IMG/VR virus record: IMGVR_UViG_3300027985_001623
Location: 34,504 to 98,503 of that record
Strand: one strand, 5' to 3'
From: a virus
DNA length: 64,000 bases
The notes under the pieces: generated by a model
Database searches by the model: none
Told to the model about the DNA's origin: nothing
Seen by the model: only the letters and a program-made list of their open reading frames with translations
Position numbers and translations under genes: made by a program
Part shown: positions 1 through 64,000 of the stretch, piece after piece
How the letters are laid out: each line of letters begins with the position of its first letter
Position numbering within the stretch: position 1 is the stretch's first letter

Positions 1-322
1 TTGCCGGGGAAGTCTTCACCGAAATCGTGGATTGCCCGTTTGGGGCAATCCGCCCAGTTGTGTTGCGGATATCACCAGCCAGCCGAGCGAATGCGGCGGT
101 CACCCGCCAGTGCTGAGGCAAAGTCGCTGACAACAACGTGAAAAGCACGTAGGCAGCGCCAAGTGCTTGCAGAATCTCAGTCCCGCTCGGGAATGTGGAG
201 AAGTCCATACCCAGAACATTACAACGAATTACAGCGTTTCAAGGGTAAAATAACGCGATGTAGCGAAAATAAAACGGAGACATTACAGTGTCCCTGTAAT
301 GTTTTCCCTGTAGCGAAAATTA

Positions 323-574
323 CTAGCGTGCGCACGATTGCGTCGACTCTTTGTGGATCGTACGCGAGGTCGCGGCCCGGCGCTCGCAACGCCGAACTAG
401 GTTGTGGAGCTCCGCCACATGGGACTCTTGGGCCGACGCCTCAGAACGAAGGAGGTTTAAGTTTCGCGAAACTTTGGCGTCTAGCGCCTGCATTCGCTGC
501 CGACGTTGGCGACAGATCCCAAGAAAAACAAGAACACGGTGGAAGAAAGCGTTAATCGTCATGTTTTTCACCAT
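323..574 (-). CDS. small coiled-coil protein of the lysis/tail-end cluster
   Basis: 83-aa ORF overlapping the holin-like gene; hydrophobic N-term VLVFLGIC then helical segment. Confidence 0.5.
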   Translation of the reverse strand: MVKNMTINAFFHRVLVFLGICRQRRQRMQALDAKVSRNLNLLRSEASAQESHVAELHNLVRRCERRAATSRTIHKESTQSCAR

Positions 575-806
575 CTTTGAGCGCGCCGGAGCGTGCTAAG
601 GCCTGTTCGAGACTTGAAACCGCAACGCTATGGTTGCGCACGACCTCGATTACGCGTGCTGACGCTTCGGTCAGATACGCTTCAAATTTACGTTGCGTGG
701 TTCGTCGTTCACGTCGTTCGATAAAATAGAGAGCTATGAACACGCTTGACATGGCGTGAGCGCCATAGATTTGTAAAAAGGACGCGAGGCTCTCTAGGTT
801 TTCCAT
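552..806 (-). CDS. putative holin-like membrane protein
   Basis: single N-terminal TM (LQIYGAHAMSSVFIALYFI) followed by charged coiled coil; directly after tail fibre genes. Confidence 0.5.
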   Translation of the reverse strand: MENLESLASFLQIYGAHAMSSVFIALYFIERRERRTTQRKFEAYLTEASARVIEVVRNHSVAVSSLEQALARSGALKDGEKHDD

Positions 807-905
807 GTTTACGTCACATTAAAAAGGATCCGTGGATACGTGAGCTCCGCCAAGATCTCAATCGGAACGGGTTCTTGTCGTCGAAGTGTCATCAATCGCT
901 GCGTT

Positions 906-1754
906 TCACGGGAACACCGTGAGTGTCATGATTGAACCGGCCATCAGTGTCGCATCCTGCCCCGACGACGCCGCGGCCCAGATGACCTCCATATTTCCAC
1001 CAGATGCGTGGGCTGTGAACATGGCCTCGTAGACAGTGATTCTATCGCTGTTGGATGTCGGGATATTCCCAGAGGTCGCGCATACTGTATTGTTTCTGTC
1101 CTCGTTCGCTAAACTAGTCGTACCTGAGGCGCGACTAGTCACATGAAACGTAGCATCGGCCCAAAGATCGGCCGGAGTGTTCGCGCAGTTTATTCCGATG
1201 CGGCCGGCCGCATGGCCCCCTGTCAAAACCCGATGAACCGCCCTGATCCTGACTCGATGGCGCTTCCCGGCAGTGAGGGGAATCGCGTCCCAACCAGTGA
1301 CCGCAGCTGCCGTTGTGCTCGACCGGTTGAAGTTCGATGCGAGTCGATACGATGTTTCGACCGCACCGGATGCGGCGGCAGGTGTGGTCCAACCGTACCC
1401 TCCGGCTGGTAGTCGCGTCCAGACTTGGCTGGCCGTCCCACCAACCGCAGGCGAATCCGCAGGAGGGTCAAGCCCATCATGCGCAGCGACAATTGCATCG
1501 AGAGCCGAGGTCTCTGGCGCCGTCAGCGGCCCACTTCCTTCGAATTCAAACGCCCATGTGCGACCGGTTGGATCGTCAACATCAGGGATGCTCCCTGTCC
1601 CTTTATTGGCGACTCGCACCATCTCGATATTCGTCGTTATCGCCGCGTCCGCCGCGACAGTATCGATGAGCTTACGTGGCTTTATCGTGTTTCCGCCTTT
1701 TCCAACGAATGCTGTCTCTGGGTAGATAACTTGGAACGTCATATTATCCTGCAA
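906..1754 (-). CDS. tail fibre / receptor-binding accessory protein
   Basis: 282 aa, Ala/Gly/Thr-rich, beta-rich C-terminal domain; overlaps end of large fibre gene. Confidence 0.65.
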   Translation of the reverse strand: MQDNMTFQVIYPETAFVGKGGNTIKPRKLIDTVAADAAITTNIEMVRVANKGTGSIPDVDDPTGRTWAFEFEGSGPLTAPETSALDAIVAAHDGLDPPADSPAVGGTASQVWTRLPAGGYGWTTPAAASGAVETSYRLASNFNRSSTTAAAVTGWDAIPLTAGKRHRVRIRAVHRVLTGGHAAGRIGINCANTPADLWADATFHVTSRASGTTSLANEDRNNTVCATSGNIPTSNSDRITVYEAMFTAHASGGNMEVIWAAASSGQDATLMAGSIMTLTVFP

Positions 1755-4700
1755 CGTGGTGAATTGACAAAGTGGTCATGTTTGCGATTGTGTTTGGGGA
1801 ACCGCCAAAATTCGTCACGTACATCCGAAGTTGATCGTTTACGGCGAACGTGTAAAACCCCTCAGCGGACATTGTCGTGTAGTTATCGGTTGCCTGCTCG
1901 GCGGAGCTGCGTTGCCCCTGAATAACTGTCGTAAAAGAACCGCCGACTCCTCGCATGAGTTCCATCAGGATGGAACCAACTCCGGATGTTGACGCGAAGA
2001 AGCTCAAGTTCCCGAGCATTCTTACAGTGCAGGCGCGCGTGAAAAGCCACGTTCCTGCACCATCGAATGTTAAGTAATCTGAGTTCGCTGCGACAGTCGC
2101 AAGGTCGAATCCAATGTAGTTCGACCCCGTGATGAGAGCCCCCGTCGTCCTCTTTGCAGCCGCCAGAGTGTTGATCCCAATCTCGATCCACGGAGAATTC
2201 GCGGATGATGCCGACCGCAACTGATAAACTCTCGAAGACGTCCCGTTATCCCGGTAGTAAAGCGCGCCGGGGAGGGCTGTTATAAGCCCATTGGGGTTTC
2301 GCGTCCCCGAGTACTGCTGCGTCAGCGCCCCATTCGACCCAGTTGCCTCCAGTGACGCTACGAGCCCCGTGTCTCCGACCGTCGATGAAATGAGTGTTGA
2401 GCCGGAGTCTTCGACGACAAGGCTGGAGCCCTGAAGAGTTAGGCCGCCCGTACCGTCCGATCGTGGGACGCGATTGTCAACCGTTCCGACTGAACCGCCG
2501 ATCGTGCCAGATCCCCCACCACCACCACCGCCAACCGTGAACTGTGATCCGAACTTGCCAGCACTGCGAAATACAGCATTTACTGAATTGAGCTGCGTAG
2601 TTCCCTGTTTTACGATCAGGTATGTACAAAGCGCGAATCCGGCTAGGAACGGGTCAGTGGCGAATATGGCATCCGCTATACCGGATATCGCCTCGGCCGA
2701 GCTATTGTAGACGTTTTGCCCGTAGTGCACCCGGATCGTCTGTGAGCTGGACTCATGATAGATCCGCTGCACCGTCCATTTGTTGACCGGCACCGCAGCT
2801 AATGTCCCGGTCCCATCGTCGTAATTATCTGGGTCGATGCTTGTCACTGGAACAGTAATAGCGAACCCACTTGGCTCCCCAGGATCCCTGCGAAGATACC
2901 CCCAGGTCACTGGGCTAATCAACGGATCGATTCCGAGTGAGCGTTGCGTTCGATCAATGTCATAATTGACGCCGTAAGCCCACGTTTCGCCAGCGGACTT
3001 TGACATCTCTAGCGTTGTACCGGCCCCAACCCATGAGAACGCGTTCCCTGAGACATTTATCGCCCCAAAGATCCCAGCGAACTGAGCAAACTCGCCCCCA
3101 AAATCGTAGGAAGCGTAAGTAAAAACCACGAAATCTGAAATCGATGTACCGTTCGGATGCGCAACGCGTCCGAGCACAATGAGCGAACGCTTCTGTGCCT
3201 CAGTAAACGCAACATCGCTTTGAACAACGGATCCGGCAGAATCAATCGCAATCCAAGTTGTCGATCGAGTCGCCAAGTAGGTCAAGGTGATCGCCGTTAG
3301 TCCGGACCATTCAACTCTCGTTACTGTCGGAAGCGGGGCAGTCGCCGATACAATCCACCCGAACCCGTCACTGAGATCAAACTTCGCGGGGTCAGCATTG
3401 ATACTGAAAACGCCGCCCTGGTACACACCAGTCGACTGGAAATATTGGAAATCATTGACATACGCGAGGATGTTCGCGCCCTGCCGAACACGGACATCGG
3501 TCGGGGGTATCCAAAGCGCTTGCGCTGGAACTACAGCAGAGTTAGTTGCTGTCAATGCGAGTTGAAGCGAGGACAAAAGCGCTCGACCCTGGTTGTCCCA
3601 GTAATAAGTGCCCCCTGTAGCAACCCGAACCCCGTCTAAAGTTGACCCGTCGACAATAACGTCAGCATTATTTCGAGTAGCGCGAATCCAGTAATACCCA
3701 CCAGCGCCCGGCACCCATGATGTGAGTTCATCCGGTGCCCACATAACGACAGTCTGATCGATGTCAGTAATATAGGATAGCGCCGTGAAAGTCGCCCACG
3801 TACCGACACCGGTAGAGTAGTGAAAACTAAGCTCCAACCCCTGCCCAGGTGGAACCACCCCGAAATCAAAATGGACACTTGAGAACTGCGTGGAATGTCC
3901 AACGTAAACAGGGTCTGCTGTCGTTGGCCACGTTGCCACACTACCCCCACCCCCGCTAGACAAAGCAACCGTCTGGTCAACCGCGCCCGGATCAACTAAG
4001 ACTTGAGTTGCGTTCGTACGACTGCCATGCGTTACGCGAGCAACCCCCACATTCCCACTTGCCGCAATAGCTGAAGCCTTAACAGTGGTCCCTGTATTGC
4101 CGAGTGCCATTGCGGCCACCGACGCCGCGCCAGCTGCGGCTGCGGTCTGGAGCTCCATAACTAGAGCACCGTAGACACCGCCCCGTAAAATGTCAAACGT
4201 GTCGACAACAAGCTTTAGAAACTTGCCCCGCGTGTAACCATTCAAGCCGTGAGTTGCGCCTACAGAAATTAGGCCATCGGTTACCGTGTCCGAGTAGATG
4301 CCAAGGCGCGCCAAATTGTTGAGAAAACCGAGATCGGATAAAGTTACAGCACTACCTTGCGCATTGTTGCCAAGTGTTCCGTTAGTCCGAACCAGCGCAT
4401 TGTCAGTACTCCCCAGAGTACCAATGATGCCTTGAGGAACGGTTTCAAGGCGGTAACGTTGCGCTGTCTGGTCGTAAAATAAGATCACCGCCGAAAGCGG
4501 GGCTACAACATAATCAGCTAAATTAGGGCAGATTACTCGGCTAACAGGAGTGGACGCCAAAGATTGATGAGCAATCGTGATGTTCCCACCTGTATCGGTG
4601 TTAAAGAACACTTTAGTGAGCGTGATTGGCACACCAAAACCAGTGATAATCTGGTTCCCGATAGTCCCCTGCAAAATGTGCGTCGCAACATCAAAATCCG

Positions 4701-5265
4701 TGGGGGTGTAGTCGTCTTCTTGGCTTGCAAGCGTCGTTGGCGTAATAACAACGGGAGACCCTCCACTTCCCGGAGTCAATGCGTCAAGCTTTTCAAGCGC
4801 CTGATAAAGGAGCTTCCTTGACGCATTATTGTCGCCATCCCAGCCGAAGGGTTGGCCACCCAAGTTCATCTCGTCTGGCTTCCCTCCCGCTCCAGTTAGA
4901 GGGAGCGGGTCCGGATTTCGCTGGTACGGAGGGGCGATAAGACCCAAGGGAAATGGGACCGCGAAACACCGGATATCCGTTTCCGTGTCCGTCACCACCG
5001 TACCCGCAACCGTCAGACGAAGTCTATACGTCCCCGCCACATCGGGAGTAAACGCAAACGTCGTTGTTGGTCCGGGGCCCTGCACCGTGAGCGGTACTGC
5101 GCTTCCTGGCGGCACATAGAGCATTTCGTACTTCCAAGAAATAACGCCCGTGTCATCACCGTTAGAAACAGTGCACGCGCCGTCAGTAAGCGTGCCGACC
5201 ACTCCCTCGCCAGCCAAGCCAGAGTTGGGCCCCTGAATGAATCGAATTAGTGCTTGTACGGCCAT
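1744..5265 (-). CDS. large tail fibre protein
   Basis: 1173 aa; PKD/Ig-like N-terminus (FTPDVAGTYRLRLTV), poly-Gly linkers, repeated GSTDNALVR/GTVDNRVPR segments, beta-sandwich C-terminus; follows baseplate genes. Confidence 0.8.
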   Translation of the reverse strand: MAVQALIRFIQGPNSGLAGEGVVGTLTDGACTVSNGDDTGVISWKYEMLYVPPGSAVPLTVQGPGPTTTFAFTPDVAGTYRLRLTVAGTVVTDTETDIRCFAVPFPLGLIAPPYQRNPDPLPLTGAGGKPDEMNLGGQPFGWDGDNNASRKLLYQALEKLDALTPGSGGSPVVITPTTLASQEDDYTPTDFDVATHILQGTIGNQIITGFGVPITLTKVFFNTDTGGNITIAHQSLASTPVSRVICPNLADYVVAPLSAVILFYDQTAQRYRLETVPQGIIGTLGSTDNALVRTNGTLGNNAQGSAVTLSDLGFLNNLARLGIYSDTVTDGLISVGATHGLNGYTRGKFLKLVVDTFDILRGGVYGALVMELQTAAAAGAASVAAMALGNTGTTVKASAIAASGNVGVARVTHGSRTNATQVLVDPGAVDQTVALSSGGGGSVATWPTTADPVYVGHSTQFSSVHFDFGVVPPGQGLELSFHYSTGVGTWATFTALSYITDIDQTVVMWAPDELTSWVPGAGGYYWIRATRNNADVIVDGSTLDGVRVATGGTYYWDNQGRALLSSLQLALTATNSAVVPAQALWIPPTDVRVRQGANILAYVNDFQYFQSTGVYQGGVFSINADPAKFDLSDGFGWIVSATAPLPTVTRVEWSGLTAITLTYLATRSTTWIAIDSAGSVVQSDVAFTEAQKRSLIVLGRVAHPNGTSISDFVVFTYASYDFGGEFAQFAGIFGAINVSGNAFSWVGAGTTLEMSKSAGETWAYGVNYDIDRTQRSLGIDPLISPVTWGYLRRDPGEPSGFAITVPVTSIDPDNYDDGTGTLAAVPVNKWTVQRIYHESSSQTIRVHYGQNVYNSSAEAISGIADAIFATDPFLAGFALCTYLIVKQGTTQLNSVNAVFRSAGKFGSQFTVGGGGGGGSGTIGGSVGTVDNRVPRSDGTGGLTLQGSSLVVEDSGSTLISSTVGDTGLVASLEATGSNGALTQQYSGTRNPNGLITALPGALYYRDNGTSSRVYQLRSASSANSPWIEIGINTLAAAKRTTGALITGSNYIGFDLATVAANSDYLTFDGAGTWLFTRACTVRMLGNLSFFASTSGVGSILMELMRGVGGSFTTVIQGQRSSAEQATDNYTTMSAEGFYTFAVNDQLRMYVTNFGGSPNTIANMTTLSIHHVAG

Positions 5266-5268
5266 GTT

Positions 5269-6951
5269 TTAGTGCCCGATCCAGAAACCTTGAATTTTGT
5301 AAGACCCGCTAGTGAGTGTCAAGGGAATCGACCCGACACCATTAGCAGCAACAGTAATCACCATTTTATAGGCAGAAGACGAGGCAACGCCAATGATGTC
5401 AGTGGACGGTAAAACGAAATCAAACGTTGCACGAAGCTCGCTTGTGTTGCCCGATGGAATGCCGACAAACGAAAACTCTTTCGAGTTGTTTACTGCATTT
5501 CCTAGACCGTCCTGAAACTCAACCGTGACGACGAAGTTCTCCGTGATAGCTCCCGGAGTTACTAGCAACCCAAGCTCTACAGTGATGCCAGAACAGTAAC
5601 CCGGGATAGCTCCGGCTTGTGTGGCTACTGTGCCGAACGACACCTCTTTCGTCACAAACCCGGTGCCGGCGGCCGAAGAAATCGTGTCGAAAATAAACGG
5701 GCCATTAGCCCCCGCAACAAAACCGTCGCGACGAACAACTGTCGACACGTTGCCGAACGTCTCTTGACGAAAAATTGCAACGACGGACGCCGGATGCGTG
5801 CCTATGATTCCGTAATCGGCGGGGAGCAGTACGGGTGCGGATAGCTTCCCGCTACTAAGCACATCGCACGAAAGGCTGTCCGCTATAATGTATAGCCCCC
5901 AGTTGTCGGAAGGTTCTCGTTCACCGGTTATCGCTGAGTTGCCCGTGGTGTATCGACTCCAGCGGGGCAAACCGTAGGGCTCTACTGCGAGAACGTACAT
6001 CCATCGCGCCGAGTTTGGCGTAGCCATCGACACGGCGTAATCGCTAGTCGTAAACGCCCAATTCGTCGTTTCAACATCGGGTCCGCCAGGCCGAGTTGGT
6101 GCGATACGTCCGCGCATTCGATAATAACCATGGACAGTGAACGAGCCACTAAACGAGTTTGTCGTATTCGCTTGCAGATCAAACGTCCCCCCGATCTGCG
6201 TGCCAGAATTGTTCATCCCGTAATAGTGCCCGTTCTTAGCAATGAACCTATTGCCGAGAACCATTCTCGTATCGCCGCTAATGCGGCTGGCCAGCAAAGG
6301 CCGAACGTCGTAGAGGTCAACATCGGCGAAAGTCGACGTAGCCCCGTTATGAATGAGCACGCAAAGCGGCAACGACCCCGTGGTGACCCCAGGATACCCG
6401 GCCCCAGAAGATCCTTGGCGAATAGTAAATTGCAGTGACACCTGCAACGTATTCGTTAGCAAAGTGGCCGTAAACACACCCGTCGTCGGATTATAGATAT
6501 CCTGGCTCGTCGTGGTTATGGTCTCAACAAGTGCCGCTTCAACAATGTCAATTCGAATGCCTGACCCGTTCGCAACAAACGGCAACTCCGTAGCACTCGT
6601 CACGCCATCCGAGCTCACCAGCATGTAGTCCGAATCAACCGCGGAATTGTAACTGGTCGTTGTCCCGTGAACACCGAGAATGCCGGGCGACACGAGAAGG
6701 TAGTTTGAAAACGGGCGTACCTTCAGACCAGTGGTGACATCCGCCGAAACTCCCGTGCCGTTTACCGGAGAAACAAATTCGTTCCATGAGCTGTTATCAG
6801 AATTGCCCAACACAAACGAGTCGTTGTACATCCGGCGAAAAGCGTTAGTAAACGATGCTGCCGTGAAGTGCTGCAAAGCGTTTATGTCCGTGGACAACGC
6901 TCGGGATAAGTTTTGGATAACTTGTGTTTTTACGCCGCTGTTGTTGCTCAT
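5269..6951 (-). CDS. tail fibre attachment / baseplate-associated protein
   Basis: 560 aa; N-terminal RIDIV...LPLCVL...DVRP pattern typical of fibre N-termini; position between baseplate and fibre. Confidence 0.6.
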   Translation of the reverse strand: MSNNSGVKTQVIQNLSRALSTDINALQHFTAASFTNAFRRMYNDSFVLGNSDNSSWNEFVSPVNGTGVSADVTTGLKVRPFSNYLLVSPGILGVHGTTTSYNSAVDSDYMLVSSDGVTSATELPFVANGSGIRIDIVEAALVETITTTSQDIYNPTTGVFTATLLTNTLQVSLQFTIRQGSSGAGYPGVTTGSLPLCVLIHNGATSTFADVDLYDVRPLLASRISGDTRMVLGNRFIAKNGHYYGMNNSGTQIGGTFDLQANTTNSFSGSFTVHGYYRMRGRIAPTRPGGPDVETTNWAFTTSDYAVSMATPNSARWMYVLAVEPYGLPRWSRYTTGNSAITGEREPSDNWGLYIIADSLSCDVLSSGKLSAPVLLPADYGIIGTHPASVVAIFRQETFGNVSTVVRRDGFVAGANGPFIFDTISSAAGTGFVTKEVSFGTVATQAGAIPGYCSGITVELGLLVTPGAITENFVVTVEFQDGLGNAVNNSKEFSFVGIPSGNTSELRATFDFVLPSTDIIGVASSSAYKMVITVAANGVGSIPLTLTSGSYKIQGFWIGH

Positions 6952-6962
6952 GGTGGTTCCGC

Positions 6963-8174
6963 TTACAAAGGTTCTTGAATAAGGTTATAGCCAACGCCTG
7001 CGGCGTGCTTGGAAAGAAGGAGGTCCCAAATAGCTCGATAGAAAGCCCCGCTATACGTCGAGTAGCCATCGTAAGCGGAATCTTTCGCGGTTAGGCCAGG
7101 GGCATCATACGCATTCGCCAACGGATACGCAGCAGCAGGCGAAACGTCATAACAAAGCCCAAAATCGCGAGAGTCGTTGACACGCGGAACTTCAACAAGA
7201 AAGAATCCGCGTGAATCGATTGAGTTTACGAGCAACTTAAACCGGTCACTCGGGCGAAACGCGGGGATCATATCCCACGCGAAATTACGATCCGGATTTT
7301 GCGGGGCGTCAGAACTACTACCAGCATCATAGTAGATCCCCGTGAAATTCGGGTACCCAATTTCTCGCAGCGTGCACGACCACGCCGGGTTACGTGCTCG
7401 AAGCAGTCGGTTGACACCACGAGTAATCGCCGCCGGAGAGACCGTGTCGGGAGACTCCGTCACGCGGAGACGAAACTCGTCGTCACTTTCAAACTCGTTC
7501 CTGAGAATGCCGAAATCTCGGGCTCGCGCATCTAAGTCCGCCGACCTGCCGCCACTGGTGGGGTTAATTTGTCGAATCGTCACTGACGGGTCAAAAGTCA
7601 CCGGATCCGTCACAAGATACCGGATCTCCGCAACCTCCCCGGCGATTATCTCACCGTTGCGTGCGACAAGCTCGCCTGTCGTGTTGTACTCGAAACCAAC
7701 ATCGACAGCCTCAATTGGCACCAAAAACGGACCTAAGTTCAAAGCGTCAAACGCCTGATCGACTGTCGTGACAAAATCTCGCCCGTCAACCGTGCCCACC
7801 CGTGTTCCGCGTTTCAGCGTGTACGCCGAAGTATCTGTCTTCCAAATCTCAATGAACCCAGTTGATTTGAGCCCGCCATCCGCGGTTATCACGTACGAAC
7901 CACACTCAAAGTTATTGATGCTCGTAGAAATGCGCGCAGCAATCTTAGCATTCGCTTGAAGCAACTCGTAACCGCTGTTTTTAGAGGCTTTTAGTCCAGC
8001 AATGTAGTCGCTTGGATAGGCTCGATCGAGAACACCAAGAAAATACACTTGCCCCTGCACTACTGCCGTACACGTGACTTTCGCCCCAGTTACCGGAGGG
8101 GCAATCTCGGGCGCTAGTGTCCACGAGGTGATTCCCGCGGGCTCCGTCGTCGTATACTGCACCGAATACGCCAT
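6963..8174 (-). CDS. second baseplate J-like (wedge) protein
   Basis: KRGTRVGT, ESDDEFRLR motifs; ATG at 8174 overlaps the upstream stop (TAATG), preferred over TTG at 8234. Confidence 0.7.
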   Translation of the reverse strand: MAYSVQYTTTEPAGITSWTLAPEIAPPVTGAKVTCTAVVQGQVYFLGVLDRAYPSDYIAGLKASKNSGYELLQANAKIAARISTSINNFECGSYVITADGGLKSTGFIEIWKTDTSAYTLKRGTRVGTVDGRDFVTTVDQAFDALNLGPFLVPIEAVDVGFEYNTTGELVARNGEIIAGEVAEIRYLVTDPVTFDPSVTIRQINPTSGGRSADLDARARDFGILRNEFESDDEFRLRVTESPDTVSPAAITRGVNRLLRARNPAWSCTLREIGYPNFTGIYYDAGSSSDAPQNPDRNFAWDMIPAFRPSDRFKLLVNSIDSRGFFLVEVPRVNDSRDFGLCYDVSPAAAYPLANAYDAPGLTAKDSAYDGYSTYSGAFYRAIWDLLLSKHAAGVGYNLIQEPL

Positions 8175-8518
8175 TAAAGGAGCTCCCCCGCCGAGTTGAA
8201 CGCGTAAATAACCAGACGCGGGTTGTCCGGCCAAATAGGGCGGCCTTGCGGCGCATTTCTGCTGATAGAGAGCTGAAATCGTTGGTACCCCGCATCAACG
8301 ACAGGCGTAATCAACGACCCAGAGAACAACGGCATAAACCCTATGCCAGAAGACGGGTCGCCAGCGTAAGCGAACTCTTGCATCGTAGCGCCAGCATAGA
8401 AAATGCCCACAATGACGTGTGTCAAAGTATTCGGATTATCCGTGCGCACATCAAACCCCAACGCCTGTGTGGGATCGATGGGGCCCGCCACCGGAAACAC
8501 ATTAACGACTTCGATCAT
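8174..8518 (-). CDS. small baseplate-region protein
   Basis: 114 aa, overlaps both neighbours (translational coupling). Confidence 0.6.
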   Translation of the reverse strand: MIEVVNVFPVAGPIDPTQALGFDVRTDNPNTLTHVIVGIFYAGATMQEFAYAGDPSSGIGFMPLFSGSLITPVVDAGYQRFQLSISRNAPQGRPIWPDNPRLVIYAFNSAGELL

Positions 8519-9681
8519 GCAGACACCTGTAAGTAGGAAGCTACAGTGATGAGACTCTCACTCGTTCGAAACGCCGTGGTTGCACCCGCCACCAAATCAG
8601 ACGTGGGCGAAACAACGGACCCGCCGAGCGGTTCAACACCAGGAACTCTGGCGATCGCGTTATCCAAATCCGCAATAACCAAGTTTTCGCCTGAAGTGAG
8701 GCCGTTGACGTAATCTTGAGCAAACGCCTTTGCTTGGCTCAAAACAGAGGCCTCTTCGAACCCCAAACGAACGCGCAAAGCTAGCGTAATAGCAACAAGC
8801 GAAACAACACCAACCGAAGTCACCACATAGATGCCAGCAGCTCGAAACTCTTCAAGCGCGGCATTCACGGAAGTAGCCAAACTTTGAGCCTGTGCATCGT
8901 AAACTGGTGTCGTCTCGGATGCTTGAACAAACTGTTCAGCAAACTGGTCGGTCACGACCACTTGCACCCAACGAGCAGGATCCCCGAATTCGTTAGTCGC
9001 ATCATAAGCTGCGGCAGTTCGAACCCCCGGAACGGTCAACGCCCCACGAACCAACGCCGGATGTGTGCCTCGATACGCCGTTGAATAGAAAAGTTGTGCG
9101 CGTGACCGTAGTTCTGAATCAAGTTCGGCATTCCCGGCGCCAACAGTCGCCAGCGCATTTGAAACCGTGAGGTCACTCGGCGCTCCAACAACAGCTGCTG
9201 GAATCGACGTAATGGTTCCGGGGCGCGCGTGCTGGTCCAAGCCGGCCAATGTCGATACAACGGCCACGGTGACTGGCCCAGTTGACGCTGTTGGAAACGA
9301 CGCAGCGGCAGTCGTCAAAAACTCCGTGCCCGACGCGGTGGTGACCTTCGTGCCCACTGGTATCGTGAACCCCAAAGCAACGGGCGTTGTCGTCCGAAAC
9401 TGCACCTCCCCAAGGGCGGGAGTGGCTCCGTTCCGAGTAAGCCGATACCGGTCGAAAACAAGACGGTCCAATTTTTCTTTGGCCGCCGAAGTCAAAAACG
9501 AATCCGCCGTAACCCGCGCCAATTGGCCGACCAGCTCATCCCCAACAACCGCCCCCGCGGCGACAATCGCATTCGCGTCGGTTCCGGGACGATCGACCAC
9601 TTCGCGAGTCAACGAAGGTGAACGCGAAAGTACCTCGTCACGGGCGATCTTGAAAAGTTGGGGGAACGTTGGCGTATCCAT
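8515..9681 (-). CDS. baseplate J/gp47-like wedge protein
   Basis: LDRL, TIPVGTKV, GAGNAELDSELRSR, ALTVPGVRTA motifs. Confidence 0.9.
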   Translation of the reverse strand: MDTPTFPQLFKIARDEVLSRSPSLTREVVDRPGTDANAIVAAGAVVGDELVGQLARVTADSFLTSAAKEKLDRLVFDRYRLTRNGATPALGEVQFRTTTPVALGFTIPVGTKVTTASGTEFLTTAAASFPTASTGPVTVAVVSTLAGLDQHARPGTITSIPAAVVGAPSDLTVSNALATVGAGNAELDSELRSRAQLFYSTAYRGTHPALVRGALTVPGVRTAAAYDATNEFGDPARWVQVVVTDQFAEQFVQASETTPVYDAQAQSLATSVNAALEEFRAAGIYVVTSVGVVSLVAITLALRVRLGFEEASVLSQAKAFAQDYVNGLTSGENLVIADLDNAIARVPGVEPLGGSVVSPTSDLVAGATTAFRTSESLITVASYLQVSA

Positions 9682-9712
9682 TGTGCGAACTCAAACTTTC
9701 AGTGATCAAGCG

Positions 9713-10525
9713 TCATTGTACCACTGTCGATGGTAGAGGAATGGAGAGCTCGACGCGTTGCCCAGTTCGGCGCAAATGCGCAGAAACCCCGACGATCATA
9801 ACATGATCCGCCGAGAGGCTCACTCGAACCGCCACATTTTCTAGCTCTGGTTCCCGCGAAACCCCGTCAGATAGCTTTTTCTGAAAACCGATCAGGTCAG
9901 TCGTTGTCGGTGTGTTTTTTGCGGTAATCCCCTGCCCGTAACGGACATCTGCAAGGTGAAAGAACTCTGCCTGCGCTGTCACAATTCGCCGCACAATAAG
10001 TTTTCGCATGAGCTGCGCGCCAGATTCCTTGCGGTAATCCCCGTCGGTACCAATAACGAGTCCTCCGTTGAGCTGATCACCTTCTACCTGAGGATTGAAC
10101 AAATCAAGAAGTGGTCGCCGAGCCACGATTGGCGTCTGCACCGACGGCATTCCCAGAAAGTTGCCGTATTTTGGTTCGACAAACGGCTCCCCTAAGTACC
10201 CGACAAGGTTTGCCGCAATCACCTGGTAGCCCGTGAAACTCGACGTAAACGGCTGCGTCATGACGAACTCTACGGCCAAAACCGTGGAAGGCACTGCGCG
10301 GCTCGCCAGGAGTGCAACAACCTCCGCCGTGTCCAAATTGGTGAGTACAAAATTTGACAAATTTGAAGCGTCAGTCGGTCCAATCGGTGAATTGAAGGTT
10401 GGGCGCGCGGAAAAAACAACAATGAACGACTGTGATGATGACGCGTAAGCGCGCTCAACCCAGAATCCGGACCCTGAAGTCGAGCCCCCGCCCCAGCCCG
10501 TTCCGAACGAAGTTCCCCAAGCCAT
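9713..10525 (-). CDS. baseplate gp25/gpW-like sheath initiator with N-terminal Ig-like extension
   Basis: C-terminal RRIVTAQAEFFH..YGQGI...EPELENVAV pattern; position just before J. Confidence 0.65.
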   Translation of the reverse strand: MAWGTSFGTGWGGGSTSGSGFWVERAYASSSQSFIVVFSARPTFNSPIGPTDASNLSNFVLTNLDTAEVVALLASRAVPSTVLAVEFVMTQPFTSSFTGYQVIAANLVGYLGEPFVEPKYGNFLGMPSVQTPIVARRPLLDLFNPQVEGDQLNGGLVIGTDGDYRKESGAQLMRKLIVRRIVTAQAEFFHLADVRYGQGITAKNTPTTTDLIGFQKKLSDGVSREPELENVAVRVSLSADHVMIVGVSAHLRRTGQRVELSIPLPSTVVQ

Positions 10526-10526
10526 A

Positions 10527-11375
10527 CTAGCTACAAAATCCTTTCAGGCTTCCCAACGATATTCGGCCCCACTGTGCCGCGGCAGCCGAGGCCGCACTAG
10601 CCAGCGCTGTAGCAGCCGCGGCCGAAGGGGCAACCGCCGGGAACGTGCCGGCCAGCGCCCCCCAAGACGTGGCGTCGGCAGTCGCACTTGCTGCAAGACT
10701 CGATAACATGGCCGCCGCTCCGGAGCCCGCAACTGTCGGATCGTTCACGCGAGCAATCCCCAAAGTCGCCGACTCGCCAATCTTCATCAATGGGGCGTCC
10801 AACGTAACGTTCGCTGAGCTGGCGATATTGACCTTCGCTGAACCCGTGATTTCCACGGTCGTATCAGCGGAAATCACGACCCGCGAACCGCCTGTCGCGA
10901 CGACCTCAAAAGTGGAGCCTCCAGAAAGCTCAATCTTGACCGCACCGCTTTGGCGCGCAATGACACGCACCGTATTACCGTCTTCAAGGCGAAACGTGGG
11001 CATTGACGTGGGCTCATCCGTGGTCGGACTATCGTTCTCAGCGAGCTCTATCGGCGGCTTCGCCCCAGCGTGCCAGAGCCGTGAAATTATGATCGGGCCC
11101 TCCCCTGGGTCACCTTGTGGCGTGACCACGGCAATGAGATCCCCCGTTTTGAGCGGAACGTACCCGCCGAATCCATCACCAACGTACCCAGAACCAATTA
11201 GCGCCGTGTCCGTCTCACCATCCGGCAGATAGGTGATGTCCGCAAAAAGGCCCTTTTCTGGGTCGAATCCGAGTTCGGTGACCTTGGCGCGAGAAACCCA
11301 AGTCCGGGGGTCTATCCCCGGGCGAGACACCAGTGCCGAAAGTCGCCCCGCATCAACTGAAGAAGGTTGACGCAT
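10527..11375 (-). CDS. baseplate spike (gpV/gp45-like)
   Basis: OB-like N-terminus (PLKTGDLIAVV..GDP..PIII), beta-strand repeats, IARVND tip motif. Confidence 0.75.
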   Translation of the reverse strand: MRQPSSVDAGRLSALVSRPGIDPRTWVSRAKVTELGFDPEKGLFADITYLPDGETDTALIGSGYVGDGFGGYVPLKTGDLIAVVTPQGDPGEGPIIISRLWHAGAKPPIELAENDSPTTDEPTSMPTFRLEDGNTVRVIARQSGAVKIELSGGSTFEVVATGGSRVVISADTTVEITGSAKVNIASSANVTLDAPLMKIGESATLGIARVNDPTVAGSGAAAMLSSLAASATADATSWGALAGTFPAVAPSAAAATALASAASAAAAQWGRISLGSLKGFCS

Positions 11376-11376
11376 A

Positions 11377-13299
11377 TTATCGACTCCTCAGTGGTGAACG
11401 TGGTGGTGGTGTAGCGGTCACAACGTGGTCACCCTCGACGACTGTGTGGCTGGCTTTGATAACATGATCGCCTTCGACCATAATCGACGTTGGTCTTACC
11501 TGCCCGCGGTCTCGGCGTTTTTTGGATTTTCCAGCCAGTCCCGCCGTAATATTGTGGTCTTCAGTAAATACTATATTATCGTCAGCTGCGAACTCGGTAA
11601 CATCGCTCCAACGCGCTACCACGTAATTGACAAAATCAAGACCGATCTTCATTCCAGCATTATCGGTCCACGTGTACTTTACGTTGGTCACCAAAAAGTA
11701 GTTTTGTAGCTCGTTGATCTGCGAACGAGACGTCGCGACAAGAACCCTGGCAAGCGTGTTGTTACCCAAAGTCTGCGTCAGGACGTCAACCTGTTCCTCA
11801 AACGACGTTCGGTGGTGGTCAGTGAGAGTAGAAACGAGCGGCGCGCCAGACCGAACCGCGCGTGTGTCGACGAGCAACTCAACGCCATCTCCGGGAGCTA
11901 GCGTCAGCAAATCCGGATCAGTCATGTCTCCGCCGAAACTGGCCAGATTCGAGGTTTCGATCGTACCCCCCATTTCCGCGCGACCGACTTGATTGAAGAT
12001 CGATTTAGCGATTTCCACCAGACGCTCAGGGTTCGTAATCCCAGGCACGCGGACATTAACGATCTCCTCCATTGGTGGGGCTTTGCCAGGCGCGTACTTG
12101 GTCGACTTTGGCGGATCCACGCGTGGGGGCCACAAACCGTAAACCATCGTCCCCCCGACCTCCCCAGAATCTGGGTCATGGCAGAATGTTCGGATCACCT
12201 TCGGCTTTGCCCAACCCCCGAACTTTCGATGATACGCCATCGAAAGAACATCACGACCGTAAACGAGCCGTCGAAATCGAAGAGCTGGGCTAATCAGCGT
12301 ATTCGATACGGAATCAATTAAACGCTCTCGACCATCTGCAAAAGGCGTCGGGTTAGTAATCGGATCCACGGGGCCACGAAGCTTATCGTAAACCGTAGAG
12401 CCGGACCGAATAATCAAGTGCCCTACGCCATTAAAATAAGGAACGCCCCCAACGAGATAGCAGAACCGGACAATTAGGTCCCAAAAGCTCATGCTGCTCC
12501 CTAGCACGTTAGATGGCGGAGAAGGTCGCCCGCCTCTACGTTTTCCCTTTGCGCCTCTGCGATGTCGAGGAACGTCTTGTAAGCCTGCGGGGGCCGGAAT
12601 AACGCCACCTGGCCAATCGTTACGATTTGAGTAGACCGTGAACGCCTCGAAGAAAGGGTTAAACGCCAATATGTCCGCGACAACTTGATCGATGGGCTTC
12701 GACAAATCTAAGCTGTCCAGGAGCGTGCGATCCGCCCCAGGCAAAACGTTGATCGGTGTGTCCAGAAGTACGCCACGCATATCACGGCCCGTGAGCTCGA
12801 CAGTGGACCCTGAATCGCCGTGAAGAACCTCCCAGTCATCCACCACCCCGAGCATTCGCATAGTGTTGGTGTTTGGGCTCCCTGAATCAGTCAGCGTCCT
12901 TAGGATTGACAGCCGCGCACCATTCACCTCAACGCCGCGCATCCCTCGTGCGAAATCTCCAGGGGCAACAACTCCCGTGTGCAATTCAACAGACGCTGCG
13001 GCTACCGTACGCGGGTCAATTGGCAACTCCCGAAAGTCAAACGTGGCCTTCCACTTCCCAGCTTGGCGGTATCCAGGAAATTCAATCTGTGCCGATTTTG
13101 GAACGCGCTGGAGAACCGAAGAAAGCTGGGCGTCGCCCGTGCGCAAAATCAAGGGCTGAGAAACCTTGACGGCGCCTGTCTTGGAAGGGTTTTCCAGCCC
13201 GTCCTCCGTGCTTACCGGCTTACCGTCAGTCGTTATCGTCAAGTTCTCGTCAAACTTGATCCGAAAATTAACGACCACTGACGGAATAAACGTGCTCAT
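11377..13299 (-). CDS. baseplate hub (gpD/gp27-like)
   Basis: VELTGRDMRGVLLD motif, size and position between LysM protein and spike. Confidence 0.75.
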   Translation of the reverse strand: MSTFIPSVVVNFRIKFDENLTITTDGKPVSTEDGLENPSKTGAVKVSQPLILRTGDAQLSSVLQRVPKSAQIEFPGYRQAGKWKATFDFRELPIDPRTVAAASVELHTGVVAPGDFARGMRGVEVNGARLSILRTLTDSGSPNTNTMRMLGVVDDWEVLHGDSGSTVELTGRDMRGVLLDTPINVLPGADRTLLDSLDLSKPIDQVVADILAFNPFFEAFTVYSNRNDWPGGVIPAPAGLQDVPRHRRGAKGKRRGGRPSPPSNVLGSSMSFWDLIVRFCYLVGGVPYFNGVGHLIIRSGSTVYDKLRGPVDPITNPTPFADGRERLIDSVSNTLISPALRFRRLVYGRDVLSMAYHRKFGGWAKPKVIRTFCHDPDSGEVGGTMVYGLWPPRVDPPKSTKYAPGKAPPMEEIVNVRVPGITNPERLVEIAKSIFNQVGRAEMGGTIETSNLASFGGDMTDPDLLTLAPGDGVELLVDTRAVRSGAPLVSTLTDHHRTSFEEQVDVLTQTLGNNTLARVLVATSRSQINELQNYFLVTNVKYTWTDNAGMKIGLDFVNYVVARWSDVTEFAADDNIVFTEDHNITAGLAGKSKKRRDRGQVRPTSIMVEGDHVIKASHTVVEGDHVVTATPPPRSPLRSR

Positions 13300-14408
13300 T
13301 CAAAGCCAACCTTTCCAATACCTTGCCCAGGATTAGGCTTCGGAATAAGGACAATCTGCCCCGCAGTAAGCTCCGCGGAAGACAGATTGTTGAAAAGCAT
13401 AATTCGTTGCCACTCGTAAGGCGTATTGTAGTACTTTTTCGAAACGTCGCGTAAATCTTCGCCGGCGCGCGCGGCATAGGTAGCAAGAATATCACCGTCC
13501 ACTTGAGTCGAAAGCTGCTGCGCGTTCTCGTTAGCTTGACTCTTCATGAACTTGGCCCACGCTTTCATTTCCTGCCGATACCGCTCGGCTTCAAGCTTTT
13601 CTTCAGGCGACTGCGACCCAACCGGGTTGGTCCCGTTCATAGTGCTTGAGACCGTGCTGTCTAAATACGCAGCCATCAAGTCGGCTTCCGCGCTAATGCT
13701 CCCGAGTATAGAGATCAACCCTTTAACCGCGCGAACGGGAGCAAGAATGCTACGCACTGCCGACGCAATCTGATCCTCTAAATTGTAAATTAAATTTTGA
13801 ATGCCGTTCACAAAACCAACGAGCTGGTTCGTGAACGACGTCAATAGGCCAAAGTTTATTGGTAGTCGAATACTATCGAGCAAATCAAAAGCGGAAAACA
13901 TCGATCCACCGACATCGCCCATCGACGTAAACGTATTAAACGTTGCAGCACCAATAGGCTCATCGCGGGCCACCCATGTGAAATCCATGGACCAGCCAAC
14001 GTCATTATAGTTATCCCAACTCTTCTCAAAATCTTCGAGAAACCCGATACGCACCGTTGTCAGCCAAGATACCCGGAGCAAGGATCCAACCCGGCAAATG
14101 TCATCGAAAATTTCGACAGCCTCAGAAGCTAAAAGAATCGGCCTATTATCAACCTGAAACGGGGGCGTATCCCCACTAAACGCCGTATTCAAGTACTTGG
14201 TCTTCCACATGCCCCGCAGCACGGTCGGGACTTCTTTTGAACCAAGCAACGTAGCAGTCCCTTGGGGAGAGCCCGGCAGCCAGGTGACCTCCATCCGCTG
14301 CTTGGTGCGCAACGTAAATGGTCGGTACGGCAAGGCGCGCCCGACAAGCGTTATTTCCCGTTTGTTGCCGGTCAATTCTTTGATGATGAACGGGCCTGCG
14401 GTTGGCAT
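13296..14408 (-). CDS. tail tube initiator with C-terminal LysM/gpX-like domain
   Basis: GEDLRDVSKKYY...WQRIMLFNNL...LTAGQIVLIP; follows tape measure. Confidence 0.8.
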   Translation of the reverse strand: MPTAGPFIIKELTGNKREITLVGRALPYRPFTLRTKQRMEVTWLPGSPQGTATLLGSKEVPTVLRGMWKTKYLNTAFSGDTPPFQVDNRPILLASEAVEIFDDICRVGSLLRVSWLTTVRIGFLEDFEKSWDNYNDVGWSMDFTWVARDEPIGAATFNTFTSMGDVGGSMFSAFDLLDSIRLPINFGLLTSFTNQLVGFVNGIQNLIYNLEDQIASAVRSILAPVRAVKGLISILGSISAEADLMAAYLDSTVSSTMNGTNPVGSQSPEEKLEAERYRQEMKAWAKFMKSQANENAQQLSTQVDGDILATYAARAGEDLRDVSKKYYNTPYEWQRIMLFNNLSSAELTAGQIVLIPKPNPGQGIGKVGFE

Positions 14409-14411
14409 AGC

Positions 14412-16550
14412 TTAGCGCACTCCAAAAATAGGGCTAAACCCAGATTCAAGTCGCTGCTCGCCGAGCTTGCCTAGGTCATTAGCAAACGCGACAGCGATTT
14501 GATCAGGGTTCATCCCCTCCTCGAATTTCTGTGTGATATCAAATCGGCTATACCGAAAATCCATCACCGCCCGGCCGCCCCCGCCGCGAGCTTTGGGAAC
14601 GGTCAAACTTCCTGCGTCCGTGGCAGGAACGTTTATGGCGGGTGCGTCAATCCGAGCCATCAATTTTTCGAGCCACGAAGGCCCGTCTGACGAACTCGTT
14701 TGGAGTCCAGAAAAGGCGGACTGCATCGAAATGCCCCCGCTCTTCTCAGTCTTGTCGGCAACGACCTTGAGAATGCTTCCGAGCCAAGCAATAAAATCAG
14801 AAATGACGTTAATAAGCGCCGTGAAAATATTGCTCGCCACATTAAAGACAGGCAAGAGCATTTTCAAAAAGACTTCGTAGAGCTTATATGCTGTTACGGC
14901 CAAGATTCGAATAACCGGATTCAAAAACTCGCCGATAGCTCGAAACAAGTTGCCCGCAGCTTTCCAAATCTGGTTCAGCGCCGGCCGCAACATAACGAGG
15001 AACACGCGAGAAACTTCGATAACGTGCCCGATGAAAATACCCACTGGCTCAGCAACGGCAAAAATCATCGACATGAACCCGCCCAGTGCATTGCCGAGCA
15101 CATCCCCGATGAGCGTAGCGACAGTAAATACAGCATTGCCAATCTGAGCCAGCGGTTCAAGCATCGCCCCGCCGTAAGCCGCCATCTGACTCAAGATGTC
15201 TGAAAAAAGCTGACCATTCGAGACGAGTTCGCCAATGACTACAGCAACGAGTGCGACCGGACCCGTCGCAGCACCAAGTGCTGCTAGCCCTCCCGCAGCG
15301 ACGCCTCCGGCTCCGCTTTTATCTGCCATGCTCGCGATACCACTGACAGCCTGGCTTGCTACAGACCCGACAGTGCCAAGAATCTTTTGAACTCCTGGCA
15401 TAGCAGCAACCTCTTGAAGTTTAGTGCCAAAGACACCAATAATGTTGATACCCGAACTAACTCCGGAAACAAGCGCTTCCGAAATCATTCGACCAACATT
15501 CACAACGCGCGTACCAATCGATTGCAAATGGCCATCCGAATCAAGGAGGCTATCATTAATCGCCCCTAAACTCGTTTTCATCGCGTCAAAAACAGGCGCA
15601 GTCCCGAGCCGCGTCAAGTACTCGATATTGGAGATCAACGCACCTTTCATTGCGTCGTAGCTGGTCTCCGCCCGATCCAGCATCGGTTGGAGCCGATCCA
15701 TTGCCTTGGCCAGCAAATCAGCGCGCTCGGGTGCGGTCATCTCGTTGAACGACCGCGCCGTGATGCCTGCCTGCCCCTCAAGCTTCCGTATGATCGGCAA
15801 AATAGCTTGAAACGACCGCACATTACCGCCGGCTCGGCCCTGATCGGCCTGAAGCATCAAGTTCAAATCGCGACCGGCCTGCGGAGCGTCAACACCGAGA
15901 GTTTTTGTGATCGCGGTGTAGCGGTTGGAAAACGCCGTCATCTTATCGAGCGTTCCACCAACCGCCCCTTGCAGCGCACCAAGCCCTGCACGAAAGACCT
16001 GAATGTACTCGTCCGCACTACCTGGCAACTTCGCCGCCGCAATGCGAATCTTCTCGATGACCGCCTCAGCATGGACCATCGACTTGTCAAACTCGTTAAC
16101 GATGCCCAAGCCAACTAAAAACCCGGCGATCTGAATGTGCGTCTTCTCGAATGAGTTTCCAAGTTCGGAAACCTTCAATGCCGCAAAACCAAGACCAAGT
16201 CCTGCAAGGGCAACACCGACCATGCTCAACGGGGACAAAAGTGTGGACAGTCCCGCCCCGATCGCTGAAATAGCCTCGCCACCCATCGAGGCCAAGCGCA
16301 TGAAGGAGGCCCCCACACCATGATTCGCGGCGACGAGGTTCTTCGCAGCCCCAATCGGCTGTCGATACGTTCGCTCAACGACGGACATCGTCACCCGCTG
16401 AGAAGCAGCAAAACGAGCCGACGCTGCGGAAGCAGCCGAAGCGGCCCCACCAGCCGCGTTCATCGTTCTCGTCAAGTGCGCCGCGGCAGCCGACGCTTTG
16501 TCGACAACCGTGAACGTAGTTCGTACTTCGCGCTCGACGTTGGATGCCAT
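14412..16550 (-). CDS. tape measure protein
   Basis: 712 aa Ala/Gly-rich amphipathic helical repeats; downstream of tail chaperones. Confidence 0.85.
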   Translation of the reverse strand: MASNVEREVRTTFTVVDKASAAAAHLTRTMNAAGGAASAASAASARFAASQRVTMSVVERTYRQPIGAAKNLVAANHGVGASFMRLASMGGEAISAIGAGLSTLLSPLSMVGVALAGLGLGFAALKVSELGNSFEKTHIQIAGFLVGLGIVNEFDKSMVHAEAVIEKIRIAAAKLPGSADEYIQVFRAGLGALQGAVGGTLDKMTAFSNRYTAITKTLGVDAPQAGRDLNLMLQADQGRAGGNVRSFQAILPIIRKLEGQAGITARSFNEMTAPERADLLAKAMDRLQPMLDRAETSYDAMKGALISNIEYLTRLGTAPVFDAMKTSLGAINDSLLDSDGHLQSIGTRVVNVGRMISEALVSGVSSGINIIGVFGTKLQEVAAMPGVQKILGTVGSVASQAVSGIASMADKSGAGGVAAGGLAALGAATGPVALVAVVIGELVSNGQLFSDILSQMAAYGGAMLEPLAQIGNAVFTVATLIGDVLGNALGGFMSMIFAVAEPVGIFIGHVIEVSRVFLVMLRPALNQIWKAAGNLFRAIGEFLNPVIRILAVTAYKLYEVFLKMLLPVFNVASNIFTALINVISDFIAWLGSILKVVADKTEKSGGISMQSAFSGLQTSSSDGPSWLEKLMARIDAPAINVPATDAGSLTVPKARGGGGRAVMDFRYSRFDITQKFEEGMNPDQIAVAFANDLGKLGEQRLESGFSPIFGVR

Positions 16551-16555
16551 GGGAG

Positions 16556-16807
16556 CTAGTCGATGTCCTGTGGGCTAAACTGACGTTTTTCGTCAGCCAT
16601 GATCTGTGCGATTTCCTCGGATAAAATCGCGAGTTCCGACATAGTCCGCTCAAGCAGAGACGGAATTTGCTGGTGCGCGTATCTGCCTAGGAAGGCGAAC
16701 ACCTGAAAGAGGCGTCGCTGGTGAGAAAACTCAGACCGCACCAAAGCCTGAGCAAGCTGGGCCAAGCTAATCGCTACCCGACCTCCGTTCGCTGACTGGA
16801 CAAAAAA
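16556..16807 (-). CDS. tail assembly chaperone GT extension (reached by -1 frameshift)
   Basis: ORF 16556-16765 (TTG start only) is open back to slippery heptamer T-TTT-TTG at 16807-16801 in the -1 frame of the upstream gene. Confidence 0.75.
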   Translation of the reverse strand, partial: FFVQSANGGRVAISLAQLAQALVRSEFSHQRRLFQVFAFLGRYAHQQIPSLLERTMSELAILSEEIAQIMADEKRQFSPQDID

Positions 16808-17157
16808 GACTTCGTGTCTCCGTCCTCAACGTTGTGAATTGCCCCGTACGCGGTAATCACCAACTGCCGCACCTTCGCCATACCCGGAGCCATGGAGGCC
16901 CAGAATTTATCGGTAGTGTTGTCCGCAGTTGTCATCCGCTCGTCGTTGATGTAGCGAAGACACGCCTTGGCCAGCTCGTAGCCAAGAGCGATCGGATCCC
17001 TCCCCGCTCGGGAAGTAGCCATGAGCTCCTCCTTTGAAAGAAGTTCGATGATCCCGATTTTTCGCACCCCACTCAGTTGAGCGAGAGCTTCGGGGACCTC
17101 GAACCAGTAGATGGGTCGCGTAATTTCGGGAGTTGTGAAGTTGATGTCCGGAGTCAT
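16774..17157 (-). CDS. tail assembly chaperone (G-like)
   Basis: 127 aa between tube and tape measure; slippery site near 3' end. Confidence 0.8.
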   Translation of the reverse strand: MTPDINFTTPEITRPIYWFEVPEALAQLSGVRKIGIIELLSKEELMATSRAGRDPIALGYELAKACLRYINDERMTTADNTTDKFWASMAPGMAKVRQLVITAYGAIHNVEDGDTKSFLSSQRTEVG

Positions 17158-17166
17158 GTGATCACC

Positions 17167-17601
17167 TTAAAGCGGAAGCACCTGAGCGTTGCTTGACGCC
17201 AAAGAGATCTTGAACGATCCAAAGTCAGAACGCGAGTTAAAGTTGAACGGTAGCGGGCCGAACTCCGCGTTGAGAATGACAATTCGCGCGCGCGCTCCCG
17301 AAGGAAACGACATCGTGCATTTGATGTTGATCTGCGTCCCCGGCTCGCGACGTCGCGCCTTATTGACGATGTCGAGCACCAACTTCAGAACGGCCGGACT
17401 GTCGAAATGGAACTCGGCCTCACCCTCGATGCCATCAAAAATGGCGTCATACTCCTGCGAAGTCTGACCAAGGTAGCCTTCTTCAAGAATTTTGTTCTTG
17501 AAGGTAAAGCTAAACGACTTCACGTGGTTTAGCGCGTCCTGAGGCTGCCCGTTAACGACACTTAGAATTTCGACCTCTTGTCCCTTAATACGCTGTCCCA
17601 T
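17167..17601 (-). CDS. tail tube protein
   Basis: 144 aa beta-rich; order sheath-tube-chaperone-TMP. Confidence 0.8.
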   Translation of the reverse strand: MGQRIKGQEVEILSVVNGQPQDALNHVKSFSFTFKNKILEEGYLGQTSQEYDAIFDGIEGEAEFHFDSPAVLKLVLDIVNKARRREPGTQINIKCTMSFPSGARARIVILNAEFGPLPFNFNSRSDFGSFKISLASSNAQVLPL

Positions 17602-17702
17602 GGTGATTCTCGACTTCCTGGTGGTCGCGCTCCGGGGGCGATGTCAGCTTTCAAGCGTTTCTGGCAAAGGCAATGGCAGCGCGTACCAGAAAGCGAAGGT
17701 GT

Positions 17703-17746
17703 AAAAAATAGGGCCCCATTCAGGTTTCAGCTGAATGGGGCCCTAT
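17703..17746 (-). terminator. strong intrinsic terminator
   Basis: 16-bp perfect stem ATAGGGCCCCATTCAG/CTGAATGGGGCCCTAT, 7-nt loop, T-tract on minus strand. Confidence 0.85.
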
Positions 17747-17793
17747 CCTCCGGAAGGAGTGCGACACCGTGACACGCCCCCGAGGCGAGTCCA
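17703..17793 (-). ncRNA. candidate ~90-nt small RNA
   Basis: promoter TTGCTG-17-TAGTCT (17827-17799) upstream, two small hairpins, ends in 16-bp terminator; no credible ORF. Confidence 0.5.
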
Positions 17794-17834
17794 TCTAAAG
17801 ACTACCGGCTTGACTCGGGAGCAGCAAGTAAAAC

Positions 17835-18062
17835 CTATGAATCGCCGAGAACTCTTTTGATTTCAGCCCAAAGTGTCATCCGAATAATGTCGGCGATCGC
17901 CAACGGAGTTCGACCGGGAGATCCCGCGTTTAAGTGGGCTTGAAGCTGCCGTAGCTTCGTATTGAGCGATTCATCGACACGCACCATGAGCTGGATATTC
18001 AAACCGCCGGGGGCTTTGCGCGGGGCGCCGCCTTTCGTTCGAGCGTTCTCCGGATTTTGCAT
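17835..18062 (-). CDS. ribbon-helix-helix-like DNA-binding protein
   Basis: IQLMVRVD strand, helix, then IADIIRMTL helix; basic N-term arm; ATG at 18062. Confidence 0.6.
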   Translation of the reverse strand: MQNPENARTKGGAPRKAPGGLNIQLMVRVDESLNTKLRQLQAHLNAGSPGRTPLAIADIIRMTLWAEIKRVLGDS

Positions 18063-18535
18063 AGCGCAACAATACAACTATACGAGCCGGGGGTTTGAAG
18101 TTTTTGTCAGAGTGCGCGATCCGCGACGCGAAGCGGACAGAGACCCGACGAAAAGCGCGAAGCGCTTTGAGAAGGGTCTCTGTAACTATCGCCTGAAATG
18201 TACGCTATAAGAGACAAACTTTTGGTTAAAGCTCGATGCAGCCCTGCCGGCCCGCATCTCGCTGAGATATCGTGAAAGTGATCTTTTGTCAACGTAAAAA
18301 ATCAGACCTCGATTTAACCCGGCTGGGTATGCGTCTAGGCTGTTTTTTATGAGCGATCAACGCGCTACACAATGATCGCCCCGTACGCAAGCAAACTGAA
18401 AAACCGCTCCGGGATCTAACCTCATTGTCCGGCTAAAAATCTATTTCAGCGTACGTCTTAAAATTTCGAGCTTCTTCAAAAATGGAAGCGTTGCGAACGG
18501 CGTTTTAGCTCTGTGTATCTCTTCGAATTCTGGAT

Positions 18536-18700
18536 AAAAAGAACCCCCGATAGGCTCGGGGGTCAGAGGCCTGCCGGTCGAGGCGAGGGCCGGCACCAGG
18601 TTCGTCGTTATAGCGGTAGAACCCCGCCCCACCCAGAGCGGCATCCGCTGGGATGCGTCGCGTACCGTTACGGCCAGGTGGATTGTCGTTGCAAGCAACG
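18536..18700 (-). ncRNA. candidate structured RNA ending in intrinsic terminator
   Basis: hairpins at 18687-18700, 18641-18656, 18613-18627, 18572-18595; terminator ACCCCCGA/TCGGGGGT plus TCTTTTT at 18563-18536. Confidence 0.45.
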
Positions 18701-18768
18701 CATATTGGAAAAGTAGCATAGTGCTTCGGGCAAATCTACTTTTTGTGTATTTACCCGAAATCGAGCGT

Positions 18769-21249
18769 TTAGGCGGCTTCGAATGTTACGTTCTCGCCGA
18801 TGTTGGTTTGAAGCGCGATGAAGTCCATAGACGCCATCGTTCGCACACTGAGGATAACGACGAATATCCCTTTGGCTTCGAGCGCGAGAGTGTTTCCCGA
18901 CGTGTCATCGATTTGGTAGTCGATGATGCGTTGAGCCGGCGGATTGTTCTCGCTTTTGAGCTCCTGCATAAACGCTTCGATTTCGCCAATTGCGGAGTCT
19001 TTGTTACGTTCCACGAGCGGCAACTTGCAAAATTGCACGAGCCTTCGAGCGATTGAATCCTGTATGAAGTCCGCCATTCGCCGACGCGAGATGTTTTTTT
19101 CGCCGGAAATAAGGCTGGTCGTAATGCCCGATTGGACGATTGGACCCACGACACGGTCGATCCGCAGCGCGCACACCCCCCGATTTCTGAGCGTGATGTA
19201 ATCGTCCTTCTCTAAGTTCTGCACTCCAGTTTGGAGCCCCAAAACACTCGCCAGAAGTTCTGGAACGGGGGCCGCAGCCTGGCCGATATTCCGCTCTGGA
19301 GCGATGTTCGACATCAACGATGCAGTCCACGTGCTGAACGCGATATCGAGGACGCCATCAACCGTGGTCAGCCCGTTCGCGAGCTTGATCCGCGTGCCAA
19401 CAGCTTCGGGAATGTAAGTTCGGGCCCCGGGCCACGAGTAGACCACCCGCTCGGCTCGATATGCTCCGACGCCAGGCGACGTCGCGCCGACCACCGTGTC
19501 TAGTGAGGTCGTGGTCAACTCAGGGCTCAAAATCGCGATACGGCCGAGCCCATCGCTACTCGCTGAAAGTGCATTTGACCGTAACGCCGATCGAATGTTG
19601 GCACTCGTTCGTGCGGAGACGATTAGGTTGATTTCCGACACGGGTGTGGCATCGGAAATCATTGCGGCCAGGGCTGTCGTGTAGGCGGCATCGATTAGCG
19701 CCGCATTTGGGGCATTTAGCCCCTGAAGCGCGGCCACAAATGCCATGGCCGTGATTGGATGCAGGCGCCCCGCGAGACCGGACAGCGGATCGGCCGTGTC
19801 CCCGGTGAGGGCGGGAGGTTGGCTGATCGGCGCCACGAGCTCCCCTAGCGGGTAAACGCCGTCAACGACGCCGCCAGTAGCGTTTGTCACGGGTCGGACA
19901 GGGGTGGAGAACCCTCCGGGGTCATTCTGGTCGTAGCCGCCAGCTCCCGTGGCGCCAAGCACAACAACCGGCGCCGAGTCGGCATCGGAGCTGACGTGCA
20001 CGCGCCATGGAACGTTCGCCGCAGCCGTCCAGGCGAAGTTGGCTCCATCGAGACGTTCGACAGTTAGGTTCGTCCCCGAAACCGCGTCCGTTGCAACTCG
20101 GTAAGTTCCGCCGCCAGTTGGCGCAATTGCTCCGAGGTTGTCGTAGCCGATGACAATGACGTCACCCTTCTTGAGGCCCACATCGCCGTCATCTCGTGTG
20201 ATGGCTGCCCAATCGATCCCGTCGACAAACCCTTGGTCGTATACGGGGGCTGTAGTGTAGATCGTGGTGAGTCGCGCGCGAATGTAGAAAGCTGGAACTG
20301 CATTGATTGTGTTCTCGGCCCAATCGCTTGGCGCCGAGAACTCGATCGTTTGCCCTGCACTAACGGCGGCTGTGAACCCAACCGTTCCATCGGTGACAGT
20401 TAGCGCGGCCCAAGCCGAGCCGTTCCAATATTCCCAAGTGACCACGCCTCCAACGCCTTGCGTTCCGCCTGTGTTGTTCAGCGTGATTTTGGTGAATTGC
20501 TCTGCCATGCCGAACGCGACAAAGTCGGCGACGGTGCCCAACGCGTCCCAAGGAGTGAAATTAGCTACGGTCTCGTCGTTAAATTCGGTGGTTTGGTCGA
20601 CAAACACCGTCCCCCCTGTGTTCGCTTGCCAAACTTGCAGGGCAGCCGACGCGGAGACAAACACTTGCGTTGCCGCCGATGCTCCGCCGAGTAGCTGCCC
20701 CGCGAGACCGGTGGCGAGGGTATCGAACGCAGTGAAGTTGATGCGCTTTGCGATCAGCACACGACCACCGGTGCTGTTCCGGAACTCCCGCCCGGGGGTG
20801 ATCGTGGCCCCTTGGACCGGAACGACTGGGAGGGCATCTTCTTGTGAAGAGCACAACGGTAGCTCTCGGAAAAAACGGGCTCCGACATTCGATGTAAGGT
20901 TGACCGGCGCGATAATTAGACGGCTGAATCGCTTGTTTCGAATCGCTGCGAAACCGTTTCCACCTGCGCGTCCGAAGTCCCCGAGAGTCGGGTCAAAGGA
21001 GCCAACCTTGTTGAGCAGGTCTTGGCTGGTAGTGACCGCGACCGGCCGCACAAACGTCGTGACGTTGCCGCTTCCGTCCACGTCCGTGGCGTAAGACATG
21101 TCGGGGAATTCACCAACCAACCCGACGACGCCCGTACTGACTCCTTCGATGGAGCCGGTAGGGGCGAGATCGATGATGTTGACGCCCTCGATTTGTGAAA
21201 GAACTTCAGTTCCCGGAAAGTATGAAAATCGTCGGATGAATCCTGGCAT
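18769..21249 (-). CDS. tail sheath protein with inserted beta-sandwich domain
   Basis: 826 aa; C-terminal KNISRRRMADFIQDSI and MDFIAL sheath motifs. Confidence 0.9.
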   Translation of the reverse strand: MPGFIRRFSYFPGTEVLSQIEGVNIIDLAPTGSIEGVSTGVVGLVGEFPDMSYATDVDGSGNVTTFVRPVAVTTSQDLLNKVGSFDPTLGDFGRAGGNGFAAIRNKRFSRLIIAPVNLTSNVGARFFRELPLCSSQEDALPVVPVQGATITPGREFRNSTGGRVLIAKRINFTAFDTLATGLAGQLLGGASAATQVFVSASAALQVWQANTGGTVFVDQTTEFNDETVANFTPWDALGTVADFVAFGMAEQFTKITLNNTGGTQGVGGVVTWEYWNGSAWAALTVTDGTVGFTAAVSAGQTIEFSAPSDWAENTINAVPAFYIRARLTTIYTTAPVYDQGFVDGIDWAAITRDDGDVGLKKGDVIVIGYDNLGAIAPTGGGTYRVATDAVSGTNLTVERLDGANFAWTAAANVPWRVHVSSDADSAPVVVLGATGAGGYDQNDPGGFSTPVRPVTNATGGVVDGVYPLGELVAPISQPPALTGDTADPLSGLAGRLHPITAMAFVAALQGLNAPNAALIDAAYTTALAAMISDATPVSEINLIVSARTSANIRSALRSNALSASSDGLGRIAILSPELTTTSLDTVVGATSPGVGAYRAERVVYSWPGARTYIPEAVGTRIKLANGLTTVDGVLDIAFSTWTASLMSNIAPERNIGQAAAPVPELLASVLGLQTGVQNLEKDDYITLRNRGVCALRIDRVVGPIVQSGITTSLISGEKNISRRRMADFIQDSIARRLVQFCKLPLVERNKDSAIGEIEAFMQELKSENNPPAQRIIDYQIDDTSGNTLALEAKGIFVVILSVRTMASMDFIALQTNIGENVTFEAA

Positions 21250-21288
21250 GTCGTTTTCTTTCTTTTGAAAGTCGTTGGTTCGCCGGCT

Positions 21289-21951
21289 TTAGAGGTCACC
21301 TTCTTCGGTCAGGATGACGCGCGTTTGCGGAATCATGGTCGGCTTATTCCCAGCGGGGACGTATTGGGGGACATTAGCAGTCACTGCAATGACGGCCTTT
21401 CGCCAATTTCGGTTAGCGTTAGACACACTGTCATCGTAGAGGACAAGCTTTTTTTCGTATGTCGCGTGCGCGCCAAAGTAGAATGGCAACATCAAACGGA
21501 CGCCGCTCATCCAATTAACCGGTTCGAGCGCATCTTCAAGCGCGGCTACAAGACCCATGCGTTCGGTAATATCTGCCGCCCAAACGATAACCGCGAAGTC
21601 CTGCTGTATTTCACTAGGACTTCGTAAATAGCGTTTTGTGCCGTCGCTGATTTCTGTCAAAATTGGGCTAAAAGTTGATGTGTCGTAAAGTGCATCAACG
21701 GCGCCAACGATAGCGAGCGCTGGGTATTCGCCAACAGAAGTCGGTTCGGACCAAACTTGATGAACTTTCTTGAAACCTAGCTTTCGGCCGAGCCAGTCCA
21801 TTTCAACGGGGGCCAGATATTGCGCGAGTCCGCGTGCCAGAGCAGTTCGACCGTCCGTGTGGCGAGTGTAAGTGAGCTGTTGTTCTTGGGTCGGGTGGGC
21901 CACGAGCTGCGCGAGCAAGGCCACATCGTCAACAGGTTTAGGAGCAACCAT
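21289..21951 (-). CDS. tail terminator / neck protein
   Basis: YPALAI motif; position before sheath. Confidence 0.6.
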   Translation of the reverse strand: MVAPKPVDDVALLAQLVAHPTQEQQLTYTRHTDGRTALARGLAQYLAPVEMDWLGRKLGFKKVHQVWSEPTSVGEYPALAIVGAVDALYDTSTFSPILTEISDGTKRYLRSPSEIQQDFAVIVWAADITERMGLVAALEDALEPVNWMSGVRLMLPFYFGAHATYEKKLVLYDDSVSNANRNWRKAVIAVTANVPQYVPAGNKPTMIPQTRVILTEEGDL

Positions 21952-22451
21952 TAGCGGGCTCCTTTCGCGAGAATGCGGTCAATCATCTGTGTGAGGCCAT
22001 TTTCGATCCCCCGCGATATCTCAGCGTGGTTTCGCGGATCGGTGAGAACCCTCCGAGCCTCGATGCCATCGCGACCGATTTTGCGGGCAACTGCGAATGC
22101 TGTCGCTCGACCACCGCCGAGTTTATCGCGCACCCAATCAAGGATGCCGTCAACTGGTGGTGGTCGAGCTCCCGCGCGGCGCCCATCTTCGACGAAGACA
22201 GCGTGCGGTTCAACATTCCAAATTGTGAGGTACATTTTTTGGGTACCGCCGTACGTGCGAAATCGCCAGCCAGTTTGAAATCGTCGACGCCAACGGATAT
22301 TGGCGGATAACGTGGTCAATAGCCGAACGCTGTTTTGACCAACGGTGTTGAGCACTTGCTGCTGTTCTTTTCGCAGTGAAATGCCAAATTTGCGCTCGTA
22401 CTCCCCAATACGGGGATCCTTTCGAACGTCAACGACAAATTTAACGGTCAT
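21951..22451 (-). CDS. HK97 gp10-like neck protein
   Basis: NVEPHAVFVEDG, PPVDGILDWV, AFAVARKIGRDG motifs. Confidence 0.75.
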   Translation of the reverse strand: MTVKFVVDVRKDPRIGEYERKFGISLRKEQQQVLNTVGQNSVRLLTTLSANIRWRRRFQTGWRFRTYGGTQKMYLTIWNVEPHAVFVEDGRRAGARPPPVDGILDWVRDKLGGGRATAFAVARKIGRDGIEARRVLTDPRNHAEISRGIENGLTQMIDRILAKGAR

Positions 22452-23023
22452 TGAAGCTCTCCGTATCGTGTGCGATCATCAATCGCTTTGTTGAGGAATA
22501 TCGACCATTCGAAATTGAGCTGGTCTGCATTTGGAGCGGATCCAACAGTGAACCGGCGTCGAATGCCAGTTCCATCTTCCTGCATGTAAAAGACCTCCCA
22601 AAAGAAATCGACGTCATCAGGGATAGACTCCCCGTTCGGAACAACACCGCCGCGACCAATCAGCAAGTCCTCGGAATAGCGGAGTGAGATCTCCGACACG
22701 CGAACTCGCCCGTCTTCGATAACTCCAGCGCTTTCTGTTTCGCGACGAATGTAGGAGGCGTCAGACACCAAGGGGGTCGGAAGAAGCCGTATCGTGCACG
22801 CCACTTGTTCAGTGCCTATACCGCGCTCGCCACCAGACCAACGCGTCCAAACGAGAAAAACCTGATCCGGTCGCGCGCCAAGTTTGGTGTAGAGATCGCG
22901 AATTTTATCGGCAGTGCAGACCAACGAGCTGAGCAATGTGCGCCCAAGTCCTGGACCATCGAGGACGGTGAAATCGCTCGGGTCACAAGTGCAGGACGTC
23001 GTTTTGCAACTTTGGCAAGCCAT
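22448..23023 (-). CDS. head closure/stopper protein
   Basis: 191 aa in neck cluster; beta-rich. Confidence 0.55.
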   Translation of the reverse strand: MACQSCKTTSCTCDPSDFTVLDGPGLGRTLLSSLVCTADKIRDLYTKLGARPDQVFLVWTRWSGGERGIGTEQVACTIRLLPTPLVSDASYIRRETESAGVIEDGRVRVSEISLRYSEDLLIGRGGVVPNGESIPDDVDFFWEVFYMQEDGTGIRRRFTVGSAPNADQLNFEWSIFLNKAIDDRTRYGELQ

Positions 23024-23026
23024 AGG

Positions 23027-23470
23027 TTACCGCACGGGAACAGAGCTGCCCGGCCCAGACCTTCGAGCTCGCGACGAGAACCAGTATTTCGGAGCACCAA
23101 GCACGTCGGCAAGCCGGCTCGCCCAACGCATGTACTCACGTTCAAGTGAATCAGTGGCTAGTTGGCCGCGATATCTGAGTGGGTGAAGCGTCATTTTACC
23201 CAGACTCTCAACCCCAAGTTGGCAAAGTTGCTCGACCATAGCCGCTTCGATTTTGTCGAGTACGCACAAGATTTTGCGCACGCGCGCTACGGAGAGATTG
23301 TTGACAATGTTGTTCAACGATTGTTCGAGCAAAAATACGGTCTGTAGCGGTTGCGGAATACCCAACTGAATGGACGGCGCAAACTCAGTCAGGAGATACC
23401 CCATGTGATAGCGGCAACGCTCCTTATCCGACTCAGTCAAAGAGTCTACTGTGATTGCTGGTCCAGCCAT
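23027..23470 (-). CDS. head-tail adaptor
   Basis: helical 147 aa (ERCRYHMGY...LADVLG) downstream of capsid gene. Confidence 0.6.
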   Translation of the reverse strand: MAGPAITVDSLTESDKERCRYHMGYLLTEFAPSIQLGIPQPLQTVFLLEQSLNNIVNNLSVARVRKILCVLDKIEAAMVEQLCQLGVESLGKMTLHPLRYRGQLATDSLEREYMRWASRLADVLGAPKYWFSSRARRSGPGSSVPVR

Positions 23471-23473
23471 TGG

Positions 23474-23851
23474 TTAGCCTCCCTTTTTCTCGCTGAGGAG
23501 GACACCCATCCGTTTGAACTCTTCGACAGCGCCGTCTCCAAATTTCGCGTCGGACACAACAGAGTCGATTTTCAGGGGCAGCAGCTGGCCTTTCCACGCA
23601 ACAGTCACCTTGCGCTTTACGTAGAACACGGGTCCTCGCGAGCGGCTGATCGGCTCCTGCACTTTCACCGCGCCACGCTCTTCTTTCACTTGAGCGCGAT
23701 TCAGCACGGGCTCGACGAAATCATCTGGCGTCGCTGCTGCGATAGGCTTTTCTGGAGTGACCGTTTGCGTGTCGAGACCCGATGTGTTCGTCTCCGGAGC
23801 CGTGACGCGAACGTGAGCGATGGTGTCTTTGGAACTTGATGCTTTGGACAT
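23474..23851 (-). CDS. hypothetical protein after capsid gene
   Basis: ATG at 23851 lies downstream of the capsid terminator; low-complexity N-term plus small C-term domain. Confidence 0.6.
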   Translation of the reverse strand: MSKASSSKDTIAHVRVTAPETNTSGLDTQTVTPEKPIAAATPDDFVEPVLNRAQVKEERGAVKVQEPISRSRGPVFYVKRKVTVAWKGQLLPLKIDSVVSDAKFGDGAVEEFKRMGVLLSEKKGG

Positions 23852-23915
23852 GGTGTGCCTATGAAAGTCTACCGCGATAGCTAAGGAAAGTGCCAGAAAC
23901 GAATTTGAAACCAAG

Positions 23916-23947
23916 AAAAAAGCCAGCGATTCGGTGCTGGCTTTTTT
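23916..23947 (-). terminator. intrinsic terminator after major capsid gene
   Basis: AAAAAAGCCAGC-N8-GCTGGCTTTTTT. Confidence 0.8.
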
Positions 23948-23969
23948 GATCACTTTTAGTGAGAAGCGA

Positions 23970-25364
23970 TCAGGCATGTTCGAGACATGCAAATCGCTTG
24001 TATCGCGCCGACGATCCGGTGGCTGCGTCCGTTCGCGCGGGCCAGTCGGCGATGATTTTCCACGTCGTGGAAATGGTGTCTTGCGTTCGGTTGAGCGGCG
24101 CCCGAATGACCATCTGAATCCGTTCCGCGAAAACTTCGATGCCGTTGTTGGTAACCGAAATTGGGGAGACTTTGCCGGTTACGCCAACTTCAGTGATGAG
24201 TTGTGCGAGATCAGCAAAGTACTCAATGATGCCCCCTTGTGCCGTGAACAACATGCGGTGAACTTCAAGGCCACCCACCGAACCATTGGCGGTGAGTTCG
24301 CCGGGGAACGGATCGCGATCCGTGAACACGTTCGTCGATCCGTTGACTACCGTGTCGATTCTCGGGCATTCAGAGTTTCGGTAGAACGCCGTACCGAGCA
24401 ACTGACCGAGCGCAAACTCCTTGTACATGTAGTAATCCGGCAGGCTCGTGAGGAGTCGCTGGAATTCATCGTCCGCGAAAAGCTCGGTCAAGCTCATCGG
24501 ATCCAGGTGCGCATGGAATCGCCCGTCTGAGTGCTCAGGCACGTTTTGCGACCAGAAGTTCTGAACCACACTTCGGACCCCAGCTAGCGTAGCGATGTCA
24601 CCGCCTGAAAGGTCACGAACGGAGTTTCCGCCGCCAGCACGGACAATGTGGGATTTATCCACGCTGTAGACAGCATCGCCGTCTGCTGCGGTGGCGGCCG
24701 CGTCCAAGAGCAAAATGCCTGGACCGTAGATGTCACCAGCAACATCTGGCGTGAAGCCAATGACGTTCCGGGTAATCGCCGGGCCTGCTTCAATCGTGAT
24801 TGAAAGCGGATTCGAGGCCGAGACGGGACCGAAAGCGACCGCACTGGCTCCGGGCAACGACGGATTCCGTGCTGTAGTGAATCCATTGAGTCGTTTGACG
24901 CGCATTGACGTGGAAGCTACGGTCGCACCATCCGCGACGGTCCATCCACTCAACGCCGCCGCATACATGCGATTTCGAGTGACGCGGTTGATGGTCTGGG
25001 CCCCTTGAAGCCCGACTTTCTTTCCGTTCTGCATGAAGAGACTGGCAATAGCCAGCATTGAAGACGGCATCGCCGTGTCAATCGTCCCGGAGTACTGCTG
25101 GAGTTGCGCGGTCCACTGTTCGATAGAATACGAGGCTGGAATGGGGTCCGTTCCCGGAACAAGGGGTCTCGCGTCAACAGCCATCAACCCATCGCCGGAG
25201 AAGATTTGGCTATCGCCAGCCACCCCGTTCCAAACTTTGGGCATGGCTTCAGAACGGAACAAGAGGTTTGGAAAAAGAGCGTCCTGAAAGGCTCTTTCCA
25301 AGTAACCTTCTTGCGTGATTGCGCGAACTTCTGGACTTTGGGTGATGACTGAAAAATCGGGCAT
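23970..25364 (-). CDS. major capsid protein (N4-gp56/DUF4043-like)
   Basis: 464 aa after scaffold; QEGYLERAFQDAL N-terminus and LQQYSGTID motif; followed by terminator. Confidence 0.85.
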   Translation of the reverse strand: MPDFSVITQSPEVRAITQEGYLERAFQDALFPNLLFRSEAMPKVWNGVAGDSQIFSGDGLMAVDARPLVPGTDPIPASYSIEQWTAQLQQYSGTIDTAMPSSMLAIASLFMQNGKKVGLQGAQTINRVTRNRMYAAALSGWTVADGATVASTSMRVKRLNGFTTARNPSLPGASAVAFGPVSASNPLSITIEAGPAITRNVIGFTPDVAGDIYGPGILLLDAAATAADGDAVYSVDKSHIVRAGGGNSVRDLSGGDIATLAGVRSVVQNFWSQNVPEHSDGRFHAHLDPMSLTELFADDEFQRLLTSLPDYYMYKEFALGQLLGTAFYRNSECPRIDTVVNGSTNVFTDRDPFPGELTANGSVGGLEVHRMLFTAQGGIIEYFADLAQLITEVGVTGKVSPISVTNNGIEVFAERIQMVIRAPLNRTQDTISTTWKIIADWPARTDAATGSSARYKRFACLEHA

Positions 25365-25385
25365 GGCTTGATCTCTGTGAGTTGG

Positions 25386-26180
25386 TTAGTGAACGCCGGA
25401 GCTTGGGTCGTGCAACCCGAGTTTAGCTAAACCTGCACGGTACTCTTCCACGGTCATGTCCTTCGCCCGTTTTACAGGGGGCGCCTTTTTCGAGGCTTCA
25501 TCCGCCGCGGATGCTTTGGCGGCGTCGTCACCCTTAGATTCAGTGCCCGTTGTGGCTGGAATGACTGTGGCTTCGTACAGTGTCGGGTGTGTGGATTTGA
25601 GCGTGGCCCTAAAGAACTTCTTGGCGTCAAATGCCGCTAAGTCCTTCGGGGTTTGGCCAGAAAGGGACTTGCGCACCAAGTGGAGTGCGTAATCAACGTC
25701 TTGGACTCCATGCCGGACAGCCTCGACACGGAGCTCGGACTCGGCTTGTAGCGCTTCAAGTTGTGCGGTTGCTTGTTTTCGGGCGCGTACTTCGTTCGCG
25801 TGCAATTGCTGTACGCGTTGGTAATCAGCCTGAAGCCGCCGCACGTCAACGGTTGGCGCGGATTCGGCTGCTTCGGGTGCTGCTTTTTTAGAAGTCGTGG
25901 CGGTCTTCTTAACGGGTTTCTTGGGCATTTCAGGTGTCGCTTTTTTCTTGGTCGCTTCGGCTGCCATCTCAGCCCAACTTGAGAAGCCTGCTTTTTGTGC
26001 TTCGAGATTGAGCTCGTCCAGGGCGGCTTTACGCCCCTTTTCGCGTTCCGCTTCTTTGATCGAAGCCATAGATGACGTCGGGATGGTCAAAGTTTTGGGT
26101 TCTCCAACTGGCGGCGCTTCCGGTTCCGCGGGCGGAGTTTCTTGAGGCGAGGCTGGTTCGGGTGGTTTTGTTTCTGGCAT
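25386..26180 (-). CDS. capsid scaffolding protein
   Basis: Pro/Glu N-term, coiled coil, HPTLYE, C-terminal DMTVEEYRA; directly upstream of MCP. Confidence 0.8.
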   Translation of the reverse strand: MPETKPPEPASPQETPPAEPEAPPVGEPKTLTIPTSSMASIKEAEREKGRKAALDELNLEAQKAGFSSWAEMAAEATKKKATPEMPKKPVKKTATTSKKAAPEAAESAPTVDVRRLQADYQRVQQLHANEVRARKQATAQLEALQAESELRVEAVRHGVQDVDYALHLVRKSLSGQTPKDLAAFDAKKFFRATLKSTHPTLYEATVIPATTGTESKGDDAAKASAADEASKKAPPVKRAKDMTVEEYRAGLAKLGLHDPSSGVH

Positions 26181-26326
26181 GGTCTGACCTTTTTTTCGGG
26201 ATCCTCGTCTTCATCAACAATTCACCGCTGTTGCACGTCGAGATTAACTGCTCTCGTGGGCATAGCGACGAAGGTGTCAAATACTCGGGACAGAACGTGG
26301 GAGGAAATGTAACCCTAAAATTCGGG

Positions 26327-26779
26327 TTACGGACTTGCGGTTTTGAACGTTGACGTGAGCCCCTGCATTCGGGGGAAGTAGGAGAGTACGAATGCTGTGA
26401 CACCAGCTTCGAACGTGATGGTGGTCCCGTCATCGCTGACTGTCGCGACGGTCGCCGACGCAGTCCCGCCAACATCAGTCATTTGCCGAGGGCCAGCCGC
26501 GGCAGCACCGGCCGTTACACGAACCGATGAAATGTGGCCGATTGCGGGCAAGTTTGTGCCGGCTGGCAACGCTGGATCAATCCCCACAATTGTTGCGGCC
26601 GCTTTAACGGCAGCCGTGGTGATGTCAAACGACGTTGCAGACGCGAGACCAACAAGGGTAACCTTAACCGGACTAAGTGCGTAGCCAATTTGACCAGACC
26701 GCATCGCGTCGGGAAGAGTTGGCGGGAGCGCGTTGTTAAGCGCATACTGGAGCGTTTGGTTGACGTTGATGGTGGTCAT
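26327..26779 (-). CDS. putative head decoration/structural protein
   Basis: 150 aa Ala/Thr/Val-rich beta protein in head cluster. Confidence 0.5.
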   Translation of the reverse strand: MTTINVNQTLQYALNNALPPTLPDAMRSGQIGYALSPVKVTLVGLASATSFDITTAAVKAAATIVGIDPALPAGTNLPAIGHISSVRVTAGAAAAGPRQMTDVGGTASATVATVSDDGTTITFEAGVTAFVLSYFPRMQGLTSTFKTASP

Positions 26780-26782
26780 GGT

Positions 26783-26935
26783 TCACTTTCCTTTGCCGGA
26801 ATTTGCCCTGCCAACAGTAGGCCGCTTACTTGGTGCCGGAGGCTCTGGCGGGCGGAAATTCTTTGGGTCATTTTTTGCTTCCGCGTTGGTTCGTGCGGTT
26901 CGAGGCTGTCCTGCCGGTTTTACGCCTTTGAACAT
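26783..26935 (-). CDS. small basic Pro/Lys/Arg-rich protein (not in ORF track)
   Basis: MFKGVKPAGQPRTARTNAEAKNDPKNFRPPEPPAPSKRPTVGRANSGKGK*, 50 aa, stop 3 nt before next ATG. Confidence 0.55.
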   Translation of the reverse strand: MFKGVKPAGQPRTARTNAEAKNDPKNFRPPEPPAPSKRPTVGRANSGKGK

Positions 26936-27056
26936 TGGTAAGGCCCTTCCCAAACTCCGAACATCGTTGGAGCTCCGTTAAAAATCCTAGCGCTTTCAGT
27001 ACAGAATCGCTAGCCGTCATTATTCGTTGTTCGAAAATTTCTTTTCGCTCGTGTTT

Positions 27057-27702
27057 TTACTGATCGTTCTCGTCCTCACCAGCATCGTCTTCGCTCTCGT
27101 CCTCGCCTTCTTCTTCTTCTTCTTCTTCTTCTTCTTCTTCTTCTTCGCTCTCGCCTTCTTCTTCTTCTTCGCTCTCGCCTTCTTCTTCTTCTTCTTCTTC
27201 TTCTTCTTCTTCTTCTTCTTCTTCTTCTTCTTCTTCGCTATCGTCCGTCCTCAGGTGGGGACTCCGGAGCCAAAGTGGTGTCAGATTCCGTGGAGCTATC
27301 CGGTCGAATGATATCCGAGGTCAGCGGAGCTGCACGGAATAGCCACATCCCGAAATCTTCGAGTTCCGTAATCAACCCAATACTTTGAAGGTGTTGCGCC
27401 AACGAGGTGGCCTCGTCGAACGTCAAGTCCTGAACGCCGCTAAGCGCATCGACCAGCTCGGCTGGCGCATCCTCAAGCACGTTTTTGATGAGAACGGTGT
27501 CCAAATGAGACGGCTCAAATTTTTGATCGCCCATTACTTCCGCGGACAAGTCCTCCCACGCGAAATCGAGTTCGGAGCCATGCTTTTCAAGTGCGACTCG
27601 AAGGTTTTCGAGTCGCGTCTCGGGGACCTCAGAATTCGAAGCCGTTTCGTTTGACGGTTCTCCATAGCGGACAAAAGATTGCAGTGTTTTTGCGTTTAAC
27701 AT
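27057..27702 (-). CDS. acidic protein whose poly-Glu tail is separated by a 1-nt frameshift
   Basis: ORF 27702-27238 stops at TAG; +1 frame continues DDS-E19-GES-E5-GES-E13-GEDESEDDAGEDENDQ* to 27057. Confidence 0.6.
27108..27236. repeat. (TTC)n/(GAA)n microsatellite: runs of 13, 5 and 19 units split by GCTCTCGCC
   Basis: read directly from sequence. Confidence 0.95.
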
Positions 27703-27707
27703 GTTGA

Positions 27708-28637
27708 TCACTTTACTGGGGAACGGAATCCCCGTTCCATTGTGTAGGTTGGGACATTCCAACCTGGCATCCAAGGCAGAATAATAGCGCGATCGTTAGG
27801 ACGATTTGGTGGGTGGCTCCAAGAGCCTCCGATGAGCGAAGATTTGACCGGCGCATCGGGAGGCATGACAAACAACCTTCCGGGCCGAGCGACCTGCCCA
27901 TGAAGCGCCATCGAATCAAGCCCAACTCGATTATCGAGCGGAAGCCCGGTTGAATCGCTCACAAGTTCCGTCCAACGAGATCGGACTCCTGCGAATTCCG
28001 GTTCGTTGGCTAGGTCTTCGAGAAGTACTGTTTGCGCGTTGTTGAAAAGCGAATTTGCGGTTGTTCGAACCACGCGTTCGACTTTCCACCAGGACTCGTC
28101 AAGACCGATTGCTGCCGCCGAAACGACGTCAGACCCTTTGAGGTCCGTGATGGGAATATCGCTAAATCGCGACAGCACGGAAATTGCCAATTCTTGTGAG
28201 ATGGCTCGGGATACTTGGGCTTGCGTAATCGCCCGAGCTGCGCGCTGCGCCTGCATCAAGCGTTGGCGACGTTCCGCGTCCGTAAGGGTTACCGACAAGC
28301 GAGAGACTCGACGAAATAGCCGTTCCAGCAAAAGTGCTGCCTCCACACCCGAGTCGTTCCCAACATCCTCCAGCACGGATTCAGCCTTTTCGCCAATTGG
28401 CACCACGGCTTCTTCGATGAATCTTCGCACGAGAATTTCGCGGTCCCGCTTCACGAACGCGCGCGTATTCCCTTTGAGAATTTTGTTGAGACCGGTCACG
28501 ATTTGCCCGATCGCCCGCTCTCGTATGCGGTTCGCCGGGGCCAATGCCGTGCGGTCCAGGAATCTTCGCATCAAGAGATGCGCGGCAGTAATGGCGGCGA
28601 GCAAATCATGGTGCTGACGTTTTTGTTCGTCTGTCAC
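27708..28637 (-). CDS. MuF/SPP1 gp7-like head morphogenesis protein
   Basis: ERVVRTT, DNRV..DSMALHGQ, HPPNRPNDR motifs. Confidence 0.75.
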   Translation of the reverse strand: MTDEQKRQHHDLLAAITAAHLLMRRFLDRTALAPANRIRERAIGQIVTGLNKILKGNTRAFVKRDREILVRRFIEEAVVPIGEKAESVLEDVGNDSGVEAALLLERLFRRVSRLSVTLTDAERRQRLMQAQRAARAITQAQVSRAISQELAISVLSRFSDIPITDLKGSDVVSAAAIGLDESWWKVERVVRTTANSLFNNAQTVLLEDLANEPEFAGVRSRWTELVSDSTGLPLDNRVGLDSMALHGQVARPGRLFVMPPDAPVKSSLIGGSWSHPPNRPNDRAIILPWMPGWNVPTYTMERGFRSPVK

Positions 28638-28968
28638 GCGAAATCTCTCCGTCGTCCAGCAAGCAGTTTGTCGCCCAGTTCCACAACTGGTGCTTTAGGC
28701 CGCACCAGGAATGCCGGATCCACCAGAACAGGAGCCACTTCGCGATTGCGATAGCGGCTTTTCTGGTGATCACAATATTTGTCATGGTGTCCCGCCCGTA
28801 ATAGAGGTCAAACGCGTCACCCCGAGGGACCAGTGCAATTTCCCCGTACTCGCCCTGTTTCCAGACACGAGGCAGCATCGCTGCGCCTGGTAAAACGTCG
28901 CGACCACGGAAATCTTCATCGAGAAGCCAACGACTGAGGCGAAATGCAGCTTCTTGGCGAAGGTTCAT
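28606..28968 (-). CDS. hypothetical protein
   Basis: 120 aa, ATGA-coupled, Trp-rich C-term. Confidence 0.55.
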   Translation of the reverse strand: MNLRQEAAFRLSRWLLDEDFRGRDVLPGAAMLPRVWKQGEYGEIALVPRGDAFDLYYGRDTMTNIVITRKAAIAIAKWLLFWWIRHSWCGLKHQLWNWATNCLLDDGEISRDRRTKTSAP

Positions 28969-29687
28969 GATCCAGCTACGATCAAATTAAGGTACGCCGA
29001 TCCTTTTAGCCAGAAGCTGTCCGAAGAAATCGAATCTAACTCCGCAAAAAAGTTGCCCGTGATCACCACGGCGTTTCCAGTACCAGTGGCGCCCAGATTT
29101 GTACTCGCGAACCCAATCGTCGCGTTCGCCGTTGAATTGGCGACGCGTGCGAACTGCCCTGGCTCAACACTTTCAATGAGAAGTTGTCCACTCGAAGCTA
29201 CCGTGGCGAGTGGCGCGTAGCCTTCTAAAGCGAGCTGGCTATTGATGGCTCGCGCCACGTCGCTGGCCGACTGTGCGGCCGCAGTGAAAGTGACCAAAAT
29301 CGTTGCATCCGTGTCGAAGCCACCGGTTAGGGCGTTGTACGTCTGCAAGTCGAATTCGAAGGTTTCACCCCCGACAAACCCGGTCGGGAAGATGCCGGCA
29401 CTTCCGAGCCAGCTCGCTTTTTGGCCGATCAGAAGCATGACCGTACTGCCCTGAACGGCGGATAGCGCTAAAAAGTCGACTGTCTCCATTTCGTCGACCA
29501 GAGGCATTTGCGTGAAGCCGCTCGGCGAATTCAGCGAGTACGAAGTGAGTGTCCGGACTGCCGCATCGAAGGTCTTGGTTCCGCCCTCAAACCCGAAGAC
29601 CACCTGATTTTCAGATTCGGAACATCCACAACCGGCCCCGGCGTCTGCGATGCCGAGTGTTGCGATGAACGAGATGGTTGTGGACAT
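28965..29687 (-). CDS. hypothetical, possibly structural protein
   Basis: 240 aa; ASDVARAIN...GQLLIES segment resembles sheath-associated domains. Confidence 0.55.
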   Translation of the reverse strand: MSTTISFIATLGIADAGAGCGCSESENQVVFGFEGGTKTFDAAVRTLTSYSLNSPSGFTQMPLVDEMETVDFLALSAVQGSTVMLLIGQKASWLGSAGIFPTGFVGGETFEFDLQTYNALTGGFDTDATILVTFTAAAQSASDVARAINSQLALEGYAPLATVASSGQLLIESVEPGQFARVANSTANATIGFASTNLGATGTGNAVVITGNFFAELDSISSDSFWLKGSAYLNLIVAGS

Positions 29688-29815
29688 GCTGCGAGATTAC
29701 CACGAGCTCCACTCATCGCGAGTCGTCAAAAATTTTTGGGCTGTCGCGAGTGGTGAATGCGTAGCGTGTGACTTTTGTCACTTTATAGGCGCAAATGGCG
29801 CCAAACCTGGCGATC

Positions 29816-30250
29816 TCAACGCCGAATTTGCGGGCTCACAATTAGGCCACCGAGGTCGCCGAAGACGACTCGGTTCGTCACATCCGGGCCACGCTCGATA
29901 TCGACCACGCACCACGAGGGTTTTTTTGCTAACGCAGACTCAAACGATTTCTGGCACCGGGTGCACGAGTACGTGATCGATTCTCGAAAATATTTGGTCA
30001 CCGTGCCGGTCGAATTGCGGAGCTCGATCAGCGATTCGGTGACTTGTGCTTCGATGACGGGATCCCCCGTGTACATCGGAACAAGTCCGCGGCGCACTGC
30101 TTCTTGAGCTTCAACCATCACGATGGCTCGCACGACTGGCCGACAGCCACACCCCGAGCACTTAGCCGTAGGGGGGAACGCGTGTTTACGGTGATACTCC
30201 TGCGGTGTTGAGTTGCCGTTATCAAATTTTCGTACGTGTCGGCGCGACAT
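29816..30250 (-). CDS. zinc-ribbon protein
   Basis: CSGCGC and CTRC motifs. Confidence 0.6.
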   Translation of the reverse strand: MSRRHVRKFDNGNSTPQEYHRKHAFPPTAKCSGCGCRPVVRAIVMVEAQEAVRRGLVPMYTGDPVIEAQVTESLIELRNSTGTVTKYFRESITYSCTRCQKSFESALAKKPSWCVVDIERGPDVTNRVVFGDLGGLIVSPQIRR

Positions 30251-30689
30251 GGGGGGCTCCATACTGGTTGGCGACCTCCCCCCAGCTTAGACCGCCAGGG
30301 CCTAACTTCAAAGCGCGGTCATCGATAAAGATATCGACTGTCGGCTTCCCACCAGTGCCCTCATCAATGGCGTCAAAAATACCGTCTAACTCGCGATTGA
30401 CGAAAGCGACCATTTCGTCAAACCGAGCTTGGTTGGTGCGGTAATGCACCACCATCGCAGCGTCGGTGGACCGTGGTGGTTTTTTGGCGAGCGGGTTGAG
30501 CCGCCAATCGCGACGATGGTGTAGTGACGCACGGGCACTCCAGAGCAGCAAAATGTGCCCGGCGGCTTTCAACTGTTGAAGCGCTTGAACAGCGCCCGGA
30601 ACAAAGCGAAATTTTCCGTCTATCTGGTCGTAGGGCTTATCCGTGAGCACGATGGTGTCATCAAAGTCGACTGCGATTCGCATGATCAT
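30222..30689 (-). CDS. HAD-superfamily capless phosphatase
   Basis: motif I IAVDFDDTIV, motif II WSAR, motif III/IV KPTVDIFIDDRA. Confidence 0.85.
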   Translation of the reverse strand: MIMRIAVDFDDTIVLTDKPYDQIDGKFRFVPGAVQALQQLKAAGHILLLWSARASLHHRRDWRLNPLAKKPPRSTDAAMVVHYRTNQARFDEMVAFVNRELDGIFDAIDEGTGGKPTVDIFIDDRALKLGPGGLSWGEVANQYGAPHVAPTRTKI

Positions 30690-30726
30690 GGGATACGCCC
30701 TACGCTGGGTAGGCGCAAGGGCGACG

Positions 30727-30999
30727 CTACGCTGAGCAGGCACAAAAACGATCGCGCGATGCACACAATTCGTGCGGCCGCATAACGGTTGCGGCCTCCA
30801 TTGCTTGGAGCGCTTGAGTGGCGGTCAGCTCGTTCGTGAACAAGAGCGTGGCTCCGTTAAGGCCGTAGCACTCGCGCACGATACCTTTTTGCTCCATCTC
30901 GCGAACTTGCGCCACGGTTAGACCGTGCTCCATTGCGAAATCCAAGCGCGCGTAATAGGCCCTAACCGCTGGCTGCTTTTCTGGTGGCTCGCTGCTCAC
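30727..30999 (-). CDS. hypothetical (possible small wHTH)
   Basis: GTG start; HGLTVAQVREMEQKGIV. Confidence 0.4.
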   Translation of the reverse strand: MSSEPPEKQPAVRAYYARLDFAMEHGLTVAQVREMEQKGIVRECYGLNGATLLFTNELTATQALQAMEAATVMRPHELCASRDRFCACSA

Positions 31000-31468
31000 G
31001 CTCAAGCGCGAGCTTTTGTTTTCGTTCAGCACTTTTAGCTCTGTTTCTAGCCCTGGAGATTCTGTTCTTCGCGTCTTTCCAGGGCTTAGAAGCGCGAAGA
31101 TTGAGCTCATTACGGCAGCAGTAGCGCCGCACTTGAGAAGCTCGCTCGATGCCTGCATCGAGATAGCCGGCGCGGGCAAAATCCTCAATCGCCCTAAAAT
31201 CGAGGTTCCACCGATCAACCCAGAATTCCGCAGAGCCCCACCCATCTTTAGGATCCAGGTGCTCAAGTACGCGGTAGACCACGTTGGTTTTGGTGTCGCG
31301 GGCGATGTCGCCAGCTCGAAGTTTTAGGTCAAGTGCCTTCGGCACAATGGCCGAAACGCAGTCAACGGGATTGCCAAATCTGTCGCGACATTCTAGGTCC
31401 TTTGCAGGGCGTGGAAAGTCAGGCGTTTGCCAAACGACCCGACTGTTTCTGATGATCCGCGTAGCCAT
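30962..31468 (-). CDS. hypothetical basic protein
   Basis: ATG 31468; basic coiled-coil C-term. Confidence 0.55.
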   Translation of the reverse strand: MATRIIRNSRVVWQTPDFPRPAKDLECRDRFGNPVDCVSAIVPKALDLKLRAGDIARDTKTNVVYRVLEHLDPKDGWGSAEFWVDRWNLDFRAIEDFARAGYLDAGIERASQVRRYCCRNELNLRASKPWKDAKNRISRARNRAKSAERKQKLALEREQRATRKAASG

Positions 31469-31539
31469 GGCGCACGCCACATTCTGAACGACCTTTGCGC
31501 CAATTGCAAGGGTAAATGCGTGCGCGAGACCTAAACAGC

Positions 31540-33192
31540 TTATTCTGGTGCAACAAGCCCGCGCAATGCTGCGTCAAGCGGATCTTCCGAACCTTCTTGA
31601 CGTTTTTTCTCGACGGCTTCCTCAATGAGTCGAATCGTCGCGACCGGGTCTTCGATGTCGAGGAACGGAGCGATAAACTCAACAGCGTTTCGCTGGTCGA
31701 TTATTTTGTAGGTCACGTAAGCCGCCCCAACCGCTTCAACCGCGCGCTGGATTGCAGCAAGCGAGGGCGCATAATATTGTGGCCATTTCAACGTGACATT
31801 CCGCCCGCGCCCTAGTTTGCGGTCAACGTACTCCCAATTACCGTCTTCAAGTTCCACCTTTTTTGGTGGAAGCTGGATTTTTTGGACAATAATGCTCGTG
31901 GACCCATCGTTGCCACGAATCGTTTTGCGGCTTGTCAATCGCTGCGCCGCGTAAAGCACCTTGGTGAGTAGCCGCTTAATCCCGCGCTCACCGTACTGCT
32001 CGCGAAACCCATCGGCGCGTTCAGTCATGGCCGAATATTGGTGATTCACTTCGAGTTCGGACCTCGCCGGCCCGTTGTCCGATTGGTAATCGAGTTGGCA
32101 TCTGGTAATCGTCAAAATGCGCTTTTCGAGATCGTCAGCGAGCTTTTGAGCGCGATCGATGCCCGATCCGGTCATCTCCAAGTAGGTGACCGTTCCACCC
32201 TTCTCAACTTGGATGGCGTTATTTGAACCTTTCTTGATTTCATCAAATTCGGCGTCTGCTGCGATGCCAAGTGTCGGATCGCAGTTGCTCTTCGTGCCGC
32301 GACTTGCCTGAGAAAGGAGCGCGTCCAGTTCTTCGATAAGTTCGAACGCTCCGTAGCAGTCAGGGTCCCCGTCTGCGCCTTCGTTGTTTTCCTCGTTTTG
32401 AATCCAGACAACCGGACAGAACCCAAACCCGTGCGGAACTTCCTCGCTTGGATATTGCCTCCAGTCAGGCTCCGATCCGTCGTCTGAAACCGGAACTTTG
32501 TCCCACACCGTGTCCGACAGAGTGTCAATGAGCCGCCGATACCAAAACCACCGCTTGACCTTCCGGCCTTTCACCATCACGTCAACAGGGTACTGAAATC
32601 GTTTATCTAAAGAACGGAGTTCAAGCACGGCTCGGTCTTCCCACGTAGGTGTGCACCAAGTCGTATTGTGTCGCTCCAAGATCGGCTTTCCATTGACGAA
32701 CTTGAATCCTATCGCGCAACTACCTCGACCTCCCCCGTCAGTCCGCAATGCAATAGCTGTCGCCCAGAGTTGCGTTTCTTCAATAAATGCGTTCAACCAA
32801 TCTTCGGTCTCAGGATCGTCGCATTTGACTGTCGGGTGGCGCTTCGACGAAAAAAGTAACCCTGTAAATTTCGCAACAATCGCTCGCGCTAAAAAGTATG
32901 GAGTTGACGGCCTTCGAAATTTTATCGGTAACGTAAGCCCGATGTCTTCATACCCGGACGGAACGAACCCGCTTTTGTAAACGGATAGAGTCTCTTCTTC
33001 GTCGAGCTCTTTGTGCCCATTCCAGTCAATCGCGCGATTTTCGTAGAGACTGCACCGATAATAATGCCAGTACTTGAGCAACCGTTTCTGACGCATCGTC
33101 AGCTTTTCGGGCTCTTCACTCCCGGATAAGTCCGGCACGTTCTCAATAAACGCTCGCGTTGAGTTCAGGTCGACAATGGTGAGGCTGCTCAT
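31540..33192 (-). CDS. portal protein (SPP1 gp6-like)
   Basis: 550 aa right after terminase; HGFGFCPVVWIQN, VTLKWP motifs. Confidence 0.85.
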   Translation of the reverse strand: MSSLTIVDLNSTRAFIENVPDLSGSEEPEKLTMRQKRLLKYWHYYRCSLYENRAIDWNGHKELDEEETLSVYKSGFVPSGYEDIGLTLPIKFRRPSTPYFLARAIVAKFTGLLFSSKRHPTVKCDDPETEDWLNAFIEETQLWATAIALRTDGGGRGSCAIGFKFVNGKPILERHNTTWCTPTWEDRAVLELRSLDKRFQYPVDVMVKGRKVKRWFWYRRLIDTLSDTVWDKVPVSDDGSEPDWRQYPSEEVPHGFGFCPVVWIQNEENNEGADGDPDCYGAFELIEELDALLSQASRGTKSNCDPTLGIAADAEFDEIKKGSNNAIQVEKGGTVTYLEMTGSGIDRAQKLADDLEKRILTITRCQLDYQSDNGPARSELEVNHQYSAMTERADGFREQYGERGIKRLLTKVLYAAQRLTSRKTIRGNDGSTSIIVQKIQLPPKKVELEDGNWEYVDRKLGRGRNVTLKWPQYYAPSLAAIQRAVEAVGAAYVTYKIIDQRNAVEFIAPFLDIEDPVATIRLIEEAVEKKRQEGSEDPLDAALRGLVAPE

Positions 33193-33233
33193 GGTGGCTC
33201 TTCCTAAAGCGTATCGTGTTGTTCGAGAAGGTG

Positions 33234-34766
33234 TTAGCGATTAACGAGCGAGAGTCGCCCAAAGCGGCCGACTGGTTTTTTGACACGGGCGGCTTCTCGC
33301 GCGAACCAGGATGCCATCAAACGATCACCCGTGTGCGCTTTTGGATCATAGTATAACATCTCGGTGATCCATTTTACGATTTCCGGGTCCACCGCAACAC
33401 CCCCGCGCGCCGGGATGAGCCATTTTTGTAGGGACATTTCCGTGGCGAGAGATTCGAGGCCGAATTCGGGATTGTTTTTGTTGGCGCCCGTGTTGAACGG
33501 AATCACTGGAACTGCACTTCTGTCCTTTGAAAAGTCGAGGATGAATTGCTGCGCCGCGTTGGATTCGACCATGACAATCGAATGGTATCGCCGGTGCACA
33601 TCGTGAATGCGATCAACAATGTCAGGGCCGTTCCAGCGGCCGGACTGGATTTCGAGGACTTCGCGAAGCTCGTTTTCGGGGTGCACCAGGATGGTGAAAA
33701 GAACCGTCAGGTCGGATCCGTCGCGATCTCGGACACCTAGGTCGACGCCCGTGTAGACGCGGAAACCTGGAGGTACGAAATCCAACGCGTGGGTTCGCGG
33801 CCGTCCCTCGCCCAGATCGAGGCACGTCTGAATCCACGCTTCCTTGAACCTCGACTCGTCGTCTGTTCGTGCCAGGCATAGGAGAGACCGTGCGAATTCG
33901 ACGGGCCCTAGGATCGATTTGGCCTGCTCAATCCGCTCAAGCGGCCAGCGGTCCGGCCAAGTAATCACACCGTCTTCGATGACGGAGTACCGCACGGCCA
34001 CCCATTCAGGGCGTGCCGCCCAGCGGTGCATGATGTCGTCTTTATGCCAGGCCGTGCCGACACAAAGGACTCGCGCATTTCGAGTTAATCGGCCTTCAAC
34101 GGTCGATCGGAACCAGTTGTAGAGCGTGTTTCGTTGGTTCGCGGTTAGCGTGTTCTCGTAATCGAGAATGTCATCGATAATGAGAAGGTCAACGCGCGCG
34201 CTGAGGATGTTCCCGTGGACCCCTAACGTTCGAACCGACGGGTCCTTCGCATTCGAGTCTCGAACGACAAAAATTTCGTGCCCTGTCCAAGTTCGCGTAG
34301 GGTCCCGCTTCAAATGCGGCGCGACCCGGTGCAATTCAGGAGATTGCTCGATATAGCGCGCAATCGTTGTGCAGATTTTTTGCCCCTGAGCGTCAGTGTT
34401 GGAAATGATCGCTACGCGGAGATTGGGGTTCCGGCTCAGCTCGTACAAGACGCGGCCGATCGACAGGCTCGACGTTTTGCCGGATTCGATGTGCGACCAA
34501 ATCAGAACCCGCTTGTTTGCCGTGACGAGGTCCTGCCACTCTTGCTGCATTGGCTGAACGAAGATCGGCTCGCCCGTTTCTTCGTCACGGAGAACGTAGG
34601 CGTTGAACGCCGCGGGATCGACGCGAGCGCGTGCGACAAGGGCTTCTTCAAGCTCCTCCAGGGTGTCGAGAACTTCATTCGGAGCGCTGTCGAGGAGCTC
34701 CAAATCGTCGTCGGTTAGCGATTTTGCTGACGCGTGGCCGATCGTCACCCGTTCAATCTGCCACAT
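33234..34766 (-). CDS. terL: terminase large subunit
   Basis: Walker A-like SHIESGKT, Walker B LLIIDD, GTAWHKDD coupling motif, nuclease GVDLG, VESNAAQ, DRLMA. Confidence 0.92.
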   Translation of the reverse strand: MWQIERVTIGHASAKSLTDDDLELLDSAPNEVLDTLEELEEALVARARVDPAAFNAYVLRDEETGEPIFVQPMQQEWQDLVTANKRVLIWSHIESGKTSSLSIGRVLYELSRNPNLRVAIISNTDAQGQKICTTIARYIEQSPELHRVAPHLKRDPTRTWTGHEIFVVRDSNAKDPSVRTLGVHGNILSARVDLLIIDDILDYENTLTANQRNTLYNWFRSTVEGRLTRNARVLCVGTAWHKDDIMHRWAARPEWVAVRYSVIEDGVITWPDRWPLERIEQAKSILGPVEFARSLLCLARTDDESRFKEAWIQTCLDLGEGRPRTHALDFVPPGFRVYTGVDLGVRDRDGSDLTVLFTILVHPENELREVLEIQSGRWNGPDIVDRIHDVHRRYHSIVMVESNAAQQFILDFSKDRSAVPVIPFNTGANKNNPEFGLESLATEMSLQKWLIPARGGVAVDPEIVKWITEMLYYDPKAHTGDRLMASWFAREAARVKKPVGRFGRLSLVNR

Positions 34767-34812
34767 CCTTGGAAACGTGACCAGATTTCAGAAAGACGCT
34801 AATAGCGATCGC

Positions 34813-35097
34813 TCAGGTATCGTGAGCTGAGTCGGTGTCCTCCGGTGCGCTGCGCGTCGCGATTTTGTCGGCCTTTCGCTGCACGGGGATCGGCGGGTAC
34901 TTCAAACACGCGACCCAAATGTCTCCGGGTACCAAGGTGCCGACCTGCGTGGTCACCCAGATTTTCAAGCAGCGATCGAACTTGAGCACGTTGCCTTGGG
35001 GATCCAAATCAATGTGCTTGGGATTGACGAGTCCAAAGATGCTGAGCCCTTTGGACCCAGCTTGGTTTGATCGAAGAAGTGTTGTCGATTTTGTCAT
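34813..35097 (-). CDS. hypothetical protein
   Basis: 94-aa ORF in minus-strand run. Confidence 0.5.
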   Translation of the reverse strand: MTKSTTLLRSNQAGSKGLSIFGLVNPKHIDLDPQGNVLKFDRCLKIWVTTQVGTLVPGDIWVACLKYPPIPVQRKADKIATRSAPEDTDSAHDT

Positions 35098-35232
35098 GGT
35101 CTGCTCGTTTGTTCAACGTGTGATTACTTTAATAAGCTGTACCAATAAAATCGCGCCTACGGTGGCAGCAATAAACGCCGAGATAACTAGTTCAAATTTT
35201 AGGTGGCGTACACACATTAGAAGCCTCCCTAC

Positions 35233-35517
35233 CTACAACGCGCATCCCTCTTGTAAAATAGTTCGGCAAGCTTCAACAATTAACGCCTCTCGTTCCGCGA
35301 TGCACACCGATCGCGGGCTTCGGCGCCGACATCGGTCAAACTCAATTGCCGGGTGAGCGTGCGTTCGAGCCCACGCGAACGATCTAAATGTGCACTCCAT
35401 TCGGTATTGGGTGGCGGCTTCTTGGTAGTTCACGACAGCAACCGCGTGCCAGTACCGAGCTTCTTCGAGAAGTATATGGTAGCGGAAGATCACGGAGAAT
35501 AACGCGACGGTAATCAT
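35233..35517 (-). CDS. hypothetical protein
   Basis: ATGA-coupled ORF. Confidence 0.5.
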   Translation of the reverse strand: MITVALFSVIFRYHILLEEARYWHAVAVVNYQEAATQYRMECTFRSFAWARTHAHPAIEFDRCRRRSPRSVCIAEREALIVEACRTILQEGCAL

Positions 35518-35717
35518 GTGGGCTCCTTTGAGGCACTCCGCAACGGGGAGCCTTGTAAGTTGTGGCGTGCCAAGTACCCGCGCACACGAGTTGCAAGAGG
35601 AGAGTGCGGGTCTAGCTTCGTTAGGCGCTGGACCATCATCCGACAGAGCATAGCCAACTCTTGGACCATGATGTCGGAGCTTTTATCCGAGTCTGTAGAT
35701 TCGATCGAATCCGCCAT
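35514..35717 (-). CDS. hypothetical protein
   Basis: 67-aa ORF coupled to neighbours. Confidence 0.55.
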   Translation of the reverse strand: MADSIESTDSDKSSDIMVQELAMLCRMMVQRLTKLDPHSPLATRVRGYLARHNLQGSPLRSASKEPT

Positions 35718-35721
35718 GCTG

Positions 35722-36060
35722 CTAACCTACTTTTCCACATTTCTCGATTTTCCAATCGACTGTCGTTTGTGTTTTGACGTGACAAATCATTGTAGCTCGC
35801 CAAGTTTCACCTTGGGCCGGTTCATCATCGCTCCCGTCGTCGCTCCACACGAGCCGACAAGCCGCAACCTCGATCTTTTTCTCGCTGTCGAACTCGTCAT
35901 CCCAGGTGTGGCCGTGTGGTGGGTCTGCTTCACTTTGCCAGATTTTAATCGCGTGCTCTGGTGAGACTGCTTCGCACTCCCAACCACGCGAAAAATTTTC
36001 AAGCGGTTCGAGCCAAACACGGTAAGTACGTTTTAAGTCGCGCGGATTTGAATTGCTCAT
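35722..36060 (-). CDS. hypothetical acidic protein
   Basis: ATG 36060; YRVW...EAVSPEHA motif seen in other small ORFs here. Confidence 0.55.
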   Translation of the reverse strand: MSNSNPRDLKRTYRVWLEPLENFSRGWECEAVSPEHAIKIWQSEADPPHGHTWDDEFDSEKKIEVAACRLVWSDDGSDDEPAQGETWRATMICHVKTQTTVDWKIEKCGKVG

Positions 36061-36067
36061 CGTGGGC

Positions 36068-36403
36068 TCAGTTTGCAGGTTGCCACAAGGTCTGGTTGGC
36101 AAGCCAGGCGGCGACGGCTTGTTTGGCATCGACCGGGATTGTCAAAGCCGGTTCTAAGTCGTGTTCGTCGGTTCCCGGAACTGGAACTTTCGTAAAGGTC
36201 ACAATCGCCGCTAGCGGGGTTACGGTATCTCCACCAGCGTCTACGTGACGCGTACCGCTTGGAAGCAGGTCCTCCCAACCGATGTTTGTCGCTTGTTCTT
36301 GCATGTTGACGTGCTGGAGCACTGCGAACGTCCCCTCCCGGCCTTGAAGCACGAGAGCAGCAAAGGTGAACGTGTGATTTTGGTATTGGAGTAGTTCGTA
36401 CAT
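36068..36403 (-). CDS. hypothetical; paralog of middle domain of 44310-45257
   Basis: shared TF..AALV..G...T.AVL, DLLP.GT, AAIVTF, IPV motifs. Confidence 0.7.
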   Translation of the reverse strand: MYELLQYQNHTFTFAALVLQGREGTFAVLQHVNMQEQATNIGWEDLLPSGTRHVDAGGDTVTPLAAIVTFTKVPVPGTDEHDLEPALTIPVDAKQAVAAWLANQTLWQPAN

Positions 36404-36701
36404 TTTGAGTTGCTCGAATTTGTATTTTTCTACACTAGTGACCCTAGGTATACGAGGGCCAAAGATCTCTAATTACAGCTTGAATTAGCCAGACAGCTTT
36501 TGAGCTTGTAGGTGTCCAAGGGTTGCTAGATGTTCGTGAACCATGCCGATAAACGCCGTGAGTTCACCGTCCAAGTCCATTAGTCGATAGGTCTTGAAGC
36601 CACAAGCAACGAGGTTTTTCGCATCGCCACGCCGCCACACTGCACCTCCGTAGCGAACTTAGGATCGCCCGGTTTTACGTCACGTAACGCGTAGAAAAAT
36701 T

Positions 36702-37379
36702 CTAATTCTTTACTGTCAGGGTCCACGTTAATCCTCCCCCGGAATCGCTACAAAAGCCAGGTGCGTTGATCTCGTCGAGGTAAATTTGTGTATCTTCCCG
36801 AGATGCGTATCTATCCTTTACAACGGTAAATCTACGAAGTTGTGGGTCCCAATTGACGCACATACTTGCATGTCGTAAGGCGGTCAGATCTGGAAATCTA
36901 CCACGAAGCTCGGGAGCTGCTTGGTAGTGAAGCACGACGATTGATAAAGCTTTGAAGCTGCTTAGTCGCGTAACAATGTTCGCAGACTCACTCGTCATTG
37001 GGGCGTCAATACGCCAAACAGCGTCTGTCGGGGCAGCTACCCACAATGAAAGGTCGTAAGGTGCGATAACCAGGAAAAGCCCCTCCCAATGTAGACCGTG
37101 CAGGTTCAACGTGGCCTGCGAAATGGGCTGCGCTTTGGACAGTTTGGCCCACTCTTCCAACTCGCACTCAACACGGTGCATGTAGGTTGCGTATGCGAGG
37201 AGTTCAGCCGCGGATGCCGGCCGTGTCATGTCGAAGAGCTCCAACGAGGTCCCCCTTATTCGCGCGAAGCTTTGACCGCCTGCATCTCGAAACAGGAAAG
37301 ACGCCCCGGAATTGTTTGTCACCCATTCGATACCGTTTGGACGATCCGGAATAGCATTGAGTTGCTCAAGTTGAATCAT
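36702..37379 (-). CDS. hypothetical; N-terminal domain shared with 39056-39664
   Basis: MIQLEQLNAIPDRPNGIEWV. Confidence 0.65.
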   Translation of the reverse strand: MIQLEQLNAIPDRPNGIEWVTNNSGASFLFRDAGGQSFARIRGTSLELFDMTRPASAAELLAYATYMHRVECELEEWAKLSKAQPISQATLNLHGLHWEGLFLVIAPYDLSLWVAAPTDAVWRIDAPMTSESANIVTRLSSFKALSIVVLHYQAAPELRGRFPDLTALRHASMCVNWDPQLRRFTVVKDRYASREDTQIYLDEINAPGFCSDSGGGLTWTLTVKN

Positions 37380-37483
37380 AAATTTCCCCTGCCTCCACAT
37401 CTTTGGTGCGGACAGCTCAAAAGCACACGAACTATTTTCGCGCTTATATGGCGCGCTTGATTTTTATTGCGCAAGCAGCGCGT

Positions 37484-38143
37484 CTAGTGGCATTCACACG
37501 GGCACGATGTCTTGTCGCAAAATGCCCCCTTGCCTGAACCGCTCGCGCATTCTCGACACGGTGTTGGGCACGCCGTGCATGGAATTTGATGGTCATAGCG
37601 GCTGTCCCAAACCGTGTGTTCGTCCTTGCACCGATCACAGACATAGCCCTCCCGTTCAGCAATGGCTTTTACCCACGCTCTCGTGACGCGTCGCCATTCC
37701 CGTTTTTCGCTTTGTGGGAGGTCGAAAAAGCGGGCGCGAGAGTGTGCTTCAGACAGCCAGCGTTTGGCGTCCTCTACGGAAATCCGAAATACGCAATCTA
37801 AAGCACGTTCGTGGTTTTTGATGCCGACAGCGGCCTCTTTGCTGAACTCCGGCGCCTCCACAAGCGTCAAGTCCACTGTTACGGGACCAATTTTCGGAGG
37901 CAGTTCAAGCTTTGACCCCGGTTCAAGCATGAATTCAAGTTGCTCGACGAGCAGCCGCCCCGCCCGTGTAAGAAAAATCGGACGCCTTGTGAGCGAAAAA
38001 TCATCAGGGTTCTCGATTAACCCCAGGGCAAAAAGTTGCGCGGAGCACTCTTCAGTAACCCCACACATGTTGGCGTCGACGGTTATGTGCTTAGCGGCAA
38101 TCAATAAAGCACGTTGCGTTCGGGTTAATTGCGCGTCGTTCAT
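37484..38143 (-). CDS. wHTH-like protein with Cys-rich C-terminal zinc finger
   Basis: LT..Q...L...GLI...LTRAG; CDRC, CTACPTPCREC, CDKTSCPCECH. Confidence 0.6.
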   Translation of the reverse strand: MNDAQLTRTQRALLIAAKHITVDANMCGVTEECSAQLFALGLIENPDDFSLTRRPIFLTRAGRLLVEQLEFMLEPGSKLELPPKIGPVTVDLTLVEAPEFSKEAAVGIKNHERALDCVFRISVEDAKRWLSEAHSRARFFDLPQSEKREWRRVTRAWVKAIAEREGYVCDRCKDEHTVWDSRYDHQIPCTACPTPCRECASGSGKGAFCDKTSCPCECH

Positions 38144-38739
38144 AGGATTCTCACATGCTCTTCACCGACGACGGCGAAGATTTTTCCGGCTTTCGTGACA
38201 CGAATTTGAACTGAGCCGACGCCGGTTTCGAGACTGTAAAATGCTTGGCCCTGGTGCTCGGCTAGGCTTTTGATTTGGAGCTGCGCGCGATCGGTCCCCA
38301 GATGTTTTGTACCGTCGTTTCCGTCTTCCACCGGACACTGCGCGATTTCAACCGCTTCCCCATCTGTTGGTTCACCGTATGGGCCTATCCCGGTAAGCAT
38401 GAACTGACAATGGGCAGCCACGACATGATAGTCGCCCACCTCGTCAGCCGAGGCGCCACTCGGCGGGGCACATTCGGAAATGTAGTTGGCTACCTCTTGT
38501 AGGCGCTCGCGTTCGACAGGGATCCATTTGGCATCGTAGGTTGCGAGAGCGGCATTACCGGAGGTCGTGAGCATCAACTCAAGCGGATCCCCGTCTTCAT
38601 CCTCGCTCCATGTAATGAGCTCCATCTGAAATAAAGTTTCAACGCAGAAGCTCTCCGGCAGCTCCGTTTCGTCTTCGCAGTAGAGCGTTTTTATACAGCG
38701 CAGAGCGAATGCTTGTTTGTGTGTCAATTCAATTGTCAT
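38140..38739 (-). CDS. wHTH-like hypothetical protein
   Basis: LTHKQAFAL...LFQMELI...LTTSG. Confidence 0.55.
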   Translation of the reverse strand: MTIELTHKQAFALRCIKTLYCEDETELPESFCVETLFQMELITWSEDEDGDPLELMLTTSGNAALATYDAKWIPVERERLQEVANYISECAPPSGASADEVGDYHVVAAHCQFMLTGIGPYGEPTDGEAVEIAQCPVEDGNDGTKHLGTDRAQLQIKSLAEHQGQAFYSLETGVGSVQIRVTKAGKIFAVVGEEHVRIL

Positions 38740-39059
38740 CTCATCCTCCTAGGCGGATTCCCGCAATGCAGACAATGGGTAAAGGTTCCCTGGCCTGGTG
38801 AGCATCGGTCTTCGGAGAAGTTCTTGGGCCATTCGCTTCGCTCCAACGGCAGATGGTAGTGCACAACGTCGCCAGGTTTCAGGCGATCGCGTACCGTTTC
38901 TGGAGTGATAGCTTCCCACGCGGCCTCGCTTATCGATCCGTACCAAGGATAGCAGCACCCGCCCGCTCCATCGGAGCAAAGCCTGCACCATCGCTTGCGC
39001 CGATGTCGGCGAATCATCCGCTTTGATTTGCGGCGTGATTGTTTTTGGCGGTAGGTCAT
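38736..39059 (-). CDS. basic Cys-rich hypothetical protein
   Basis: Arg-rich N-term, CRLC and CLHC. Confidence 0.55.
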   Translation of the reverse strand: MTYRQKQSRRKSKRMIRRHRRKRWCRLCSDGAGGCCYPWYGSISEAAWEAITPETVRDRLKPGDVVHYHLPLERSEWPKNFSEDRCSPGQGTFTHCLHCGNPPRRMR

Positions 39060-39664
39060 TCGATCACCTCCCAATTAACGACGAATCCTCCTTTATTCCT
39101 AACAAGTCGCACCGTGACAGTCTCCTCGTCTATGCCGTTGTACCATGGGTCTAGATCGGCATAGGTGGCGATAAAAACGGAAAGAGCTTCACTTGCCCCA
39201 TCTTTCCAGCTGACCTCCGGATAGTTGCCATCCTCATCGTGATTGCTTTGGCGCACGATGTGCTCGCCAATATCTTCAAGATCGAAGCACTCGTCTGGAT
39301 AGGCCCTCGATGATGGGGTGATTTCAACTTCAACAATATCGGATTCCTCGTTGCTTTCGTCGAGTTTATCGAGTGCGTACTGAATCGCATCACGACGAGT
39401 GCACACTGTCGAACCATCAAGGAACTTCTCCTCGTGCCCCATCCGCTCAATCTCGATCTCGACGCGGCGGATGTAGGTCGCGAAGCTGTAGAGCGTTCGA
39501 GTGTCGTCGTGCGGAACGGTCCAAATTGCCACGGCACCGTCGACGATGCTGGCATATGCAACGCGACTCTCGTCGGTCAGGATCGTGCCGCGATGGCTTT
39601 CGTTCACCCACTCCATCCCGTCAGGCCGCCCAGGAATCGCATTGAGTTGTTCGATGGTAATCAT
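39056..39664 (-). CDS. hypothetical with acidic C-term; N-terminal domain shared with 36702-37379
   Basis: MITIEQLNAIPGRPDGMEWV. Confidence 0.65.
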   Translation of the reverse strand: MITIEQLNAIPGRPDGMEWVNESHRGTILTDESRVAYASIVDGAVAIWTVPHDDTRTLYSFATYIRRVEIEIERMGHEEKFLDGSTVCTRRDAIQYALDKLDESNEESDIVEVEITPSSRAYPDECFDLEDIGEHIVRQSNHDEDGNYPEVSWKDGASEALSVFIATYADLDPWYNGIDEETVTVRLVRNKGGFVVNWEVIE

Positions 39665-40035
39665 GTTGGTTTCCTTAAAATTTCCTTCATCATCTCGTAC
39701 GTCTTGGGAGCCCGCCCTTTGTTGCACTTGTCGGCCATCTCTTGCTCTAGCAACGCGGTCAACTCGTCCCATCGGTCGACGAGTCGCGACCAGGCCGACG
39801 AAACCCCGCGCATCGCCTGCATTCTCCCATGAAACTCAGGCACCGACTTCAACAGCTCCATGCAACGACGCAAGTCTGAGGGGTCGTGAGGATGACACGG
39901 GACGTTTCGAAAATGCCGCGACCGGCATGGCAAGCCTGTGAAAGTTTCGAACATCTGCTCACTGCTCAATCCGCGCTCGCCGTCTGCGAGCCAGTTTGCA
40001 GCGGCTTTTGAAAGGAAAAATGCGGTATTACTCAT
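39661..40035 (-). CDS. conserved-type phage hypothetical protein
   Basis: WLADGERGLSS...PHDPSDLRRC..LL..VPE...W..LVDRWDEL. Confidence 0.65.
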   Translation of the reverse strand: MSNTAFFLSKAAANWLADGERGLSSEQMFETFTGLPCRSRHFRNVPCHPHDPSDLRRCMELLKSVPEFHGRMQAMRGVSSAWSRLVDRWDELTALLEQEMADKCNKGRAPKTYEMMKEILRKPT

Positions 40036-40310
40036 GTCACCACCTCCAACGGTGGTGGCCCCACCAAGGCACGAAGCGCTGCGCATATGTCTTTCGCACT
40101 GTCGAATCGCTCGAATCCGATTAGGTCCCAACGACCTTTAATCAGCGCACCCAATGCGATGAACCCCTCGGTATCCCAACGAGCCAACAGCAATGCCTCA
40201 CCCGTTGGGTCGCACGGGTGCGGTCGGCATATTGATGCAGACTCGCCGTGCTTTCGCCATTCGATGCCGTCGGCGATGAAGGTTGCTTCCTTATCAGCTT
40301 TCTCACTCAT
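40032..40310 (-). CDS. hypothetical protein
   Basis: coupled ORF. Confidence 0.5.
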   Translation of the reverse strand: MSEKADKEATFIADGIEWRKHGESASICRPHPCDPTGEALLLARWDTEGFIALGALIKGRWDLIGFERFDSAKDICAALRALVGPPPLEVVT

Positions 40311-40569
40311 ATTCACCCCACGCTCTATAATAAAAGAATCCACCACCATTCCCATCATAATCGCAGTCAGTAAAAACTTCAATCTTTTCCGGCGCCCGAA
40401 TGGGGTTCGCCGTATCGTTCACGAAGATGATTTCGCGGCCGCTGCCGCCCTTCAAATCAACCTGCTTGGCCCACTTCGCCGCAGCGTCGCACTCGGTTTT
40501 CGCGTCGATTAGGACGTGTCCAGTCACGTCGTGGGAGTGAGAGATTTCGAAGGTTTTCAGGCATTCCAT
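40303..40569 (-). CDS. hypothetical protein
   Basis: IDAKTECDAAAKWAKQVD; similar to 40982-41242. Confidence 0.55.
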   Translation of the reverse strand: MECLKTFEISHSHDVTGHVLIDAKTECDAAAKWAKQVDLKGGSGREIIFVNDTANPIRAPEKIEVFTDCDYDGNGGGFFYYRAWGEYE

Positions 40570-40985
40570 GAGCGTTCTTCCTCTGCATCCCATTTGCAAA
40601 ACTCGATGAAGCTTGAGAACGAGTCACCATATTCCCGGTATCGCTGATAACGTTGCTGGCCTCGCGTGAGCTTTGGAGCGGGCGGAAGCCCATATGCCTC
40701 TCGCACTTCGTTTTCGGTGAATTTACGATCTTCGGCTTTACGCCACGTCATGCCGAGCAGCGCGATGCAACCTGCGTCGGTGACCCAAAAACAGATGTCA
40801 CCTTTGCCGAGAAACGCGACTTCCTGAGACGTTGCGAGCCCGCGCTCTTTCAGCGACGACCAGATTGGATCCTGCGCGTCGCAGACAAAGCGGTTGCGGT
40901 AGGCCGTTCTGCGGTTGCGCCCGAGTTGCAGCCCTAGGGCGTGACACATGAGTTCGCGTTCTTCGGGGGTTAGTTCGGCGGTCAT
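40557..40985 (-). CDS. wHTH-like hypothetical protein
   Basis: HALG...YRNRF...W.SL...GL...FWVTDAG; LTRGQQRYQRY. Confidence 0.65.
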   Translation of the reverse strand: MTAELTPEERELMCHALGLQLGRNRRTAYRNRFVCDAQDPIWSSLKERGLATSQEVAFLGKGDICFWVTDAGCIALLGMTWRKAEDRKFTENEVREAYGLPPAPKLTRGQQRYQRYREYGDSFSSFIEFCKWDAEEERSWNA

Positions 40986-41242
40986 TCAAATTCTTCCTCC
41001 TTGAGCAATCTTGCCCCGTAATCGAGGGCCGGTTCTCCGTACGCAATAACCGATGCGACGAAGTCGCTACCGACCTTCCGAACGAACAGATTCACGCCAT
41101 CACTCTGCGAGAACGCGTAGTCACACGCGCTGTCGTATTTTTCCGCGTACTTTGTAGCCGCAGACGTCACGCTTGATGCAGGAATGATTTTGGCGCAATC
41201 TTCATCACCGTCGTTGGGATCCCATACCTTGTATTTGTTCAT
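40982..41242 (-). CDS. hypothetical protein
   Basis: YKVW...IPASSVTSAATKYAEKYD. Confidence 0.6.
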   Translation of the reverse strand: MNKYKVWDPNDGDEDCAKIIPASSVTSAATKYAEKYDSACDYAFSQSDGVNLFVRKVGSDFVASVIAYGEPALDYGARLLKEEEFE

Positions 41243-41598
41243 AAGTCTGGCAATTTTTCGAGCTCTCGCTTGGTCATCTCGATGACTTCGACTTCTAGTA
41301 CATCACCGATCTCAGCATTTGCAGCCCATAATTGCAGTGAGCAAGCGAGACCACGTTCATCCGTGATTTCAACGGGTGTCCAATGTTCGCCGTCGGTGAC
41401 TTCCGGGGGAAATTTGATGCACCGCACGCGCGGACTATCATCCGGCCCCTCATCGTCAAGGTCGCTTGTGGCGTGTGGCGTTACTCCAGCCGGGTCCGCG
41501 TCCTTTTCAGCGAATCGATGAAGTTCGCATGGCTTCACGTTTGCGTACGCGCTTGGGGAGGTCCAGCAGGCGGGGCACTGCGTTAGCTCGGTGGTCAC
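41239..41598 (-). CDS. hypothetical acidic protein
   Basis: coupled ORF. Confidence 0.55.
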   Translation of the reverse strand: MTTELTQCPACWTSPSAYANVKPCELHRFAEKDADPAGVTPHATSDLDDEGPDDSPRVRCIKFPPEVTDGEHWTPVEITDERGLACSLQLWAANAEIGDVLEVEVIEMTKRELEKLPDL

Positions 41599-41828
41599 TC
41601 CTTCACCATCCTCTCTTGAATCATGAAAATAAAGTTTGCGACGTCGGCCGCTTCATGAATAGCCGGATTCTGAAAGAACTCGGCAAGCTCTTCATGAAAC
41701 CTCGAAATTAGATGCTCAACCGGATCGTCCAACCAGCCGGCTCGACCCTTGTCGCAACCGGCCTCCATCTTTTCGTGCATCGCCTTGTACCATGCACTGC
41801 ATCGCTGTAACTGTTCTTCTCTTGTCAT
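41595..41828 (-). CDS. small all-alpha NTP-pyrophosphatase (MazG-like) domain protein
   Basis: EELAE...EAADVANFIFMI acidic helix pair. Confidence 0.55.
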   Translation of the reverse strand: MTREEQLQRCSAWYKAMHEKMEAGCDKGRAGWLDDPVEHLISRFHEELAEFFQNPAIHEAADVANFIFMIQERMVKE

Positions 41829-42145
41829 TTCGCAATTTCCTCAACCGCCTCGTAGCTCAAAGCGTTATGCAAAATAAGAATCTCCCGCCCCTCGATCCAA
41901 CATTCAGTATCCGAGTGGTCTCGGTACCAGCGTAGCTCCCACACCCCTGAGTTCGTTCGTGCCTTCCACATTTTTCCAGCGTAAACACCACTCGGCATCG
42001 ATCGGCTATACTCCGCCAGTTGTAAAAACGTTTGTTCATACATGACCGCGTGCGTGTCATCTACAAGGATTAGCTGCGGGGCTGGCTGGATCCAATATCT
42101 CCCTAAGGGATTGGTCATTTCGGGGATTTCGTTATTTGGGGTCAT
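41825..42145 (-). CDS. conserved-type phage hypothetical protein
   Basis: LAEYSRSMPSGVYAGKMWK motif. Confidence 0.6.
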   Translation of the reverse strand: MTPNNEIPEMTNPLGRYWIQPAPQLILVDDTHAVMYEQTFLQLAEYSRSMPSGVYAGKMWKARTNSGVWELRWYRDHSDTECWIEGREILILHNALSYEAVEEIAK

Positions 42146-42651
42146 TTCGCCATCTCTTCAACTCTGCAAGTGCTGCGCGTGCGAGGTCGTATCGAACGAA
42201 CCCACGCGTTCTTGGTACATAAAGTGGGTGCCGCGGGTCCCCGTTTTTGGTCACACCTAAACAAAGTGCATCCGGGTAAAGGGTAACCATGTTGTGAGCT
42301 TGCTGTTGAGCAAGCGTGTTCGCTCCCCCAAGCAAAAACGATCTTGTCTAACAACGGCACGTCGTTGTCACTCCCGACGGAGTCTTCGACGCGTGCCAAC
42401 TCCTTTGGATTCGTCGCGCGATAGGCAAAAAGATTGCGAACAACGAGGCCGTGAAAACCGTAGTCTTGCGAAAACTGAGCACACCGCCGGATAGTCGGGT
42501 CGTCCTCCCCTGCATCGGCAGTGGACGGGTTCAGCATCACCCACGTGAGCATCGCTCCATCGCCCCATCGCCTCCCGAGCTCGTAGCGGTAGCGTTGACA
42601 CGGGGAGATTGTCGCCCAGCTCTCCGTGTATTTGATGCGATGAGTGGTCAT
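42132..42651 (-). pseudogene. DUF1643-family gene, frameshifted
   Basis: YRYEL, MLNPSTAD..DDPTIRRC, NLFAYRATNP, AWG in one frame; CLGVTKNGDPRHPLY in another after a G5 run at 42325-42329. Confidence 0.75.
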
Positions 42652-43130
42652 TTCGCCGCCTTCCATGCCGCGAGAGCGGCTTCGAGGCGAGAGGCTGCTT
42701 TATTTCGTCCGCGATCTCGCAGCTTGCGGACAAGCGTTTGCATAGATGAGAGACTGGACCAGCGACCCCGCTGACCAATGTGCAGATCAACTGAGGAAAC
42801 TCCAACAGGCGGGAAGACGAATCTCCCTGCCAGTTCTGTCGCTTTACGCCAAAGCTTAGCTTCAGATAATTGCTTCGGCGCTGGTCGGTAATCGTTTGGC
42901 AAGCCATCGACGACTTCAAGCTCCATGGCCGTGTTGTGCTGTTCTTCATCTACAAACTCGTGGTCCAAACACTCTAAAGGTCCAAGCATCGCGTCCGAGT
43001 TGAGTGCGTTCCATGCTGCTGCCTTCATCGCATCTTCATCGGACGGATTGCCGTCAAACTCGAAATGAAAAGTGTACTCGGCCTTTGCGTGAACGACAGC
43101 ACTGACGACTACGGATTTTTTGGTGCTCAT
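42648..43130 (-). CDS. hypothetical protein
   Basis: ATGA-coupled ORF. Confidence 0.55.
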   Translation of the reverse strand: MSTKKSVVVSAVVHAKAEYTFHFEFDGNPSDEDAMKAAAWNALNSDAMLGPLECLDHEFVDEEQHNTAMELEVVDGLPNDYRPAPKQLSEAKLWRKATELAGRFVFPPVGVSSVDLHIGQRGRWSSLSSMQTLVRKLRDRGRNKAASRLEAALAAWKAAK

Positions 43131-43450
43131 TTGGCCTCCAAATATTCATCGAGCACGTCACTGGCAATTTGCCGGACTACGTTGCTAGCGTCTTCATTTT
43201 TCATGCGCTGCACCAGCTCGGCAACGGCCGAATCTATGTGGTAGGTAAGCCCGTATAGCACTCCCTCACGAACGTAGTTTTTCTCGTGTGAGAGCAGCGG
43301 CACCAAGACCTCGCGCACAAGCGTTCCGTCTGACGAGCGTTGGCCGAAGTGTTCGGCGGCGAAAGTCAGGTCGGTTGGCTCCATAGTGCCGGAGCGGATG
43401 GACTGCTCAAGATCGGCGAGAGGCATCTCTTCAAAATTTCGCTTGGTCAC
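43127..43450 (-). CDS. HEAT-repeat protein
   Basis: LLSHEKNYVREGVLYGL and DASNVVRQIA repeats. Confidence 0.7.
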   Translation of the reverse strand: MTKRNFEEMPLADLEQSIRSGTMEPTDLTFAAEHFGQRSSDGTLVREVLVPLLSHEKNYVREGVLYGLTYHIDSAVAELVQRMKNEDASNVVRQIASDVLDEYLEAK

Positions 43451-43611
43451 GGCTTCCTCCACTTTCCCCGCTCTCGAACGGTTGGCGATGGCAAATCGGC
43501 CACTTTCTTCGCGTCCTCGTTCAATTTGTCCTCAACGAGTACGATTTTACCATCCTGAATGGCCGCCATGGCGATTATGGCTGCGAATTTGTTTACGTTT
43601 AGTGTGGTCAT
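43447..43611 (-). CDS. small hypothetical protein (not in ORF track)
   Basis: 54 aa MTTLNVNKFAAIIAMAAIQD...; GTGA overlap with HEAT gene. Confidence 0.45.
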   Translation of the reverse strand: MTTLNVNKFAAIIAMAAIQDGKIVLVEDKLNEDAKKVADLPSPTVRERGKWRKP

Positions 43612-43627
43612 GCCTTCACCTTCGTCG

Positions 43628-43993
43628 CTACGGTGTTCTATCCCAGTATTCGAGTTGCGCCCTCAAGAACTGAACATCAGTTCTATTTTGTGAGTGCCTG
43701 ACTGCGAGTTTGTCCCCATTAGCAAGCCAATAGCGAATAGTATGTGTTTGACAGCCAATAGTCACCTCATTCTCATTACGAGCGATCCGGTACCTGTAGC
43801 CACCGTCACCGGAGCCCCGGCCAGAGCCATCGCCAGCACCAAAGCCGAAGCCGTGGCCATCGCCAGCACCGAAGCCGGAGCTACGGCCAGCGCCGAAGCC
43901 ATAGCCATCGCCAAAGCCAGCGCCGAAGCCGTGGTCATCACCGGCGCCAGCACCAGAACCAGCGCCAGAACCAGAGCCCCAGCCCCTAGCCAC
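43628..43993 (-). CDS. Gly-rich (GxG) repeat protein with C-terminal IGCQxH motif
   Basis: GAGDGHGFG-type repeats; VTIGCQTHTIRYW. Confidence 0.65.
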   Translation of the reverse strand: MARGWGSGSGAGSGAGAGDDHGFGAGFGDGYGFGAGRSSGFGAGDGHGFGFGAGDGSGRGSGDGGYRYRIARNENEVTIGCQTHTIRYWLANGDKLAVRHSQNRTDVQFLRAQLEYWDRTP

Positions 43994-44297
43994 GCCACAC
44001 CCCTACCTTGGACAACGCCTGCTCGGCGGTTTGAGACAACTCCATTATTTCCCGCGCATCGTCAATCGTAGCAGTACTTACGACGGGGGAAATTTTTCCG
44101 CCGGTGATACCATTCGATGCAATGGCGAACGTGTCGAGAGCTCCGCTATCCCACCGCCAAATGCGCTGAACATCTGTAAGGATGGCGATGCCACCATCTT
44201 TTTGTTTGTGGGACCTGTAGCCCGCAAGAGTTCCGAAAAAAACGCCCGAGCCAGGGGCTCGAACAACTACTCGTTTACCAATCAGTGGGTGTTTCAT
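43986..44297 (-). CDS. DUF6948-like small beta protein
   Basis: IGKRVVVRA..SGVFFGTL...LTDVQRIWRW.SGA. Confidence 0.65.
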   Translation of the reverse strand: MKHPLIGKRVVVRAPGSGVFFGTLAGYRSHKQKDGGIAILTDVQRIWRWDSGALDTFAIASNGITGGKISPVVSTATIDDAREIMELSQTAEQALSKVGVWRG

Positions 44298-44309
44298 GTG
44301 TTTTACCTC

Positions 44310-45257
44310 TTAGTGTCCAGTATCGTCGGGGCTTGTTGTCCTCACCCCCAAAATACGCTCAAACTCTGCAATTGCGTTGTAGAGTTCGGGGTCGACCGGC
44401 TGGTCAGCCTCCCTAAATTCATCGCACACGCCACGAAGCTCCATGAGACCAATAAGAGCAGCCTTACGGCTAACGGCTACGGTTTCTGTAGCGGTGGGCG
44501 GGGCCTCGTTTTTGACGTAACCCGAAATACGCTCGTCCGCGGACGGGGGTAATCGGACAACGTCGACGCGGTTCCAACTAGCGGGATCGATAAGGTAGCG
44601 GGAAGCTGCTGGTTTCGCTGCTGCTTTGCTCCAGACAGGTACCGCCATCAGAGCACGCCACGCTTCTTCAAGCGGAACGGGGATGAAATTATTCGGCCGG
44701 ATGCTCCACTCGTCTGGTTCCCCCGTTTCATAGTTACTGCCGTACGCGAGTTCAGGCTGAAACGTCACGATCGCGGCGGGGTGGGTTGTCTCGCCGTCGT
44801 AAGTTCCGTCCGGCAGCAGGTCGGCCATGCTCTCGACTTCCAACCAGCCGTCCATACCCACGGTGTCCAAGACCGCGTACGTGTCGTTTATGCCAGCGAT
44901 GACAAGCGCGGCGATCGAAAAAGTGCGGTCGCCGTAGGTGTAGGAGGGCTCAGCCCCGTCCTTAGTGTGCGCATCTTCGTCGCTCGCTGCGTCTTCTTTC
45001 TTCTCGTCGACGCAAGCAGATTCAATCTCCAGTTTATCGGCCGCCATGAACACGTAAGCCGCGGCCGAGGCCGCGTGCCGGGGTGTTGGGTCGCGCAGAA
45101 CACGGGCAATTCGTTCGTGCAGTCTTGCGATGAGAGAAAGCGCGGAGTCATCCCGCCACCCCTCGCGACCTTTCGAGATGCCGTAAGCCATGACGGCTCG
45201 GAGCTCGTGGACCCAGTTCGCTACTTCGTTTAGTTGTTCTTCATCGGTCATAATCAC
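44310..45257 (-). CDS. chimeric multidomain hypothetical protein
   Basis: N-domain similar to 41595-41828, middle domain similar to 36068-36403. Confidence 0.7.
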   Translation of the reverse strand: MIMTDEEQLNEVANWVHELRAVMAYGISKGREGWRDDSALSLIARLHERIARVLRDPTPRHAASAAAYVFMAADKLEIESACVDEKKEDAASDEDAHTKDGAEPSYTYGDRTFSIAALVIAGINDTYAVLDTVGMDGWLEVESMADLLPDGTYDGETTHPAAIVTFQPELAYGSNYETGEPDEWSIRPNNFIPVPLEEAWRALMAVPVWSKAAAKPAASRYLIDPASWNRVDVVRLPPSADERISGYVKNEAPPTATETVAVSRKAALIGLMELRGVCDEFREADQPVDPELYNAIAEFERILGVRTTSPDDTGH

Positions 45258-45517
45258 GTTTCCCCGTTCTGTTCATCGCAATCGTTCGGTCTACGTCGCT
45301 TTGGGACGCCGAGCTCGTCTAATAGCCGAATAATTCTCCATATTCCGTCGCCAACCGTTAGCCCATCGCAACCATTTTCTTCGTCAAAAATATCATCCGT
45401 AGCTTCTGTCAGCTTTCTGATTTTAAGCAAAGCAGTAACTAGCTCGGACTTTCGTTTCTTTACAAGCTCTTTGAACTCCGATTGCGGAATGGCGTTTAAT
45501 TGTTCTTCGTTGGGCAT
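45254..45517 (-). CDS. hypothetical protein
   Basis: coupled ORF. Confidence 0.55.
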   Translation of the reverse strand: MPNEEQLNAIPQSEFKELVKKRKSELVTALLKIRKLTEATDDIFDEENGCDGLTVGDGIWRIIRLLDELGVPKRRRPNDCDEQNGET

Positions 45518-45756
45518 TACGTCTTCTCCAGCCCCACTACCGGTAACACTTTAAGAAACAGATCGGATGAGTACACCTTCCGGGTTAGTTTGAGCAACTC
45601 AATAAACGTCAACGGTCGCCTAACTCCGTGTCTTCGGACGGGGTCCCTTCTCATTCGCCGCACACGACGAGCCCGGCACTTCTGCCGATATCCCTTTCGT
45701 TTGCGTGGTGGCCACTCGCTTTTACGCACTCCTTCGTTCAAAATAGAAACGCTCAT
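45517..45756 (-). CDS. very basic small protein
   Basis: Arg/Lys-rich 79 aa; coupled both sides. Confidence 0.5.
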   Translation of the reverse strand: MSVSILNEGVRKSEWPPRKRKGYRQKCRARRVRRMRRDPVRRHGVRRPLTFIELLKLTRKVYSSDLFLKVLPVVGLEKT

Positions 45757-46169
45757 GTGGTCCCGTTCAAAATCTTCAGCACCTCAGACGCGCAAAACTG
45801 CTGACCAGGTTGCGTCACTGGACAGTTCAACGTCGCTTTACAGTAATCACGTATGCGTGATTGGACCTCCTGGAGCTGCTTGAGTTTAGCGCTCAAGTCT
45901 TCACCTCCGGTCCCATCGGCAGTCGGCTTCTTTTCGAACCAAGAAGGTTTTGGGAACCGCTCGGTGAACACGTATTTGTCCACTTCTTCGAACTCGATGT
46001 GTGAAGCTTCGGGCCAGTTCCTCAGAATCTCGACGAGGTCGTCTGCGTAGGCCACGACGACAGAGTAGCTTTTGTCAATGGCGTAGCCCGAGCACCAGTA
46101 CGGATGCTTGACCGGCCAATTGACGGCCCGATAATCATCACCATTTGTGTGGAATCGCGCGCGAATCAT
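45753..46169 (-). CDS. conserved-type phage hypothetical protein
   Basis: DYRAVNWP..HPYWCSGY...WPEA...FTERFPKPSW. Confidence 0.65.
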   Translation of the reverse strand: MIRARFHTNGDDYRAVNWPVKHPYWCSGYAIDKSYSVVVAYADDLVEILRNWPEASHIEFEEVDKYVFTERFPKPSWFEKKPTADGTGGEDLSAKLKQLQEVQSRIRDYCKATLNCPVTQPGQQFCASEVLKILNGTT

Positions 46170-46468
46170 TCTTCTCCCAAACAATCTTGAACCGTGTCTA
46201 TGGCTGCATAAAAATCGCAGCTCCATCCGGCTGAGCGAAGAGCCATCGCCTCACGGATGATGATTTTGAGTGCGGCCACGGGAATAACGACATGCCGCTC
46301 ATCGAACTCAGTGAGCGCTTTTTTTACGTCCTCGTACTCGTAGGTTACGCCGTCAAAGAACAGGCAGTTAGCGCTTGCGTATCCACGCGTAACGCCAGGG
46401 TCCTCTAGAAACATACGCGCCGCGTATGCTTGTTCGGAAGTGAGCTCAAGTTTAGGCTTCGGGTTCAT
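46166..46468 (-). CDS. hypothetical protein
   Basis: ATGA-coupled ORF. Confidence 0.55.
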   Translation of the reverse strand: MNPKPKLELTSEQAYAARMFLEDPGVTRGYASANCLFFDGVTYEYEDVKKALTEFDERHVVIPVAALKIIIREAMALRSAGWSCDFYAAIDTVQDCLGEE

Positions 46469-47097
46469 GATTTCTTCCTTTTGCGCACTTTGGGTTTTTT
46501 GCCAGCGCGTCCGTCGGTTTCCCAATCAGCAGCATAGGCCGCGCCGGGACTCATAATGTTACCATTAGCGACGGCGTCGAGCACCATCGCTTCGGCAGCT
46601 TCTTGAAGACTTACACCACAACGCCAATCTAGGAATTTCGTCGAGCAGCAAAAATTGTGTTGTTCATTGACTTGGTCGGTGTCCAAAAATCGAAAATGCT
46701 GGGGTACTTTAACGCCGGCCACTGCTTCAAGTGCGGCGCGGTAATACGCGTCGAGCCATAGCCGTTCTTCGGCGGAGAACCCATCGAGTTTTTCTTCCGC
46801 GATTTGCCGGGGGGTCTTCTTTTGCGCTTGAAGTAACTTCGTCAAGTTAGCGTTAGCTTGTTCGAGTTGAGTTTGCGCTTCATCTAGATCGATTTCGAGC
46901 TGGACAATCTGATTTCGCGCTTTCCTCTCCAAGGCGCTGAAATTGGTATTCGCCTGATGCTGCTCTCTTTCGAGCCTCATAATTTGGGACTCCAACTCGC
47001 GGATTTCCACGTCTCGTTCGAGAAGCTGTTTGTGAAAAGCAGCTAACGCGTAGTTCAACGCGACGACGATGCCGTTACTCGCATTTTCGGCGGTCAT
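46465..47097 (-). CDS. coiled-coil protein
   Basis: heptad-rich N-half. Confidence 0.65.
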   Translation of the reverse strand: MTAENASNGIVVALNYALAAFHKQLLERDVEIRELESQIMRLEREQHQANTNFSALERKARNQIVQLEIDLDEAQTQLEQANANLTKLLQAQKKTPRQIAEEKLDGFSAEERLWLDAYYRAALEAVAGVKVPQHFRFLDTDQVNEQHNFCCSTKFLDWRCGVSLQEAAEAMVLDAVANGNIMSPGAAYAADWETDGRAGKKPKVRKRKKS

Positions 47098-47348
47098 GAC
47101 GTTTTACCTTTGCGTGGTGCAGGCAAAGGTTTTTTACGCGCCTTTTTTGTCGCTGCCGCCGCAGCGCGTTCTTCTACGATTCGCGCTTTTGCGAGCGCGA
47201 GCATTTTCGCTCGAACACCATTAGCGAATTGCATAATCAAGGTTTCGAACTCCATAAGTCCGCACTGCGCTCCCGACGAAACTCCAGCCGTCATGCGCCC
47301 GTCACTTGTGATTTTGACAGATACAGAATATTTTCGTTGCTTGGTCAT
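47094..47348 (-). CDS. hypothetical with Lys/Ala-rich tail
   Basis: ATG 47348. Confidence 0.55.
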   Translation of the reverse strand: MTKQRKYSVSVKITSDGRMTAGVSSGAQCGLMEFETLIMQFANGVRAKMLALAKARIVEERAAAAATKKARKKPLPAPRKGKTS

Positions 47349-47365
47349 GTAGTCTCTCACGTGCA

Positions 47366-47399
47366 AACACCGCTATTGGTGTTTCTCAATAGCGGTGTT
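47366..47399 (-). terminator. hairpin terminator after RyR-domain gene
   Basis: AACACCGCTATTG-N8-CAATAGCGGTGTT, 13-bp stem; short T-tract. Confidence 0.6.
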
Positions 47400-47425
47400 C
47401 CCTAAACATTGTCTGCTGGCGAGCC

Positions 47426-47836
47426 TCAGAACGGGCTTATCAAACCCTCGTGAATCAGCATCGTTTTGGCGATGGCGCCAAAGATGTAGTCTTTGGCGCG
47501 CTGTTCTGGAGGAAGTTGCTCATAAGGGACAAAACACGGATGCTCTTTTTTGTCGGGGTCCTTAACGGACCCGTACTTCCACCCATCCTCGGCTTTCTCT
47601 GCGAGCCAAGATTCATGCGACGCCGACGGGGGCGCGTCCGGATGGGTTCGGTGAAATTGCACGCCATTGATGGCAGATCCAGTCTGCCAATCAGGAGCAT
47701 CCGACCAATGCGGTTGGCTATGGTCACCAAGCGCTGCACAATAGGCGCGATTTGCCTCATGACAAGTTTCTGCGATGCGCTCGATGGCGAGCCGCTCGGA
47801 AGCTAGCTGGTGTTGGTTGTCGGGTTGTGTGTTCAT
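47426..47836 (-). CDS. RyR (ryanodine receptor repeat) domain protein
   Basis: CHEANRAYC...W..AP.WQ; SHESWLAEK..DGWKYG..KD..KKEHPCFVPYEQLP.EQRAKD; GGAG SD. Confidence 0.85.
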   Translation of the reverse strand: MNTQPDNQHQLASERLAIERIAETCHEANRAYCAALGDHSQPHWSDAPDWQTGSAINGVQFHRTHPDAPPSASHESWLAEKAEDGWKYGSVKDPDKKEHPCFVPYEQLPPEQRAKDYIFGAIAKTMLIHEGLISPF

Positions 47837-47931
47837 TTCTCTCCAATAGGTCCGCTATCTTCGACGTTTCGCTTTTCGCCCAGGTTTCGCGGAATTTACC
47901 TGCATCGGTCGCCCCTACTAAAAACGACCTC

Positions 47932-47974
47932 TGGTGCGCCGTTGGGAATCGAACCCAAATTCGCCGGCCGGCGC
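47932..47974 (-). ncRNA. tRNA-like minihelix (acceptor stem + T-arm + ACCA, no anticodon arm)
   Basis: GCGCCG-GCCGGCGAAT-TTGGG-TTCGATT-CCCAA-CGGCGC-A-CCA. Confidence 0.65.
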
Positions 47975-48142
47975 AATTTTTTTGAGTGTGTGCTAATTTC
48001 GCATGACGAGACCTCCTTCGTCGGGCTTCGCGAGCCAAAGTTTCGCGGCAGATTTGGCTCGGGCTGGGATATCCGCTCTACCCGTGCGGTAAGAAGCAAG
48101 AGCCCAATTTTAGCGGCGAGCGCTTGCTTGGCGTGGTAATTC

Positions 48143-48352
48143 CTACGTGTTGCAGGCGATGCCGGCTTTGGCCATCATCGTCGCGTTTTGCAGCAGTGTG
48201 AGCGCGGCCGATTTCTCTCGGCTATCCGGTTGGCTGCTGTCGATGAGGTGAGCGAACGCTTTTGCCGTTTCTCCGATTGCGTCGTACTTTGGGATTTGGT
48301 CGGGTTTTGGCGCGTGGTAGGTGAACATATTGTTGATCTGGTCGGTCATCAT
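48143..48352 (-). CDS. Acb2/Tad1-like helical-hairpin protein (putative immune-signal sponge)
   Basis: FTYHAP..DQ..KY..I...AK.FA.LI....PDSREKS.ALT.L..A.M.A.A.IA pattern; REKSxAxTxL..AxM resembles the Tad1/Acb2 C-terminal helix. Confidence 0.7.
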   Translation of the reverse strand: MMTDQINNMFTYHAPKPDQIPKYDAIGETAKAFAHLIDSSQPDSREKSAALTLLQNATMMAKAGIACNT

Positions 48353-48427
48353 GGTGTGCTGATCTCTGAGTGGTAGGTCGCTTCCTATTCTTTAGGGAGC
48401 GGTTGGATTTTCAAACAAAATTTTAAC

Positions 48428-48506
48428 TTTTGCAATCTAGCGTGCGCCATTTTGCACCGCTTATTGCGCCGTTTTGCAATCTACCGTGCGCCGGTTTGCA
48501 ATCTGT
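48428..48506. repeat. four 22-bp-phased direct repeats (TTTTGCAATCTA.CGTGCGCC), putative operators
   Basis: copies start at 48428, 48450, 48472, 48494 between divergent genes. Confidence 0.8.
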
Positions 48507-48530
48507 CTTTATCTGGGTAACCTAACTCCC

Positions 48531-48809
48531 GTGCCCGAAGAACCGGCCTTGCCCGCGCGAATCCGCGCCTACTATTCCAACTTGGGAGTGGCCCCCACGG
48601 CCATCACTGCCGCCTTTGGGAGAGTTTGCAACATCAGCTACCACACGGCTGCCAGCATCATGGCTGGACAGGCGGTGAGCCTCCCCGTGGCGAACCGAGT
48701 TGTGGAATTGAGCCCGATCGCCACAACGGTCACGGAGCTTGTCGAAGGAACCCATGAACAAGACGCGCAGAAACAGAGCACGCCGGCGCCGAGCCGAGCG
48801 AAGGGCTGA
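48531..48809 (+). CDS. HTH (Cro/XRE-like) regulator, probably leaderless
   Basis: FGRVCNISYHTAASIMAGQAVSLPVA; TTGCAA-16-TAACCT ends 7 nt before GTG 48531. Confidence 0.55.
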   Translation: MPEEPALPARIRAYYSNLGVAPTAITAAFGRVCNISYHTAASIMAGQAVSLPVANRVVELSPIATTVTELVEGTHEQDAQKQSTPAPSRAKG

Positions 48810-49032
48810 CGCAAACTGGCGATGCGTATTCGCGCCCCTGCAAGCTGCGGACCTCTACAAGAACATCGTGGCCCGGCTAGGTACAGCGGTGTGCAGCTCA
48901 CCAGAGTTCGTGATGCGCTTTCACGCCATTGAAGAAGAGCATCAAAAAATACTTGATGCGCTGCGAAAAGCAGAGCGCATAAACCCGGATAAACTTCGAA
49001 CGGAACTAGTGCACCGCACTAAAGACGATTGA
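48754..49032 (+). CDS. hypothetical with Arg-rich N-terminus
   Basis: MNKTRRNRARRRRAERR. Confidence 0.55.
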   Translation: MNKTRRNRARRRRAERRADANWRCVFAPLQAADLYKNIVARLGTAVCSSPEFVMRFHAIEEEHQKILDALRKAERINPDKLRTELVHRTKDD

Positions 49033-49053
49033 ACAACCCTGTACGAGTAAACC

Positions 49054-49254
49054 ATGTTAGGCATTAAAATCATAATCACACTCGCCACCGTGCTCTACAC
49101 GCAGCACTTGGTAATTCGACTTTTTGGGAGCCTCGGTAAAGGAGACAAAAATATCACCGTTCTCTGGATCGTACTCCTCATAACAACCACCATCGGCGTA
49201 GTTGCAGGCGTAGAGTTGGGGGGCATTGTTTGTTCTTTGCTTCAACGAATTTAG
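49054..49254 (+). CDS. two-TM membrane protein
   Basis: two hydrophobic stretches in 66 aa. Confidence 0.55.
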   Translation: MLGIKIIITLATVLYTQHLVIRLFGSLGKGDKNITVLWIVLLITTTIGVVAGVELGGIVCSLLQRI

Positions 49255-49270
49255 AGGGTGGGCGTAGTTG

Positions 49271-49486
49271 ATGTCCACTGATTGCAAAAAGACCGCATAC
49301 GAGGCAGAGCTCGGCTTTTTAACCGATGCTATGCTTGAAGTCGCGCGACACCGCTTAGCGGCTATCATTGCGGCGCACCCTACAGAGTCTTTGAACGAAC
49401 AATTTCGATTTTACGAAACTGTAAGTGACAGAGAACTCACTATTGAAATAAATCTGCGTGACGTAAGCCGCATTTTAGCCCTATGA
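49271..49486 (+). CDS. hypothetical protein
   Basis: ORF in plus-strand island. Confidence 0.5.
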   Translation: MSTDCKKTAYEAELGFLTDAMLEVARHRLAAIIAAHPTESLNEQFRFYETVSDRELTIEINLRDVSRILAL

Positions 49487-49636
49487 GCGGATTTCTTACC
49501 GCATCATCACACCAGACACAAAGCTTGAAACGAGTTTACAAGATGTACCTAGACCTTTGGCCATGGACAAATTCTTTCATTCACGCACTGAATTCCTTGG
49601 GAATTGACTGCAAGGAACTCCCTGGGCGCTCCGAAG

Positions 49637-49978
49637 ATGACGACTGAAGCGCGAGAGTATTTGCTCATCGGCTATGATGCGTTCGAAACCGTTTTCCGTG
49701 AAAACGGTGTTTACACGATCTGCTTATGGATGGACTGCGATGAGGACTTCAAAGAGGATGGAGCGGGCTACGAGTGGTTTTACGAGATCGATCTGCTAGA
49801 AATCGATGCGCGACGCATCGCTAAAGCAGGCGGCACTACGGCGCCTAAACTCTACGAAATCATTAGAACCGCACCTGAGATCCGCATCTACAAATATCAA
49901 TGGCGACAAGATTGGATTCTCGATCGAACATGCACGTTCGAGACGTTTCCGAAAGACTGCCTACCCAAAAAAGAATAA
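49637..49978 (+). CDS. hypothetical acidic protein
   Basis: ATG 49637. Confidence 0.55.
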   Translation: MTTEAREYLLIGYDAFETVFRENGVYTICLWMDCDEDFKEDGAGYEWFYEIDLLEIDARRIAKAGGTTAPKLYEIIRTAPEIRIYKYQWRQDWILDRTCTFETFPKDCLPKKE

Positions 49979-49982
49979 GCAC

Positions 49983-50291
49983 ATGCCTAAAAACAAAGAA
50001 ATCATAATTCGCGTGAGCGGTGTGGCCGGATGTGGTAAATCCGCGGTTATGGCCATTATCGCAAAAGCTCTTCAAGACGCCGGGTTCACGTCAGTGACTC
50101 AGCAACATCTCGATCAAGAGCCGTACAGCGTTGTCCGGGCGCTCGATATCGCGACGAGCGTCCGTGATTGCAAGCTGTCTATTCAAGAGCACTACATCGG
50201 CCGTGAGTTGCTAGTTCTCGACGATCCGCCGCGCGACCCAGAAGAAGTCCGAAGTCAAATGGGCGCCGTGCGGGCGTGGGCTCGAAAATAA
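49983..50291 (+). CDS. small P-loop protein
   Basis: IIIRVSGVAGCGKS Walker A; only 102 aa. Confidence 0.6.
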   Translation: MPKNKEIIIRVSGVAGCGKSAVMAIIAKALQDAGFTSVTQQHLDQEPYSVVRALDIATSVRDCKLSIQEHYIGRELLVLDDPPRDPEEVRSQMGAVRAWARK

Positions 50292-50318
50292 AAAACCACC
50301 CGCACAATTGCGGGTGGT
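50291..50318. terminator. terminator between convergent genes
   Basis: ACCACCCGCA-CAAT-TGCGGGTGGT with flanking A-tract (T-tract on minus strand). Confidence 0.75.
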
Positions 50319-50449
50319 CGATGGAATGAGTCGACTGAGCGTCTTGGAGAAGACGCCTTTGAAGCTAGCACCCGAAATTCGAACAGTCAATACCGGGCGT
50401 CAAAGTTTTCCAGCAGGGCTAAGCCTAGCCCTGCTAACCTTTCTGCCCT

Positions 50450-50623
50450 CTAAGGCCATCGCGTCCAAACCATGTAAAAAATAATCGCCGCGAGGACAAG
50501 GTGGACCAAAGAGAACCACCGAAACCCTGGGTCCCTCCGGCCCATTTTCCAGCACTCCCAGGCTGACCAAAGAGTCATTGCAGCCATGCACAAAAGGAAA
50601 GCTATGAGACGGGGGCTGCTCAT
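50450..50623 (-). CDS. small two-TM membrane protein
   Basis: MSSPRLIAFLLCMAAMTLW...FSLVHLVLAAIIFYMVW. Confidence 0.55.
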   Translation of the reverse strand: MSSPRLIAFLLCMAAMTLWSAWECWKMGRRDPGFRWFSLVHLVLAAIIFYMVWTRWP

Positions 50624-51087
50624 CTTTGTCTCCTCGCCAGCTTTCGGGTTTCTTCCTCGTCGATAATTTCGCGTTGCATCTTCCGCAGTGCATCCCGTAT
50701 CGGAATCATCATCGGCACATACAGGTGCTCCAGTCGATCGACACCGTGGGTTTTCTTCCCAGCAACCCCGAAGGATATCCACCCCGTGGTGGAAACTTTC
50801 AAGGTAAAGGTGATCTCTCGATTCTTGCGCCTCGTTATCTTATCCCGAACGTCTGGGAAGACTGCCTCTCGCAGTGGCCCAGCCGGGGGTCTGTCAGCCT
50901 CCACGCAGTCGAGCGTAATAATCCGGTACTTCGCTTTGGATGCCGGAGAACGTTTTACCCACACGCCTAACGCCTCGATAGCTTCTCCAAGCGTTCGAAA
51001 CGTTTGGCTTCCGAGAGGGAGCGTTAAGTCGCTACTGTTCGCGGATTCTTTGGCTACAGCGAATCGCTTGGTTCCCATTTTACTCAT
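50620..51087 (-). CDS. hypothetical protein
   Basis: coupled ORF. Confidence 0.55.
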   Translation of the reverse strand: MSKMGTKRFAVAKESANSSDLTLPLGSQTFRTLGEAIEALGVWVKRSPASKAKYRIITLDCVEADRPPAGPLREAVFPDVRDKITRRKNREITFTLKVSTTGWISFGVAGKKTHGVDRLEHLYVPMMIPIRDALRKMQREIIDEEETRKLARRQR

Positions 51088-51547
51088 TTTCGACGCGCAT
51101 CCTTTCTCGAAAGTTTCGGTCGAGGGTGTCTACCCGGCTCCTCATTTCGTCCAACAATGTGCGCAGTTCGTGGCGATGTATCATTGCTTCGGTGGGGGTC
51201 TTGTAGCAATAGCGCTCGATGTATGTCGCCAGGGAGTGGAGTTTAGCCACTATGTCGTCTGAGACAACCCTGAGTCTTTGTCTCTGCACCGCGAGGTTCC
51301 CGGCGGTGTCATCCATCTCCTCGAAGGTGGGAGGCGGGCGAAAACTCCATGCGGTCTTGGACTTCTCACGCAATGTATCCTTGTCGACTCGTATTTCGCT
51401 ACTCATATACTCATCACGGAGTATATAGAGGGTGCGTGTCTCCCGAGCCAAAGCATAAACGACACCGGTCCGAAGCCGTCTAAAGTACCGCGGCACCTTC
51501 GGTTCTCTACCCTTTTTTGTTGCTTTTTTAGCGTTCTTCTCCGTCAT
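51080..51547 (-). CDS. hypothetical protein
   Basis: ATG 51547. Confidence 0.55.
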   Translation of the reverse strand: MTEKNAKKATKKGREPKVPRYFRRLRTGVVYALARETRTLYILRDEYMSSEIRVDKDTLREKSKTAWSFRPPPTFEEMDDTAGNLAVQRQRLRVVSDDIVAKLHSLATYIERYCYKTPTEAMIHRHELRTLLDEMRSRVDTLDRNFRERMRVENE

Positions 51548-51560
51548 CGTGGCTTTTCTT

Positions 51561-51893
51561 TCAGTAGTCGAGCAAGTATTTTTGGTAGTGGTCACATGCG
51601 GCCAGTACCGCGTTGTCGGTCTCCAATTTTCGGGCCCGGGCTTTCCACTCCTCCGTGGTGAGGACCTCAGATGGTAGTTCTTCAAAGATGTTCATGGCCT
51701 CACCGGAGTGCGTCGGGGTCGTAACTCTCGCGCTCCGGCGTCTCCACATCAACAAAGTGGCCCGCCGCCTCGTTATTTGCGACGCCCTGATCTTCTTCGA
51801 CTTTAAGAAGCTAGTTTTTGTGCCATGGGGTAGGGAGTCGAGCTCGCGAATGATTGCGATTCTCGTGTCCCAAGTGATGTCACGCGAACCCAT
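51561..51893 (-). CDS. HTH-like protein with coiled coil
   Basis: KTSFLKSKKIRASQITRRR...RARKLETDN. Confidence 0.45.
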   Translation of the reverse strand: MGSRDITWDTRIAIIRELDSLPHGTKTSFLKSKKIRASQITRRRATLLMWRRRSARVTTPTHSGEAMNIFEELPSEVLTTEEWKARARKLETDNAVLAACDHYQKYLLDY

Positions 51894-51895
51894 AA

Positions 51896-52213
51896 TCAGC
51901 CCAACTCGGCATCATCGCCATCCGAGTCGTCCGAGTCGTCCGAGTCGTCCTCCCCAAGGGCTTTGAAACCAACGGTGAGCACGTACATTTTACCGTTTAT
52001 TTCCGTTTCGAGCTCTCTCGAAACGCTGGCGTAGAGCCCTTCTGACGCGTAAAACTCCTCGTATTTGACCACCAGTTCCTCGAATACCTTCTGGTCAACG
52101 CTAGCCACCATAGACCGGGCTAATTTGCCGAATAGCTTTCCGTACTCGGCGAAAAATTTTGTGTAGTCTAAACCCTCTTGTTTCTGTTCTTCTTGTGTCA
52201 TGATAACGCTCAT
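51896..52213 (-). CDS. hypothetical with DDS-repeat acidic tail
   Basis: (GAGTCGTCC)x3 at 51924-51950. Confidence 0.6.
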   Translation of the reverse strand: MSVIMTQEEQKQEGLDYTKFFAEYGKLFGKLARSMVASVDQKVFEELVVKYEEFYASEGLYASVSRELETEINGKMYVLTVGFKALGEDDSDDSDDSDGDDAELG

Positions 52214-52443
52214 TTCAACTTTTCTTCCTCAGGGTCCACGACTATCCCGTTTTTCACGCACACCGAAGCAGTGTGTGACCACGGCGTGCGCCCGCCAGTT
52301 ACGGGAACTTCAATTACACGCGCGCCGACGCTTTCGCATTTTTGTGCGTACTCGCGGTTGGTGTGATAACCCCAACCGATCAGCGCGAGACATAGGACGA
52401 TAGCGAAGATTAGCGGCCCGTTTGCGTGCATTTTTGTGCTCAT
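52210..52443 (-). CDS. small membrane/secreted protein
   Basis: N-terminal TM, C..VG...C pair. Confidence 0.6.
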   Translation of the reverse strand: MSTKMHANGPLIFAIVLCLALIGWGYHTNREYAQKCESVGARVIEVPVTGGRTPWSHTASVCVKNGIVVDPEEEKLK

Positions 52444-52727
52444 GATTCTCCTTCTCCACACGTGTGCTCCGTGCTGGTGAGCGCGTCGCGAATGATGCGG
52501 CTGCCCAACCCAGCAGCGATAAGCGCCCCATGACTTGACTCGTCAAGCCAAGCTATGGCGCAGTGATATCGATTACCGTTGTCCACCGTTCGCGTGGTCC
52601 AGCCGAGTGCCAGCACGTCGCACTCGCCCGCGAGCACGGCGTCGCGAACTCGGTCGAGGTCGGCTAGCATGGCCGCGCGACCTGTCGGGGCATACCCGAA
52701 CTGCTGTCCAATTTGGCGTACGCTCAT
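52440..52727 (-). CDS. hypothetical protein
   Basis: ATG 52727. Confidence 0.5.
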   Translation of the reverse strand: MSVRQIGQQFGYAPTGRAAMLADLDRVRDAVLAGECDVLALGWTTRTVDNGNRYHCAIAWLDESSHGALIAAGLGSRIIRDALTSTEHTCGEGES

Positions 52728-52768
52728 GTCTTTTCCTTTAGCATAGCTCGAACTACCCGTTCGGACCG

Positions 52769-52984
52769 TTACCGAGAGTCCAGATCGAGTTCGCAGTACT
52801 CCGAACTGGTCGCGAGTAGATGGTCGTAGTCGCCGCTTTTTGCTCGTGCACGATATTCGTCCACGACCGCGGGCGGCACATCTGCGCGCTTGAGTGCCTT
52901 CACGCAAGCTGTTATGATAGCCCAAGCGTTTCCATCGAAAATAACGGCTGGAGGTTTCTTTATTTTGGTTCCGGGGACGTACAT
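52769..52984 (-). CDS. conserved-type small phage protein
   Basis: DGNAWAII...ALKRA...SGDYDHLL motif. Confidence 0.7.
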   Translation of the reverse strand: MYVPGTKIKKPPAVIFDGNAWAIITACVKALKRADVPPAVVDEYRARAKSGDYDHLLATSSEYCELDLDSR

Positions 52985-53952
52985 TTTAAGTTCTCCGATG
53001 ATTCGTATTCAAGGCATTGGGCAACTTGTTGAAACCACGCCGCGGCCTCGCGAACCTGATCGGCTGACAGCGAGAGCAGCAATTCGGCACTTCCACCCAT
53101 CGTAAACGTGTACATTCCCACAAAACGCCCTTCGCCCACTGTAAGTGTGGTCAACGTCACGCGTCGATCTAAATGCGAAAGTCTGAGCGGGTCCGGAGCG
53201 GCCGGCTGACCTCTTTTGGGACACTCTCGATTTTTCAACTTACCCGTGCCTCCGCATCGAGCCAGCAAAGCGCACACCAGCTTTTGGCTCTCTGCAAGCG
53301 CATGTTTGTGTTGGTCAACAATGGCGCCTTGCGCTTTAGTCGTTTCACGAAACTCATGACACTTTTCGTTGAACTGTTTTAACAGTTCATCGTAAAGTTG
53401 TTTTGCCCCTTTAAGACCTTGCCGGAGCACGCTCTCCTCGTGTTTCCAGTGCTTGCAAGAGTCAGCGATGACGCGTAGCGTTCGCACCTCGTCGCAAACT
53501 TCATGGTATTTTTCCGGTATTTCACGCACAAACTTGTCGTAGCGTTGTTGCGAAGCTTCAAGTTCTTGCGTCAGACTTTTGATTTTCTCGGTGAGCTTCT
53601 GGTTTTCCAGTACGGCGAGGGCACATCGAGCTGGCCACGATTCGGCCGGTTCTTGCACGTCGCTGCTTTCTTCGGAGGCCACGGGCTGGACTTGCTCAGG
53701 CTGCTCTCTCGAACCTGAGATTACATCGATGACCAAATCACGTTCGCCGAACGGAACTAGCCATCGATTTGTGTAACGTGCGTTATCTCCAAGCTCTCCC
53801 CACAAGTGTTTACCCGTCGTTCCCAGAAGCATCGGCACGGCGCTTTCAATATCGTCTTCGTAAACAACGAAGATGCCAGGCCGTTTGGTGTACCCCGCGT
53901 ACGCAGCATGGATAAGATCGATGAAGCTCAATTTCTTTTTTTCTTCGTGCAT
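52960..53952 (-). CDS. coiled-coil protein
   Basis: 330 aa, central heptads. Confidence 0.65.
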   Translation of the reverse strand: MHEEKKKLSFIDLIHAAYAGYTKRPGIFVVYEDDIESAVPMLLGTTGKHLWGELGDNARYTNRWLVPFGERDLVIDVISGSREQPEQVQPVASEESSDVQEPAESWPARCALAVLENQKLTEKIKSLTQELEASQQRYDKFVREIPEKYHEVCDEVRTLRVIADSCKHWKHEESVLRQGLKGAKQLYDELLKQFNEKCHEFRETTKAQGAIVDQHKHALAESQKLVCALLARCGGTGKLKNRECPKRGQPAAPDPLRLSHLDRRVTLTTLTVGEGRFVGMYTFTMGGSAELLLSLSADQVREAAAWFQQVAQCLEYESSENLKCTSPEPK

Positions 53953-53964
53953 GTTTGTCGTCCT

Positions 53965-54366
53965 CTAAATATTTTCACTGAATACGTGCCAAGCGGCTTT
54001 GCAGAGCGTGAGGCGCTCTTGAATGTGGTAAGGTAAGAAAAGCCGCGACCACTTACGGCGCCAGTCGTCCTCGCAAACGGCTAAGCGCACGCATGTGCAA
54101 TGTGCGAGTGCATGAACGGTCTGCGCAACAAACGGCCGGTAGATGTGCGCTTCACTGGAACGCAGCCCGGTCACCAAAGCCTCCGCTAATCTTGCGCTGG
54201 CACGGAGCCACGTAGCTGCCACGAGCTGGTAGCGGCCGATTGTTGACGCCGTCGGTGATTCGGCGGCTCTGTATTTCGCCTCTTGTTCTTTGTAGAGGCG
54301 CCATAAAACAGCTTCAAGAGTGAACAGTCGCGCAACTTTTAGTTTCTTTTCAAGTTTCACAGACAT
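53965..54366 (-). CDS. hypothetical protein
   Basis: ATG 54366. Confidence 0.5.
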   Translation of the reverse strand: MSVKLEKKLKVARLFTLEAVLWRLYKEQEAKYRAAESPTASTIGRYQLVAATWLRASARLAEALVTGLRSSEAHIYRPFVAQTVHALAHCTCVRLAVCEDDWRRKWSRLFLPYHIQERLTLCKAAWHVFSENI

Positions 54367-55177
54367 TGAACACCTCAATAGTCCATGGAGCTCCGCTGCT
54401 TGTGCCGCAAAACGTGACAACGTCTCCAGTTTGTTCGATAAACGAGGAAATAGCCCCCAGAAACGCGATTCCTTGGACAGAGAAGCGCTCTACGGCTACT
54501 TTGAGTGAGGCGCTTGGGTCTTTTCGGTAACTCGCGGCTGCCTCCGCCACGAGTTGCTCAATTTTTTCGAATCGAACTCCGAGGCGTGTCATAAGAAGCT
54601 CCGCAGCGCTCAGCTCTTTCTGACTAGGCGCCTCTTTAGGAGGCGCCTTCTCGTTTTGGCCCGCATCGTAGTCCGCAAAAAACATTGGTGCCACGTCGGC
54701 GACTTGCACTTCCCACGATGGTCCCCAAAATGTGGCCACCACACGCCCCGTGAGTGAAACCTCGAAGTGCGCTTTGCTGGCCTCACGACCCAAGTCGTAA
54801 AGCGCCTTGTCCGTTATGTCCGACCGGAAAATCGGATACTTCGAATTGTGCGCCTTCGCGAGCGCGACCGAGGTGTAGGTCGCGTGGGGGCTCACGGTCT
54901 GGTCAGGTACAGGATAAAGCATCACCAGGGTCCAAACGTGCTTGCTCGTCGGGCTTAACGGGCTTCGAAAAATCCGAAGCGGCGCCCCCTCTGGTGTGCC
55001 GTCGACAGCCGACGGCACGTTCGACGTCAAAACGAAGATTCGCTCTTCTTCCGAAAGGTCCACGTAGTTGAAGTAAACCGGTGCCCCGCCGGCTGCTACT
55101 GACTCGCGAGCCAAGTGTCGGAATTTCGCGGGGATCTTTTGGTCAGGGTTGTTCGGGATGAGGCTAGTGATGTTCAT
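54350..55177 (-). CDS. hypothetical protein
   Basis: 275-aa ORF. Confidence 0.65.
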   Translation of the reverse strand: MNITSLIPNNPDQKIPAKFRHLARESVAAGGAPVYFNYVDLSEEERIFVLTSNVPSAVDGTPEGAPLRIFRSPLSPTSKHVWTLVMLYPVPDQTVSPHATYTSVALAKAHNSKYPIFRSDITDKALYDLGREASKAHFEVSLTGRVVATFWGPSWEVQVADVAPMFFADYDAGQNEKAPPKEAPSQKELSAAELLMTRLGVRFEKIEQLVAEAAASYRKDPSASLKVAVERFSVQGIAFLGAISSFIEQTGDVVTFCGTSSGAPWTIEVFNVCET

Positions 55178-55201
55178 GACTCTCTTCTCTTTGGTCCGAA
55201 A

Positions 55202-56356
55202 TCAGAAAAACAAATGAAAAATCCAATGCAAAAACGCAATCCCCTCAAAAGCAGCCGCCCCCAAGCCAAGGTAAAGGACCACCCGGGTTGCTCGATTAAC
55301 CTTCTGAATTCGCACCAAATGGCTCTCCACGAGGGCCAACTGCTGTTCGGCCTGCTCCGCCCGAGCAATCGAGGCATTCGCGTGGTCCACCAAAAGCAAA
55401 TCCGCCCCCACCAACCCGACTTCGTCCAATTGCTCCACCGAAAACCGCTCCCCGCCACTTCGAACCTCCCCCGCGAACCGTGCAGGGCACCGGCTCGGTT
55501 CACGCAAAGCAGGCGGCCTCCACGGCATCAGAGCCGGCGATTCAGGTGAGCGCCACTGTTCGACCATCTGAACCCCCGCTTCAGCAACCTTCTCAGCATC
55601 TTGCTCCCGCCAATAGGCATGGTCGTCGTACGCCACCGAAGGGCTCTCATTTCGCGCAACCTGATTAAATTCCATAGCAAACTCCACCGCTGAAAAGTAA
55701 ACCGCCACCTCCGGCACGCGGTACCATTGCGCGCCCGCAATGTGACAAATCTGTATCACCACGGCGTTTTCACGCATTTCAGTGACCAGACCCTTCCGAA
55801 GCACCTTGTAACACTCTTCCGTCAAATCCCGCCGCCGAACCAGAGCCGGCTTATCGGGGTCCATATTTCGAAACCGCGCCCAAAGGTCCACCACTCCAAA
55901 CGGTCGAGAAGCTGGCGGCTTCATAAAGGGCACGCTCAAAAGCAGTTTCCCCACGGGATTTTCCTCTAAAACTTCCTGCTCTTTGACCCCCGTGGTCGGC
56001 TCGGTTTCTGGCTCGGCACCGACGCCAGGTTCAACGTTTTCCGGGTAGTAAATCGCTACTTTCCAGGGGCCCGACATAGCACCCTGAGCATCACGGCCGG
56101 TGCAAAGATCGATTCGCGGGTTCTGAAAGCTGACCACGGTCGAGAACTCCGGAAATCCGGCGTGGGTAAAATCCGAAAGGTCTTCCCGACGAATTTTTAC
56201 CGGTCGGGTATGGCCCTGGGTGTTGTAACAGTCGATGAGGTCCAAGGTATTGACGCCCAGCTCCGGAGTTTTAGGGGTAAAAAACGGGTCACTTTCGCAA
56301 GGGTAGTCCGGGTACTGCGGGGACTTCGAAAAAATTTTGCTGATAAAATTTTTCAT
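55202..56356 (-). CDS. hypothetical protein with coiled coil and C-terminal TM anchor
   Basis: 384 aa; internal repeat IRREDLS/VRRRDLT with VAIYY/VAVYF; terminal hydrophobic helix. Confidence 0.65.
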   Translation of the reverse strand: MKNFISKIFSKSPQYPDYPCESDPFFTPKTPELGVNTLDLIDCYNTQGHTRPVKIRREDLSDFTHAGFPEFSTVVSFQNPRIDLCTGRDAQGAMSGPWKVAIYYPENVEPGVGAEPETEPTTGVKEQEVLEENPVGKLLLSVPFMKPPASRPFGVVDLWARFRNMDPDKPALVRRRDLTEECYKVLRKGLVTEMRENAVVIQICHIAGAQWYRVPEVAVYFSAVEFAMEFNQVARNESPSVAYDDHAYWREQDAEKVAEAGVQMVEQWRSPESPALMPWRPPALREPSRCPARFAGEVRSGGERFSVEQLDEVGLVGADLLLVDHANASIARAEQAEQQLALVESHLVRIQKVNRATRVVLYLGLGAAAFEGIAFLHWIFHLFF

Positions 56357-56656
56357 GGGGGGTGGCGGCAGGTGGAGGGGAATCCGGAAGGGGGCTCCCG
56401 GCTCGGGGCTTCGGATTCTGCACTGAAAGCGTACGGGGGCTAAAATAAAAATAGTTCAAAATTTATTCTGAAACCGTGGATATTGGCCAAACAAACGAGG
56501 GTGCTGGGTAACGACCCACCGTCCCCCACCCCCCATATACCCCCAAAAAGTGTAAGGAGCCTTACCCAGCAGTCGAACTGGTAATGACGCTCACACTAAG
56601 AGGCGAGGCGATAGGAGCCACGGAGCGGGCTCGACAGGTGGAGCCTAGCGCGAGAC

Positions 56657-56962
56657 CTAGCCCGCCACGTTAGCGGGCACACCGGGGCCGACACGGACCC
56701 AAATGAGCGAGTTCTCTCCGTCTTGCGTTGACACCCAGTCACCAGACCACCCAAGTCGGCTGGCGAGGGCACGTAGAGCCCACGTGTGGCGGCTCTGATT
56801 CGAGCCCGAAAAATTGTTTTCTACCTTGGCCCGCCGGCCAAGCCCCGCGGTTGCGAGGTAGTACGAGCTACCGTCCGCGCGAACCTTGTAAGTCGTTCGG
56901 ATGTTTTGAGTTTGCGAGTGGCGGGTGGAGGTATCGATGGGGGTTTGGCTTGGGGCGTTCAT
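56657..56962 (-). CDS. hypothetical early-type protein
   Basis: preceded by TTGCGC-17-TATAGT promoter and UUCG hairpin. Confidence 0.6.
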   Translation of the reverse strand: MNAPSQTPIDTSTRHSQTQNIRTTYKVRADGSSYYLATAGLGRRAKVENNFSGSNQSRHTWALRALASRLGWSGDWVSTQDGENSLIWVRVGPGVPANVAG

Positions 56963-57009
56963 GGTAGGTGCCTTTCGAGGGAGCCGGCGAACCGGCCTCC
57001 ATGCAAATC

Positions 57010-57038
57010 ACTATACTCGGGGCGATCGCTTGGCGCAA
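57010..57038 (-). promoter_or_regulatory. sigma70-type promoter
   Basis: TTGCGC-17-TATAGT. Confidence 0.65.
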
Positions 57039-57131
57039 GTGCTTTTTGTTGCGCATGTGTAGCGTTAGGCGTAACAAGCGCAAAAGCTTGATTTCGCCCC
57101 CAAAAAGAGTGCGAATTTTGGACGTTAGGGC

Positions 57132-57160
57132 TTGCGTTGACCAAGTTAGAATCCTATATA
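57132..57160 (+). promoter_or_regulatory. sigma70-type promoter
   Basis: TTGCGT-17-TATATA. Confidence 0.55.
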
Positions 57161-57197
57161 GAAAGTACACCGAAACAATCGGAACAGGATCCAGCAA

Positions 57198-57398
57198 ATG
57201 ACCAGTTTAATAATATCTGCACTGTTTCTCATCGTTTACCAAGGCGAATGTCCGGGGGCGGCCTATTTCATCGACGCCTACGACGAAGTCGACATAATCG
57301 AGGGCCACGTCCTTGTGGAGGGTTGTAGCGTGCCGTTCACTGTCGAGTTCGACGAAACGGACATCGAAGCCAAATACCGAAGGCTCAAGGGCGAATAA
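57198..57398 (+). CDS. small hypothetical, hydrophobic N-terminus
   Basis: AGGA SD, promoter upstream. Confidence 0.55.
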   Translation: MTSLIISALFLIVYQGECPGAAYFIDAYDEVDIIEGHVLVEGCSVPFTVEFDETDIEAKYRRLKGE

Positions 57399-58019
57399 AC
57401 TAGCCGGCAAACTTTATTCCCTAGGTTTGCCGGGATACTGGACGCTTTTCGGCCGAAAAAGTGTCTCACGAAACCGGTCGCTGACACGGCGGGGGACTCG
57501 TGCGATTGAAGAGCGATTTTGAACGCTAGCCCGGCGTAAAGTGCGGTTTTCGAAAAAGGCCACTTTTCGACCCTTGTTTTATTACGCAAAATGCTTATAC
57601 TATAAGTGTAGGACCGGGTTAGCAATAGATTCAATGCTCAAAATCGAGCTGAATCTACAGTGATATAAGACAAAACTAGTGAATTCTGTTCAGAATTCGA
57701 GAAATGGATAGCGTAAAGAGGCGAAAACAGCCTCCGAACTAGGATGCGGTGTGCGCGCTGGCAGGCGGTTCTTTGGGGGGTGGATTGTCGTTTATTTGGG
57801 CAGTTGGCGGGTTTGATTGGGGTTGTGCGGGGTGGTAGGGCGTATTGTGTGAAGCTGGCGGGTTATCTGGGGTGGGTGTGTCTAGGGGGTGTTTGGGCAT
57901 TAGGCCTGTAGCTTGTGGTGGTGGGGGTATTTGGTGGAGGGGCTCAGGGGTGCACGGTGTGGGCTGTTTTAGTATTTGGCTTATGATCTCTGCGGGGTGG
58001 GTTGTTTTTCTAGACTGGT

Positions 58020-58084
58020 CGCCCAAGATTAGTTCAGATTATATAAGCGGCGATAGGGGCGCCCGAGATTAGTTCAGATTATAT
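58020..58084. repeat. 25-bp direct repeat, 40-bp period
   Basis: CGCCC(A/G)AGATTAGTTCAGATTATAT at 58020 and 58060. Confidence 0.9.
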
Positions 58085-58135
58085 GCCGGTGTGGGCATGA
58101 GATACGGGGAAGATTGGGCCCACGTGTGCAGTGTT

Positions 58136-58354
58136 TCATGGGTAGTGATAGCGGACGGGCTCCGGAGCCGGCCAAGTTTTCCGCAGTTCTTCCAGTGCGT
58201 CGTAAATTCGCTCGAAAAGCTCGGGGGTGGGTTTCCGTTGTAGCCGTGTAGGCAGTGACCTCTTTGGTGCGTTGAAGCGCGAGGTGGGCTTCGTCGAGTT
58301 CGGTTGCGTAGAAACTAACCTCGCGCTGACGTTCGCTTCTGGTGAGCGTGTCAT
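58136..58354 (-). CDS. hypothetical protein
   Basis: 72-aa ORF downstream of minus-strand promoter repeat. Confidence 0.4.
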   Translation of the reverse strand: MTRSPEANVSARLVSTQPNSTKPTSRFNAPKRSLPTRLQRKPTPELFERIYDALEELRKTWPAPEPVRYHYP

Positions 58355-58375
58355 GGGGGGTGCGCGGGGGGTGGG

Positions 58376-58409
58376 TTGTGGAGCCTCAAAAGCTTTTGAG
58401 GCTCCACAA
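58376..58409. repeat. perfect 34-bp palindrome, no spacer
   Basis: TTGTGGAGCCTCAAAAG|CTTTTGAGGCTCCACAA. Confidence 0.95.
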
Positions 58410-58432
58410 ACGGGGTGGGTTGTTTTTTGGGC

Positions 58433-58600
58433 TTACGCGAACGACCAGTCGCCGGCCGAGTAGGTGGCGAGAGTTCGGCACTCGTTGAACGTGCGGGCCG
58501 TGGGTGCGTAGGTGGGGGCTGGATTGGCGAGGTCGGCCAGTTTGCGGGCGAAAGGGGCGATAGCGACGAGAGCGGTGGTGATGGCGAGAAAGGTAAACAT
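58433..58600 (-). CDS. small protein with hydrophobic N-terminus (not in ORF track)
   Basis: MFTFLAITTALVAIAPFARK...WSFA*, 55 aa, directly behind a promoter/leader repeat. Confidence 0.55.
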   Translation of the reverse strand: MFTFLAITTALVAIAPFARKLADLANPAPTYAPTARTFNECRTLATYSAGDWSFA

Positions 58601-58706
58601 TTTCGGGGGTCTTTCTTTCGGAGCTTCGCGGCTCCGTTCGGTGTGGTCCTGTTATAATTCTTTGCTTTCTTTGATGCAAGTGTTTTTCTTGACTTAATTG
58701 GCGCGA
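58601..58706 (-). promoter_or_regulatory. promoter/leader repeat
   Basis: TTGCAT(58679-58674)-17-TATAAC(58656-58651), CGAAAGAAAG leader. Confidence 0.8.
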
Positions 58707-58750
58707 ATAGCGGTGAGCGTGGCAATGGCGCACCATAGGCTCGTTCTGAA

Positions 58751-58810
58751 ACACTTGCGTCAAGTAAAACAAAGAACTATAAAGGAGGCACCTCGAAAGA
58801 AAGACCCGCC
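58751..58810 (+). promoter_or_regulatory. promoter/leader repeat
   Basis: TTGCGT(58755)-17-TATAAA(58778). Confidence 0.8.
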
Positions 58811-59110
58811 ATGAAAGTCGCACTCAAATTCGAAATCCGCGTTGACCCGCAATATCCAAATTCTGCCCGCTGGTACGTTTCCGGGACGGTTGGTCGCACC
58901 AAAGTTGCTGGCGAAACGTCAATGCACGTACACCGGCACATCACGTCAGCTGACCGGTTCGAAGCAACGGCTCACGGTGCAGATTATGTTTCGCGAGTGA
59001 ATCGCGTGGATGGTCGCGGGGCACCGTCTGATTTCGCCCGGTGTCTTATTGGGCAAGAATTCAAGAAAGTCGCGTGCGCATGGCTTCGCGGCGAAGATGG
59101 CGCCAACTAG
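58811..59110 (+). CDS. hypothetical early-type protein
   Basis: behind promoter repeat; last codons lie inside next repeat. Confidence 0.7.
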   Translation: MKVALKFEIRVDPQYPNSARWYVSGTVGRTKVAGETSMHVHRHITSADRFEATAHGADYVSRVNRVDGRGAPSDFARCLIGQEFKKVACAWLRGEDGAN

Positions 59111-59185
59111 TACAAAGAAATAACTTGCACTAGTTAAAGCAAAGAACTATAACAAGAACACCCCCGAAAGAAAGCAGCTCACGCC
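59090..59185 (+). promoter_or_regulatory. promoter/leader repeat
   Basis: TTGCAC(59125)-17-TATAAC(59148). Confidence 0.85.
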
Positions 59186-59617
59186 ATGAACACCAAAATC
59201 GACTTCACCGTTTTCGCGCCCATCCTCGAAACCCTCCGCAACAAAGGCGAAGTATACTTCATTGATTTGCTGGCCTATATCGCCGGCGCAATCGAGAACG
59301 GTCGGGCTCCGCAATACTGGTCGCGCTACCTCAACGATGCGCAAGTGCAGATTTCGAGCCGCCGAGCCCATCCGGGCGCTGTCGATGTTTGCCTCGAACC
59401 GATGGAACGAGCACTCGAACTGCTCAAGGCGTACGACGGAAACACGGGGCTGTCGTGGTATTTCGGCGTTTACACGATATCAGACGCAAGCCTCGCGCAA
59501 CTTGACGTCGCAGCGTACGTAGCCATGGCTCCCGACCATTTCGCAACCTGGTTTACTGCTCGTTGCTCGGCAGCCCGAAACGCCTACGAAGCGCGCCTCG
59601 CCCGGCACGACGTCTGA
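59186..59617 (+). CDS. hypothetical early-type protein
   Basis: behind promoter repeat. Confidence 0.75.
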   Translation: MNTKIDFTVFAPILETLRNKGEVYFIDLLAYIAGAIENGRAPQYWSRYLNDAQVQISSRRAHPGAVDVCLEPMERALELLKAYDGNTGLSWYFGVYTISDASLAQLDVAAYVAMAPDHFATWFTARCSAARNAYEARLARHDV

Positions 59618-59631
59618 TTTCGCGCTAGTCT

Positions 59632-59722
59632 AGCGAGTTTGGCGCTAAATAAGTCAAGAAAAACGCTTGCGTCAAGTAAAGCAAGTTGGTAGAACTTGGG
59701 TGTCTCGAAAGAAAGCCCCGCC
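59632..59722 (+). promoter_or_regulatory. promoter/leader repeat
   Basis: TTGCGT(59667)-17-TAGAAC(59690). Confidence 0.75.
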
Positions 59723-60205
59723 ATGAACAAAGCCGAAATCGCCCGAACCGTCGCCACCTACGAAGCCGAGCAAGACGCCCGCAATCGTGCGAATCCGCAC
59801 CTTGCGAACATTCAAACCCAAATCCGTCAAGGTCTTGTGGTCGAAATGGTCGCGTTCGAGAAGGATTTGACGCGCTACTGGGCAGCAAGCCGGAAACTCG
59901 AACGGGCGCTCGAACTGCTCAAGGTGGGAGACGACTCAATGCCGGTTGAGAAAGCTCGCAAGCTTTGGGACGCGATGGAGCGCCACGCCGTTTCAACGGC
60001 CATGGCTTGCACGGTCAACGCGAATTCGACCCGGCTCGCAACCGAACTAAGCCTCGCGACGGAGCAAAACGCCGTCGCTCGATTGGAGCGTCGACAAGCT
60101 CGCGCTACGGTGGCAAGCCGTGCGGGCACGGAGCAATCGACAAGTCATGCTAGCGCGGCGGCGGCAAGCTACGAAAAAGAGCTGCGCATCGCGTTTCGCC
60201 GTTAG
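59723..60205 (+). CDS. helical hypothetical early-type protein
   Basis: ATG 59723 behind repeat. Confidence 0.75.
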   Translation: MNKAEIARTVATYEAEQDARNRANPHLANIQTQIRQGLVVEMVAFEKDLTRYWAASRKLERALELLKVGDDSMPVEKARKLWDAMERHAVSTAMACTVNANSTRLATELSLATEQNAVARLERRQARATVASRAGTEQSTSHASAAAASYEKELRIAFRR

Positions 60206-60240
60206 GCGGTGCACTTCCCTAGCACAAAAAGAGTCCAAAA

Positions 60241-60663
60241 ATGGTCGTTCAATTTTTATCGCAAACCCACCTTGCCGTGATCGCGGCGCACATCACCCGC
60301 ACGGAGCTTACAAATGTGCCGTTCTATTCGCAAGCGGATCACGCCAAAGCGTTTCAAGAACGCTTCACGAGCGTATTCGAGGACCTCGCCCACGCCAATC
60401 TACAAGCGTTTCGCTGGCGATACGGCGCTTTGGTTTCGGCGGTTTCGTGCCATAAACCGCCGGCCGACGGTAGCGACCCAAAGTACCAGCGCGCCCCGAT
60501 CGCCGTCCTCAAGGCCGCGTATCAGTTCCTTGACCAGTGCGCAACGGGGTTCCAGTGGCGAACGCTCGCCGGCTGCCAACACGTGGACGCGTTGATTCGC
60601 GACTTCGTTAGGATGCTTCCCGGCTATGCGGAAGCGCCCGATTTTATCGACGACTGCACTTGA
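60241..60663 (+). CDS. conserved-type hypothetical protein
   Basis: AN...RY, PIAVLKA..QF..QC, LPGYAEAP motifs. Confidence 0.7.
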   Translation: MVVQFLSQTHLAVIAAHITRTELTNVPFYSQADHAKAFQERFTSVFEDLAHANLQAFRWRYGALVSAVSCHKPPADGSDPKYQRAPIAVLKAAYQFLDQCATGFQWRTLAGCQHVDALIRDFVRMLPGYAEAPDFIDDCT

Positions 60664-60670
60664 CGCACGC

Positions 60671-60766
60671 TTGGCGAGACTAGCGCGAACTAAAACAAAA
60701 AAAGAACTTGCACTAGTTAAAGCAAAGAACTATAACAAGAACACCCCGAGAGAAAGAGTTCAGATT
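60671..60766 (+). promoter_or_regulatory. promoter/leader repeat
   Basis: TTGCAC(60708)-17-TATAAC(60731). Confidence 0.85.
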
Positions 60767-61228
60767 ATGAGCATGGCGCAAAAATTCGTTTTCGCAGGTG
60801 TTAAAACGCAACTCACAAAATTTGGATACGTTCGCAAACCAGCGCTTTTGCGGATGCTCCGAAGCGCGGATGTCCAGCTTCTCACGCGTTACCGACATAC
60901 CGATGATTATCAATGGGATGCGGCGTGTCGAGCCGAAGAGGGTATCGAGCGATGCCCCCTCGACCTCGCACGCGACATCGAAAAGAACGGAAGCGACGGC
61001 TGGCGAGCCGAGCCCGGGAAAACTCCGAACACCGTCGAAATCCATTGCTACCACTTTCTCTCGCTTATTTTGCAGTACAAGCCCGAAATGCACGACACGA
61101 CACCAGCAAGCGACGACTTGGAAACCCGAGCCCGCGCCAAAATTCGTGCACGAATCGAGCACGCCGAAATGCAACGCGAGCTTGAAGCCCGCCTTGAGGC
61201 CAATCCCTACGCGGAACTCTTGAGCTAG
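60767..61228 (+). CDS. hypothetical early-type protein
   Basis: ATG 60767; YRHTDDYQWDA motif. Confidence 0.7.
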   Translation: MSMAQKFVFAGVKTQLTKFGYVRKPALLRMLRSADVQLLTRYRHTDDYQWDAACRAEEGIERCPLDLARDIEKNGSDGWRAEPGKTPNTVEIHCYHFLSLILQYKPEMHDTTPASDDLETRARAKIRARIEHAEMQRELEARLEANPYAELLS

Positions 61229-61281
61229 GCAACCCGCAAGAACAAAACAAGAACGCCACCTCAAAAGAAAAAGTTCAGACC

Positions 61282-61767
61282 ATGCGCATGACACTAGCCC
61301 ACAACCCGAACACCTTCGCCACACCGCAACCCGCAATCGCGACCATTGAAAGCGACAAATGGACCGTCGAAACACTCACGCGATTCGCCGCCGAGCACAA
61401 CGCAGAGCCAGCAAGCGAAACACGTCTCGCATGGATTGCGGAGCATCTCCCCGCGAGAGCGCAACTCTCAACCACGCAAATGGTTCAACTGATCACGGTT
61501 CGCCGTGTTGCCTATGATGGCACGGTTACGCTTCCACATGGCCGTTATCACCGATTGTCACGGGGGAAAGGCTGGGCGCGATTAGGCCGTGGCGATAATG
61601 TGCAGTGGGGTGCGAATACGGGAAAAACGTGGCGCGTCACGTCGCCGGGCGAGTGGACCGTCCAAAGTTCGGACGGGTTCGACCGGGACGAGACGACAAC
61701 GTGGGAAGTGTACGCGTTGGACTTTCACTCGGACACGGGCGCCCATCGTTGGCTAATCGCCGACTAG
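61282..61767 (+). CDS. hypothetical early-type protein
   Basis: leader half of repeat upstream; LSRGKGWAR.G.G...WG motif. Confidence 0.7.
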   Translation: MRMTLAHNPNTFATPQPAIATIESDKWTVETLTRFAAEHNAEPASETRLAWIAEHLPARAQLSTTQMVQLITVRRVAYDGTVTLPHGRYHRLSRGKGWARLGRGDNVQWGANTGKTWRVTSPGEWTVQSSDGFDRDETTTWEVYALDFHSDTGAHRWLIAD

Positions 61768-61791
61768 CTGCTTCCACGTTCACACCTCACT

Positions 61792-61829
61792 AGAGCCCAT
61801 TCGGAAACCGTTTCCGAATGGGCTCTTTT
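61792..61829 (+). terminator. intrinsic terminator
   Basis: AGAGCCCATTCGGAAA-CCG-TTTCCGAATGGGCTCT then TTT. Confidence 0.8.
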
Positions 61830-61864
61830 CGTTTAGGCCTGTCTACCCGCTATACGCGCGCTCA

Positions 61865-61962
61865 TAGCGAGTTTGGCGCCAACTAGTTCAAGAAAAGAAC
61901 TTGCGTCAAGTAAAGCAAAGAACTATAACAAGAACACCACCCCGAGAGAAAGAGTCCAGACC
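61865..61962 (+). promoter_or_regulatory. promoter/leader repeat
   Basis: TTGCGT(61901)-17-TATAAC(61924). Confidence 0.85.
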
Positions 61963-62307
61963 ATGACCACCGACACCGAAATCACCGCACGAATCACGTT
62001 TTCCGAACTCTGCTCGCCCACGGGTCGAATGACCGTCGCCAGCATGAATGCGCTTCTGAACTCGCAGCAAATCCCCACCGGGCGCGGTTATTTCAAAACC
62101 TCGGTCGAAGTATGCACGCCCGCGGGTCGAATCAGCGTGCCGATCGACCTTGAGCCCGGCGGGTACTATGACGTCGCGAATTCAGCCCGTGCTCGCTTGG
62201 CCGGCTCCCGCCATGTCGCCACATTAACGCCTTCCCTGGACACGCCGACCCGCCGCGCGCGCATCGACGTAATGACCCGAATCGTTGCGGAGCTTGACGG
62301 CCTCTAG
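61963..62307 (+). CDS. hypothetical early-type protein
   Basis: ATG 61963 behind repeat. Confidence 0.7.
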   Translation: MTTDTEITARITFSELCSPTGRMTVASMNALLNSQQIPTGRGYFKTSVEVCTPAGRISVPIDLEPGGYYDVANSARARLAGSRHVATLTPSLDTPTRRARIDVMTRIVAELDGL

Positions 62308-62314
62308 CGTCACT

Positions 62315-62391
62315 TGCGCTAGTTAGGTCAAGAAAAACACTTGCGTACGTTATAGCCGTGCGCTAGAAACGATCAACCCTAAGGAGCCGCC
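62315..62391 (+). promoter_or_regulatory. degenerate promoter repeat
   Basis: GTCAAGAAAAACAC-TTGCGT(62341)-17-TAGAAA; AAGGAG SD. Confidence 0.65.
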
Positions 62392-62799
62392 ATGAACACC
62401 GCCCCGCAATCTCCCGAATTCGAGAACCTACTCGAACGCGCCGAAAGTCTACTCGATACGCACATCACCGCCATTTTGACCCACGCAAACGCATGGATTC
62501 AAGTGGGTCACTTGAGCTTGCACGACATCCGCACGGAGCGGACTGAGTTCACGCTACACGTGGGCGGCGATGGTTCCGTGCCCACGGCGAAAAACTTCGC
62601 GTGCGTGTATTGGATGGGCGGCACGGAACCGCCGCGCGCTTGGGCGATGGCACTCGCGATTGCCCAACGTCGGCCGGACATGCTGGCGGAGTTTATCGGC
62701 CAGCACGCGGTCGACCACATCATCGAAGTTACGAATCTCGACGTGGCCGAAATCGTCATGCGTCTAGAAAGCAGCAGAAGCCAACATGAGACGACTTAA
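62392..62799 (+). CDS. hypothetical early-type protein
   Basis: SD and promoter upstream. Confidence 0.7.
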   Translation: MNTAPQSPEFENLLERAESLLDTHITAILTHANAWIQVGHLSLHDIRTERTEFTLHVGGDGSVPTAKNFACVYWMGGTEPPRAWAMALAIAQRRPDMLAEFIGQHAVDHIIEVTNLDVAEIVMRLESSRSQHETT

Positions 62800-62953
62800 A
62801 AAATCCCGCCCCTTGCTACCGTTCGTTCGCCGAAAACGCTCCACGCGGCGCGGAAGCGCCTTGGCGATGTTCTTTTACGGCCTGGGTGTTTTGTTTGGCG
62901 CCGTAATAATCACGTCATGGTTCAAAAAGGACCGGAGGACCGGCGATGGATAA
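62786..62953 (+). CDS. small single-TM protein with basic N-terminus (not in ORF track)
   Basis: MRRLKKSRPLLPFVRRKRSTRRGSALAMFFYGLGVLFGAVIITSWFKK..., 55 aa, overlaps both neighbours. Confidence 0.5.
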   Translation: MRRLKKSRPLLPFVRRKRSTRRGSALAMFFYGLGVLFGAVIITSWFKKDRRTGDG

Positions 62954-63527
62954 GTTGGTCGATTACGCGTGCACGGTGTGCTTTGTGGAGTTCCAAGCCG
63001 GTGACCACGGCGTGATTGCGTGTCCGAAGTGTCAGAAACCGCACACGGTTTCGTTGCAATCCGTACTCGTCGAGTTTTTCGGCGAGGATTGGCGCAAATG
63101 TGGGCCCATCAAACCGAACGACTATTACACGGCTTGGATTTTTGCCCATGTTGACCAACAAACAAAGGGTTACGGGCAATGCGAACAGGTCACGGCCGCA
63201 ATGGTGCAGGCCTTCCCGGAGCTTGAGCGCCGAAAGGGCATCATTCGTACCTTGTGTTGGGGCGAGCGAACGCATTGGTGGTGCCGAACCGCCGGTGGGG
63301 CCATCGTAGACCCCACCGCGGGGCAGTTTCCTGGGCACTCGACGCAACCGTCGCGCCTCGTGGCAAAAGCGATTTACGAAGATATGTCGGACTGCACCGA
63401 TGAGGAGTTGGCGGATCGGGTACCTAGTGGCGTATGCGCAAATTGCGGGACACCGGTTTTTCACGGGGACTCGTTTTGTAGCACCGCGTGCCAAAACGCT
63501 ACGTTGCGATACCTGAACAGCATTTGA
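62946..63527 (+). CDS. zinc-finger protein with transglutaminase/papain-like Cys-His-Asp motif
   Basis: CTVC..CPKC; YGQCE, THWW, IVDPT..QF; CANC..FCSTAC. Confidence 0.6.
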   Translation: MDKLVDYACTVCFVEFQAGDHGVIACPKCQKPHTVSLQSVLVEFFGEDWRKCGPIKPNDYYTAWIFAHVDQQTKGYGQCEQVTAAMVQAFPELERRKGIIRTLCWGERTHWWCRTAGGAIVDPTAGQFPGHSTQPSRLVAKAIYEDMSDCTDEELADRVPSGVCANCGTPVFHGDSFCSTACQNATLRYLNSI

Positions 63528-63541
63528 TTTCGCGCAAGTTT

Positions 63542-63632
63542 GGTGAAGATGGCGCCAACTAGGGCAAAGAAATAACTTGCACTAGTTAAAGCAAAGAATT
63601 ATAACAAGAGCACCCCGAAAGAAACGCAGACC
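63542..63632 (+). promoter_or_regulatory. promoter/leader repeat
   Basis: TTGCAC(63577)-17-TATAAC(63600); near-identical to the 59090 copy. Confidence 0.85.
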
Positions 63633-63866
63633 ATGAGCACCACCACTCTTCAAACTTTCATCGTGCGAAACCCCTCCGACGAAAACGAAACCGAAGCCTG
63701 GACGTGTGAAGCCGCGTCAATGCGTGATGCCGCCCACCGGTACCTCGCGACGTTTTGGTCCGCCGAGCAGCGCGACAACGGAACCTGGTTCTCACCGACT
63801 TACACGGGGGACATCGACGGCGGTGACCTTGAGATTTTTGCGGTGTTTGAGGGATGCGGGGCCTAG
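63633..63866 (+). CDS. hypothetical early-type protein
   Basis: behind repeat. Confidence 0.7.
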   Translation: MSTTTLQTFIVRNPSDENETEAWTCEAASMRDAAHRYLATFWSAEQRDNGTWFSPTYTGDIDGGDLEIFAVFEGCGA

Positions 63867-63891
63867 TTTTAGAAGGAAAGCAGTTCAGCCT

Positions 63892-64000
63892 ATGAGCATC
63901 AAAATTCATGTCATTGCAGATTCAGGCCAAGTTTTTCCGCAAACCCCCGTGAGTTCGTGGGGTGCTGCCGAGCAGGTGTGCATTCGCTACGCCCGGCGAT
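63892..64000 (+). CDS. hypothetical protein, truncated by window end
   Basis: GAAAGCAGTTCAGCCT-ATG leader; open to end. Confidence 0.5.
   Translation, partial: MSIKIHVIADSGQVFPQTPVSSWGAAEQVCIRYARR

Follow-up and report, generated by a model that had tools for sequence, protein, structure and literature searches.

Genes and features of the locus

The window, meaning the whole stretch of 64,000 nucleotides that was analysed, covers bases 34504-98503 of a 98,503-bp IMG/VR virus record, which carries a 50-bp terminal repeat and is rated complete. The phage originates from a hydrothermal-vent metagenome and is a myovirus, its terminase, portal, capsid, sheath, and tape measure having been identified. 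Among sequencing runs, two DNA metagenome runs, which may be the source itself, were listed as containing the element's sequence, and no RNA run was. No tRNA genes and no CCA-adding enzyme were found in the complete genome. Tyrosine and serine recombinases (PF00589 and PF00239) were likewise absent from it, with the control searches matching 14 of 14 and 12 of 14 reference genomes.

Two genes of the minus strand enclose the region of interest. The upstream gene (48143-48352) encodes a 69-aa protein with an Acb2/Tad1 hairpin domain (PF24729, E 5.7e-15; phrog_1454), and the downstream gene (47426-47836) encodes a 136-aa RyR-domain protein of the RyDEP type (PF02026, E 8e-12; 3113 homologs). A sigma-70-like promoter site, TTGAAA-16-AAGAAT, recognised by consensus match only, lies ahead of them at 48387-48414 on the same strand, and no terminator-like site was found between the two genes, which probably form a co-transcribed two-gene cassette. 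Since a recent report describes phage RyR-domain proteins as degrading or sequestering the cADPR signals of Thoeris (bioRxiv 10.64898/2026.05.28.727677), the two genes are, by their predicted domains, an anti-defence pair directed against Thoeris/CBASS nucleotide signals.

Both domains also occur in one chain among the 3113 RyR homologs, in one order in P0003 and P0023 and in the other order in P0029 and P0105. As separate genes, the pair was found in other phage contigs, overlapping in L025 and 40 nt apart in L030. The fusions in both orders, together with the abutting genes, point to a functional pairing of a sponge-like domain with a signal-degrading domain. Since the two domains are elsewhere fused or abutting, the 306-nt spacer that separates them here (47837-48142, minus strand) is probably an insertion into a functionally linked gene pair.

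This spacer contains, on the coding strand shared with both flanking genes, a tRNA-like minihelix (47932-47975), located 167 nt past the upstream stop codon and 95 nt ahead of the next start codon. A short hairpin without a U tract follows it at 47907-47929 (GGTCG at 47929-47925, CGACC at 47911-47907). The first-pass annotation had reported this GGTCG/CGACC hairpin, which was borne out; it was not called a terminator.

Several further features were noted in the spacer. A 15-nt motif (minus strand CCGCGAAACCTGGGC and variants) occurs three times, at 47878-47892, 48034-48048, and 48102-48116, with two copies before the minihelix and one after it, each within a hairpin. The two exact CCGCGAAAC copies among these flank a 156-nt unit holding a minigene, the minihelix, and the hairpin; the motif could be a target duplication or a protein-binding site. 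At 47993-48018 (minus), a perfect Shine-Dalgarno sequence (AAGGAGGT) is followed by ATG CGA AAT TAG, ending 17 nt before the minihelix. Outside the spacer, at 48428-48531 and upstream of the cassette promoter, four GATTGCAAAA-CGGCGCA-like boxes with 22-bp spacing face a divergent small gene.

Other readings of the spacer were set aside. Its open reading frames on either strand had no Pfam and no PHROG match, a group I intron or other known RNA was rejected as no Rfam match was obtained at E values up to 10, and the view of a highly structured spacer was abandoned because a 321-nt fold gave a z-score of +0.2, so that the spacer as a whole is not unusually stable.

Structure of the minihelix and its likeness to tRNAs

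Read directly from the sequence, the element is a 44-nt top-half minihelix on the minus strand, running from 47975 to 47932 as TGCGCCG / GCCGGCGAAT / TTGGG-TTCGATT-CCCAA / CGGCGCA / CCA. The 5' acceptor strand TGCGCCG (47969-47975; U1 and G2-G7) is complementary to the 3' acceptor strand CGGCGCA (47941-47935). Between the 5' strand and the T arm, the 10-nt linker GCCGGCGAAT (47959-47968) replaces the D arm, the anticodon arm, and the variable loop, thus substituting for tRNA positions 8 to 48. The T arm (47942-47958) fits the GGTTCRANYCC motif and comprises TTGGG (47958-47954), TTCGATT (47953-47947), and CCCAA (47946-47942). The encoded CCA is located at 47932-47934.

All 12 pairs of the two stems (a 7-bp acceptor including U1-A72, and a 5-bp T stem) are of the Watson-Crick type, and the loop is a canonical T-Psi-C-R-A loop (T54-Psi55-C56-R57-A58) with G53-C61. 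On their 3' strands the acceptor and T stems adjoin without a gap, as they do in tRNA, which allows the two helices to stack. The part of a tRNA gene that consists of a 7-bp acceptor stacked on a 5-bp T stem with this loop is therefore present, and the cloverleaf with D and anticodon arms is missing. The minihelix described in the first-pass annotation was in this way confirmed, at a length of 44 nt and with both acceptor strands intact.

Two registers of the acceptor stem are possible. With a 7-bp acceptor, the terminal A pairs with U1 as A72, and the CCA comes directly after it, with no discriminator, at the end of a 12-bp helix. With a 6-bp acceptor, the same A becomes A73 and the end reads ACCA, on an 11-bp rather than a 12-bp stacked helix. 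The "A discriminator" named in the first-pass annotation accordingly holds in the 6-bp register and fails in the canonical 7-bp geometry.

The minimum free energy fold forms both the acceptor and the T stem. Its energy was ordinary when compared with shuffled sequences (z from -1.2 to -1.7), and the case for the minihelix therefore rests on the motif and not on stability. Minihelices of this kind arose 0.175 times per genome in its first-order Markov copies when G-U pairs were allowed, and 0.005 times when CCA was required too. An analytic estimate requiring all pairs to be Watson-Crick gave about 2e-5 chance occurrences per genome, at which rate a few chance cases are still possible across the roughly 250,000 windows of the scan. 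Because these chance estimates are so low, the observation is regarded as confirmed: this is a real, tRNA-derived top-half minihelix. It was also the sole strict match to the motif across the whole genome.

Searches with established models did not assign the element to a known family. As had been anticipated, ARAGORN missed the minihelix, calling no tRNA and no tmRNA in the window or in the whole genome, and Rfam gave no tRNA match to it. The best Rfam match was the mascRNA-menRNA family (RF01684), with 25.5 bits against a gathering score of 42.5 (E 0.069), and membership was rejected as below the threshold. A tmRNA tRNA-like domain was rejected as well, since pair 3-70 is C-G and not G3-U70; the beta_tmRNA match of the region reached 11.7 bits against 84. 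A dedicated covariance model (R1) scored the minihelix at 57.5 bits (E 6e-9), the minihelix being itself one of the five training sequences, with the next best match at 18 bits, and it detected no second copy in the window or in genomes G001-G004. A candidate in G004 (69179-69277) was rejected as chance, as it overlaps a gene start and folds poorly.

Concerning natural tRNAs, 76 genome loci (L090-L165), nearly all from Planctomycetota, carry full-length tRNAs sharing the acceptor stem of the minihelix. They comprise 41 distinct sequences, of which 33 are a tRNA(CAU) that has a D stem of the initiator type (A11-U24), a TTCGATT loop, and A73. In the initiator-type tRNA(CAU) of Planctomycetota, mainly Isosphaeraceae, U1 stands opposite A72 and the anticodon stem has just two G-C pairs at its base; the genes lack an encoded CCA.

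The acceptor stem and T loop of the minihelix are identical to those of this tRNA, and 21 of the 23 bases from G52 to A72 match it. Two T-stem pairs differ, each on both sides, and A73 is missing. An initiator tRNA acceptor is marked by a weak or mismatched 1-72 pair, G2-C71, C3-G70, G4-C69, and A73, with the three pairs from 2-71 to 4-69 counted as minor determinants for methionyl-tRNA formyltransferase (PMC9976931). The minihelix carries U1-A72, G2-C71, C3-G70, and G4-C69, and A73 is absent in the 7-bp register.

The resemblance to the initiator is kept as a lead only and, at the level of sequence, could be a coincidence, because, with millions of tRNAs in existence, one that shares a given 7-bp stem will turn up, and because the phage capsid protein was not found in 304 Planctomycetota genomes (3 + 301). 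The exact 24-mer made up of the T arm and the 3' acceptor strand was absent from 185,579 species genomes, a set that is not exhaustive for contiguous identity to a host tRNA. In metagenomes, the exact T arm with the 3' strand gave one match, a tRNA(CAU) with U1-A72. It lies in L084 (metagenome contig SDBT01067712.1), where 26 tRNA genes are arrayed within 5.2 kb of AT-rich sequence and which presumably comes from a large phage.

Related loci and similar elements in other phages

Relatives of the locus itself were sought with its genes. The RyR gene search returned 36 loci, none of them syntenic and none with the minihelix, and the search with the 69-aa Acb2/Tad1-like gene returned seven loci in unrelated contexts; both genes are widespread, in unrelated settings. 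The neighbouring 210-aa gene had no relative in IMG/VR, and in a search of the locus against a cultured-phage database the RyR gene was matched and nothing else. Four capsid relatives (42-64% identity) have structural and replication modules in common with this genome. In whole-genome protein synteny with these four, the region from 69 to 98 kb was essentially without homologs, constituting a hypervariable accessory region. As no relative carries this locus, covariation for the minihelix is unobtainable.

Other tRNA-like features were observed in the relatives. G001, a capsid relative, has a plus-strand tRNA-like gene (L066:10517-10591; Rfam tRNA 47 bits) that encodes TCCA, has an anticodon hairpin loop of just 4-6 nt, and lies directly upstream of an 862-aa replication gene. 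G002 has a tRNA-Met with U1-A72. About 60 nt past the capsid gene, L057 (2441-2484) and L052 (1500-1541) have a top-half-like hairpin with a TTCGATT loop, whose outer stem shows a compensatory change from C-G to U-A between the two. A different T-loop hairpin occupies the same place in L051 and L058, and in the present genome a plain terminator is found there instead (window 23950-23905, minus).

In G003 (approximately 55330-55500; L062:1480-1650, minus), a structure of about 165 nt between two co-directional genes is closed by a stem of 14-17 bp (GGAAGTGATCG.../...CGATCACTTCC) and encloses two T-arm-like hairpins (GGGGGTTCAAGTCCCTC and GGGGGTTCGAGTCCCTC). Its fold z-score was -2.0, and neither Rfam nor ARAGORN matched it.

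The exact full minihelix pattern had no match in IMG/VR. A scan of the same database was performed with the pattern GCGCCG, 3-30 free bases, GGTTCGANTCC, three free bases, and CGGCGC, which yielded 42 loci (L166-L207) of at least eight unrelated types; these comparators were chosen by one acceptor sequence and are related to the minihelix by form only. Short minihelices whose linkers measure 0-23 nt make up seven of the types, and one (L176) is a tRNA lacking the anticodon arm alone. The latter, at L176:8520-8575 (plus) on a 60-kb viral contig, has an acceptor stem, a D arm, and a T arm.

The comparators have the 6-bp GCGCCG/CGGCGC acceptor, a 5-bp T stem, and a TTCGANT loop, and they lie on the coding strand between co-directional genes. 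The three T-stem pairs left free by the pattern were complementary in seven of the eight types, each such case being about 5% likely by chance. Examples are found at L166:8997-9039 (minus), L180:13411-13449 (plus), L186:622-656 (minus), and L172:212-241 (minus), and L189 has two further copies with a different acceptor stem (2366-2394 and 2949-2977, both minus).

Most types begin 0-7 nt past a stop codon and/or end 1-29 nt ahead of a start codon. Type A (31 contigs) starts 2 nt past a TGA stop codon, type B starts 6 nt past a stop codon and ends 29 nt ahead of the next ATG, types C and D are closely preceded by a stop codon and followed 1 nt later by an ATG, and type F precedes a ribosome-binding site and ATG. 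Types A and B had no match in the cultured-phage database, and no published description of such phage minihelices was found in a literature search limited to open-access texts.

In contrast to the minihelix studied here, in which CCA is encoded and which lies in mid-spacer, the comparators have no encoded CCA (none of the eight types), and most of them directly adjoin a stop or start codon. CGGCGC is followed by an A in five of the seven other types, and the base at that place has no Watson-Crick partner in six of the seven. In this respect the comparators favour, by sequence comparison, the "6 bp + A" register for the GCGCCG/CGGCGC acceptor type. As judged by form and position in sequence, the minihelix belongs to a class of top-half elements at phage gene boundaries and is not a one-off.

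A candidate processing signal and its rivals

The best reading, held at rather less than even confidence, is that the minihelix may act, by analogy, as a t-element-like signal, directing RNase P and 3' trimming so as to split or stabilise the bicistronic mRNA. It would be transcribed within the message running from the Acb2/Tad1-like to the RyR-domain gene. RNase P cleavage would fall at its 5' edge, ahead of U47975 or G47974, and on the 3' side either trimming would proceed as far as CCA or RNase Z would cut. Such cleavage would part one cistron from the other, determine how stable each is relative to its partner, and free a small RNA of about 41-44 nt with a CCA end.

Work with model substrates has established that bacterial RNase P requires no more than a coaxial acceptor/T helix that has a T loop and ends in 3' (R)CCA. 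Acceptor/T-arm minihelices were reportedly employed as model substrates by McClain, Guerrier-Takada and Altman in 1987 and by Francklyn and Schimmel in 1989. Laboratory substrates of this kind, accepted by RNase P, the CCA-adding enzyme, and some aminoacyl-tRNA synthetases, have the same coaxial acceptor/T helix, T loop, and 3' NCCA. They are, however, constructs, whereas the phage minihelix occurs naturally, contains a 10-nt bulge linker, and can be read in either an 11- or a 12-bp register.

Known natural systems offer closer parallels in position. In plant mitochondria, t-elements define mRNA ends via RNase P and RNase Z (Forner et al. 2007, PMC1920247). These and the t-elements of Haloferax are likewise non-decoding, combine a GGTTCRANYCC T arm with an acceptor-like stem, and are embedded in mRNAs at gene borders, where their edges are the mRNA ends made by the two enzymes. 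The phage element has the same combination on the coding strand of an intergenic region without a tRNA gene, within a presumed transcript. The t-elements are, in contrast, organellar or archaeal with mapped ends, while the phage element consists of the acceptor and T arm only, encodes CCA, and is not flush with gene ends.

The E. coli secG-leuU co-transcript, from which RNase P separates the secG mRNA and the leuU tRNA, similarly joins an mRNA to a tRNA-shaped unit, which is there a real decoding tRNA (PMC2241853). The mascRNA/MEN-beta RNAs (RF01684) also have a tRNA-like fold at an RNA boundary, are cut by RNase P and RNase Z, and receive CCA, but this family, of which the phage minihelix is not a member, is vertebrate and forms a cloverleaf with extra arms.

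The processing reading is favoured by a motif far beyond chance with 12 of 12 Watson-Crick pairs, by the promoter-like site upstream and the lack of a terminator-like site between the genes, by flanking domains that are fused or abutting elsewhere and so form a linked pair with an inserted spacer, by the top-half minihelices at gene boundaries of other phage contigs, and by the post-capsid hairpins of L057 and L052 with their compensatory change. It is weakened by the presence of the minihelix as a single copy in one genome without a homologous locus, by its position, which unlike that of the comparators is not flush with gene ends, by the ordinary stability of the spacer, and by the fact that neither register is ideal for RNase P (12 bp without a discriminator, or 11 bp with ACCA). 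An RNase P signal splitting the operon mRNA had been proposed in the first-pass annotation. The coding strand, the probable two-gene cassette, and the analogues between stop and start codons are in keeping with that proposal.

Next in order, and rather unlikely, is that the element is a non-functional relic, namely the undecayed remainder of a former tRNA(CAU)-like gene from which the D and anticodon arms were deleted internally. Relatives do carry tRNA or tRNA-like genes, such as the tRNA-Met of G002 with U1-A72 and the gene of G001 with its shrunken anticodon loop. The 10-nt linker is as long as the 3' strand of the anticodon stem and the variable loop together (5 + 5), so that a deletion of positions 8-38 would be possible, and slippage could have been mediated by short direct repeats in the junction GCCGGCCGG. 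A single copy in a hypervariable accessory region, without homologs in relatives and not flush with gene ends, would also suit a relic.

However, the 12 pairs, the T loop, and the CCA are all intact, and similar armless elements recur at gene boundaries in many phages. Descent from a tRNA of the Planctomycetota or G002 type would moreover imply that two T-stem pairs changed on both sides with pairing kept, and such double-sided changes, if homology is assumed, would argue for selection.

It is doubtful that the freed CCA-ended minihelix serves as an acceptor-end decoy, titrating a toxin that modifies tRNA 3' ends or an initiator-tRNA enzyme such as formyltransferase. More doubtful still is the specific form in which a stable CCA-ended mimic of the initiator acceptor acts in trans as a decoy for a host effector or enzyme reading tRNA 3' ends. 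The location inside an anti-defence cassette, the encoded CCA against none in the eight IMG/VR types, the acceptor stem and T loop shared with the initiator-type tRNA(CAU) of many Planctomycetota, and the weak 1-72 pair with G2-C71, C3-G70, and G4-C69, listed as minor formyltransferase determinants (PMC9976931), would fit such a role.

Against it, the neighbouring genes target nucleotide signals and not tRNA, no tRNA-related enzyme is encoded and no CCA-adding enzyme was found, and a single-copy element in an mRNA would be a weak titrant. Chance alone would supply a CCA in about 3% of cases, a 7-bp stem can be expected to coincide with that of one or another of millions of tRNAs, and a search of 301 Planctomycetota genomes did not find the capsid gene. 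The earlier suggestion of a decoy for CCA-end toxins thus gained no direct support, the flanking genes acting on nucleotide immune signals (Thoeris/CBASS).

Chance resemblance in a GC-rich spacer is very improbable. The number of windows read, for which a few chance cases are expected, and the unremarkable fold energy speak for it, but they are opposed by the full canonical T loop with G53-C61, the correct stacking geometry, the CCA, and the position on the coding strand of a non-coding spacer.

Least credible of all is a recombination site, either attP or the scar of an integration, derived from the 3' end of a host tRNA: the stretch from the tRNA T arm to the 3' end is the usual attachment core and 21 of 23 bases match the Planctomycetota tRNA(CAU), but the reading is without support because the genome has no tRNA gene, recombinase, or CCA-adding enzyme, the 5' acceptor strand, which an att core does not need, is present too, and the sole exact metagenome match is a tRNA in the 26-tRNA array. 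The combination that would have marked an attP for the first-pass annotation, a match to a host tRNA 3' end plus an integrase, did not materialise, with no integrase and no exact 24-mer found.

While t-elements themselves were already known, what is new here is a t-element-like form in a phage, with an encoded CCA. Given the CCA and the initiator-like acceptor stem, there is a small chance of a trans-acting tRNA mimic, which would be new to phage counter-defence. Were it a decoy, the cassette would have an RNA as its third component, next to the signal sponge and the RyR-domain enzyme that degrades the signal.

As a processing signal, the minihelix, which lies between two linked anti-Thoeris/CBASS genes known as fusions from other phages, could fix the ratio at which they are expressed. 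Should armless tRNA top halves be a routine means by which phages recruit the tRNA-processing enzymes of the host, operon mRNAs could be cut and stabilised without any phage-encoded factor, and gene callers and tRNA finders would systematically miss one class of regulatory RNA. Such elements would then be a bacterial-virus counterpart of mitochondrial tRNA punctuation and t-elements.
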